In this document: positions 1 through 64,000 of the stretch, piece after piece
Layout: each line of letters opens with the position of its first letter
Position numbering within the stretch: position 1 is the first letter of the stretch
NCBI GenBank assembly: GCA_000165345.1
Contig: CM000436.1
Location: 544,001-608,000, forward strand
Reading direction: 5' to 3'
DNA length: 64,000 nt
Program-made: the position numbers and the translations under genes
The notes under the pieces: model-generated
The model's database searches: none
What the model saw: the letters and a program-made list of their open reading frames with translations, nothing else
Told to the model about the DNA's origin: nothing

Positions 1-3000
1 TTTGATTCAGTTTGTAAATAATTATCATCAGAAAGAATATTCAATTCTGATTTAGATTGGTGATTAATATTAGAAGAATGATCTTCATTTGCAATATCTT
101 CTTTACTATTAGCTGCCAAATATAAATTATGAATATGGGAATTAATCTTGTAAATGGCTTTATTGAATAATGCAAGAAGTTGAGTAGAAGGTGTGGATAG
201 CTCTGAAGAAAGTTCATCAATACTTTTTCTTTGAGATCCAAGTCCAAGCAAAACTGCTGATTGTAAGAAAGAGATAGATACATTTGAAATCCTATTTTCG
301 AAATAAAGCTGACTTATGATTGGAACTAAGTCAGAAATGGAAGAATAATCAGCCATTTGTCTTGCATATCTTGTAAGACGAACGCAATCATTATCAGTTA
401 AAAAGCAATGCAAATTTCTTTCATTCAAAATAGGCTTCAATTGAGTGAGATCTTGATTAGAGCATGACTCAGAAGATGGAATTGTGTCTTTTTTTGAAAT
501 AAGATTCTTATAAGACATAGTAAGAGAAAGTGCAAGAGGAACAGGCATTTGCTTGAACTGAGGAGATGATACATATTGAATAGTTCTTGATGAGAAATCC
601 TGAACAAATGAAGATAGCCAACAATCTCCAATAGATCTAAGTAAAATAGCAGAATGCTCTCCAGTTACTTCACTGACTTGTTGTCTAATATATACAGGTA
701 AGAATCCCAATTTTGACCAGAATTTAAGAAGTTCAGAAGTAATACCAAAGGCTGTTCCAATATAGTCAATACGTTCAGTTTCTTTAAGAATATATTGGAT
801 ATCTTCAATAGGTTCTAACAAGGGTGGAATTTCTTTTGACCTTTCTATTACCTCACTTCTAAGATCCGAAGAATTATGATTATTATTTTCTCTAATAGAA
901 GGAACAATTTCCTTTCGTATTTTTACTTGAGACTTCGGTAAATCTCCCATTTGTATATGTTCAATAGGGTCAGAATATAAGCCTTGATTACTTTCACGAA
1001 GATTTTCCAGCTTGTTGATGAGTTGTTTAATGGCATAAGTACCATATCCCATTCTTTGAGCTGAAGGGTGAGTAGCTATCCTTACAATTCTAAGCCCAGT
1101 TAACTTTCCAAAATCATCTCTAGCAAGATGATTGCATAATGTCCACGGAATAAGATCTCCAGAAGGTCTTAATCCTCTAGAAAGAGAGGCTTTAATATGT
1201 TCAGATGTTATTGAACCTTCAACAGCAACTTGAATTGCAACAAGAATTGGTGGGATACTTTTAGTATTTGGGTCAAATGGAGGCAATAACACAAATATTC
1301 TATGTGTTGGAGCATCTGAAAGAAGCATCAAGTCATTTGGGGTATTTTTATAATGTGAAGAAACAAATAAAGACATTAAATTATGAAGGAATTTTTCGCT
1401 GGCTGAATGATAAGAAAATAATGCATCCCTATCAACATGATATAAGGTGCATAAAGATGGAGGTGCCAAAGTCTTGGAGAGAGATTTAGAAGGAGATCCA
1501 ATATCTTTAGAAATATCTACCCCAGAAAAGAGAGGAGGATTTGTAGAGTCCAAACATAGAAGATTGTGTAGCCAAGACTCAATGGGATCTTTTCTTCCAT
1601 ATCTTATAGGCTCTTCTAAATTAAGCTCAGAGAATGAATTCACAGAATAATCAGACTGATTGTTTGTATTAGAGCTAATGGGTAAATTTTCATTATTATT
1701 TAATGATTTCTTTTTAAGATCATTAATAAGTTTAAGAGAAAGAGCTCTACCGGTACCCTCGTATCCATTAATAGTTGATGAAAAGATGAACAAATGATTT
1801 CCAAGGAACTTTTTAACAATTGGAAGTGGTATAGCAGCAGCTTCGTCCATTACAACTATCTCAGCTTGGGAAACTAGGTGGTAATCTTCTGGTTTAATAT
1901 ACTGAATAGTTTGTCTATGGTCCTTAAATATATTTACTCGAATAAGCCTGGAAACTGAATGAGAGAAATCCCCTCCAACTCTGGAGTCTATTGTTTTAGA
2001 TCTAACAAGTTCAAAATGCTTATGTTCAAGATATCCAAGGCTTTGAAGCCCAATCTCAATAAATTCAAAAACTGTTAATACATTTTCAGCTGAAGGAGCT
2101 GTGATAAATATGTTACTAAATCCTTGAGAAACTGCGCATGCAAGAGAAAGTCCTAATGCTGCAGACTTTCCTCTTCCTCTTCCAGCTGTTAAAGAAATGA
2201 TTGCATTCATATTTTTTTGGATTATAATTTCAGCCATTTTAAGAACTGTTTGAGCTTGATCAAAAGTGATACAATTAGAAATAACTTTACCAATCTCAGT
2301 ATCCTTAACATTCTCCTCCAATTGAATGTGTTCTGGAGTTTTCTTACATAATAATGCATTACTACCTATAGATTTCAGGAATCCATTGCTTTTTTCCCCA
2401 ACAGAATCAATTTCTTTATTTTTAGATGTTTTCATCTCCAAGATATGGCTAGAAATTGGAAGTACATTCAACTCATCGTCAACTACAACGCAGTTATTGC
2501 AAGAAGATAAAGAAAGAATAAATCTGGGAATAAATCTTGAAATAATACTCCCTGAATATAAATCTTCATTACACTTCAACTTTCCATGAAAATCCATTGC
2601 AGTTTCATATAAATTCCTTAAAGACGACATTGTTTGAAGGGTAATACAAATCACACCTCCCCCAGAAACTGTTTCAATTGTTCTGCATAAAATATTTGGA
2701 GTAATTGCCTCAAAATCCTGAAGTATACACATTCCAAAAGTTCTACCTAAAATACTATGACTGTCTTTATAATAACAATATCTAATTTCTGCATTTGTAA
2801 CAAAAAGCTCAAATGGATCCTCTAATTGTTCATCTATTTTTCCCTGCTTTGCCTTCTTATTTCTTTGCTTCTGCCTGACCTTTTTATGACTACTAAATCC
2901 CAATTCCTTCTTATAACACCATAATACTGAAGGCTTCTTTGAATGAATATTACTTAAGATATAATATAAATTACAAATCTGGTACCTGCTGTTATCACCA

Positions 3001-3085
3001 ACTATCATAAACATACATCTAACTCTCTTCTCCCTGCATTCTTCCAATAGCAGTTTTAATCTGCTGTCCACTAACTTTTTCATCT
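1..3085 (-). CDS. NAT10: RNA cytidine acetyltransferase NAT10/Kre33 (partial; 3' end runs off window start)
   Basis: Minus-strand open frame from ATG (reverse complement of 3083-3085) to the window edge. It is absent from the ORF track because there is no stop inside the window. Translation contains MFMIVGDNSRYQ, the P-loop-like TAGRGRGKSAALGL, NGYEGTGRALSLKL and the GNAT core ATHPSAQRMGYG, matching the NAT10/Kre33 architecture (DUF1726-helicase-GNAT-tRNA-binding). Confidence 0.85.
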
Positions 3086-3290
3086 TAAATACAACACTTC
3101 TCCTTAACTTGCCTTATTTCATATATCTTTTAAACTATTGTTATAAACTAATTTGTTAAGAATTATTCGTCTCCACCAAGAATTTACTTTTAGAGAGCTT
3201 ATATTTCTATCTCTAATTTTTCAACAATTTCCTTTTGTTTCTTCTCCTTTACCTGGAATTGTCAATTATGGACATTAATACTTTCCACCA

Positions 3291-3312
3291 TGGCGCCTGG
3301 TGTTTGGCGCCC
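3291..3312. promoter_or_regulatory. Tandem E2F-like TGGCGCC boxes upstream of NAT10
   Basis: catggcgcctggtgtttggcgccc. Confidence 0.55.
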
Positions 3313-3789
3313 TTGATGCCTTAAAATGTATTAAAATTGTATAATTTCTTTTGTTTAATTTCTTCCTAAATTTGTAATTGTTTTATCGTTCTTACTGAAA
3401 GCAGCTTCAATAATGCGACTGCATATTTTTTTTCATTCTTTCTTCACTTTTTACATCTCAACTCACTTCGCCTATTCTCTCTCGAATTCTTTAATCACTA
3501 CCCGTATATTTAATTTTTTAAATAGCTGTCATGCATGCATTAATCATTTTTCTTCTTTGTAATTTTATGTGGACTGCATGTACAAAAAAATTTAATACCG
3601 GCGTGCAAATGATTTGGCAAAAAAAAAAGTACACGTCATTGCATGCGTTGCAAATATGAAATTAATTCTAAACAATTACTAATAGAAAAATGGATAAACA
3701 GAAAAAAATTATAAAAATATACTTTTCCAATAAAAACGTAGAAATTGATTGGAAAATATTCAAGTAGTATTAGTAAAGAAAAGTTTTTA

Positions 3790-4662
3790 CTAATTCTTAG
3801 GGAGTTTGGATGAATTAGAAATGAACTTATTAATATAATTAAAAAGGCCATATTTCCTTCTTTGATCAGCTTGGAAATTGGAACCAATATCAATGTAACT
3901 ATCAAACAAATTTGTAGAATCTGATCGATCATAATTGTAGGAAAAGAGATAAGAGCCATAAAATCCGTCCAAGATTTTGTAAAAGTTATTCCAATGGAGA
4001 ATTTCTTCAAATTTAAGACGTCTATACAAGTTAATTGCGCTTGAATTATAATCAACAACATGAAGAAATAATGCATTAACTGTTGGGCTGAATTTCTGAT
4101 AATATCCTATTACAGTATTTAAAAGTTGTTTGGCAATCCCAAGAAACCTGAACTCTTCGACTACTCCCATTGTTAAAATATAAACCAGATATTTGTAAAC
4201 ATTCACCCCAAATGGAGATGGACTAATTTCAAAACTTTCATCTTGAATTTTCTCACGTAACTCTTGTAATAAAAATGGTTCAGGTATACTCTTAATCACA
4301 TGCTTATAATCATTATCTTTAATAATTCTACAATCTTGAGAAGTTGTAACAAATCCGATAATCAACTCATCGCTTTCAAAATAACTGGATTCTAAACTCT
4401 CTCTAAGCCTCCAAACAGCTACCCAGCCGTGAGTTATTCCAGAAGCAATGCCTTCGTAAAATTGTTTATCGTAAACTATTGGAAAGAGCTCCTTATGAAG
4501 CTCTTCGAGCTGAGCAACATCCTCAGGAATTACTCTTCTAAAATCAATAATTGGATTCTTTGTAGGGTTTTCATGTTTCCAACCCTGGTAAACATCGTGG
4601 ACTCTACTGCATTTAGCTGGATTCTTAAGTTCTGGAGGAAAGGCTGAAGATATAGTAGTCAT
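3790..4662 (-). CDS. GNAT-family N-acetyltransferase
   Basis: 290-aa ORF with ATG start. It has an acetyl-CoA binding motif A-like segment MGVVEEFRFLGIAKQLL. Subfamily is not resolved. Confidence 0.55.
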   Translation of the reverse strand: MTTISSAFPPELKNPAKCSRVHDVYQGWKHENPTKNPIIDFRRVIPEDVAQLEELHKELFPIVYDKQFYEGIASGITHGWVAVWRLRESLESSYFESDELIIGFVTTSQDCRIIKDNDYKHVIKSIPEPFLLQELREKIQDESFEISPSPFGVNVYKYLVYILTMGVVEEFRFLGIAKQLLNTVIGYYQKFSPTVNALFLHVVDYNSSAINLYRRLKFEEILHWNNFYKILDGFYGSYLFSYNYDRSDSTNLFDSYIDIGSNFQADQRRKYGLFNYINKFISNSSKLPKN

Positions 4663-5077
4663 TAATAAATATATATCTCAAGTAGCCCCAACTTAACTTA
4701 AATGTAAATACAAGAACTAATGCATTTCCCCCACCTTATTGGGTTCTATATCAGCTTTCAGAAGAGCTTTCAGTTCCAAAATCTAATTCAACAAAGTCTT
4801 ACCCTTTGAGAATAATTGTCAAACAAACTTCACTCTCGTTATGGAGCAATAAAGAAAGCCAGAACTCTTCTTTCTCTCACGTTTAAATTACTTATTTGTT
4901 ATAACAAATCAACTTTTATTGCAAGTAGTAATTTTTATTTACATCATACAGAGGCAAATTAAATTCCGGGAGTTATATTCTTTTTTTTAAACCAATACCA
5001 TTTGAAGTTGGCGCCCAAATATTAATTACATGCAAAGAACTTATAATAAATTTAATAGAAAGATTGAAAATGATCAA

Positions 5078-6244
5078 TTACTTCAAAACTGAGGAACTAA
5101 ATAAAACAAGTTGGGCCCATCCAGGAAGCAGACGAAATTTGTCTCTAAAAAATTGAGCACCCATTACGTATTTGTTTTTGCTAAGTGAAGTATTATTAAG
5201 AAATTTAACGTGTTTACAAATATATTTGAGGATGTGAGTATCTACAGGAACAGCAGCAGAAAAACCAAATCCAGACAAAAGAACAAAATCTGCAACTTTT
5301 TGACCGATTCCATGGAACTTTTGAAGATATAATGTTGCATTCGAATAATCCAAAGACTTAATATAGTCAACAAATACCCTATCGCTTTCAAATTTTTGAT
5401 TCAATTCTTTTGATATGGAGATAATACTCTTGGCACGATATCCTACTCCACACTTTTCTCTGAGCATTTCTTCTGAAGCGTTATTGAAGATTTGTAAGGA
5501 TGTTGGAAATGAAAAATAATGGTAATCTATATCTAATTCACTCTCATCAGTTTCATTGCAGGAAACTATTTCAGAATCACTAATGTTACACAAAAATGTT
5601 CCAAGATTTTTTCTCATGTTTTTGACTATTGAAGTGATTCTTGATATATTATTATTTGCAGTAATAACTCCAACAAAGAGAGCTTCAATTGGATCAATAT
5701 TTAAAAGTCTAATCCCTTTAGGAGAAGATGATATACAAGGATCAGCCTCATTCCAGTTCATGTAAGCTTCAGAAAGTGAGTGTATTGGTTGTTCTAGTTC
5801 TGCCATTTTTGATTCATTTTCCCAATTGAAATCAAGGTTCAAATAATGTCTGATATGTTCATTTGGAGTTGAATTGCAGCAGTAAAATATCGATAATTTA
5901 ATTGAAGTCTCCCTCTTACATAAATCATCGTCTATATTTGGTATTAATATATTCTTTTCATCTTTTATTACCTTATTCTTCTTTAATGGAATATTCTCAA
6001 TTTCTTGATCATCATAATCATCCAATTCCTCATCTTTGATTACTTTGCTACATCCATCGTAAAGGCACCTGTAAAGTGTATCATTTTCAAGCTCTTTAAG
6101 CTGGAATACTCTATGTCCAAGAATTCCAACAAATGAATCTTTTGAGACTTTTCTCCAAGAAAAAGACTGACCAGCTGGTAAACATTTTGAGATTCTTAAT
6201 TCTTCCCTAGGAACATTCAAGCTCTCAAACTTTATTTGATTCAT
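5078..6244 (-). CDS. OGG1: 8-oxoguanine DNA glycosylase (OGG1)
   Basis: 388-aa ORF. N-terminal OGG_N-like segment LPAGQSFSWRK. HhH-GPD motif HGIGQKVADFVLL...AVPVDTHI with the catalytic Asp context. Confidence 0.8.
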   Translation of the reverse strand: MNQIKFESLNVPREELRISKCLPAGQSFSWRKVSKDSFVGILGHRVFQLKELENDTLYRCLYDGCSKVIKDEELDDYDDQEIENIPLKKNKVIKDEKNILIPNIDDDLCKRETSIKLSIFYCCNSTPNEHIRHYLNLDFNWENESKMAELEQPIHSLSEAYMNWNEADPCISSSPKGIRLLNIDPIEALFVGVITANNNISRITSIVKNMRKNLGTFLCNISDSEIVSCNETDESELDIDYHYFSFPTSLQIFNNASEEMLREKCGVGYRAKSIISISKELNQKFESDRVFVDYIKSLDYSNATLYLQKFHGIGQKVADFVLLSGFGFSAAVPVDTHILKYICKHVKFLNNTSLSKNKYVMGAQFFRDKFRLLPGWAQLVLFSSSVLK

Positions 6245-6741
6245 TAATATTTAAGAGAACAACCTATAAAAATTTCATCAAAACTATACCTTCTAATACT
6301 TTTGAAACTCTTGGTATATATATTATATTTATTTCTAAAGAATTTGCGCTCAACTCTTTACTTGGAGTAACTCAATTTCAAGAAAACCAAGATTGCTGTT
6401 TAATTATCACAAATTCTACAAACACTCTCAAATATTTCGTCAAATAGTGAAGATGGCTAATGATTATTCAGCAAACCAATTTTTTTTGTTGCTACCTTAA
6501 CTTTGTCAAAGAATCGCAAATAAGCCCTAATACAAGAGGAAAAAACTTATCTAAATCAACATGATGAAACAATGACTACAATTTCCTAAAGGTACCTAGC
6601 ATATTGTTGGAAATATTATTTATATCGTTATATCATTATACTAAATTAAGTGGGGTATCTTTATATTCCTTAATCCTTTATTTTTAATACGTGCAATACC
6701 TCCACTTCAATTACAACTTCATTGTAATGTAATTCAGAATT

Positions 6742-6766
6742 AGGCGCCAGTCTATTGGCGCCAAAA
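6742..6766. promoter_or_regulatory. Tandem E2F-like boxes (AGGCGCC, TTGGCGCCAAAA) in the OGG1/TBP divergent promoter
   Basis: taggcgccagtctattggcgccaaaaggg. Confidence 0.55.
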
Positions 6767-7134
6767 GGGATAATATATACATTTTTTGACTGGATAATTT
6801 AGATAATTAAGTGGAAGGGAAAGGGAAAGGAAAAGCAACAGAAATAATTGGAAGAAAGTGACATTTTGGTTTAAGGAGTAAAAGGTTCCTTCAACTTTTA
6901 TATGACTTCTGGAGTCTTTTTAAATTACGAAAACTCGATTTGAAATCTCAGTAATTTGTTGGAATTATCAGATTTGGCAAGGTACTACTACAATAATTTC
7001 GTACTAAAGAAGCTAAGAACGTGTAATTACATGTAGATATTTGTAATATATAAGAGAATAAGAAGAGAATATATTTAGGAAGAATAGAAGAAATAATTAT
7101 TAAATGCAAAAGAATTTGTATATAACAAAAAAAA

Positions 7135-7884
7135 ATGAGTGATGACATACTAAGTTCACTATTTGATCCTCCTTCGACTCCTTCATCAGGCTCTAGATCT
7201 ACCTCAGCATCTTTTCTATATGATATGGAATTGATGCCTGACAAGAGCGTAGTGAATGAGAAGATTATTGAAGCATCTAATAGTATTATAGAAAGCTCAA
7301 ATGAAATTGTGGATTTAACAATTAGAAATGAGAGTATAACACCTGAGATTCAGAATATTATTGCAAGTGTTCATTTGCAGTGTGAGTTGGATTTAAGGAT
7401 GATTGCCATTAGTGCTAGAAATGCAGAGTATAATCCTAAAAAGGTGAATGCAGTTGTAATGAGATTAAGAGACCCTAAATGTACAGGCTTACTATTTAGA
7501 AGTGGGAGACTAATGATAACTGGAGCAAGGCTAGAAAATGATGCTAAATTAGGTGGAAAGAAAATGGCTAAAATTTGTCAAAAGAGTGGATTTCCAAAGG
7601 TAAAGTTTACAAATTTCAAGATGGAAAACATTATAGCAACAGCAGATTGTAAGTTCCCAATAAGGTTAGAAGGTTTGGCTTATGACCACAGAGACTTTTG
7701 TAATTATGAACCAGAATTATTTCCTGGTTTAGTTTATCGTTACCACCCAGATAACTCACCAACTAAAGCTGTTTTGCTATTGTTTGTTTCCGGTAAAGTA
7801 ATTGTGACTGGTTGTAAGAATTATCAGGAAATCTGTAATGTTTTTGATAATATCTACCCTGTTCTTTGTCAATACAGAAAGTAA
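7135..7884 (+). CDS. TBP: TATA-box binding protein
   Basis: 249 aa. Two TBP repeats: IIASVHLQCELDLRMIAISARNAEYNPKKVNAVVMRLRDPKCTGLLFRSGRLMITGA and NIIATADCKFPIRLEGLA...FPGLVYRYHP..KAVLLLFVSGKVIVTG. An E2F-like site lies in the upstream divergent promoter. Confidence 0.9.
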   Translation: MSDDILSSLFDPPSTPSSGSRSTSASFLYDMELMPDKSVVNEKIIEASNSIIESSNEIVDLTIRNESITPEIQNIIASVHLQCELDLRMIAISARNAEYNPKKVNAVVMRLRDPKCTGLLFRSGRLMITGARLENDAKLGGKKMAKICQKSGFPKVKFTNFKMENIIATADCKFPIRLEGLAYDHRDFCNYEPELFPGLVYRYHPDNSPTKAVLLLFVSGKVIVTGCKNYQEICNVFDNIYPVLCQYRK

Positions 7885-7999
7885 GGTAAAAGTTAAAGCT
7901 CAAACTTAAGCTCGAGAATTTACAGTTATATGTTATATATTTATAATTATTATACTTTATAATTTATTATTGTTTAGTTGAAATTAATTTTTATTTTAA

Positions 8000-8713
8000 T
8001 TAAAAATCCTCATCTAAAGAAAATTCGAACTTTAAATAGTTCTTTTCTGTGTTGTTCTCATTTTCCTTTAAAGAATTATTTTCTGTATCATAATAATGAG
8101 AATATATACTATTTATAAAATGTGAATTATATAAATATTCTTTCTTCACGATATCATTTATCATTGGCGCATTAAACTCTGAAATATCGGACATATTTGT
8201 TTGACTTTGGTTATATATTTGACTTTGGCTTTGACTTTGCAATTGGCTTTGGCATTGGCTTTGGAATTGGCTTTGAATTTGGCATTGGCTTTGGTTCTGA
8301 CTTTGACTTTGACTTTGGCTTTGACTTTGGCTTTGGCTTGCAATCAAATTAATATTTGAGTTTAACTTTTCCATACTTTGTTCAAGTAGTTTATTTGAAA
8401 GAATAGAACATAAGGACTCCAAGAGGTAAAAATCTGCCTCAATTAATAAACCCCTAATTATATGGTCTTTATTCGGTATAGCTACAATTGTTCCAGTTCT
8501 TAGATAGTCTAAAATATATTGAAATAGAAACCCATTTCTATCAATAAACAATTCAATAACTTCTTCACTTTGTAAATTTGTATTATAACTGTTTTCTGTT
8601 CTTGATAAATATGCAGAAAAGTAATTTGAATCGCCATTTACACTTAGTAAAGTAGTATTTGTTGTCTCATAGAAAATTCCTCCCACATTTAATTTAATTC
8701 TTTTCTCATCCAT
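8000..8713 (-). CDS. BTB/POZ (K-channel tetramerisation type) domain protein with SQ repeat
   Basis: 237 aa. N-terminal IKLNVGGIFYETTNTTL...FIDRNGFLFQYILDYLRTG is BTB_2/KCTD-like. The C-terminal half carries a (SQ)n run encoded by an imperfect hexamer repeat. Confidence 0.6.
   Translation of the reverse strand: MDEKRIKLNVGGIFYETTNTTLLSVNGDSNYFSAYLSRTENSYNTNLQSEEVIELFIDRNGFLFQYILDYLRTGTIVAIPNKDHIIRGLLIEADFYLLESLCSILSNKLLEQSMEKLNSNINLIASQSQSQSQSQSQSQNQSQCQIQSQFQSQCQSQLQSQSQSQIYNQSQTNMSDISEFNAPMINDIVKKEYLYNSHFINSIYSHYYDTENNSLKENENNTEKNYLKFEFSLDEDF
8210..8340. repeat. Imperfect hexamer tandem repeat (GCTTTG/GACTTTG units) encoding the SQ/SQC run
   Basis: Direct reading of ttggctttgactttgcaattggctttggcattggctttgg... 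inside the BTB CDS. The alternate-frame ORF 8161-8343 is an artefact of this repeat. Confidence 0.8.
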
Positions 8714-9008
8714 TTTTATAATAATTTCTTATCTATATCTCAAGCAACGCACTTGTAATTTAAGTCAAGTCTTTTAAAGTTTGAGATTTGTTTTATTTTT
8801 CAATTATGAAACTTTAAATAACTTTAATAACTCAAACCTTTGAAATATCTTGATTATTTTTTTTAATTACTTTAATCAAAAAAATATTTCATAAATTTAA
8901 ATATATTTAATTTTTTTTCAACTATTGTAAAAATGACTATCCACTAATTTTACTCACCCCATATTTGAAGAGATCCAATAATCCCTCTATATTCACACGC
9001 AGTTTTTC

Positions 9009-9066
9009 TATACCGGTGTCTGCAAATTTTGCAAATGCATGCATGCAATTACATGACGTGGCGACC
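9009..9066. promoter_or_regulatory. Composite element TATACCGG-GTCTGCAAATTTTGCA-TGCATGCATGCA-GACGTGGCGACC in the BTB/RRP5 divergent promoter. Further boxes GTGGCGCGC and TGGCGGGCAA lie at 9251-9276
   Basis: tataccggtgtctgcaaattttgcaaatgcatgcatgcaattacatgacgtggcgaccag. Confidence 0.55.
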
Positions 9067-9638
9067 AGATAGTTTAATATAAAAAAATATATATATATAT
9101 TTATTAAATTTGAGGATAAATATATATATTAAATATTTTTAAAAAATAAAAATTAATTTTAAAGAATAAATGTTCTTCATATAATTGATAAATACACACA
9201 AAACAGAAAAAAAAAAAAATTTTAAGACTAAAATAATTAAAATCCACTACGTGGCGCGCATGGAATGGCGGGCAAGTCTGTCGAGACTGTCTAGGTAATA
9301 GATTTGAGTCAAAATTGACCAGGGTGAAAAATAAATAATTAATATAACAAATTTAATTTCCTTATTTTTTTTTTTTTTTGGGGAAGAGAATTAATTAAAA
9401 ATCCTTCTTTGATTCTTCTAATTCCATCACTGAGAGTGAGTCGAGTTTAGTGAGAAAAGAATATATTCAAGAAGGAAATTGAATTAAAAGAAATTTAAGA
9501 TATTTTAAATCGTATGAAAAGGAAGCTAGGACAAAAATTTGGTAGCTGGTAGTTATCACTATCAGAAAAATTTAAGAAATATTTGAAGCTGAAAAATTAT
9601 AATTTTTAAGAAAAATAATTGCGTGAGGAAAGGTTGTC

Positions 9639-12600
9639 ATGAGTCGAAAGAGGAACCTGAAGAATATTCAAGATGATATTGATGAAGTGGAAGATTTAGA
9701 ACATGGTGATTTTATTGGAATTAAAAGCAAAAATTTGAAAACAATAACATCTTTTACAAATATTGAACGTAGAGATTTAAAGTTAGGAACTTTATTATTT
9801 GGAGTTATCGACCATGTCAGTGAAAAGGAACTTATTATTTCATTACCAGGATCTAACACTGCAATCATATCTATAGAGAATACTCTAGAGGATTCAAGAA
9901 CTATTCCAATTGAATTATTTCAAGAATTGAAGAAGAAATCTCTTGAAGATAGGTTTTCTGTGGGTCAATTTGTAAATGGAGCTATCATTTCCAACAATAA
10001 GATTAAGAATAATATCACTTTGAAACCTTCAATATTGAATGCTGGTTTGAACTCGAATTCAAAATGCTTAAATGTTTTTGGTTATGTTATTTCTGCCTTA
10101 ATTATTTCAAAGGAAAATCATGGATTTAACATCTATACTGGTATTCAAGGAGTGAAAACTGTTTTTATGAAAGTTGAAGAGTCTGAATTTAAAGAATATA
10201 GACTTGGCCAGATTCTTCCTGTTAGTATACATCAATTCTTCAAAGAAAAATCATTATTGATTTGTACTCCAATTTACGATCAGAATGAGAATTCAAAAAT
10301 TGGTAGAAAAGAAATTCTGAGTATTCATGAAATAAAGCCTGGTCTTATGGTTGAATGTCTAATTCATGCTTATAGTCATACTAATCAAAAAGACCAAATC
10401 AGCCAAACCCAAAGTCCTAACAAGAAAAAGAAAGTCTCTGACAAAGTTTCAGTACAACCAAATACAAAATTATTACAATTAAAGAAGGTTGACAAGCAAT
10501 ATGTTACTGACCAGGAATTGGAATCAATTAAAGATTTTCTTCAAAGTGAACATTCTCTTCAAGTTAGCTTTTGTATGGGAACTATGTTGGGTGTTATTCC
10601 AGATGAACATTCTATTCATCCATTATCTTGTTTTTACCCTCAAGAATTTGAATCTTCTTTGACTACGGAAGTTATCAGAAAATCTCCCAAATCCAAGTTT
10701 ATCACTGCTAGAATTATTGCAGTTTCTTCTGGAGCTGATAATAAAATCATTTTATCAACACTTGCTCATAATATTAATCTTAAAAGAGGTAATCAGAAAG
10801 CTATCAGTGAAATATCTATTGGAACAGTCATATCTCCCTCAAATCTTCAAATGAATGATTCTAATACTTTATTAAATTCACTTTCAAATATTACACTATT
10901 TAACTCACAAAGTCAAAAGAAATCTCAAAGTAAAATCAACTTTTTGACCAGAATTTCTGATAAATGGATCTCACTTTCCACCAACCAATTCTCTAAAGAT
11001 TACGATAAAATCGATCAAACCATCAAAACGCAACCATTTAGAGTTATTTCCCATTCTAGATTAGAAAACTCTTTCTTTGTTTCATTTGATCAAAAAGTAG
11101 TACAAGAGAAATACTTCTCATCATATGATGCACTACCTGGTCAAATTGTTAAAGCCACTGTTACTGAAGTTAACAATTGGGGAATCTCTGTTAGACTATC
11201 AGAATATTTCTCAGGTAGAATTTATGCAGAACATCTTTTCAATAGTTCAAGTTCAGGATCAGGATCAATAACAGGAACGAACTTAAGTTCTAATAGCTCT
11301 AAAAGTATGTCCAAAGAACAGATGGATTACATAAAGAAACATTATCAAATTGGAAGAAGCTATCAATTTAAAGTTTTAAGATATGAATATAGTGATAATA
11401 GCTGGAATCCTCTGCTTCTTCTTACAGCTAAACATCTATTAATCAATGATCAATTACCATTAGTAAGATCTATTGATAAATCCTTAAAAATTGGACAAAA
11501 AGTTACAGGATATATTAGTAGAATATGCATACAAAGTACTCAAAAGTCTAATTATAACTCAGATTTGAACCAATCTGAAAAAAGTGACTTTATTATTATT
11601 AGATTCTATGGAGAAGCTTATGGATCAATGTCTTACAAAGAATATATCGACTATTATCAATTTGATAATATTGATGGTATTTCAAAAAAACCAACTATTG
11701 GAGAGGTAATTACTGTTCAAATTAAGAGTATTGATTTAACCAATAAATCTTTAAAACTAACTTTTAGAATGGAAAGTAATGGAGAAGTTGAAGATCCAAA
11801 AACAAGTTCAAATACTCCCTTAAATAGACAATTCCTTGCTCAACTGAAGAACATTAAGTACTCTTTTTATGATGGAATCTTTGATGAGACTATTATCAAT
11901 AGTAAAGGATTTATTTTATTAGGAGTTACAAATCAGGGTCTTTTATTTTCACAAGGTTTAAAAGATTTAGTATATGTACCCAAGTTCTCTATATCAGACA
12001 ATAAGGAGAACTCTGAAAAGATTTATTGTTTATTGGGAGAGGTATATCGAAAATCTAATTCTGTCTCAGACCTTAATTCCAAGATTTCAAAGCTTAAATT
12101 AGCTCCGAGCACTTTAACAGATACTGTTTCAAGACAAACCTTGGAAATGAATTTAATTGGAAGTTCTGGATCTAGTATTAATGTCGAGAATAACTCTATT
12201 ACTTTGAATTTGAATGTCAAGCTTGGATATCTAAAACATTCTATTTTGAATGGAAAACAAGGAGAAGTCATTATCAAAAACCTGAAGAGTCTTACAAATA
12301 ATACCTTATGTCTGGGTTATATTAATCATATTGATCATTATGGATTACTAGTATCAATATTAAGTTCAGAACCTTTAACAGGTATCGTTCCAAGACACTT
12401 AATTAGCTCCAAAGTTTTCTTTGATAGTAAGGAAGAGTTGATGAGACATTTTTCTATTGGAGAGACTTTGCTTCTTAAGGTAGTAAAGCTTGATGAGACA
12501 AACAAAAAAATCACTCTAAGTTTGAAAGATTTGGAAGATGGGACATCGTTAGTTAGAAATTCAACTATTACAAAAAGTATTCTAAAGGATAGACTTGGAG

Positions 12601-15600
12601 GACTTGATAGAGATGAACAAGTTATCCAACTTTTACTGAACAAATCCCTTGGAATTAATGAAGATAAAGATTTGTTGGTTTCTAATTCCAACTTTGTTGG
12701 TAGAGTCTTAGAACTTAGTGTATTAACTGAAGCTGGATGCGATGGAATATATATGGGTTCGTTAAATTTGAATAAGACCAAAAAAACAATCTATTTTAAG
12801 CTTGTTTCAAGAGATAAAAATCAAGATTCTAATAAGGAGGTATCTAAAGGAATTGTCACTAAAGGATTATTTCTTGGAGGAAGTTATTTATATCAAAATG
12901 AATCCAGAAATCATAAGAAGGAGATTCATTCTGAGATGAAGTATGTACATTATATTTGCTGTGACGATCAAATAGTGGCCAGTTTTAGTCGAGTTATGGA
13001 AGAGACAGAAAAAACAGCAAGTTTCAAGGTAAACAAAAAATATAAGAAGTTCTTAGAGTCTATTGTTAATGAGACAAAGTCTATAAAGATTAACAATAAA
13101 GAGGATATTCTTTATCGTACTGAATCTTACACGCTATCTATTTTAATGATAAAGAATGATCAAGACGAGAAGGTACCGGTGATCATTATATGTCCAAATA
13201 AATCAGAAGAAAGAGAAGGGATTTCCAAAGATTTAAGTTGCATTGTTTTGGATAAAAACAGTAATATACCAGTACTTATTGGAGTTTTATACTCTAGTAA
13301 GGAGTCTGGTTCTATTTTAAAAAAAGAGTTTAATAAAAAAGATCGATTTGAATTAAATAGTCGAGTTCAATGTAAGATCATAGATCATATGAAATCTTAC
13401 CAAGGATTAATTGTTCAATTATCAAACAAAAGCTTTGGGAGAATATCAGTTTTAGAGCTGGATGATGATAAGATAGACAATCCTCTAAATCTTGAAAAGT
13501 TCAAAGTTGGTGGTACAATTCAAGGAATAATCATAGGAGATCTCAGGAATAATAGTAAAAAGAAGAGAATAGTAAGCTTGGGAGGAGAGAAATCTTCTAA
13601 GCTTAAGTATGCCCAAATAGATTTTGAAATTTCGAGTCGTATTTCAAGGATTCGAGATATCTTGGATAAGAAGGATGAGTTGAAAGAAATTGAGTCATTT
13701 TCTCAAGTTAAAGTTGGATCTATTTTGAGTGGATATGTATGTAATAGTGGTAAGGAAGGAGTTTTTGTACGTGTAGGACGAGAATTAGTTGGAAGGATTA
13801 AGCTCAGAGAATTAACATCTGGAACAATTACCCCAGAGGAAGCTTCAAGAAGGTTTTTCATTGGAAAGTTCATCAACCAAATGGTTGTAGTTAATATTAA
13901 CAAGGATGAGAAAAAAGTAGATTTAAGTATTTCTAAGTTGGAATCTGATGATATTAAGTTAAGGTTGTCCCAAATTGAGACAAAAAAGCAAGTTGAATCT
14001 GAGGATGAATACGTAGATATGGGAATTGATAAAGAGGTAGATCTTGGAAATAAAGTAAAGAAAATGGCTCAAAGCTTGGGGGATATTAATGAGAAACTAT
14101 CATTTGAAGATTTGTATATTGGTAGAGTCTTAACAGGAGTAATAATAAATGTTTCCAAGAAACATGGATTGTTTATAAGACTGAATGATATAAAGGATGA
14201 CTTAACTGCTCTTTGTAAGCTTTCTGAATGCTTGGATGGTAGATCAAATAGGAATAAAATTTCCTCAGTTTTCAATGTTGGAGACAATGTATTGTGTAAG
14301 GTACTTAAGTTTAACTCCGAGAAGAGGAGAGTATGGGTTGGAATTAAACCAAGTTACTTCTCTGAACTTAAAGGTGAGGAAGGAGATAATCTCAGCTTTG
14401 AAAACAATCAATTAATGGATATTGAAAGTGTTGAGACAGTAGAAAGTGAAAATGAGGAGGAACTCAAAGATGTGGAGATGACACTTGGATTGAATGATGA
14501 AGGACTAGAGTACCGAGAATCTGATCATATGAATGATGGTGAAGAAGATTTCTTAGGAAATAGGAACTTAGAAGTGATGAAAGAAGATTCAGAATATGAG
14601 AAAAGTCAAGAATCTGAATCAAAGCTGGAGTCTAAGAACTTGAACAGGAAACAAAAAGTACAGAGACAGTTGGAACACGAGCACAGAATCAGAGAAGAAG
14701 AGGAAAAAGGAATGAGATCACATCTTAATCCCTCAACAATTGATGATTTTGAAAGACTTTTAATAACTCATAGGGATGTCTCATCGCTTTGGATTAGATA
14801 TATGTCATATTACTTAGACTTGGAAGACTTAGATAAAGCTCGAATGGTTGCAGAAAGGTCTTTAAAACAAATCTCAGTAAAGGAAGAGATGGAGAGGTGG
14901 AATATATGGATTGCTTATATTAATATGGAGATAGTTTATGGAAAGAATGAGTTACTTACAAGTACAGGGGAGAATAATATTTCTTCTTTGAGAGGAAAAG
15001 AAGATGGAATTCCAAAGAACGTTAGACAAATCTTAGATCGCGCTTTAATGAATGTTACAGATCAAAAGAAGCTTTATATACAAATATTCAGTTCTTTGAG
15101 AAGACATTCGAAAGAGGAGCAAGGCTTGGCTTTACTTGAGGAAGGATTAAAAAAATTCCAAACTAGTAGAAAGCTTTGGGTAACTTATTTAACTTGTTTA
15201 TACGAGAGTGATAACCAAAAGAAAGCAAGGGACGAGGTTATTCAAAAGTCTTTAAAGAGTGTATCTAAGGATAAGGTGGTGCGTTTGATTACGGACATTG
15301 CGAGATTGGAATTTGAATATGGTAATATAAATAGAGGGAGGACCATTTTTGAGAATTTATTAGAGGAAAACTCAAAGAGGATGGATTTATGGTCTCAATA
15401 TTTTGATATATTAACAAAACTATGTAGTAAAGACAATCCTAAATCCAACTCTTCTATGGCAGATCATATAGAAATGGCAAGATCCATATTTAGCTCATGC
15501 ATAGAAAAGAACTTTAAGCCAAGGAGTATGAAGATGATCTTCACCAGATGGCTATCTTTTGAAAAGGAGTTTGGATCATTACAGAGTCAGAAGCACGTTC

Positions 15601-15647
15601 AGGATCTTGCAATTAACTATGTGAACAAGTTTGAATCAAACCTTTAA
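9639..15647 (+). CDS. RRP5: rRNA biogenesis protein RRP5 (multiple S1 domains + C-terminal HAT/TPR-like repeats)
   Basis: 2002-aa single-exon ORF with ATG start. It has many S1-like segments (e.g. GQIVKATVTEVNNWGISVRL, GSILSGYVCNSGKEGVFVRV, GRVLTGVIINVSKKHGLFIRL). The C-terminal HAT repeats are WIRYMSYYLDLEDLDKARMVAERSL...WNIWIAYINME...LWVTYLTCLYE. Confidence 0.85.
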   Translation: MSRKRNLKNIQDDIDEVEDLEHGDFIGIKSKNLKTITSFTNIERRDLKLGTLLFGVIDHVSEKELIISLPGSNTAIISIENTLEDSRTIPIELFQELKKKSLEDRFSVGQFVNGAIISNNKIKNNITLKPSILNAGLNSNSKCLNVFGYVISALIISKENHGFNIYTGIQGVKTVFMKVEESEFKEYRLGQILPVSIHQFFKEKSLLICTPIYDQNENSKIGRKEILSIHEIKPGLMVECLIHAYSHTNQKDQISQTQSPNKKKKVSDKVSVQPNTKLLQLKKVDKQYVTDQELESIKDFLQSEHSLQVSFCMGTMLGVIPDEHSIHPLSCFYPQEFESSLTTEVIRKSPKSKFITARIIAVSSGADNKIILSTLAHNINLKRGNQKAISEISIGTVISPSNLQMNDSNTLLNSLSNITLFNSQSQKKSQSKINFLTRISDKWISLSTNQFSKDYDKIDQTIKTQPFRVISHSRLENSFFVSFDQKVVQEKYFSSYDALPGQIVKATVTEVNNWGISVRLSEYFSGRIYAEHLFNSSSSGSGSITGTNLSSNSSKSMSKEQMDYIKKHYQIGRSYQFKVLRYEYSDNSWNPLLLLTAKHLLINDQLPLVRSIDKSLKIGQKVTGYISRICIQSTQKSNYNSDLNQSEKSDFIIIRFYGEAYGSMSYKEYIDYYQFDNIDGISKKPTIGEVITVQIKSIDLTNKSLKLTFRMESNGEVEDPKTSSNTPLNRQFLAQLKNIKYSFYDGIFDETIINSKGFILLGVTNQGLLFSQGLKDLVYVPKFSISDNKENSEKIYCLLGEVYRKSNSVSDLNSKISKLKLAPSTLTDTVSRQTLEMNLIGSSGSSINVENNSITLNLNVKLGYLKHSILNGKQGEVIIKNLKSLTNNTLCLGYINHIDHYGLLVSILSSEPLTGIVPRHLISSKVFFDSKEELMRHFSIGETLLLKVVKLDETNKKITLSLKDLEDGTSLVRNSTITKSILKDRLGGLDRDEQVIQLLLNKSLGINEDKDLLVSNSNFVGRVLELSVLTEAGCDGIYMGSLNLNKTKKTIYFKLVSRDKNQDSNKEVSKGIVTKGLFLGGSYLYQNESRNHKKEIHSEMKYVHYICCDDQIVASFSRVMEETEKTASFKVNKKYKKFLESIVNETKSIKINNKEDILYRTESYTLSILMIKNDQDEKVPVIIICPNKSEEREGISKDLSCIVLDKNSNIPVLIGVLYSSKESGSILKKEFNKKDRFELNSRVQCKIIDHMKSYQGLIVQLSNKSFGRISVLELDDDKIDNPLNLEKFKVGGTIQGIIIGDLRNNSKKKRIVSLGGEKSSKLKYAQIDFEISSRISRIRDILDKKDELKEIESFSQVKVGSILSGYVCNSGKEGVFVRVGRELVGRIKLRELTSGTITPEEASRRFFIGKFINQMVVVNINKDEKKVDLSISKLESDDIKLRLSQIETKKQVESEDEYVDMGIDKEVDLGNKVKKMAQSLGDINEKLSFEDLYIGRVLTGVIINVSKKHGLFIRLNDIKDDLTALCKLSECLDGRSNRNKISSVFNVGDNVLCKVLKFNSEKRRVWVGIKPSYFSELKGEEGDNLSFENNQLMDIESVETVESENEEELKDVEMTLGLNDEGLEYRESDHMNDGEEDFLGNRNLEVMKEDSEYEKSQESESKLESKNLNRKQKVQRQLEHEHRIREEEEKGMRSHLNPSTIDDFERLLITHRDVSSLWIRYMSYYLDLEDLDKARMVAERSLKQISVKEEMERWNIWIAYINMEIVYGKNELLTSTGENNISSLRGKEDGIPKNVRQILDRALMNVTDQKKLYIQIFSSLRRHSKEEQGLALLEEGLKKFQTSRKLWVTYLTCLYESDNQKKARDEVIQKSLKSVSKDKVVRLITDIARLEFEYGNINRGRTIFENLLEENSKRMDLWSQYFDILTKLCSKDNPKSNSSMADHIEMARSIFSSCIEKNFKPRSMKMIFTRWLSFEKEFGSLQSQKHVQDLAINYVNKFESNL

Positions 15648-15831
15648 ATTTTAAACAAGCTTTGTTTTTTTTATTAGCATTGACCTGTAGAAATATTTTG
15701 TTAGGTACCGATTAAAATATATAGATCATGAGACGAGACAATAATTTATTTATTTTTAAAATTTACGAATATAATCTTATAATAAAATAAAAAATTTTAA
15801 CAATACGTAATTTTGAGGAGATAAGAATCAA

Positions 15832-17973
15832 TCAAAATTTGAAATCTTGGATCAAATTGAAATCCTGTAAAGGATTATGATATCCAGACCTCATAATTTG
15901 ATCACTAGAAATTTGATTATTAGTTAGAATGTTGAGGAGAGTAATTCCAGTAATTGCTCCAAATATTACAGTAGAGACTACTCCATATAGTACGGCTTTA
16001 ACTTTTTTGAGTGATTTTAACTTAGGAATACTGAGGATTAGGAATCTATTATTTAGGTTATTATAGTCGCCATGAGGATCTTGAGTATCAAATACTTTTT
16101 CAATAGCTGGATTAATATCTTCTTGTCTAAAATGCTTGAGATATGATCTGTGAAAAGTGGCTCTACACTTTAGAATTGCAATACAAACATAATAGATTGA
16201 AGAGTAGTCTAAAATTACATCTCTAGGTGAGTTGGTCTTTAATGGTCTGTATTTTCTTTTATTAATTTTAATAAGTTTTGCAAGCCAAAAGTATCTAATA
16301 AGTATAAAGCATGCCTCTAAATTAGGCCTATTTCCAATTTTCTGCATCTTCATTGGGATATGTAGAATGTCCTTAACAGTGATCTTTATTGGATTGATTC
16401 TAAATCTGGCAAAAGTTCGAGTATATTCAGTAGTAGTCCAGAGGAGACACCAGACAAATTGATTTCTGCTAGGGAAAAGTGCTTTGCTATTGGATGGAAG
16501 GTAACTAATATATCCAGAAAGTGAGTCCCAATCAGGAGTCTGCCAATAGAAGTAGCTGCTCGGATCTGGTCTGTATTCATTCACAGATTGGTAATAGTAG
16601 GCTTGATATAAAGTCTGTAACTTAATAGTTCTCGTACATAGATTGAGCGATGTAAAGGATGTTGTGAGTGAATGCTCAAAGTACCTATATAATTTACCAA
16701 ATTGGATGTATTTTGGAGTCTTAGTAATTCCAAGCTGAATTCGGTAGCCATTATTTAGAGATAAAGCAACCAAATTATTAGAACAGGACTTAGGCATTGT
16801 TGTGTATTCAAAGAAATCAGGAGGAATATTAGGAATAGACATTCTTTCTTTAGTAGGCAAAAGAGGTAAATCTCCATTGCTGAGGCCAAATACCGTTAAA
16901 TCTCCTCTAATTGGAATAATTTGCTTAAATAAGTACCACATTGCATCGCTTGGAGACCTTAAATAAAGCTTTTTCCAAGTGTGATAGATTTTTGATTCTA
17001 CTTGAATCTTTTTAAAATCATACTGTTCATATTCATCTCTCAAATAGCCCTGAATTTCCCTCATTGCTTTCATATAAAATTCACATGTGAGTCTTAATAA
17101 GAACTTGTTTCTGTCGTTTTGTTTACCTAACATTTTACTTTTCTTGTTTACTTTTGGAATATTTGAAATTGGTTCTACAAGTTTTACAGCATCCTCAATT
17201 CCCAATTTCTTTAGAGACTCTTCATTATATTCAAACCTTTTCCATATTATGGTATTTTCTGGATTACTTTCTTCTTCCAAATAAGTATCAGAAGTTGAAT
17301 CTTGGGTCTCAGAATCTTTAAAAGAGTCAAAATATCTTTCGAATAATTCAAAACCATAACTTGCTGTTATTTTTGAATAAATATCCCAACACTTTGAGAT
17401 TGAATTTATAGGCCTGGATAATTCTTTAATGAATTTATCATCTTTCTTTTTTCTTTCTAAATTAAAAAATACAGAATCCTCATTAGGATCTTCTCTATTT
17501 AATATACTTTTCTTATCAATTTCATCAATGACTTGTTCTTTTCTAATTTCTTTAGAATTTATAGTTTTTCTGACAAAATACATAATAATTCTAAAATGAG
17601 TTTCTTTTACTACAATATTTGATCCATATTTAATGTTAAATGCCCAATTTCTTATCAAATCTTCTCTAATTGTTTCCAGAGATTGATATTTGTTCTCAAC
17701 GTAGTTTTTTTCCTCCTTTTTTGTAAATATCTCTTCCTCCTGATTGGAGAGTTTCTCACCTTTTGGATCTACATCTAAGATATTTGAATCTTCGATAGAA
17801 AGGTCAAATGTACGAGTGTTGTTCCTAATGTATGAGAATCTCTCTTTCACATTCCAAAATTTAGGTAATATAAAACTTTTTTTTTTTTTGTAAATAGCAC
17901 TCTCAATTACTCCAAATCCACATATTATTGTAAAAACCAATACTAATAACCTTGTTTTGTATTTGAATTTCAT
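15832..17973 (-). CDS. Hypothetical secreted/membrane protein (signal peptide, C-terminal hydrophobic segment)
   Basis: 713 aa. N-terminal MKFKYKTRLLVLVFTIICGFGVIESA is signal-peptide-like. C-terminal AVLYGVVSTVIFGAITGITLL is hydrophobic. Local similarity to the divergently transcribed neighbour: YHTWKKLYLRSPSDAMWYLFKQI vs YIRWMELYKVDPPRSQWFILRKL. Confidence 0.5.
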   Translation of the reverse strand: MKFKYKTRLLVLVFTIICGFGVIESAIYKKKKSFILPKFWNVKERFSYIRNNTRTFDLSIEDSNILDVDPKGEKLSNQEEEIFTKKEEKNYVENKYQSLETIREDLIRNWAFNIKYGSNIVVKETHFRIIMYFVRKTINSKEIRKEQVIDEIDKKSILNREDPNEDSVFFNLERKKKDDKFIKELSRPINSISKCWDIYSKITASYGFELFERYFDSFKDSETQDSTSDTYLEEESNPENTIIWKRFEYNEESLKKLGIEDAVKLVEPISNIPKVNKKSKMLGKQNDRNKFLLRLTCEFYMKAMREIQGYLRDEYEQYDFKKIQVESKIYHTWKKLYLRSPSDAMWYLFKQIIPIRGDLTVFGLSNGDLPLLPTKERMSIPNIPPDFFEYTTMPKSCSNNLVALSLNNGYRIQLGITKTPKYIQFGKLYRYFEHSLTTSFTSLNLCTRTIKLQTLYQAYYYQSVNEYRPDPSSYFYWQTPDWDSLSGYISYLPSNSKALFPSRNQFVWCLLWTTTEYTRTFARFRINPIKITVKDILHIPMKMQKIGNRPNLEACFILIRYFWLAKLIKINKRKYRPLKTNSPRDVILDYSSIYYVCIAILKCRATFHRSYLKHFRQEDINPAIEKVFDTQDPHGDYNNLNNRFLILSIPKLKSLKKVKAVLYGVVSTVIFGAITGITLLNILTNNQISSDQIMRSGYHNPLQDFNLIQDFKF

Positions 17974-18080
17974 TGATTTAATTCGAATTTAATTTCATCT
18001 TCTATAATTAACTAACTTTAAATTAATTGAACTAATTTTTTTTATTTAAGAAATTTCTTCAATTCATGACAATTGAAATG

Positions 18081-18197
18081 CACCGGTATGCAATTTAAAC
18101 AAAAAAATTTATTACTAATAAATTTATCCACATGAAAATAACCGGTATAGAAATTTTGTACAAAAATAATTACATCCACATGAAAATGCCGGTATAG
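18081..18197. promoter_or_regulatory. Three CCGGTAT(A/G) boxes, including a roughly 24-nt direct repeat ATCCACATGAAAAT[AG][AC]CCGGTATAG (18126-18150 and 18174-18197), in the shared divergent promoter
   Basis: caccggtatg at 18081-18090. atccacatgaaaataaccggtatag and atccacatgaaaatgccggtatag follow, 48 bp apart. Read directly from the sequence. Confidence 0.6.
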
Positions 18198-18369
18198 TGC
18201 AAAGAAAATGCGCATGACAGGAAAAAAAAAAAATAATTCAAGTCAAAAAAACAAAAAAAAAGAAGAAAAAATTTTATTTGGTAGTAAGATAAGAAAATGA
18301 TTTTGATTCTTTAAATTAAATTATGAATTTTGGTTATTTAATAAGAATCCAATTAAGTTAAATAAAAAA

Positions 18370-20751
18370 ATGAAACTATTAAAACAACCATTAACTGCAT
18401 TAATTGTGTTAACACTAGTTTTTAGTTGGTTGTTTAATTTGAGAGAATGTAAAGAAGTGAATACATCCAATTTAAATTTGAAATCAGAGACAAATAAAAT
18501 AAGTTATTTAACAGAGAAAATTGATACAAATATTTATAATAGAAGAATAACTCACAATAGTGAGGATTCTGAAATAAAGCAAGAAAAAAAAGAGGAAATT
18601 GAAATTAAGACTTTGGAAAGTGATGATTTAATAAAAATTAATATTAGTCAAAATATTATTCATGTTTTAAGAGTAAATTTTGAACTAGGAAATGATAATC
18701 TTAAAACACAAATTCACTGGGTACTTTTGTTATTGATATTGAAGGCAGACAAATACAAAGAAAGGCCCAAAGGAATGAAACAACTTGATGATTATAATGA
18801 TTGTTTATATTTTATCAAAAAACATCATAAGTTACTGTTAAAGAGTAATCTTTCAAGGGAGGAGAAAATAAAATCAACACAGAGAGCTTGTATAGCATTT
18901 TTTGATAATTTATTCAAGATTAAAAGTAAATGGAGCGATATAAGTTCAAAAGAGTATCTTCAATTATCTAGAAGAATTACCTCTTCTCAGCTTTATATTA
19001 GATGGATGGAGCTATACAAAGTTGATCCTCCACGTTCTCAATGGTTTATTTTAAGAAAATTGGCAATCAATCAGTTTGATGAGATTTTAAGGTTATTTAA
19101 AATATTGACCAAAAATACTAATGAGTATAAATCATTTGAAAATATTCTCATTGAGTTTATGACTCAATTTACTTCTTATTGTAAGGATTACGAATTAAAT
19201 GATAAACTTTATAAACGGGAGTTGGGGAAATACTTGAAAGATGATTACTCTTATAGCTTTAAAGATAAAGCTAACATGATTAAAATTGGGTTTAAAAGCA
19301 AGACTAAAAAAAAAAATAAAAGAAATTTCCGGATTTACCTTCCAGAAGAAATGCCAGATCTTTATGTATATCATCATCAGGTAAATACGTGCGTATTAAA
19401 TTTAGGAATAATGTCTTTATATCCAGAATTAAAGGTTTTTTTCTATGATGTATTTAAGAGAAAACCAACATATTATTTGTTCCATAGAAAGCCCATCACA
19501 ATTAGCAGAAAGACTTTATTAAGATCAAATCAACTCTGTAATTTAATGCTTGAACTTACCAATAAATTGGAAAGATCTTATTATTTGTTAAATATCGAAC
19601 AATACAAGTTTACATATCTTCAAGACACAAATACAGTAGGGAAAACAAATTCTACAAAAAAATTCATTAATAATTTTAGTCTAAGTGAATACATACAAAA
19701 AAAAGGGTTGGTTAAGCCATTACCATTTCATCCCTATTACTATTCAAATCCATTGGATATTGAAATTCAAAATATATTTACAAATTGGCTATTTATTAGC
19801 CATTTTGAAAAGCAAAGTTTGATTAACTCATTAAAGCATTATACAAAAGATATGGAAAAGAAACATAAAGATTTGTTTTTAAATGCAAAACTTGATTTAT
19901 TAAAAAAGTTAATTTCTGAGGATGAACAAATGTTAAAGAATTATGTTTCTAAAGAAGAGAAACAATCGAAAGATGGATTATTCTTGCTTTATTTTCAAAA
20001 AAGAGCAAATAAATTAAAAAACAACGTTGAGAAGGTAATCGATCATTTAAATTCAGTGGAAAATAATATATTCAACAATACGAAACTTTATGAATTGATT
20101 GACCAAGAAAATCCATCTCCTAACGTATTTTCTTTAATTCCAATAATATATTTAAATTCCAAACTTTGGAATGTTCAAAAACTTTTATATAAATACCCTG
20201 TTTCACTTAAAGTGAACTTAAAAATGCTTGTAAATTTATCAGAAACTCTTAAAATTGGCGAGAAAAGCCTTGGGGATATTAAAGTTGGAGATATCTCAAC
20301 CTGTATTAAAGTTACCACCATTTTTTGGAAAAATCAGGGTATTAAAATAAATAATCGAAATTTTAGGATAATTAACCCAGATGATATATCCGAATTATAT
20401 GAAAAAAGCAACGAATTGTCTGAAATTTACATGGACTATGCAACATTATACTTACTTTGTGTAAAATCAGTTTCACAAAGCTTAATTTATTATAGAAGAA
20501 TTCTTAAATATTACTTTGGAGATAACTTTGATAATTACTGGAAATTCAACATGTTATTAGATATGAATAATGAAGAAAGCTCCAATAGTTTCCAATATAT
20601 CAATAAGAAGAATATACATCTTCATTCTCTACCAAATGATTTTATTATGCCAAATTTAACAAAAGGAATATACATCTCAATTTTGAGTGCTTACCTTCTA
20701 TTGACAGTGGGAGCAGTTTGTATTCAGTCATTAATTACCATAATATTTTAA
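18370..20751 (+). CDS. Hypothetical secreted protein (signal peptide, C-terminal hydrophobic tail, possible GPI signal)
   Basis: 793 aa with ATG start. MKLLKQPLTALIVLTLVFSWLFNL signal peptide. C-terminus GIYISILSAYLLLTVGAVCIQSLITIIF. Putative paralog of the 15832-17973 gene. Confidence 0.5.
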   Translation: MKLLKQPLTALIVLTLVFSWLFNLRECKEVNTSNLNLKSETNKISYLTEKIDTNIYNRRITHNSEDSEIKQEKKEEIEIKTLESDDLIKINISQNIIHVLRVNFELGNDNLKTQIHWVLLLLILKADKYKERPKGMKQLDDYNDCLYFIKKHHKLLLKSNLSREEKIKSTQRACIAFFDNLFKIKSKWSDISSKEYLQLSRRITSSQLYIRWMELYKVDPPRSQWFILRKLAINQFDEILRLFKILTKNTNEYKSFENILIEFMTQFTSYCKDYELNDKLYKRELGKYLKDDYSYSFKDKANMIKIGFKSKTKKKNKRNFRIYLPEEMPDLYVYHHQVNTCVLNLGIMSLYPELKVFFYDVFKRKPTYYLFHRKPITISRKTLLRSNQLCNLMLELTNKLERSYYLLNIEQYKFTYLQDTNTVGKTNSTKKFINNFSLSEYIQKKGLVKPLPFHPYYYSNPLDIEIQNIFTNWLFISHFEKQSLINSLKHYTKDMEKKHKDLFLNAKLDLLKKLISEDEQMLKNYVSKEEKQSKDGLFLLYFQKRANKLKNNVEKVIDHLNSVENNIFNNTKLYELIDQENPSPNVFSLIPIIYLNSKLWNVQKLLYKYPVSLKVNLKMLVNLSETLKIGEKSLGDIKVGDISTCIKVTTIFWKNQGIKINNRNFRIINPDDISELYEKSNELSEIYMDYATLYLLCVKSVSQSLIYYRRILKYYFGDNFDNYWKFNMLLDMNNEESSNSFQYINKKNIHLHSLPNDFIMPNLTKGIYISILSAYLLLTVGAVCIQSLITIIF

Positions 20752-20848
20752 AAAAAATTAAAACTCTAATTAAAATTCTACTTAAAATCATAAAGTTAAT
20801 CAAACTAAGCTTAAAAATGTTTATAATCGCATCAAAAAAAAAGGAATT

Positions 20849-22675
20849 CTAGTGATGCATTGGTGGATGAATCGGCAAATTAAACCCAGAATTAATGTTA
20901 AAATTACCATTAGACATGTATTGATTAGGATGACACTGAGAAGCTTTATTAGTAACAATTTTCGTGATTGATTCAGAAAATGGGTTTTCTCCAAGTATAT
21001 TTACTGGCACAGAAGCTTTAAATGAAAAACATGTTGGGGAAGAAGGGGGTGAAATCTGAGATTGTTGGTCAGTGTTGGTTTCTAACTCTGGATTATGGCT
21101 TTGATTAGCTAAAATTGGAGCCTGATCTGGAAAAGGGCATTGACCACCAGCCAATGGAGTACCGTAATTTGGATTTGCCACTTTTGGCCTTCTTTTACAT
21201 TTCTTTTTGAATACATCTTGAGAAAAACATGCGGGAGAAGAAAAGTCAATTTCAACTTTTGGAGGTTGGATAAGTGGACGAATATTTGGAGATTGGAAAA
21301 GCGTGCTAGTTGAGATGTTTGTATGACCACCTTGAGAAATACCTGCTTGATCTTTTGGAGGTCCGTTTCCATCTTCAGCTCCAGATGACTTTTTTTTAGT
21401 GAGACATTCTTCTGCCATTGCTGTGAGTAAGTATTTAGCGAGCATTTGAGAGTCCATTCCGAGAGGGTTTGGAACGGTTGGTGCTTGAACTCCAGAGGGA
21501 CCTGGTATTCCTGGAGCTACTCCAGCAACAATTTCTGGAGAAATTGGAGCTTGAATATGTGGAGGGGGGCCGCCTGCCATTGTGGGTAGTGGCATACCCA
21601 TTGGGTGAATATTTGTTGGATCGAATTGCATCTGCATATTTGGAGGTGGTGGGAGGTGGGGGGGGTTCATATTCATGTTAGGGATTTGTATTGGGCCTGG
21701 AGCTACCATTGGCATTGGCATTGGCATTGGTATTGGCATTGACATCGGCATTGGCATTGGCACTGGCATTGGCATTGGAGTTGGCAAATGCGCTGGAATA
21801 GGCATTTGCATGGGCATGGGAGCTGGCATTTGCATATTTTGCGGAGGTAATGGAGGCATTGGAAGTTGATGATGTGGCTGATAAGGAAATGGATTTGGAG
21901 TTTGAATCGTTGCTGGCAATGATTGCATTCTACCATTTAACTGCATTTGGGTGGGATAATGTTGTTCTTGCTGATGAATAGAATGGAAAACTGGAATTTG
22001 AGGAGCCATTTGAACATATTCATTTGGCTGTTTATGTATTGGGATTGGCTGTAATTGAGCCCCGTGTCCATGGGATGGCATTTGAATTGGGTGAGCCATC
22101 ATTGGATTTTGATGAGGCTGTGGATACGGCTGCGATAGAGGGATTTGAGGAGGCTGATGAATCTGGATTGGGACTGAACCTCGGAGATCTAGTGGAACTC
22201 CTTTTTCCTGGATTGAATTCAACTCAGAAGAAGTTCCATAAATATCAGAGCACGATATATTAGATTCTGGACTTTGTTCAATATTTATCAAGTTTTTTGA
22301 TCGTTTTGGGGAAATATTAGTTGAGACAACTCTACTTAAAACAACATTATTTTCAATATGCCCCTCAGAGATGTAATTATTACCATTATTAGGCTTTTCA
22401 TTGATCTCTTGTTTCTCTTTAATAGAATCAAAGTTTCGGCTATCTAATTCATTCTTATTTACAATTCTGGTTTCTTTCATTGGAGAGTTACTAAAATCTT
22501 CTTTATTATTAATACTAGAAATATGAGAACTATTATCTATGGAACTCTGACTTGCTGGAGAAGCAAATTGTTTTTTCTTCAAGAGTAATTCATTCTCAAG
22601 ATTTTTAACAGTTGCATCCAACTCATTAAGATTTTCATCTAAGATTTCCATTTCTTGCTTTTCTTTTGGGAACAT
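20849..22675 (-). CDS. Low-complexity Pro/Met/Gln-rich protein with N-terminal coiled coil
   Basis: The ORF track starts at a TTG (22687). The first in-frame ATG is at 22675 (MFPKEKQEMEILDENLNELDATVKNLENELLLKKKQ). The central run PMPMPVPMPMPMSMPIPMPMPMPM is encoded by a CATTGG hexamer repeat. Confidence 0.45.
   Translation of the reverse strand: MFPKEKQEMEILDENLNELDATVKNLENELLLKKKQFASPASQSSIDNSSHISSINNKEDFSNSPMKETRIVNKNELDSRNFDSIKEKQEINEKPNNGNNYISEGHIENNVVLSRVVSTNISPKRSKNLINIEQSPESNISCSDIYGTSSELNSIQEKGVPLDLRGSVPIQIHQPPQIPLSQPYPQPHQNPMMAHPIQMPSHGHGAQLQPIPIHKQPNEYVQMAPQIPVFHSIHQQEQHYPTQMQLNGRMQSLPATIQTPNPFPYQPHHQLPMPPLPPQNMQMPAPMPMQMPIPAHLPTPMPMPVPMPMPMSMPIPMPMPMPMVAPGPIQIPNMNMNPPHLPPPPNMQMQFDPTNIHPMGMPLPTMAGGPPPHIQAPISPEIVAGVAPGIPGPSGVQAPTVPNPLGMDSQMLAKYLLTAMAEECLTKKKSSGAEDGNGPPKDQAGISQGGHTNISTSTLFQSPNIRPLIQPPKVEIDFSSPACFSQDVFKKKCKRRPKVANPNYGTPLAGGQCPFPDQAPILANQSHNPELETNTDQQSQISPPSSPTCFSFKASVPVNILGENPFSESITKIVTNKASQCHPNQYMSNGNFNINSGFNLPIHPPMHH
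21700..21800. repeat. (CATTGG/CATCGG)n hexamer microsatellite inside the CDS (encodes PMPM repeat)
   Basis: cattggcattggcattggtattggcattgacatcggcattggcattggcactggcattggcattgg. The alternate-frame ORFs 21675-21869 (+) and 21703-21936 (-) are repeat artefacts. Confidence 0.8.
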
Positions 22676-23440
22676 TTTTCTATCCAATTCTCAAAGGAAT
22701 ATATCACATATAATTCCCACAAATTGTTTATTCTGGCTTTTTTGTTTTTGTAAGAACAATTTATTCAATTTAACAACTAACCACTATCTCCACTAAGTTA
22801 AATTTAAACAATTCCTCTTTATTTTTTTACTGCCACAAAAAGTGTCAAGTTTTACAGTTGACTGCATCTAAATTCTTACTCCTAGCTACCAGTAAACGAG
22901 TGCAAATCCGCCACACGTGGTGCATGCATACACAGATGGATGCATGCGCGCGCCAAAACTCTAACTTAGGCCGGAGTAACCTATATTTGCACACGTAAAG
23001 GAAAAAAGAAGAAGAAAAAAAAATCAAATAACTGCATCCAAATAATGGGTGATATTTGCGAGAAAATTACACAGTAATGGACGTAAAGTTTGAAAGGGGG
23101 GTCGTTAAATTTTTTTTTTTCTTTTAATTCCTTAAGCCAGAATACAAAGACGAATAAAAAAATGAAAAATATTTGAATGAAAAATAAACGAGTTATATAC
23201 GCAATTCTTGAGAGCGTTTTTACTTATAATATAAAAATAAACTATGAATCATTTATAGCTTTTTCTTAATTGAATGAGGTTTACTCATTACGTTTGTAAC
23301 TCAATCTTAAATAGCATAACTCAGAAACAAAAGCAATCCCTTAGTTGTATAAAAGCATCTAAAATAGATATTTGAATACATATGATTTTCTTGAATTAAT
23401 ATCTACCTGTTTTTTTTTTTTTTTTTAATTTTTTTTTATG

Positions 23441-23495
23441 TATACCGGCATTCGCACATGCATGACTAATTTGCATACGTGTCTGCAAATTTGCA
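23441..23495. promoter_or_regulatory. Second copy of the TATACCGG ... GTCTGCAAATTTGCA composite element, upstream of the Pro/Met-rich gene
   Basis: tataccggcattcgcacatgcatgactaatttgcatacgtgtctgcaaatttgcatgtgg. It shares the 12-mer gtctgcaaattt and the TATACCGG core with 9009-9035. Confidence 0.5.
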
Positions 23496-23591
23496 TGTGG
23501 ATAACAACTTGGTAAATATAAAATACAACATATAATCAGGCGGTTGACAGGTTAAATATAAATAGACTATGAAACAAATCTCAATGTTAAA

Positions 23592-26500
23592 TTAAATAAA
23601 GTTCGGATTAATTTTCCATTCTAGTTTGCTCTTTGGCATTCGAAGAGGATGAAAGTGAGGGAAATAAGTTGGACCATTACTGTGCAATTCTTTTAGGTAT
23701 ACTGCTTTAATAATGTAGTTCATAGTGAATATGCTAATGACAATATTCAAGGTAAATGAAATGATTAAAATATAATTTGAAGAACCCGGAAGGGCGACAA
23801 TGTTAAGGAATTTGGAAAGTAAAGAGGTTGGTACCAAAGTGATTGCAATAGTCGAAATTATGATAAAAAATATTTGGATAACGAAAAGCTTGTTTGTAAA
23901 TAGCGAGAGTCTGAATGGTTTAGTTTTGTGGATTGCAATTCCAGTTGCCACATATTGAATACAGGAAACAAGAAAGGTTACAGTGTTTTCAACACACATT
24001 TGAAGGCCAGCATTCTCGTTGTTATCAGCATAACTTCTTCCAGATAAATATGGTGTAAATCCTGGCTGTTTGGAAACTACCATAATGTTTATAATAAGGA
24101 AGGTCAGTTGAATCACACATTGAGAAACAATTCCAATGATAACATTGCTGCTTAGAATATCTTTATAAGCAGGTATTTCTGATGGAAAACGTTTAGCGCT
24201 TTTAGTTAATGTAGCCAATACAGAAATTGGGAGGAAAGTAACAACATCGTTCCAAATAAATTGATGGTCTGTGAAGTTTGTACCCTTACTATATAAGTAC
24301 AGTACTGATGTAAATTGGATGAAGATATATAATACAAAGAACTGGAATGATTGAATTGTTGATGTTAGGGCAGCTCTACCCTCAACAATAATGTCTGGAA
24401 CTGCTGCAATGTTTCTTTCATTTGAAACAAATGAGGCAGCAACAGAAGCCTCGTGATCAGCTATGGCTATTCCAATATTGGCAGATTGTATTGCAAGAAT
24501 ATCATTATTTCCGTCACCACACATACCAACCATTGGATCTGGCTTAAGCTTTTGAAGTAAGTTAATGTGCATGGCTTTATCTTCAGGTGTCATTCTTGAA
24601 TATACATGACAGTATCTAATAATGAATTCCAAAGCTGATATACGTAATGTTAAGGGGATATCGTTCACCATTGTAACAAAATTAAGAATCATTAATTTCT
24701 CAAGTTCATTAGCAACTCCAATTGAGCTCTCCAAAATTATATTAGATTTCCTTTGATGTCTGGTGCAGTCAAGATGGTATGGAACGTAATCAGATTTAAT
24801 AAACTCTTCTCCGTCGTCAGTATCAATAATTATACGTTCAAGACGATTTGAGCTAGACTCACGTGTATTGGATCTTAAAGTCATCCAACATGGTAGACTT
24901 TGATGATTGTTTCTTATTTGTCTATAAAATCTCTCAGCTTTTTTATTGTAATTAAAGAAAGAGAAAGTGTGGTTATTATGATTTGGAGGTCTTTCAGGAT
25001 CATTGGATAAGTCTAAATATTCAAGTTCAAACGTATTGTGAAGTTTATGAAGTAACCTTAAACATTGTCCTGTGATTACCCAATTAATATTTTCAAGTGA
25101 ATATTTCTCCAATATTTCTTGAATACTATTAAAAACTTTGATGTTCTTGTAATTACAATTCATCATTGTCCATCTTATACATTCTTCTCCAGATTGAGAT
25201 CCAATAATATCACCAATTACAATCTTTTTATTAGATTGCCCTCCTCCAATTGAACTATAAGATGAGAATATTCCACATTCTTGAGCAACTGCTACAGAAG
25301 TAAAAATATGGTCCCCAGTTGACATTATACAATTAATATTGGCATCTTTAAGAGTTGAAATAACATCAATGGTACTTGGACGAAGTTTATTTGCAAATAC
25401 CATTAAACCAATGAAGTTAAGTCTTTCCTCTGCTTCATTTCTCGATAAAGTTTCTAAGAAAGATGTAGGATCTTCGTTTGGACAGTTAATATGACCAACA
25501 GCAAACCCAAGAATACGCATTCCACATCTTGAATAGTTAATGATGCATTCATCTAAATTCGAAGGAATAGATTCCGGCTGGCAAATTGATTTTAATTGTT
25601 CAGGACTACCTTTACAAAAAACCAAAAATTCATAAGGTTTAATAGGGTTTCTACAAACTACAGTCATTCTTCGTAGCTTTGAGCAAAATTCATATACCTT
25701 AAGAATCTCAAGTTCTTCAAATTCTTGTGATCCAAACATATGAGTTCCTTCCCCACGTTCAAAGTATCTTCTAACAGTTCTTGGAGGTGGAAGTTCAGAA
25801 AGATCAAAGTTTTCAGGGTTCATAAAGCTGATATCAATTTCAAAGTTGCTACATGAATTATTGTTTACTTGCGCAGATAAAGAATCTTTCACAGTATTCT
25901 TATTGATTTGATTTGGAGTAGAGTCAGAAATTGAAGATTTTGAACATGATCTATCAGGTTTAAAGTTCTTACCATTATTATTGCTATTCAGACATTCAGC
26001 GTTGCACTCATAATTCTCATTCATACATTGAATATGGTTTCGATTATAATCATCACATAATACCCATCCACTAAACTCGAACATGCACATTTCTAAAGGT
26101 TCGCCAACAATTACTCTCGAATTTAGCGACTGCTCTGCAGTATTATTTTCGTTCTTATATTGACTACCAAAACTGTGTGTGTGTTCATTATCTATATAAC
26201 TCACAGTATGACAAGTTGCAAGAGCTTGAGATAAAAGATGCGTTGCTTGGGATCCTGATGTACATAATCCATCTAGATAAGGTATTGAACCAGGTACTGA
26301 CGATATACATCCTACGGCGTCTAATCCATCAGTGGTAAGAGTTCCAGTTTTATCAAAAACTACAGTATTTACTTGACCTGCAATATTTACAGAACTTGGA
26401 TTAGAGCAAGAAACCTTCTTATTCTTAAGTTTCCTTACTGCTACAGTTGAACCTGCAGCAATAGTAGCAGGTAGAGCTGGTGGAGCAACAATTGTGAATA

Positions 26501-28067
26501 AATCAAAAGAGCGAAGTATGATAATTATTGGTTCTATGCCAATGGTAAATCCTATAGAAGCAGTAATAATTGACCCAATTATTCCAATAAAGAAGCAGAA
26601 TTTAACAAATCTCATCGAATCTTGATAAAGTTTATCGTTCTGATAATGTAGCCTATTGGTTATTACATCACAATACATTGTTTGAAGAAATCTACCTTGA
26701 AGAGTTGAAAATCCAATTCTGATTACAAGACCAACTCCTTGGACATTGTTTGCTCCTTGAACTCCCATTATAACTGTTCTAGAGTAAGCAATATGTTTAT
26801 TATCTTTTTCAAAATCAAAAAGTTCACTGGAATATTTAGGTATTGGTGATTTCAGAACAGGAACAGATTCTCCAGTTAGAGCTGCTTCATTTACAATAAC
26901 GTTTGAAGTCAATATTATTGCGTCACATGGAAGTACCATCCCAGGTTTTAATATAATTAGATCACCAGGAAGAAGATCTGAAGAGTTAATTGTTCGTTCA
27001 TATGGTTCTCTAGATGTTGGATTTCTTGATATTATTGAAACTTTATATTCAAGTTTTGATATTTCATTCATCTTAATATGACTGCATCTTGTTTCATATA
27101 TTGAATTAATTAATGAAACTATTGTAATTAATATAATGAAAATGGCATATTCAACATAACTATTTTTGAACCAAATACATACAGCACATACTTGAAATAT
27201 GAAGAAAGGATGTAAAATTTCATTCTTAATAAGGTATGCAATTGGAACAATAGGAATATCGCAGGAACATTTACCAAAGATTTTCTGAAGATTTTGCCTT
27301 ATTGAATCTTCTTGAATATATTCAATCGAGTCCATATTGTTTGAGTCATCTGTATTTTCATTATTTAGAAAAGATCCAACAAGTTTTCCAAATCTATTTC
27401 TAATCACTGAATATGGATTGTTATCAAGTGAAGGAATTGTAATAATAAATTTGTTTAATACTGAATCAAAAACATAAATTGAACCACAGAATGTAAAAAA
27501 TGTTATTTCAATTGATGGAATAAATAATTGAGAATTTATATGGCAAATCTGAGTATTATTGCAATTTATAATACTTGTACGGTGGCTATTTGATATATTA
27601 TTGTTACTATTCTTTTGTCCTTTTAAATCACTAAATTTATATTGTGATGGAAGAATATTAAGAAATCTTAAAAGATTTAATTCATCATTTGAAAAGTTCT
27701 TATTTAAACTAAAGAACTTATTTCTATTAACAACAGAATAATATGATTCTTTTGTAATGACTAAAAAAGAGTCACATTCACTAATTGTTGAAGCTTTAAA
27801 GTTCATCCATCTGTAAAAGTTTGGAAACCAATGGCAAATAATTGAAATTATCCCAAGTGTAAATATTTGAAATATCAAGTAAACTTTTTCAAGATAAAGT
27901 CTACGACAAATTGGAGTAATGTATACAGGATAATCAAATTTATGTGAATCTTCGTGGAATTTACTTTCTACATTGTTATTCTGAGAAATTACTGAATATA
28001 CTATACAATTATTAATTCCACCAAAAGTGACATATTCTTTTGTTGATACGTTAACTTTACTTTGCAT
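23592..28067 (-). CDS. P5B-type cation-transporting P-type ATPase (ATP13A2/Ypk9-like)
   Basis: The ORF-track start at 28100 is TTG; the first ATG is at 28067 (MQSKVNVST...). P-type motifs LTGESVP, VVFDKTGTLT and CGDGNNDILAIQSANIGIAI are present. The M4 motif is VAPPALPATIAAG; PPALP is the P5B signature, whereas P5A would be PPELP. There are large low-complexity insertions. Confidence 0.85.
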   Translation of the reverse strand: MQSKVNVSTKEYVTFGGINNCIVYSVISQNNNVESKFHEDSHKFDYPVYITPICRRLYLEKVYLIFQIFTLGIISIICHWFPNFYRWMNFKASTISECDSFLVITKESYYSVVNRNKFFSLNKNFSNDELNLLRFLNILPSQYKFSDLKGQKNSNNNISNSHRTSIINCNNTQICHINSQLFIPSIEITFFTFCGSIYVFDSVLNKFIITIPSLDNNPYSVIRNRFGKLVGSFLNNENTDDSNNMDSIEYIQEDSIRQNLQKIFGKCSCDIPIVPIAYLIKNEILHPFFIFQVCAVCIWFKNSYVEYAIFIILITIVSLINSIYETRCSHIKMNEISKLEYKVSIISRNPTSREPYERTINSSDLLPGDLIILKPGMVLPCDAIILTSNVIVNEAALTGESVPVLKSPIPKYSSELFDFEKDNKHIAYSRTVIMGVQGANNVQGVGLVIRIGFSTLQGRFLQTMYCDVITNRLHYQNDKLYQDSMRFVKFCFFIGIIGSIITASIGFTIGIEPIIIILRSFDLFTIVAPPALPATIAAGSTVAVRKLKNKKVSCSNPSSVNIAGQVNTVVFDKTGTLTTDGLDAVGCISSVPGSIPYLDGLCTSGSQATHLLSQALATCHTVSYIDNEHTHSFGSQYKNENNTAEQSLNSRVIVGEPLEMCMFEFSGWVLCDDYNRNHIQCMNENYECNAECLNSNNNGKNFKPDRSCSKSSISDSTPNQINKNTVKDSLSAQVNNNSCSNFEIDISFMNPENFDLSELPPPRTVRRYFERGEGTHMFGSQEFEELEILKVYEFCSKLRRMTVVCRNPIKPYEFLVFCKGSPEQLKSICQPESIPSNLDECIINYSRCGMRILGFAVGHINCPNEDPTSFLETLSRNEAEERLNFIGLMVFANKLRPSTIDVISTLKDANINCIMSTGDHIFTSVAVAQECGIFSSYSSIGGGQSNKKIVIGDIIGSQSGEECIRWTMMNCNYKNIKVFNSIQEILEKYSLENINWVITGQCLRLLHKLHNTFELEYLDLSNDPERPPNHNNHTFSFFNYNKKAERFYRQIRNNHQSLPCWMTLRSNTRESSSNRLERIIIDTDDGEEFIKSDYVPYHLDCTRHQRKSNIILESSIGVANELEKLMILNFVTMVNDIPLTLRISALEFIIRYCHVYSRMTPEDKAMHINLLQKLKPDPMVGMCGDGNNDILAIQSANIGIAIADHEASVAASFVSNERNIAAVPDIIVEGRAALTSTIQSFQFFVLYIFIQFTSVLYLYSKGTNFTDHQFIWNDVVTFLPISVLATLTKSAKRFPSEIPAYKDILSSNVIIGIVSQCVIQLTFLIINIMVVSKQPGFTPYLSGRSYADNNENAGLQMCVENTVTFLVSCIQYVATGIAIHKTKPFRLSLFTNKLFVIQIFFIIISTIAITLVPTSLLSKFLNIVALPGSSNYILIISFTLNIVISIFTMNYIIKAVYLKELHSNGPTYFPHFHPLRMPKSKLEWKINPNFI

Positions 28068-29547
28068 TTTGAAAGTATTAATCAAGTATAACCGTAACAA
28101 TAATAAAATATTAATATAATAAAAGGAAAACAGAGAAAGAGTTTATTAATGTATTTCTTTTTCTTCTATATATTGTTGGGATAATAATTGAATAATAATG
28201 ACCAGTTTTAAAAGGAAATATAATTATAAATTGAAATGAATTTCACTATTTAAAGTAATGCCAAGTTTTGAGAGTTTAATAATTAAGGTAAAATATATAC
28301 CTTAATTATTCCCCTATATAGGCCATGCAAGTTCTGGGAATATTAATACAAAACAATTTTTATGATGAAATTATATATTATTAACCAAAAAATTACAGTT
28401 AAAGCTTTCAAGAACAACTAGGAATAGTAATTCTCTTGGAAGTCCAGTAAATGCTATTCCATCAAATGATGAGGTTTTTTTATATTAAAAAAAGTATAAA
28501 ATAATAAAAATCAATTTTGGGTAAGATTGATTTTTTCCTTTTTTTTTTCTCACTATAATTTGACAGGAAAATTTCAATATTTTTGACTTGTCAAAAATAT
28601 GTACTAGTAAAAAATACTGCAAAAATATTTCTTAATGATGTCAAATTATCATATTATTAATTCAAATTAAGTAATTTAAAGGCCTATTTAATTAGAGACA
28701 ATTCAAAATAAATAATTTGGGGGTGGCGCGCTTTAACAAGCTATTATTAATATTTCTATTAATAAATAATTGTAACAAGAGGAGTTGGTCTAGGCGGGTC
28801 AATTTATAATATTTATAATTTATATTGAAATATAAATGAAGTTAATATAATTAGAAGAAGTAATCAAATAAATAATAATAAAATTAGTATTTTTGATGGA
28901 TAAATAAGATGATAAAAAGAAGAGAAGAAAAAGAATGTATTTAAGGGAATGGAAAAATATTATTAAATAATTGAGGATAATATTTGAGGTCTAAATATAT
29001 ATATTTATCAAGTTGGATTAAATCAAGTATATATTTCTCATATATTATATATACATACTTTACTTTTACTTTTTCTTTTTATTAAAAGCAAATTATGAAA
29101 TAAATTAATTAAAATCAAAATGGGACTATAGTTCAAAACTTTTGGTAATATAGTTAAATTTTGGGTCTTAATTAATAAATAAGGAATTAACAAGAGATTA
29201 TTTATTGATATTATTTTTAATTATCAAATTTAATTATCAAATAACATGTATGCATGCATGCAAAAAGGTATTATATATTATGGACCAAAAATAAATTAAT
29301 GGACAGTTTTGGCGGTAAACTGATGAATTAAAAAGTAAAAATATAAGGTAATTTTAAATATTAAAGGGAGTAAAGAGATTAAAAGATATAATAATAGTAA
29401 AAGTAATTGTATTAATTTTTCTCCTTTTAGAGGGATAGATTACGGATAAGAGGAATACTTGGTGACTATAAATAAAGTTTTGAAAAGTTTTCTTCAAGTT
29501 AATAAATAAAAAGGAAAAGAACATATTTTGGGATTATTTGTACAATA

Positions 29548-30768
29548 ATGTCAAAAAGAGTGGCTGATTTTCAATTAACTAGTGAAAATTATGATTTAGA
29601 GGAGAGAAAGTTGTGTGGATTATCGTCTAAAGAAAATGGCAAGAATGAGGAAGGTATAGGAGGAGATGTAATAGAAAATAAGGAAGAGATAAGTACAAGA
29701 AAGATTGTTAGAATAAGAAAAAGGTATGATGATTTAGGCGATTCTGGAAGTTTACTCACACCTGATACTGCCACGAATTCTGAGCCGATTCCAGTAGTTT
29801 CAACTTTTGGAAAAGACTTAAAAGATGAGAAATCAGGTATTAATGATAACATTATAGATAGTAGTTTGGATGAAAAACAAAATAAAGAGGAAGAGAAGAA
29901 CGAAAATAAGGATAAAGATGAGGAGGAAAAGAATGAAAATGAGGATAAGGAAGAAGCGAATGAAAAGAAGAATGAAGAAGAAGCGAACGATAAGAAAGGA
30001 GAAGGTGAGATTGAAACTCAAAAAGAGGTTGAAAATAAGGAAGAAGAAAACCATAAGGAGGAAATCCTTCCATTTGGAAATTCGGGATTAAGTAGTAGTT
30101 TCAAGAATCCATTTATATCTTTAGCAGCGAATACTGAAAATAGTAACTTCTTATTTTCAGGTTTCAGTGGAGCTACAAAGAATAATAGTATCGGAATATT
30201 TGGAGCATCAGGTGGAGATGGTACGGGCACTACTGGAGGTGAAGAAGATGAGGAAAATAATGAAGAAGCAAATGAGGAACCTGAGATTGAAAGTAAAGCT
30301 TTCACAGGTGAGGAACACGAGGAAACTGTTTATCAATGCAAAAATGTGGATTTGTTTATGCTCAAAGTTTTAGAAAATGAGGAGAAGTCATTTAGAAAGT
30401 TAGCAACGGGAATAATTCATTTGAATATTCCAAAAGATCAGAATCTTTCTGAATTGCCAGAAACTTCTGATAAAAACGAGGATACTCTTGAAGATCAAGT
30501 TTCAAAAACTATTACTCAGCCTAGAATAATCTTTCGTCAAAAAGGAATTTATAAGGTATTATTGAATTCCCCTTTGAATCCTGAAATTTCTAAAACTTTT
30601 CAAAGGAATTCTAATATACGTAAAGGTTATGCTGTTAATTTTATAGCTGTTGGTCCAGAATCAGAAATTCAGCAATGTATGCTTAGATTCCAAAATGAGT
30701 CAGATTTGATTGATTTTACTGATAAAGTTCACCAAATTGTTCACCAACATTACTCCAAATCTGAATAG
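29548..30768 (+). CDS. Nup50/Nup2-like nucleoporin (N-terminal importin-alpha binding motif, FG-type repeats, C-terminal Ran-binding domain)
   Basis: 406 aa. N-terminus MSKRVADFQLTSENYDLEE matches the NUP50 N-terminal motif (AKRxAxxxLTxxNwDxEdE). The middle region has FG-like repeats (FLFSGFSGAT, GIFGASGG) and a KEE/NE acidic repeat. The C-terminus EETVYQCKNVDLFMLK...FRKLATGIIHLNIP...RIIFRQKGIYKVLLN...CMLRFQNESDLIDF is RanBD-like. Confidence 0.7.
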   Translation: MSKRVADFQLTSENYDLEERKLCGLSSKENGKNEEGIGGDVIENKEEISTRKIVRIRKRYDDLGDSGSLLTPDTATNSEPIPVVSTFGKDLKDEKSGINDNIIDSSLDEKQNKEEEKNENKDKDEEEKNENEDKEEANEKKNEEEANDKKGEGEIETQKEVENKEEENHKEEILPFGNSGLSSSFKNPFISLAANTENSNFLFSGFSGATKNNSIGIFGASGGDGTGTTGGEEDEENNEEANEEPEIESKAFTGEEHEETVYQCKNVDLFMLKVLENEEKSFRKLATGIIHLNIPKDQNLSELPETSDKNEDTLEDQVSKTITQPRIIFRQKGIYKVLLNSPLNPEISKTFQRNSNIRKGYAVNFIAVGPESEIQQCMLRFQNESDLIDFTDKVHQIVHQHYSKSE

Positions 30769-31599
30769 TCAATTAATTTAGTTTATTACAATGCTAGCTT
30801 TACTTTTTTTTTTCTTATTTGATTTCTGCATGAACTTCCCGCCAATTTTAGAAATTTATTTTTTTCCCTTCTTCAAGTTACATGCAGTAATTGCATGCAA
30901 TATTGACGTTGTTTTGAATTGTTGGATATACCCGTAAGTACATAATAATTATTTAATTAAATTAAACAAAAGTTGTATATTTTAGGGATAGAATTAAAGA
31001 AGGAAAGATATACAAAGGAAAGGAGATAGAAAAAACAAGACGAAGGAAAAAAAGAGAAGGAGATAGGAAAAACAAGACGAGAGAAAAAGAGAAAGAAAAG
31101 AAATAAAAGGCGCGTTATCATGCGTATATTCATTCATTGAAGGAGAAAAGTATGATGTTTTAGACAATATAAAAAAACACTGGATAAAAGTTAAGTAAAA
31201 TAAAGTAAACCATTTATTGAAGTTAATAGCTACCAAATTTATGAACATTTATTTGGGGCTTATTATTAATTATTATATATTTCAAATATATTAATTCCCC
31301 ACTATAGAAATCAACACATTGGCGCCGGCGGGATCGATACATGGAATAAGTCATTTCAAATAGATCCAGGGACCGAGGGAAAATTGTAGGAGAGGATGTA
31401 TGGTGAAGGAAAGTAGGGGAAAAAAGTAGGTAAATGATAGAATATAAAATTTTAAAATAACAAATTCTATTTTGATTTGGGATGTTGAAGTAAATCGAGA
31501 GTTAAAAAGTATACCGGGTTTCTTTTTTTTCATATCAAATTTTGAAGGTATTATTGATTTTAGTTAGAGTGGGAAGGTAATTATAGAAAGAAAGCTAAA

Positions 31600-48471: not shown

Positions 48472-51327
48472 ATGGAGAAAATTATTTATTTATTATTAAT
48501 ATCAATAAACTGGTTGGTAGGAAATGCTATTTCACAGTTAATTGTGTCAGAACAAGAAATGTGTATGAATGGACAATGCAAAAAAATGTTGAACGGTCAT
48601 TTAGTTATACAGAATAATCAGGTAGGCTTATTTTTTTTTAGTAAAATAATAATTGAAAATTAAATATTTTGAAATTAATTAATTTTATAGGATGTATCGT
48701 TGAATTTTGGATCATCAGAAGTAAATGGAAAGAATGCAAAAGAAGCAGACCCAGGTTCTAATGGATTTAAGATTACAATAAAGAAGTCTCCAATATTAAT
48801 TGCATATGATTTGAGTTATATTTCAACTTTATATCATGATTTTCAAGAAGATATAAAATTGTTTTCGTTTACTCAAGTTGAAGGTGACCCATCTAGATTT
48901 TGTAATCATGAATTGAGAAGTTGTCAGAAAGTGAGAGACGAGTATTTATATGGAACACCAAATTGTAAGTTTTAATAAATTATTTTGAATTTAGCAATAT
49001 CTTAATAAAACATATTTAAAATGATTTATAGTGCCACCAGGTCAAAAAAATTGGACTCAAGAAACTCCAATACCACCTGGATCACAAGGATCGTGTTGTT
49101 GGTGTCCAGAATTATATGTAACGGTAAGTTCAATTGAATTAAAGTGCTGGAGGAGGGGCTTTTTATTAGGGATTAAGGTTTTTTATATTAGAGAAATTAA
49201 TGACATATTTACTCCCAATTAAATAATTTTTTTTTTTAGATAAATACTGATGCACCATTTTCAAGAGCTACATTACATTGTTCATGGATACGTAAGTTTA
49301 ATATATTACAAATGGAAATAATTTATTGAACTATTTTAAACTATTTATAGAGCAAAGAATGTGGTGGAATGTTTACTTATCGAAGTCATGCCCAGTTTGG
49401 ATACCACCATGGTGGACAGCTTTTAGAATAGGTGGATGGAACTGGCAATACTCATTAGAGGTTGAATTATCTTGGTTTAGTCCAACAGAATCATCAATTA
49501 ATAAGTTATCAAGTACAGAATTGGAAAATATGGAAAATGAATGTAAGAAAGAAAATAAGGATTCCACAATAGATTGTTCAAGATTAAGGCATAAAGAATC
49601 AGGAATTCAGACTTCTGTACATACATTAAATTCATCGTCTCCATCATTCTATGATCCAAATTTTGGAGCTTCAGTACAGGTAATAAGCTCAGGACCACCG
49701 TTTGGGAGTGCTAATGCAAAGGATTTGAATGGTTATTACATGTTACAACCAACATTTTCACCAAAAGGGATGCCTGCTAGTATTTCAATTCCTCCTTTAA
49801 GAAGTGGGTGTGGAAAAGCTTCAAAAAACCAAACAGAAGAGGAAATAAATGATTGTTTAAAGCCAACATTAATTATTCCTCCAGAAAATGCAGACTTTAC
49901 AGGAGTTTCATGTGATAAGATAGGAACAAGTGTTCATACTTGGAGTTCTGTGAACGGTAGATTTTGCTATCATCCACCTGGTACTTGTCAAAGAGCTCAG
50001 ATAGCTCACTTTTATAAGAAAGTTATAGAAGATCATTCACTTGGAAAGATTTCACAATATTCAGTAAGAGCACAAAATTCTGGTTCTCCACAGTTGATTT
50101 TGGATTCATTAGGAGAAATTGGTCATGAGGAGATGGATCAAAATGATATGGGAAATATAACTAATATACAATCACGCAGATTCTTTTTGGGATATAATTT
50201 TGATTCAATCTTTGACACAGAAATAATGTTCTCAGTCGAAGCTTCTTCTGTGTCTTGGGTAGCAACATCTTCTCCTGGAATTATTACATTTATAGAACCA
50301 CCACCTTTGGAGGCTTGCACAGCAATGAGTAGTTTTGGCTGTCCTCTAAAGGTTTATATTAAGAATAGTGGTAAGTTTGAATATATATATATATACATTT
50401 CGAATTGAATTGAAAATAACTTAACAAAAATATTCTATAGGGGATATTGATTCAGGTTTTGTAGTTCAAATACCTTATTGTACAAAGTCAGGAGTACAAA
50501 CAAGTGAGGTAGGTTTGTATTTAATTCATTCAAATTTATATAATTAATTAATTTAGGTTGATCCAATAATGGCACAAACAAAGAAGATTAAAGCCAATTC
50601 AATAGGAATTTTTACTTTTGTATTGGGAGTTTCCGTATTAACTGGGAGTGAATATAAGTGCGTGGTAAGTATATATATATTTAATGCATCCAATATATGC
50701 ATGCATACAATAAATGCATGCATGCAATATATTGGTAAACACTATTAAATAACAATATTAAATATTATTTCTATTCAAATAATAGGTTGTGTTGTATAAT
50801 TCATTTTCAGTTCAACTGGATCAGAATATGTTCACTTTTTCAACAACTTCTACAACGGTAAGTTTATTTGAAAGAAGATATCGTTTTTGAATCTTAATAT
50901 TAATTATTAATATAAATATTTTGATATCAAATTGAAAATTTAAGATTTCAATTGCAAGTTCAGATTCAATAATTTCTGATGTAGTAGTGAATCAAACTTC
51001 GTTAACAAACAAAAAGTTTGATTCTATGTTTACAGGAAATAAATGTATTTCTTGTGGATTAAATTTTTGGTGTTTAATAGCAAATAGTAAGTTAAAAATG
51101 AATCATTCTTTTAAAATTTAAAATAATTAAAATAAATTTCAGTTAAAGATTGTATTATGTTAGGTATTAAATGTATAGGGATAATACTTGGATTGATAAT
51201 AGGATTTGTTATATTATTAAAGTTGATAAAGATAATACTTGAACTACGTAAAAATAAGAAAATTGAAACAAGGATAATTAATAATAGCCAAGAAAGTTTA
51301 AGTCAAGGTATTAATAGGAAGAATTGA
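48472..51327 (+). CDS. 10-exon gene encoding a 717-aa signal-peptide / single-TM cysteine-containing surface protein; candidate HAP2/GCS1-like gamete fusogen
   Basis: Exons: 48472-48621, 48691-48964, 49041-49123, 49240-49291, 49351-50370, 50441-50508, 50557-50664, 50786-50857, 50945-51086, 51143-51327. Donors are GTAAGT/GTAGGT and acceptors are tag/cag after T-rich tracts. Total exon length is 2154 nt, a multiple of 3. Signal peptide MEKIIYLLLISINWLVGNAIS. The ectodomain has conserved-looking Cys motifs (SCCWCPELY, FTGVSCDKIGTSVHTWSSVNGRFCYHPPGTCQRAQ). TM IGIILGLIIGFVILL is followed by a basic tail RKNKKIETR. The HAP2 assignment is from memory of the family architecture, not a search. Confidence 0.5.
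50690..50735. other. Near-palindromic GCATGC-rich element inside intron 7 of the 10-exon gene
   Basis: ccaatatatgcatgcatacaataaatgcatgcatgcaatatattgg. The arms CCAATATATGCATGCA and TGCATGCAATATATTGG are nearly reverse-complementary. Confidence 0.5.
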
Positions 51328-51506
51328 TTTGAATTGAAGTAAAACAAACAAAACAAAAGAAGCAATGAAAGTATATTAAAAGTTAATTAATATGGGCCTA
51401 GCTGAAAAAATTATTATTAATAATTTTGCCAGTATTTTTATCAATATGAATAGTAATGACTCCAAGATTTGGTAATTGCCATAATACAGATCCTAATAAG
51501 TGGAAA

Positions 51507-52560
51507 TTAATTGATTAATTTAATTAAAGTTGAAATAATCAGAATTTCAATAAAAATACCTTTTAAAAGCCTTTTCAAGAAGTAATAATGGGATACCAAT
51601 ACGATTTCATTATTTTCAAGATCTTGATAATTCTTGATAAAATTAATAAATTGTTGAATTCTTTGATCCACTTGTTCATGATCTTCTGGAAGTACAATAT
51701 AATCTTTAAAGTTGGTGTCAGGAAGAAATGATATATCAGCTTTTGGGTAATTTTTGATAATTTCTTCCTTAGATAAACAAGGAACATCTGATATATATAG
51801 AGCTTTTTCTCTAACAAAATCCAATACACAAATTTTGCAATTTTCAGAAGATCTTTTTGAAATCAAATTTGAAGTTTCCATGGCTCTTCTTAAGTTGGAA
51901 GTAATAATCAAAGAAGCTCTTTCCATTATTGGTTTTCCTTTATATGTTGGCTAATTCAGAAATGTTTCAGGAAAAAAAAGTACAATTATTATAGAAAGAT
52001 ATTAAGTAAAGTTATTATTGGTTTAAAATATATGACCATATAATTGTCACTTACACCACCATTATCACCAAAATTATTCGCTTTTTCAACTCCATACTTG
52101 GATAAAGGAGCATCCAAAATACCTAAAGATTTAAAGAGTCATGTAATATATATTTATTGGTATTTTTATTTAATAAGTTTATTCCTGTTTAGTTAGTCTA
52201 TTATAATCCATTCAAATGTATTAATTAGATTGGATTATACTATTCTATTATAATAGGAAATGAACTTAATAACTTACCTGGATCTTTACTAGATAATAAT
52301 TCGTGTATATTCAAGGTTTTAATATTATGGTTTCTTAAGGCATTCATGGTACTTTCAGCATGTCGTATACAATGTACGGTGACAATATTCTTATATTTGG
52401 TTATTGGTTGGTTAGTTATAGCAGTATTGAATTGTTTCTCGCATTTTGTTTGGTTATTTGTAATTTTCCCAAATAGAGGAATGGCTATTTTTTTAAAGTC
52501 CAAGTTTTTGTTATTTTTTTGGAAAACAAATTTTTTCAAGATTGTTTTAACTTGAAGCAT
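51507..52560 (-). CDS. Histidine phosphatase (phosphoglycerate mutase-like) family protein, 3-exon model
   Basis: Minus-strand exons 52560-52278, 52122-52055 and 51950-51507. Donors are GTAAGT, seen as acttac on the plus strand at 52272-52277 and 52049-52054. Acceptors are ctttag and aattag. Total length is 795 nt, a multiple of 3. RHAES (VHCIRHAESTMN) is the catalytic His motif. Exon 2 reads ILDAPLSKYGVEKANNFG. Exon 3 has RRAMETS and the C-terminal IVLVSH His. Confidence 0.65.
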
Positions 52561-53199
52561 TTTTTTTCCCTTTATTGGATTATTATATATTTTTATGATT
52601 ATATTTCAGTTATTATGCCAAAAGTTTAAAATAACAACATTAAATTATATTGGAATTCAATTAAAAATTATATTGTTCACAAATAATATCAATTAGTTGG
52701 AGTAATATTAAAGTGAATTGGTTAAAATAAATAAATATTACTTTTTTGGAGACTTTTTGAAACAAAATTTTAATAAAGTTGGCCTTTTAAATTAACCCCA
52801 CTCCAAAAAAAATCAATATACTCCTTTTAAGAATATTTTCAGAAAAGAATAACAAGAAATCCTCTTTTTCTTTCTTCTCTGTTAATACATTTATTTTTGC
52901 ATGCAAAAATAAATGTTATTAAAAACAATTAGGCGGGCAATCCGAGCGGGTCATTCATGATTATATAAAGTCAATAATGGAAAAAAAAGTCAATATAGTA
53001 TAATAAAAGGAAGATAAGAAAAAAAAGAGTAAGAGAAGAGAAGAGGTGAAATGTTAAGAAAGAATTGATGACGAAGATAATTTTCAGAAAGTATTAATTG
53101 AATTTTCTTTGTTGTTTCGAATTACATCATTAATAAAAGTATTATTTTACTACTACTATTACTATTACTACTACAGTTTCCTTTTATTAAAAGAGAAAT

Positions 53200-57252
<4,053 letters not shown>

Positions 57253-57386
57253 ACACAAAAACTCTTAAACACTAGAACAAATTTTTTACTAGAGAAATTC
57301 TAATCAAAAATAATTCTTCAATCAAATTTATTATTAACAAACAGTTATTCCAATTCTTATACCTTATTTCCATCCTTTTTCTAATA

Positions 57387-60300
57387 TTAAAATAGATAAT
57401 ATATAGAAAAAGAAAAACAAAAGAAGAATTCATAAATTAACTTTGGAAATAAAATCTGCCAAATCATTATATTCTCCCTTAATATAATTATTCCCAAAAC
57501 TGTAAATAAGTATTTTGATAATATTATCCCCATCATCCAAATCTTTGGATTCCTTAATCCCAATGATGGAAGCTTAAGCATAATTGATAAAGAAAATAAA
57601 TGAGATGTCAAAAAATATATTACCAATAATTGAGATATTATCAAATGGAAATAATCCAATCCTATCAATCCAACATATTCTGGTATCGTTTCCAACTTTA
57701 ATTTATTACCCAAATTATAGAAATTATTCAATGATAATAAATATAATAAAATAATATTTTCGATACCTTTAATAGGTACCGAAATTAATCTATTATTATT
57801 ATTATTATTATTATTATTTTCTTTTGAATTATGATGAATTATTCCGTCCAATCTTAAACTCTCTATTGAAATTAATTGTATTATACTAGAAATTGAATAT
57901 GGTATTATTAATTCATTCTTTAATAAAAATATTAAAATTAAATGATGATTAAGCCATTGATTGATTAATAATCTATAATCTACAGTATTCTTTGTTTCTA
58001 TTGCACTTTTATCCAATTCTTTAGATAATTTTAATCGATGTCTTTTTATAAATAAATCATATATAGTCTTTGTTAGTTGTATTAAAGCCAAAATACGTAC
58101 AATATTATTATTGTTAATCCAATTAAACCAAACATATATTGGTACAATAACCATGATTAATATATTCCATCTATTTAATATATTCTTATAAACTATTAAT
58201 AATAAAAATAAATAAAATATTAATATAAATAATATAGTAATTTTAGATTTTAATAATAAATGAATATTAAAAAATCCAAAATTTAGAATTTGTTGAATTT
58301 CATAATCAAATATAAATGTAAAACGTATCAATATTAATTGTATAAATGGTAATAACATTTGTCTTAAATTATTTTTTGAACCAGAAAATAATAATATAAT
58401 CTGATAAGATATTAATAAAAATCTCACAACTTTTCCTTCATTTCTTGCAAATGATGCTGAATAACTACAAAAATGTATTAAACATAATAAAGTCATTATA
58501 CACCAATAAAAATTCCATCTCAATTCTTTATTATTCAAACTTAATTTAAAGATATTACAATAAAATGAATGTATCTCATACCGGTATCTTATCAATATGT
58601 GCATCATAATAAGCGTGATAATTGTAAATGTAAAAAAATTACAATAATATATAAAATCTTGGGTAAAAAATAAATTTTGAGAAAATAGATATATTCCAAT
58701 TAAATTAAAAATGGATGATATTAAAATAATAATTAAATAAATAGTAAATAATTGACCAGATTTGAATTGTATTGTATTGTATATAGATAATTGTTGTTTT
58801 GATGATGCTTCATTAGATTCTGAAGATGAAGATAAAGATAAGAATCCTTTTTTTTGATTAAACATGAATCTTGACATGCTTAAATTAAAGCTTGGAATAA
58901 TAATAATTGATACAAATACAAATAATGAAAAAATGATAAGAAATCCTTGAATAATTGATACCCAATCAAACTTGGATTTGTCTTTTAATAGCTTATTTTG
59001 AATAAGCAAAGCAAATTCATATGATAGTTGATAATGTTTCTTACATATACTGATCAAAGTTTCATAATTATTTTTTTGATTACTTTCACCGTTATTTTGA
59101 GCCCTTAATAAGTCAGCATTTTTAACTAATTGATAACTTTTATAGAATTCATAATACTTGGATTTAATTTGAGCGTCCTGTAATCTGATTTGACCTCCTA
59201 AGTTATTTAGGAGTCTGTTAAAGATTTGAAAAGCATTATTATGCATTACTTTTGCGTAATTAATTTCTTGTAAAAATTGTTGATGATGATCTTGATCATC
59301 ATGATCATCATGTTCGGTACCGCTTTTTAGATGGATCTTAAAATCCTCTCTAAATATACCCAAGTTATTTTCTGGTATTGGAATTCCTAATGATGAGGAT
59401 ATAATTGGAATAGTATCAATTTGATTAAGAACTTTAATGTTTTTAATTCTTTCATTTAAAGATACTTGCTCGGAAATTTTATTTTTTACTGGCAAATCCC
59501 ATTCGGGTATCTTTTCCATTGAAGTAATAAAAGGAATTGTAGAGAATGCAAAAAAGCCCGCGTTTGTTTCGGTAATGCAGGAGCCTCCGTGCCCGCCATT
59601 TTCATTCTGACCGTGATCTCCGAATAATAAAAATAAGATTTTTTCAGATTTATTATTTTTTTTAATAAAATTATGGATTTGTTGAGTAAATTCTTTAGGA
59701 GTGAGATGATCATTTTTATTGTTGATTTTGAGAAGTAGTTGTAAAGTTTTGACAGCTGTTTGATCCATTTGGGAGAGTTTATTCTTCATGTCATCGTTAT
59801 AAATACCAGAATAATGTCCAATATGATCAACCCCAATAAAATGATTTACCATAAACTTCCAATCATTATATTTTTCATAATGATTATTTGTATGATTTAA
59901 GAAAAAATTAATTTTATCTTCAACAAATTTATCCAAGCTATCAAAATCTCTGATATCTAATGATCCAAATTTATGATTATAATGAATTAATTCACTATAT
60001 AATAGATCCCATGTATCATCTCCAGCGACTACAGATTTTTTATTTTTTAAGAATAGATTTTTTAAAATAGTTGGAGTTTCTGCGTTATTTTTAGGTCTTA
60101 ATGCAGAAATAAGATCAAATATTCCAGGATTTTCTCCTGACATGAGAGATTTGATTCTAAAGGTTGTTAAGGTTGGGAAATCTGCTTTGAAATTAAAGAA
60201 ACGAATATGATTTTTTAATTCATCACTTCTCATCAATTCGTTTAAATACTTAAATTGATTATGAATTTGATTATTAGGATTTTTCGTTTCAATATTTAAA

Positions 60301-60512
60301 TAATCAATTCTTAAGGCATCAATAATAAAGTAAACTACTTTATCATATATAGGTTCAATTTCAAAATATTCAATTTCCGGTAATTTGAAGTCTTGATTAA
60401 GCGAACCATTTTGTTCTAAATTAGTTTTTTCACCATTAAATCCAATAAAAAATAATACTGTTCCAAGTAGGAGTACTGTTAAATAAGTCACAATTAGAAT
60501 TTGCTTAAACAT
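57387..60512 (-). CDS. GPI ethanolamine-phosphate transferase (PIG-O/PIG-G, Gpi13/Gpi7 family)
   Basis: 1041 aa. The N-terminal lumenal phosphodiesterase-like domain has VVYFIIDALRIDYL and ILFLLFGDHGQNENGGHGG. It is followed by more than 10 predicted TM helices. Confidence 0.8.
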   Translation of the reverse strand: MFKQILIVTYLTVLLLGTVLFFIGFNGEKTNLEQNGSLNQDFKLPEIEYFEIEPIYDKVVYFIIDALRIDYLNIETKNPNNQIHNQFKYLNELMRSDELKNHIRFFNFKADFPTLTTFRIKSLMSGENPGIFDLISALRPKNNAETPTILKNLFLKNKKSVVAGDDTWDLLYSELIHYNHKFGSLDIRDFDSLDKFVEDKINFFLNHTNNHYEKYNDWKFMVNHFIGVDHIGHYSGIYNDDMKNKLSQMDQTAVKTLQLLLKINNKNDHLTPKEFTQQIHNFIKKNNKSEKILFLLFGDHGQNENGGHGGSCITETNAGFFAFSTIPFITSMEKIPEWDLPVKNKISEQVSLNERIKNIKVLNQIDTIPIISSSLGIPIPENNLGIFREDFKIHLKSGTEHDDHDDQDHHQQFLQEINYAKVMHNNAFQIFNRLLNNLGGQIRLQDAQIKSKYYEFYKSYQLVKNADLLRAQNNGESNQKNNYETLISICKKHYQLSYEFALLIQNKLLKDKSKFDWVSIIQGFLIIFSLFVFVSIIIIPSFNLSMSRFMFNQKKGFLSLSSSSESNEASSKQQLSIYNTIQFKSGQLFTIYLIIILISSIFNLIGIYLFSQNLFFTQDFIYYCNFFTFTIITLIMMHILIRYRYEIHSFYCNIFKLSLNNKELRWNFYWCIMTLLCLIHFCSYSASFARNEGKVVRFLLISYQIILLFSGSKNNLRQMLLPFIQLILIRFTFIFDYEIQQILNFGFFNIHLLLKSKITILFILIFYLFLLLIVYKNILNRWNILIMVIVPIYVWFNWINNNNIVRILALIQLTKTIYDLFIKRHRLKLSKELDKSAIETKNTVDYRLLINQWLNHHLILIFLLKNELIIPYSISSIIQLISIESLRLDGIIHHNSKENNNNNNNNNRLISVPIKGIENIILLYLLSLNNFYNLGNKLKLETIPEYVGLIGLDYFHLIISQLLVIYFLTSHLFSLSIMLKLPSLGLRNPKIWMMGIILSKYLFTVLGIIILRENIMIWQILFPKLIYEFFFCFSFSIYYLF

Positions 60513-60746
60513 TTTGACTTTCGAAACTCCAGAGATGCAATTTCCTTTTTCTCATGCTATTTTGAATTCGTAGATACTTAAGATTCTCTAATTAATAAAG
60601 CATCCAAAACTACTAAAATTTGCCTTAAAAAGGAAAAAACAAAACAAGAAAGCAATTCCTTAGCTCTATTTTCTGTAAAAAGCTGAAGTGGAGTGTTTCT
60701 TTATTTCAAAAATACATTTACATATTTACATAAATGTACATGTATT

Positions 60747-60790
<44 letters not shown>

Positions 60791-61310
60791 ATTAATTAAT
60801 TAATTATGTATTACTACATATAATCATTCAGTTAGTATGTATTTGTATTACATGCGAATTTATATACTAATATTAATATCCTTAATCAGATAAGTTTCAG
60901 ATATTATTTAATAAAAATTCCTTACTTTTCCCTAAATCCCTTAATTTTGACCCTTCAATTCTACCTCCTCCAAACTATATTATTTGTATTTCCCCTTATA
61001 ATGTTAAACTTCCTTTCCTTTTCCTCTTTCTCCAACCTTTTCTTTTATATCTATCAAAAAATCTCCGATTTACCCCTCAGCTCACTAAATCAATCCCTTA
61101 ATCAAGAAGGCGGCACATCAATGTGGACGGGCGCGCACATTTGAAGTGCATGCAGATAAAAACAAAGGTGACGGTAAACAAGGCATGCAAAAGAGCAGAT
61201 AAGGAAAAAAAAATAGAGCGGATTTTTTTAAAGAGAAAAGAAAGTGAATATTATAAATAAATATATTTAGAATTTTACGGAGGGAGGTATATTAAAGAAA
61301 GGGTAATGTG

Positions 61311-64000: not shown

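What the first reader, a model, noticed from the sequence alone, without database searches (positions are those of the whole stretch)
15832..20751. Head-to-head pair of paralog-like secreted proteins sharing a promoter with a triplicated CCGGTATAG box
The two large ORFs (713 and 793 aa) both begin with signal peptides and both end with hydrophobic C-terminal segments. They share local similarity (YHTWKKLYLRSPSDAMWYLFKQI vs YIRWMELYKVDPPRSQWFILRKL). They diverge from a 396-bp spacer that contains three CCGGTAT(A/G) boxes. Two of these are embedded in a 24-nt direct repeat (ATCCACATGAAAAT..CCGGTATAG) 48 bp apart. Neither protein has a recognisable domain. The arrangement looks like a divergently duplicated lineage-specific secreted-protein pair under common control.
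Basis: seen in the sequence. Interest (0 to 1): 0.5.

Follow-up and report, generated by a model that had tools for sequence, protein, structure and literature searches.

The report
Female-gamete paralog pair, shared conserved promoter
Two neighbouring Cryptosporidium parvum genes (cgd8_2060 and cgd8_2070) are very old, highly diverged duplicates encoding membrane proteins made in female gametes, and the short DNA between them holds a repeated sequence box (CCGGTATA) that is conserved across the genus, recurs in front of other genes, and is absent from the published motif lists I could read.

Summary
The window is C. parvum chromosome 8. The two ORFs are cgd8_2060 (713 aa, minus strand) and cgd8_2070 (793 aa, plus strand), 396 bp apart. 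The spacer holds three CCGGTAT(A/G) boxes, two of them inside a 24/25-nt unit repeated 48 bp apart.

The proteins are true but distant paralogs. Profile-profile comparison gives E 3e-9. Twenty-four columns, six of them Cys, are invariant across both families. The family is restricted to Cryptosporidium, has two members, no Pfam domain and no fold match in the PDB. Each protein has a signal peptide, an all-alpha ectodomain and one C-terminal membrane segment, so they are anchored rather than freely secreted.

The head-to-head arrangement is kept in all ten species examined, including gastric C. serpentis. Published data show tight co-expression (r 0.97) and 14- to 27-fold induction in female gametes.

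In the spacer, the main blocks invariant across five species are the boxes themselves. The spacer has none of the catalogued C. parvum motifs except one CCAAT.

CCGGTATA is not private to this pair. It is the third most over-represented word family in the window's non-coding DNA. Of 39 CCGGTAT sites in ten species, 36 are intergenic. It also lies upstream of HAP2, a kinase, cgd8_2080, cgd8_2040 and a PX-domain gene. It is most likely the binding site of an unidentified transcription factor.

The parts
15832..17973 (-). cgd8_2060 (EAK89404.1, CPATCC_004027), 713 aa: signal peptide, Cys-containing ectodomain, transmembrane segment 658-684, 29-aa tail
   Evidence: ORF. Exact match to the NCBI entry. 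Mauzy qPCR primers for cgd8_2060 map at 16529 and 16644. Hydropathy.
18370..20751 (+). cgd8_2070 (EAK89405.1, CPATCC_004028), 793 aa: signal peptide, all-alpha ectodomain, hydrophobic segment 765-793 at the extreme C-terminus (transmembrane segment or GPI signal)
   Evidence: ORF. Exact match. Primers map at 18843 and 19020. Hydropathy. AF2 model with pLDDT 66, pTM 0.69.
17974..18369 (.). 396-bp shared spacer, inferred to be a bidirectional promoter active in female gametes
   Evidence: It contains none of the catalogued C. parvum motifs except one CCAAT.
18079..18097 (+). Box 1: GCACCGGTATGCAATTTAA (CCGGTATG at 18083-18090)
   Evidence: Conserved from C. parvum to C. canis, with variants ACCGGTAA and GCCGGTAA in C. 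ryanae and C. xiaoi.
18126..18150 (+). Composite unit 1: ATCCACATGAAAAT-AA-CCGGTATAG
   Evidence: TCCACAT and ACCGGTAT are invariant in five species. The unit is deleted in C. meleagridis.
18174..18197 (+). Composite unit 2: ATCCACATGAAAAT-G-CCGGTATAG
   Evidence: CATCCACATGAA and ATGCCGGTA are invariant in five species.
18065..18071 (+). CATGACA word flanking the box cluster on the left
   Evidence: Partly conserved.
18213..18219 (+). CATGACA word flanking the box cluster on the right
9009..9016 (-). CCGGTATA in the cgd8_2040 (BTB) / cgd8_2050 (RRP5) divergent spacer, pointing to cgd8_2040
   Evidence: An orthologous site is present in all ten species, including C. serpentis.
23441..23448 (-). 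CCGGTATA upstream of cgd8_2080, preceded by CATGTG-CGAATG. A TCCACATGC box lies at 23489-23502.
   Evidence: Conserved in C. meleagridis, the chipmunk genotype, C. ubiquitum and the Logan species.
31510..31517 (-). CCGGTATA 83 nt upstream of the ATG of a plus-strand PX-domain-like gene that starts at 31600 (reverse orientation)
41702..41709 (+). CCGGTATA 589 nt upstream of the Ser/Thr kinase ORF at 42291 (cgd8_2180, assigned by gene order)
47983..47990 (+). CCGGTATA between the RCC1 gene and HAP2 (cgd8_2220)

Best explanation
cgd8_2060 and cgd8_2070 are the only two members of a Cryptosporidium-restricted protein family. Each protein has a signal peptide, a 630-740-residue all-alpha ectodomain with six shared cysteines, and a single C-terminal membrane segment. 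The family arose by an inverted duplication before the genus radiated, and the two genes have stayed head-to-head ever since.

The 396-bp spacer acts as one bidirectional promoter. It is silent in asexual stages and switched on in female gametes. Its working parts are a tandemly duplicated composite module, TCCACATG-AAAAT-N(1-2)-CCGGTATAG, plus a third CCGGTATG box.

CCGGTAT(A/G) is a genus-wide promoter word confined to intergenic DNA. It is most likely the binding site of a sequence-specific transcription factor that has not been identified. In this spacer it probably acts together with a factor that reads the adjoining CAYRTG box to give sexual-stage expression.

Shown: paralogy, synteny, co-expression, female induction, motif over-representation and motif conservation.

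Inferred: that the boxes bind a factor and drive both genes, and that the two proteins work together, possibly as a heteromer on the female gamete or zygote membrane system, for example in fertilisation or oocyst formation.
For: Paralogy:
- BLASTP E 2e-6.
- hhalign of the two ortholog alignments gives score 81.8 and E 3e-9. Controls score 27.3 for the reversed alignment and at most 30.3 over 40 column shuffles.
- Weaker blocks further N-terminal are collinear (E 0.0017 and 0.035).
- 24 columns including 6 Cys are invariant across 21 sequences. Controls give 11 to 17.
- AF2 confidence rose from pLDDT 40 to 66 when the two families were merged into one alignment.

Restriction to the genus:
- Only Cryptosporidium proteins were found among 5.8 billion clusters and in an exhaustive HMM scan of 1.84 billion representatives.

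Synteny:
- The head-to-head pair sits between cgd8_2080 and RRP5 in nine other species, including C. serpentis.

Expression:
- Mauzy 2012 qPCR profiles correlate at r 0.97, while the flanking genes give -0.4 and -0.1.
- Tandel 2019 gives log2 fold change of +4.79 and +3.77 in sorted females. RRP5 next door is -2.96.
- Hasan 2024 lists both as 'Female specific'. Both go down with differentiation inhibitors and up (+1.9, +1.4) in the one positive treatment column, which I take to be the inducer (column headers were not read).

Motif:
- 10 matches against 0.54 expected in the window.
- CCGGTATA occurs 7 times against 0.21 expected in non-ORF DNA. That ranks it third, after TGCATGCA and the E2F words.
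- In orthologous spacers of eight divergent species, CCGGTAT occurs in 17 region-species combinations against 1.14 expected. That equals TGCATGC.
- 36 of 39 sites in ten species lie in the 15% of the DNA that is intergenic.
- In the 396-bp spacer, the blocks of 5 nt or more that are invariant in five species are the box fragments plus one GCAAA pentamer just after unit 2.
- The spacer has no GCATGC, TGCATGYR, E2F, G-box, GCACAC, MAACTA or GAGAC word.
- Within the window, 5 of 8 genes that share a spacer with the box are up in sorted females, against 0 or 1 of about 18 others (post hoc Fisher P 0.0009 to 0.0045).
Against: - There is no direct evidence that any protein binds the box, or that the spacer fires in both directions. 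Transcription start sites are unknown here.
- The box also precedes genes that are not sex-regulated (cgd8_2040, the PX-domain gene). Its most deeply conserved copy lies in the RRP5/BTB spacer. It may therefore be a general element rather than a stage-specific one.
- C. serpentis keeps the gene pair but has no CCGGTAT in its spacer, and C. ryanae has only variants.
- The expression association rests on about 26 genes in one window and was tested post hoc.
- HAP2 and cgd8_2180 fall in in-vivo females and may be male genes. That blurs the label 'female'.
- An HMM profile of family A did not retrieve family B at database-wide significance. Homology rests on the pairwise and profile-profile tests.
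- The function of the proteins is entirely inferred.
Confidence: 0.55

Rival explanations
1. CCGGTAT(A/G) is a general, stage-independent promoter or boundary element, for example the site of a nucleosome-excluding general regulatory factor. Female specificity of this spacer would then come only from the neighbouring CCACATG and CATGACA words or from elements not recognised here.
For: The copy in the RRP5/BTB spacer is conserved in all ten species. Those genes are not induced in females: RRP5 is down, and cgd8_2040 is absent from the list of differentially expressed genes. The box also lies 83 nt upstream of a PX-domain gene that is not on that list. It occurs in both orientations.
Against: Five of the 8 box-bearing genes in the window are up in sorted females, against 0 or 1 of about 18 others. 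Three copies in one 396-bp promoter, two at a fixed distance from a second conserved word, look like a specific enhancer module.
Confidence: 0.3
2. The boxes act at the RNA level. They would be part of a 5' UTR and serve, for example, in storage or translational repression of maternal mRNA in females.
For: Both mRNAs are detectable at 2 h, which could be carry-over from oocysts or sporozoites. Translational repression in females is reported (PMC11078545). The boxes lie 110-287 nt from the two ATGs, so they could be transcribed.
Against: All three copies are in one orientation, so they could sit in only one of the two mRNAs. Orthologous copies are inverted or palindromic in C. canis, C. felis, C. 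xiaoi and the Logan species. Other copies lie up to 760 nt from an ATG. There is no Rfam match.
Confidence: 0.07
3. The triplicated box and the 48-bp repeat are neutral: a chance match or a recent slippage product in AT-rich DNA.
For: Short repeats are common in AT-rich spacers. C. meleagridis has lost exactly one unit without losing the genes.
Against: The repeat units are retained from C. parvum to C. canis although the spacer is only about 60% identical between them. The boxes account for all but one of the invariant blocks. The word is 18-fold over-represented in the window and almost confined to intergenic DNA.
Confidence: 0.03
4. The two proteins are unrelated. They would merely share composition and topology, so the locus is not a duplication.
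For: Pairwise identity is about 18-24%. An HMM of family A does not find family B at library-wide significance. OrthoMCL places them in different groups (OG5_195749 and OG5_195750).
Against: The hhalign score of 81.8 is far above the reversed and shuffled controls. Blocks are collinear and six Cys are invariant across both families. The merged alignment raises AF2 confidence.
Confidence: 0.05

Closest known systems
ApiAP2-type promoter words of C. parvum: AP2_1 TGCATGCA, and the macrogamont motif TGCATG(T/C)(G/A) assigned to AP2 cgd2_3490 (PMC3734150, PMC11078545)
   Same: These are also short words confined to intergenic DNA and over-represented to a similar degree. The target genes respond to the same differentiation modulators. 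CCACATG overlaps the CATGTG half of TGCATGTG.
   Different: The spacer has no TGCATG or GCATGC at all. CCGGTATA shares no core with any motif in the 25-motif table of Oberstaller 2013 or in Table 3 of the 2025 review. No binding protein is known.
Unknown motif A[T/A]G[T/A]GGA.A upstream of class II oocyst-wall protein genes (Oberstaller 2013, PMC3734150)
   Same: The reverse complement of TATCCACAT in unit 1, ATGTGGATA, fits this consensus exactly. Oocyst-wall genes are also late, female-stage genes.
   Different: Unit 2 reads ATGTGGATG and misses the last position. The published consensus is loose and matches many coding sites. I could not inspect the COWP promoters.
Oomycete promoter motif ATACCGGTAT / GTACCGGTA (Plasmopara and Phytophthora, PMC10031896)
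   Same: It has the same ACCGGTA core. The C. canis copy is the perfect palindrome ATACCGGTAT.
   Different: It belongs to a different lineage and no factor is known in either. The resemblance is in sequence only and was not tested.
Adjacent paralogous gamete-surface genes of Plasmodium (P48/45-P47 and P230-P230p). This is from general knowledge and was not tested here.
   Same: They are neighbouring paralogs that encode Cys-containing, membrane-attached proteins made in sexual stages.
   Different: Those belong to the 6-Cys s48/45 beta-sandwich family. This family is all-alpha with no Pfam or PDB relative and is arranged head-to-head.

Membership tests
Bidirectional promoter shared by co-expressed divergent genes | Head-to-head genes separated by a short spacer | tested here: met
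   The spacer is 396 bp in C. parvum and 270-585 bp in the nine other species.
Bidirectional promoter shared by co-expressed divergent genes | The two genes are co-expressed and differ from their flanking genes | tested here: met
   r 0.97 against -0.4 and -0.1. Both are up in females while RRP5 is down. Both respond alike to modulators.
Bidirectional promoter shared by co-expressed divergent genes | One regulatory region demonstrably drives transcription in both directions | not testable with these tools
   This needs transcription start site mapping and two-reporter constructs.
Sequence-specific transcription-factor binding site (cis-regulatory motif) | Over-represented in and confined to non-coding upstream DNA | tested here: met
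   10 matches against 0.54 expected. 7 against 0.21 in non-ORF DNA. 36 of 39 sites are intergenic.
Sequence-specific transcription-factor binding site (cis-regulatory motif) | Conserved at orthologous positions while the flanking DNA diverges | tested here: met
Sequence-specific transcription-factor binding site (cis-regulatory motif) | A protein binds the site, and mutating it changes expression | not testable with these tools
   No binding or reporter data were found in the papers read.
AP2 cgd2_3490 macrogamont regulon (Hasan 2024) | Down with differentiation inhibitors and up with the inducer | tested here: met
   Supplementary file 3 of PMC11078545 shows this for both genes. The single positive column is taken to be the inducer; headers were not read.
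AP2 cgd2_3490 macrogamont regulon (Hasan 2024) | TGCATG(T/C)(G/A) in the promoter | tested here: not met
   No TGCATG occurs on either strand of 17974-18369.
TATA box / core promoter element | A single oriented copy at a fixed short distance from the transcription start, with a TATA(A/T)A core | tested here: not met
   There are three copies 47-59 bp apart. Copies occur in both orientations. Orthologous variants CCGGTATT and CCGGTATG lack TATA. Distance to the ATG ranges from 81 to 831 nt. The transcription start itself is not known.
Named Cryptosporidium secreted-protein families (SKSR, MEDLE, WYLE, FGLN, GGC, mucins) | Detectable sequence similarity to other family members in the same genome | tested here: not met
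   The searches returned only orthologs of each gene and no other C. parvum protein.
GPI-anchored surface protein (cgd8_2070 only) | N-terminal signal peptide plus a hydrophobic stretch at the extreme C-terminus | tested here: met
   Residues 3-24 and 765-793.
GPI-anchored surface protein (cgd8_2070 only) | A predicted omega site, or biochemical evidence for an anchor | not tested
   No GPI predictor was available. The paralog cgd8_2060 has a 29-aa tail after the aligned segment, which favours a transmembrane helix.

The most novel reading that the evidence does not exclude
CCGGTAT(A/G), alone or paired at a fixed distance with CAYRTG, is the missing cis-code for sexual-stage (gamete) gene expression in Cryptosporidium. 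It would be read by a transcription factor not yet linked to any motif. The cgd8_2060/2070 spacer would be its cleanest natural example, because it carries none of the known AP2 or E2F words.
Probability: 0.2. Interest if true: 0.7.

Novelty: new member of a known kind. Interest (0 to 1): 0.45.

Why it matters
How Cryptosporidium switches on female and male gene programmes is an open question, and no female commitment factor is known (PMC13657310). The motif catalogue in the 2025 review (its Table 3) lists six families.

This spacer offers three things:
- A compact (396 bp), deeply conserved promoter that is active in females and free of the catalogued motifs, so it can be dissected directly with existing transfection tools.
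- A candidate new promoter word that is as conserved locally as TGCATGCA, and that can be used to search for its binding factor.
- Two orphan membrane proteins of the female stage that are conserved across the genus. They are candidates for roles in fertilisation or oocyst formation and so for blocking transmission.

Tried and rejected
- AF2 of cgd8_2060 with 13 orthologs gave pLDDT 40 and was unusable.
- The exhaustive HMM search with the cgd8_2060 profile gave one hit outside the family, P0039 (E 6e-8). It is a bacterial-type protein with an F5/8-C domain and DUF346 propeller repeats. Its repeat 'LYHKWQ..SWS.W..I.IRGDP' matches residues 327-375 four times. I rejected it as a repeat-inflated chance match, because the paralog lacks IRGD and the region is helical in the model.
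- Rfam found nothing in the spacer.
- A TATA-box reading was rejected (see the membership test).
- A c-Myb site (YAACNG) fits only unit 1 (TAACCG), so I did not pursue it.
- The 84-aa ORF at 30994-31248 looked like the target of the 31510 box. It is low-complexity and probably spurious. The real neighbour is a PX-domain gene on the other strand.
- The text of Mullapudi 2007, Oberstaller 2013 and 2014, Xiao 2025, the 2025 review and Hasan 2024 holds no CCGG-containing motif.
- Walzer 2024 and Bankier 2003 are not held. The 2026 sporozoite proteome has no held supplements. Single-cell cluster membership and protein detection could therefore not be checked.

Full report
**Identity of the locus**

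The window is AT-rich (about 30% GC). Both ORFs match Cryptosporidium parvum Iowa II and ATCC proteins exactly: EAK89404.1 / CPATCC_004027 and EAK89405.1 / CPATCC_004028. The 2002-aa upstream neighbour is the RRP5-like protein.

The 249-aa TBP ORF at 7135-7884 is cgd8_2030 (PMC9705513). The qPCR primers of Mauzy et al. 2012 for cgd8_2030 to cgd8_2080 map in order onto the window. The 713-aa ORF (15832-17973, minus strand) is therefore cgd8_2060. The 793-aa ORF (18370-20751, plus strand) is cgd8_2070.

**Check of the observation**

One correction applies. The hydrophobic segment of cgd8_2060 is residues 658-684 and is followed by a 29-residue tail. That of cgd8_2070 (765-793) is at the very end. 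Neither protein has a Pfam domain.

**Are the proteins paralogs?**

- BLASTP of the pair gives its best match near the C-terminus (E 2e-6).
- I collected 13 orthologs of cgd8_2060 and 10 of cgd8_2070. Profile-profile comparison gives 96% probability and E 3e-9 over 135 columns that include the membrane segment.
- Controls for that comparison: the reversed alignment scores 27.3. Forty column shuffles reach at most 30.3. The real score is 81.8.
- With the C-terminal part removed, two further blocks align in the same order. A325-468 aligns with B204-413 (E 0.0017), and A101-136 aligns with B91-126 (E 0.035).
- A joint alignment of 21 sequences has 24 columns invariant across both families, spread from A113/B103 to A650/B755. 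Six are cysteines: A195/B145, A297/B174, A397/B341, A446/B390, A555/B645 and A597/B697. Reversed or block-permuted controls give 11 to 17 invariant columns.
- AF2 with cgd8_2060 orthologs alone was poor (pLDDT 40). With the merged alignment, cgd8_2070 reached pLDDT 66 and pTM 0.69 as an all-alpha protein.

I conclude that the two are whole-length, very old paralogs.

A caveat remains. An HMM of family A does not find family B at library-wide significance, and OrthoMCL separates them.

**Distribution and fold**

All searches returned only Cryptosporidium proteins, one ortholog of each gene per species. The model has no counterpart in the PDB.

**Synteny**

I fetched the locus from nine sources: C. 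meleagridis, a chipmunk genotype, C. ubiquitum, an unnamed species in run SRR31860986, C. canis, C. felis, C. ryanae, C. xiaoi and gastric C. serpentis. The order P5-ATPase, cgd8_2080, B, A, RRP5, BTB, TBP, OGG and the head-to-head orientation are the same in all. The duplication therefore predates the deepest split sampled.

**Expression (published data)**

- In the Mauzy qPCR series both genes show about 1e-6 at 2 h, near zero from 6 to 24 h, and a rise at 48-72 h.
- Log medians of the two genes correlate at r 0.97. Against the flanking genes the values are -0.4 to -0.5 (cgd8_2050) and -0.1 to -0.2 (cgd8_2080).
- In Tandel et al. 2019, mean log2 CPM in sorted asexual, in-vitro female and in-vivo female parasites is 2.65 / 7.43 / 5.15 for cgd8_2060. 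For cgd8_2070 it is 0.96 / 4.73 / 4.91. RRP5 falls by 2.96.
- In Hasan et al. 2024 both genes are labelled 'Female specific'. Both are reduced by several macrogamont-differentiation inhibitors (down to -5.7 and -6.0). Both are raised (+1.9, +1.4) in the one positive treatment column, which I take to be the inducer because I did not read the column headers.

Common, female-stage control is therefore well supported.

**The spacer**

Across C. parvum, the chipmunk genotype, C. ubiquitum, the SRR31860986 species and C. canis, spacer identity to C. parvum is 59-80%. The only invariant blocks of 5 nt or more are ACCGG, TCCACAT, ACCGGTAT, CATCCACATGAA, ATGCCGGTA and GCAAA.

C. meleagridis lacks one repeat unit. 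C. felis, C. xiaoi and C. ryanae have inverted or variant copies (ACCGGTAA, ACCGGAAT). C. serpentis has none in this spacer.

The C. parvum spacer contains none of the catalogued motif families apart from one CCAAT. It has no GCATGC, TGCATGYR, E2F, G-box, GCACAC, MAACTA or GAGAC word.

**The box is not private to this pair**

- In the window's 25 kb of non-ORF DNA, CCGGTATA occurs 7 times against 0.21 expected. It ranks directly after the TGCATGCA and E2F word families.
- All seven CCGGTATA copies and one of the three CCGGTATG copies are intergenic.
- They lie upstream of cgd8_2040/2050, cgd8_2060/2070, cgd8_2080, a PX-domain gene, the kinase cgd8_2180 and HAP2 (cgd8_2220).
- In 22-kb syntenic stretches of ten species, 36 of 39 CCGGTAT sites fall in the 15% of DNA that is intergenic. 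The nominal P is 2e-26, but orthologous sites are not independent.
- In an unbiased 7-mer ranking over orthologous spacers of eight divergent species, CCGGTAT occurs in 17 region-species combinations against 1.14 expected. That is the same as TGCATGC. CCACATG occurs in 14 against 1.17.
- The copy in the RRP5/BTB spacer is kept in every species, including C. serpentis.
- A second promoter, that of cgd8_2080, has the same composite layout: CATGTG, then 6 nt, then CCGGTAT.

**Relation to known motifs**

CCGGTATA is absent from the 25 motifs of Oberstaller 2013, from Table 3 of the 2025 review, and from the text of the other regulatory papers I could read.

The CCACATG part has two partial precedents. 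The reverse complement of TATCCACAT fits the unassigned motif A[T/A]G[T/A]GGA.A upstream of class II oocyst-wall genes. CATGTG is the 3' half of the macrogamont motif TGCATGTG.

Oomycetes have a promoter word ATACCGGTAT. That is a resemblance in sequence only.

**Stage association**

In the window, 5 of 8 genes that share a spacer with the box are up in sorted females: cgd8_2060, 2070, 2080, 2180 and 2220. Among about 18 other genes the count is 0 or 1 (Fisher P 0.0009 to 0.0045). This test is post hoc and small. HAP2 and cgd8_2180 drop in in-vivo females and may be male genes. The safest wording is 'sexual or late stage'.

**Conclusion**

- The pair is an ancient inverted duplication of a genus-specific membrane protein gene.
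- The two genes are co-expressed in female gametes from a shared spacer whose conserved core is the repeated box module.
- The box is a general, conserved Cryptosporidium promoter word. It is not in the motif catalogues I could read, and its binding factor is unknown.
- Whether it confers stage specificity or is a general element is open. The genome-wide scan and reporter mutagenesis described above would settle this.

Noticed in passing
window 22991, 38473, 40307, 41641, 47919, 47930: ACACGTAA / TTACGTGT occurs 6 times against 0.4 expected, and all copies are intergenic. It lies about 55-60 nt upstream of the CCGGTATA boxes of the kinase (cgd8_2180) and HAP2 promoters, as an inverted pair before HAP2. 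It also occurs upstream of cgd8_2080. It is not in the published motif tables I read.
   Followed up: partly
L007 (C. meleagridis) 9713-10000 compared with window 18126-18173: C. meleagridis has lost one 48-bp composite unit of the promoter repeat, as expected from recombination between the two direct repeats. It keeps boxes 1 and 3.
   Followed up: partly
window 16915-17061 (cgd8_2060 residues 327-375): The profile of cgd8_2060 matches, four times over, the propeller repeat 'LYHKWQ..SWS.W..I.IRGDP..NSDGRLEIF' of an unrelated 783-aa protein (P0039; F5/8-C domain plus DUF346 repeats), E 6e-8. This is probably a repeat-inflated chance match, but the shared YHxW...IRGD...NGD pattern is striking.
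   Followed up: partly
window 20849-22687 (cgd8_2080): This is a 612-aa protein with a long Pro/Met/Gln-rich low-complexity region (PMPMPMP runs) and no Pfam domain. Its listed ORF starts at TTG, so the true start is probably the ATG a few codons downstream. It is mildly up in females and more so in vivo.
   Followed up: no
window 31600-32219: A PX-domain-like gene appears split by an intron (exon candidates 31600-31821 and 31974-32219, plus strand). It lies in a 1.9-kb stretch with no long ORF.
   Followed up: no
window 48000-51000: HAP2 (cgd8_2220, PF10699) shows up only as an internal 360-aa ORF that begins at TTG, so the gene must have further exons. Its upstream region combines a GGCGGGAA-type E2F word, TGCATGCATGCA and CCGGTATA within 40 nt.
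   Followed up: no
L009 (Logan run SRR31860986, contig of 25 kb): A Cryptosporidium contig with no species name attached in the collection. It is about 70% identical in protein to C. parvum and fully syntenic. The called cgd8_2070 ortholog is shorter (723 aa) and the spacer longer (585 bp), which suggests a mis-called start.
   Followed up: no
window, all non-ORF DNA: TGCATGCA is extremely frequent (about 20 palindromic sites in 25 kb of non-ORF DNA against about 0.2 expected), often as tandem GCATGCATGCA. This is the known AP2_1 motif.
   Followed up: no

What the first reader, a model, noticed from the sequence alone, without database searches (positions are those of the whole stretch)
48472..51327. 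Ten-exon gene in an intron-poor genome encodes a HAP2/GCS1-like single-pass surface protein (gamete fusogen candidate)
The ORF track shows only fragments (48472-48663, 48700-48975, 49031-49222, 49326-50408). Every fragment ends at a GTAAGT/GTAGGT donor, and each is followed by a T-rich tract ending in AG. Joining ten exons gives a 2154-nt, 717-codon frame with no internal stops. The encoded protein has an N-terminal signal peptide and a large Cys-containing ectodomain (SCCWCPELY; VSCDKIGTSVHTWSSVNGRFCYHPPGTCQRAQ). It ends in one TM helix and a short basic tail. This is the topology of HAP2/GCS1, the class-II-like fusogen of male gametes, which in Cryptosporidium is used as a male-gamete marker. 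The promoter carries an unusual motif cluster (27-nt palindrome, E2F half-site, GCATGCATGC, CACCGGTATA), and intron 7 holds a GCATGC near-palindrome. If confirmed, this is the locus of sexual-stage fusion machinery. If it is not HAP2, it is still a highly spliced, undescribed surface protein.
Basis: partly seen in the sequence, partly recalled or inferred. Interest (0 to 1): 0.65.

Follow-up and report, generated by a model that had tools for sequence, protein, structure and literature searches.

The report
Cryptosporidium parvum HAP2 gamete-fusion gene

Summary
Window 48472-51327 (+) contains ten exons joined by nine GT..AG introns. The product is identical to GenBank QOY39979.1, "Male gamete fusion factor", of C. 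parvum IOWA-ATCC chromosome 8, and the window matches that record base for base over 22.9 kb.

The protein matches Pfam HAP2-GCS1 over almost the whole profile (E 2.5e-42, 145.6 bits against a cut-off of 27.4). An AlphaFold model (pLDDT 77.5) finds solved HAP2 ectodomains first (Foldseek E 1e-33 to 1e-27), then other class II fusogens. All nine introns sit at the same positions in six Cryptosporidium species.

Published work already names this gene cgd8_2220/HAP2. The tagged protein is seen only at one pole of male gametes. Its promoter is used as a male driver, and one of its introns is used as a splicing cassette.

The "unusual" upstream motifs are mostly generic Cryptosporidium elements (TGCATGCA, E2F-like). 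They lie outside the 339-bp fragment that worked as a male promoter.

Verdict: interpretation supported, already known, low interest. Minor leftovers are inconsistent gene models in other assemblies and a conserved CCACAC...GTGTGG inverted repeat in the proximal promoter.

The parts
48472..48621 (+). Exon 1 (150 nt, codons 1-50). Carries the start ATG and the N-terminal hydrophobic signal-peptide-like segment (residues about 1-25, 48472-48546).
   Evidence: The residues QLIVSEQ.MCMNGQC upstream of the internal Met30 are conserved in C. canis and C. felis, which supports this ATG over the one used in the 691-aa models.
48691..48964 (+). Exon 2 (274 nt)
   Evidence: The length is identical in C. 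canis, C. felis and C. serpentis, with GT/AG at the same aligned columns.
49032..49123 (+). Exon 3 (92 nt). Encodes the SQGSCCWC motif (residues 159-166).
49240..49291 (+). Exon 4 (52 nt). Encodes the conserved Arg181 and Cys186 and the start of the putative fusion loop.
49351..50370 (+). Exon 5 (1020 nt), the large exon that made up the original 349-aa cgd8_2220 model. It includes the classical HAP2 signature G-VSCDKIG...FC...G.C (residues 374-403, 49902-49991).
   Evidence: Its length in other species differs only by multiples of 3.
50441..50508 (+). Exon 6 (68 nt)
50557..50664 (+). Exon 7 (108 nt)
50786..50857 (+). Exon 8 (72 nt)
50945..51086 (+). Exon 9 (142 nt), the membrane-proximal Cys-rich stem (C646, C649, C655).
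51143..51327 (+). Exon 10 (185 nt including the stop). Holds the transmembrane helix (residues about 666-692, 51160-51240) and the 28-residue basic cytoplasmic tail.
   Evidence: helix 660-712 in the model.
49106..49388 (+). Coding stretch (interrupted by introns 3 and 4) for residues 167-202, between the conserved Cys166/Arg181/Cys186/Cys203. It aligns with the two fusion loops at the domain II tip of Chlamydomonas HAP2. The second segment, SWIQQRMWWNVYLSKS, is rich in Trp and other hydrophobic residues.
   Evidence: Profile alignment to 6e18/5mf1, a 14-sequence alignment, and low-to-medium pLDDT with a short helix at 188-192. The assignment as fusion loops is an inference.
48133..48471 (+). 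The 339 bp upstream of the ATG. This is the length of fragment used in the literature as a male-specific HAP2 promoter.
   Evidence: PMC12323322. The coordinates are derived by counting back from the ATG at 48472.
48316..48359 (+). Inverted repeat CCACAC-N32-GTGTGG, 156 to 113 nt upstream of the ATG. It overlaps one of two TGACCACA boxes (48313-48320; the other is at 48000-48007).
   Evidence: It is unique in the window. Its position relative to the ATG is conserved in C. hominis, C. meleagridis, C. canis and C. felis (CCACAT in C. felis). Its function is untested.
47912..47990 (+). It lies 108-186 nt after the stop of the upstream RCC1-repeat gene and 482-560 nt before the HAP2 ATG.
50665..50785 (+). 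Intron 7 (121 nt) with three TGCATGCA sites (50698, 50715, 50719).
   Evidence: Two GCATGC sites are present in C. hominis, and none in C. meleagridis, C. canis, C. felis or C. serpentis.

Best explanation
This is the Cryptosporidium parvum HAP2/GCS1 gene (cgd8_2220; QOY39979.1 in the IOWA-ATCC assembly). Nine short introns are spliced out to give a 720-residue type I membrane protein. It has a signal peptide, a cysteine-rich three-domain class II fusogen ectodomain, one transmembrane helix and a short basic tail. The protein is made only in male gamonts and gametes and sits at the pole of the male gamete that faces the female. By homology with Chlamydomonas, Arabidopsis and Plasmodium HAP2, it most likely works as follows. 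Hydrophobic loops at the tip of domain II (here most probably residues about 167-202, including SWIQQRMWWNVYL) insert into the target membrane. The protein then trimerises and folds back into a hairpin, which pulls the two membranes together and merges them at fertilisation. Shown: gene structure, family membership, fold and, from the literature, male-specific polar localisation. Inferred: the exact fusion loops, trimerisation, and that the protein is required for fusion in Cryptosporidium.
For: The spliced product is identical to QOY39979.1. The window is identical over 22,856 bases to CP044415.1:574042-596897, where a gene of the same span (2856 nt) is called. Pfam HAP2-GCS1 matches at E 2.5e-42 over profile positions 2-513 of 515. 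The ten full-length distant relatives tested from an exhaustive HMMER search (60 hits at E<=0.001) all carry PF10699 and nothing else. Hallmark residues are conserved in 13-14 of 14 aligned HAP2s: C164, C166, C186, C203, C377, C395, C402, C543, C587, C646, C655 and C663. R181 is conserved in 11 of 14. The AlphaFold model has pLDDT 77.5 and pTM 0.65. Its top Foldseek PDB hits are all HAP2 (6dbs, 6e18, 5ow3, 5mf1, 7s0k; E 1.3e-33 to 2.4e-27). These are followed by archaeal Fsx1, bunyavirus Gc, EFF-1 and alphavirus E1. All nine introns have GT..AG at the same aligned positions in C. hominis, C. meleagridis, C. canis, C. felis and C. serpentis. Internal exon lengths are identical or differ by multiples of 3. 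Introns vary freely in length and are far less conserved, at 45-66% identity against 67-88% for exons 1-9 (54-57% for the divergent last exon). Literature: HAP2-HA expressed from the native locus labels only male gamonts and gametes, at one pole, from 42 h (PMC6877471). A HAP2 intron splices out of a luciferase reporter (bioRxiv 10.1101/2024.11.22.624643). The introns of the IOWA-ATCC annotation are stated to be 100% RNA-seq supported (PMC8744675).
Against: No loss-of-function or fusion assay for Cryptosporidium HAP2 was found. A 2026 review still says HAP2 "may be" part of the fertilisation machinery (PMC13007382). Sequence identity to structurally solved HAP2s is only 14-17%. The alignment across the fusion-loop region is weak (about 7 bits) and the model there has pLDDT of only 52-75, so the loop assignment is tentative. 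I could not inspect RNA-seq reads myself. A first AlphaFold run with only five sequences failed (pLDDT 33.8).
Confidence: 0.93

Rival explanations
1. The protein is a true HAP2 homologue but in Cryptosporidium it serves mainly as an adhesin or recognition molecule at the male gamete apex. Another factor (for example GGC1 or an unknown protein) would then carry out membrane merger across the several membranes that separate the male from the intracellular female.
For: In culture, males attach to females by the HAP2-marked pole without fusing. How the male crosses three membranes is unknown (PMC6877471). The review lists both HAP2 and GGC1 as candidate adhesion or fusion components. No functional test exists.
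Against: The full class II fusogen fold and all hallmark cysteines are retained. The segment aligned with the fusion loops is strongly hydrophobic and aromatic, and it is conserved among Cryptosporidium species. HAP2 is the fusogen wherever it has been tested (established knowledge: Chlamydomonas, Plasmodium, Arabidopsis, Tetrahymena).
Confidence: 0.05
2. The distal motif cluster at 47912-47990 (palindrome, E2F half-site, GCATGCATGC, CACCGGTATA), perhaps together with the GCATGC cluster in intron 7, is the element that confers male-specific transcription of HAP2.
For: The order and spacing of ACACGTAAT, YACCGGTA and GACCACAT are kept in the otherwise very diverged C. canis intergenic region. 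Promoter-only fluorescent reporters for HAP2 failed in one study, which leaves room for elements outside the fragment used.
Against: TGCATGCA (20 sites against 0.48 expected, all outside long open frames) and TTCCCGCC (5 against 0.17) are general intergenic motifs in this window, and both are known over-represented C. parvum motifs. AP2 factors with AP2_1-like specificity include asexual and female-specific ones. The cluster lies outside the 339-bp fragment that drove a working male-side split-Cre. The palindrome's symmetry is broken in C. hominis and C. meleagridis. The E2F half-site and GCATGC pair are absent from C. canis, and C. felis has a single GCATGC only. The intron-7 sites are absent from C. 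meleagridis, C. canis, C. felis and C. serpentis. The cluster is closer to the 3' end of the upstream RCC1-repeat gene than to the HAP2 ATG.
Confidence: 0.12
3. The ten-exon frame is an artefact of choosing splice sites to keep a frame open, or the locus is a decaying pseudogene.
For: Public annotations of the same locus disagree widely, at 349, 394, 593, 609, 622, 691, 713 and 720 aa.
Against: The same ten exons projected onto C. hominis and C. meleagridis DNA give intact 2163-nt frames. Splice sites and exon lengths are conserved in four further comparisons. The full-length product matches the HAP2 profile end to end and folds as HAP2. The C-terminally tagged protein is detected in parasites.
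Confidence: 0.01

Closest known systems
Cryptosporidium parvum HAP2, cgd8_2220 (GenBank QOY39979.1, C. parvum IOWA-ATCC)
   Same: It is the same gene. The DNA is identical over 22.9 kb, the gene span is identical and the 720-aa product is identical.
   Different: Nothing differs. Other deposited models of this locus (349-713 aa) are truncated or use other splice sites.
Chlamydomonas reinhardtii HAP2 ectodomain (PDB 5mf1, 6e18, 6dbs) and Arabidopsis HAP2/GCS1 (5ow3)
   Same: They share the class II three-domain fold (Foldseek E 1e-33 to 1e-27, target TM-score 0.69-0.78). The SQGxCCxC motif, the conserved Arg, the CDK.G...C...G.C signature and domain III all align.
   Different: Identity is only 14-17%. 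The loops between the conserved cysteines differ in length and sequence: Cryptosporidium has a Trp-rich SWIQQRMWWNVYL segment, and loop 1 is about 3 residues shorter. The cytoplasmic tail is very short (28 aa).
Plasmodium HAP2 (male gamete fusogen and transmission-blocking vaccine target)
   Same: It is an apicomplexan orthologue expressed on the male gamete, and antibodies to its fusion loop block fertilisation (cited in PMC6877471).
   Different: [quoted passage not shown] No functional or antibody data exist for the Cryptosporidium protein. I did not compare it directly with a Plasmodium sequence.
Other class II fusogens: archaeal Fsx1 (7p4l), C. elegans EFF-1 (4oje), bunyavirus Gc (6egu, 7a5a), alphavirus E1
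   Same: They share the overall fold (Foldseek E 5e-14 to 1e-7).
   Different: There is no detectable sequence similarity (7-11% identity), and the Pfam HAP2 profile is specific to the HAP2 branch.

Membership tests
HAP2/GCS1 (Pfam PF10699) | Significant match to the family profile above the curated gathering score, over most of the profile | tested here: met
   E 2.5e-42, 145.6 bits against a cut-off of 27.4, profile positions 2-513 of 515, protein residues 34-660. All ten distant relatives tested reciprocally carry only PF10699.
HAP2/GCS1 | Conserved ectodomain cysteine framework and signature motifs (SQGxCCxC, the conserved Arg before the fusion loops, CDK.G...C...G.C) | tested here: met
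   C164, C166, C186, C203, C377, C395, C402, C543, C587, C646, C655 and C663 are conserved in 13-14 of 14 aligned HAP2s, and R181 in 11 of 14. The motifs align to 6e18/5mf1 and 5ow4.
HAP2/GCS1 | Type I topology: signal peptide, large ectodomain, single C-terminal transmembrane helix, cytoplasmic tail | tested here: met
   The hydropathy scan finds only two segments: residues 7-25 (mean 1.78) and about 660-696 (up to 2.89), followed by a 28-residue basic tail. The model has helices at 2-16 and 660-712. No dedicated signal-peptide predictor was available.
Class II fusion proteins (fusexins) | Three-domain, mostly beta-strand ectodomain fold like solved HAP2, EFF-1 and viral class II proteins | tested here: met
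   The AlphaFold2 model from a 44-sequence alignment has pLDDT 77.5 and pTM 0.65. The Foldseek top eight hits are all HAP2 (E 1.3e-33 to 2.4e-27), followed by Fsx1, Gc, EFF-1 and E1. An earlier five-sequence model was unusable.
HAP2/GCS1 | Expression restricted to the male (or minus) gamete | not testable with these tools
   Literature only. HAP2-HA expressed from the native locus is found exclusively in male gamonts and gametes, at one pole, from 42 h (PMC6877471). RNA peaks at 48 h (PMC7840661).
HAP2/GCS1 | Required for gamete membrane fusion; trimerises and inserts hydrophobic loops into the target membrane | not testable with these tools
   I found no knockout or biochemical study of the Cryptosporidium protein. 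The review lists its function as presumed.

The most novel reading that the evidence does not exclude
The positionally conserved inverted repeat CCACAY-N(about 30)-GTGTGG (48316-48359, -156 to -113 from the ATG) lies inside the 339-bp working promoter and overlaps a TGACCACA box. It could be the so far undescribed cis-element through which a male-fate regulator (Myb-M, or a male AP2) switches on HAP2. No male-specific motif is listed in the current review of Cryptosporidium gene regulation.
Probability: 0.15. Interest if true: 0.4.

Novelty: already known. Interest (0 to 1): 0.1.

Why it matters
HAP2 is the central candidate for the fertilisation step that Cryptosporidium needs in order to make oocysts, and so it is a possible transmission-blocking target. 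All of that is already recognised. The gene is named, annotated with this exact ten-exon model, epitope-tagged and used as the standard male marker, and its promoter and an intron are used as genetic tools. This re-analysis adds three modest things. First, it gives independent comparative proof of all nine splice junctions across six species. Second, it shows that many public models of the gene are truncated (349-713 aa in C. parvum, C. hominis, C. tyzzeri and C. meleagridis), although for C. hominis and C. meleagridis, the two species whose DNA was re-projected here, the DNA supports the same 720-aa protein. Third, it gives a tentative location for the fusion loops and for a conserved proximal promoter element.

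Tried and rejected
1. A brute-force enumeration of all acceptor combinations timed out or produced unreadable output. I replaced it with the rule of taking the most upstream frame-preserving acceptor, which reproduced the deposited protein exactly.
2. The first AlphaFold run, on the five-sequence Cryptosporidium alignment, gave pLDDT 33.8 and was discarded. A 44-sequence alignment built from the exhaustive HMMER search fixed this.
3. The word-indexed protein search found only four Cryptosporidium clusters. I did not repeat it with a profile because family membership was already settled.
4. I looked for a published male-specific promoter motif and for intron statistics of C. parvum. No male motif is reported in the review. 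Table 2 of PMC8744675 is not held as text, so I give no genome-wide intron count.
5. I considered and rejected a pseudogene or artefactual frame.
6. I considered the intron-7 GCATGC cluster as a conserved regulatory element. I rejected it as a conserved feature because it occurs only in C. parvum and C. hominis.
7. I considered the 33-nt palindrome as a conserved structure. Its symmetry is broken in the closest relatives.
Full report
**What is in the sequence.** Seven are GTAAGT, intron 6 is GTAGGT, and intron 1 is GTAGGC rather than GTAGGT. I took, for each intron, the most upstream AG that keeps the frame open. That gives ten exons: 48472-48621, 48691-48964, 49032-49123, 49240-49291, 49351-50370, 50441-50508, 50557-50664, 50786-50857, 50945-51086 and 51143-51327. 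The nine introns are 48-121 nt long. The joined frame is 2163 nt, or 720 codons plus a stop. Exons are 32.6% G+C and introns 17.3%, in a window of 29.6%.

**Where the window comes from and whether the gene is annotated.** The 720-aa product is identical to GenBank QOY39979.1, "Male gamete fusion factor" of Cryptosporidium parvum. The contig that encodes it is CP044415.1, chromosome 8 of the IOWA-ATCC assembly. Window 38472-61327 is identical to positions 574042-596897 of that record at all 22,856 bases. The gene called there has the same 2856-nt span. The feature is therefore an annotated gene. It is cgd8_2220 in the older nomenclature.

**Family membership.**
- Pfam HAP2-GCS1 (PF10699) matches at E 2.5e-42, 145.6 bits against a gathering score of 27.4. 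The match runs over profile positions 2-513 of 515 and residues 34-660.
- Sequence searches of the PDB return only HAP2 chains: 5ow3, 5ow4, 5mf1 and 6e18.
- An exhaustive HMMER search of 1.84 billion representatives finds 60 relatives at E<=0.001. The ten full-length distant ones I tested all carry PF10699 and no other family.
- In a 14-sequence alignment the hallmark cysteines are conserved in 13-14 of 14 sequences: C164, C166, C186, C203, C377, C395, C402, C543, C587, C646, C655 and C663. Arg181 is conserved in 11 of 14.

**Fold.** A first AlphaFold run on five Cryptosporidium sequences failed (pLDDT 33.8). With a 44-sequence alignment the model reached pLDDT 77.5 and pTM 0.65. Foldseek against the PDB ranks HAP2 ectodomains first: 6dbs, 6e18, 5ow3, 5mf1 and 7s0k, with E 1.3e-33 to 2.4e-27 and target TM-scores of 0.69-0.78 for the first six. 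Next come archaeal Fsx1, bunyavirus Gc, EFF-1 and alphavirus E1, that is, the class II fusogen superfamily. A hydropathy scan finds only an N-terminal segment (residues 7-25) and a strong helix at about 660-696, followed by a 28-residue basic tail.

**Splice junctions.** I could not map reads, so I used comparative evidence.
- I retrieved the orthologous loci of C. canis, C. felis, C. serpentis, C. meleagridis and C. hominis.
- In all of them each of the nine introns begins with GT and ends with AG at the same aligned column.
- The internal exons have identical lengths (274, 92, 52, 68, 108, 72, 142). Exon 5 differs only by multiples of three (1020/1020/1011/1014).
- Intron lengths vary freely, and intron identity is 45-66% against 67-88% for exons 1-9; the last exon, which encodes the transmembrane helix and tail, is more diverged (54-57%).
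- Projecting the ten exons onto C. hominis and C. meleagridis DNA gives intact 2163-nt frames. Exon and intron identity are 98.7% and 92.9% for C. hominis, and 95.2% and 78.0% for C. meleagridis.

The literature adds two points. The IOWA-ATCC annotation, which holds this exact model, reports its introns as 100% RNA-seq supported (PMC8744675). A HAP2 intron placed in a luciferase gene is spliced out in parasites (bioRxiv 10.1101/2024.11.22.624643).

**Expression and function in the literature.**
- Tandel et al. 2019 (PMC6877471) identified this gene as the C. parvum HAP2 homologue and tagged it at the native locus. They saw the protein only in male gamonts and free male gametes, at one pole, from 42 h. 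Attached males point the HAP2 pole at the female.
- The gene is used as the male marker in transcriptome work (PMC7840661).
- A fragment of 339 bp upstream of the gene drives the male half of a split-Cre fertilisation reporter that switches more than 95% of oocysts (PMC12323322).
- A 2026 review lists HAP2 under "gamete fusion" but says it "may be" part of the adhesion or fertilisation machinery. I found no knockout (PMC13007382).

**How it most likely works.** By homology, the ectodomain exposes hydrophobic loops at the tip of domain II. These insert into the opposing membrane, and the protein trimerises and folds back to merge the bilayers. The profile alignment to Chlamydomonas HAP2 anchors SQGSCCWC (159-166), Arg181/Cys186 and Cys203. 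That places the two fusion-loop segments at about 167-180 and 187-202. The second segment, SWIQQRMWWNVYLSKS, is unusually aromatic. It is conserved in the Cryptosporidium species whose models include this stretch (the C. felis model skips exon 4), and the model gives it a short helix at 188-192 with only moderate confidence. This assignment is an inference. The equivalence to Chlamydomonas residues W173/F177 and F192/W193/L197/L200/I201 rests on my recollection of the published numbering.

**The "unusual promoter".**
- The motifs exist. TGCATGCA occurs 20 times in the window against 0.48 expected, always outside long open frames. TTCCCGCC occurs 5 times against 0.17 expected.
- Both are known over-represented C. 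parvum upstream motifs, AP2_1 and E2F (PMC12246861). Factors with AP2_1-like specificity include asexual and female-specific ones.
- The cluster sits 108-186 nt after the stop of the upstream RCC1-repeat gene and 482-560 nt before the HAP2 ATG. That is outside the 339-bp working promoter.
- The perfect palindrome is C. parvum-specific. C. hominis and C. meleagridis carry mismatches.
- Part of the block (ACACGTAAT, YACCGGTA, GACCACAT, with similar spacing) is kept in C. canis. Some function, for either neighbouring gene, is therefore possible.
- The GCATGC cluster in intron 7 is found only in C. parvum and C. hominis.

**A more interesting detail.** Inside the proximal promoter there is an inverted repeat, CCACAC-N32-GTGTGG (48316-48359). 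It is unique in the window. Its distance from the ATG is nearly the same in five intestinal species, with CCACAY at -145 to -156 and GTGTGG at -113 to -118. It overlaps one of two TGACCACA boxes (4 in the window against 0.95 expected). Tandel et al. reported that promoter-only fluorescent reporters for HAP2 failed, so the cis-requirements are not fully understood. This is a lead, not a finding.

**Intron-rich in an intron-poor genome.** Of the ten complete genes called in the 22.9 kb around HAP2, eight have spans equal to their coding length, so they have no introns. The exceptions are HAP2 (nine introns) and its convergent neighbour, a histidine-phosphatase-family gene at 51398-52560 on the minus strand. 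For that gene a unique three-intron solution reproduces the annotated 278 aa. The genus is described as having undergone extensive intron loss (PMC8744675). The contrast is real, but it is a property of an already annotated gene.

**Verdict.** The gene, its exon structure, its family, its expression and its use as a tool are all already in the public record. Novelty: already known. Interest: low (0.1).

Noticed in passing
window 51398-52560 (-): The convergent downstream neighbour, a His_Phos_1 (histidine phosphatase family) gene, also has introns. A unique three-intron solution (52123-52277, 51951-52054, 51493-51559; the last donor is GTATTT) gives the annotated 278 aa. Its stop codon lies only 70 nt from the HAP2 stop, so the 3' ends of the two transcripts probably overlap or abut. 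The C. hominis and C. felis annotations split this gene into two short genes.
   Followed up: partly
window 48472-51327; loci L002-L006: Public gene models of HAP2 disagree. They are 349 aa (Iowa II XP_627125, exon 5 only), 394, 593, 609 and 622 aa (C. hominis, C. tyzzeri and C. sp. 43IA8), 691 aa (C. meleagridis and one C. parvum model, which start at Met30 and lack the signal peptide) and 713 aa (alternative acceptors for introns 5 and 9). The C. felis model appears to retain intron 1 and skip exon 4. The C. canis model reads into intron 2 and drops DIDSG. The DNA of C. hominis and C. meleagridis supports the same 720-aa, ten-exon protein.
   Followed up: yes
window 48316-48359 and 48000-48007, 48313-48320: The inverted repeat CCACAC-N32-GTGTGG and two TGACCACA boxes lie upstream of HAP2. 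The repeat is unique in the 64-kb window, and its distance from the ATG is conserved in five intestinal Cryptosporidium species. It is a candidate male-specific cis-element and has not been tested.
   Followed up: partly
whole window (20 sites, e.g. 9036-9047, 29251-29262, 41650-41731, 47958-47969, 50698-50726): TGCATGCA occurs 20 times against 0.48 expected, and every site lies outside open frames of 120 codons or more. This fits its known status as a general Cryptosporidium intergenic (AP2_1) motif. The three sites in HAP2 intron 7 are the only ones I placed inside a gene. The TTCCCGCC E2F-like half-site occurs 5 times against 0.17 expected.
   Followed up: partly
window 47912-47944: A perfect 33-nt palindrome, TTTAATTACACGTAAT-A-ATTACGTGTAATTAAA, lies 108 nt downstream of the RCC1-repeat gene stop. 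It is perfect only in C. parvum, with two mismatches in C. hominis and one in C. meleagridis. The half-site ACACGTAAT is kept in C. canis.
   Followed up: partly
window 38472-61327 (= L001) and L002-L006: Gene order is conserved: actin-like, RCC1-repeat, HAP2, His_Phos (opposite strand), XRN 5'-3' exonuclease. This order holds in C. parvum, C. hominis, C. meleagridis and C. canis. C. felis and C. serpentis appear the same where their called genes carry Pfam hits.
   Followed up: partly
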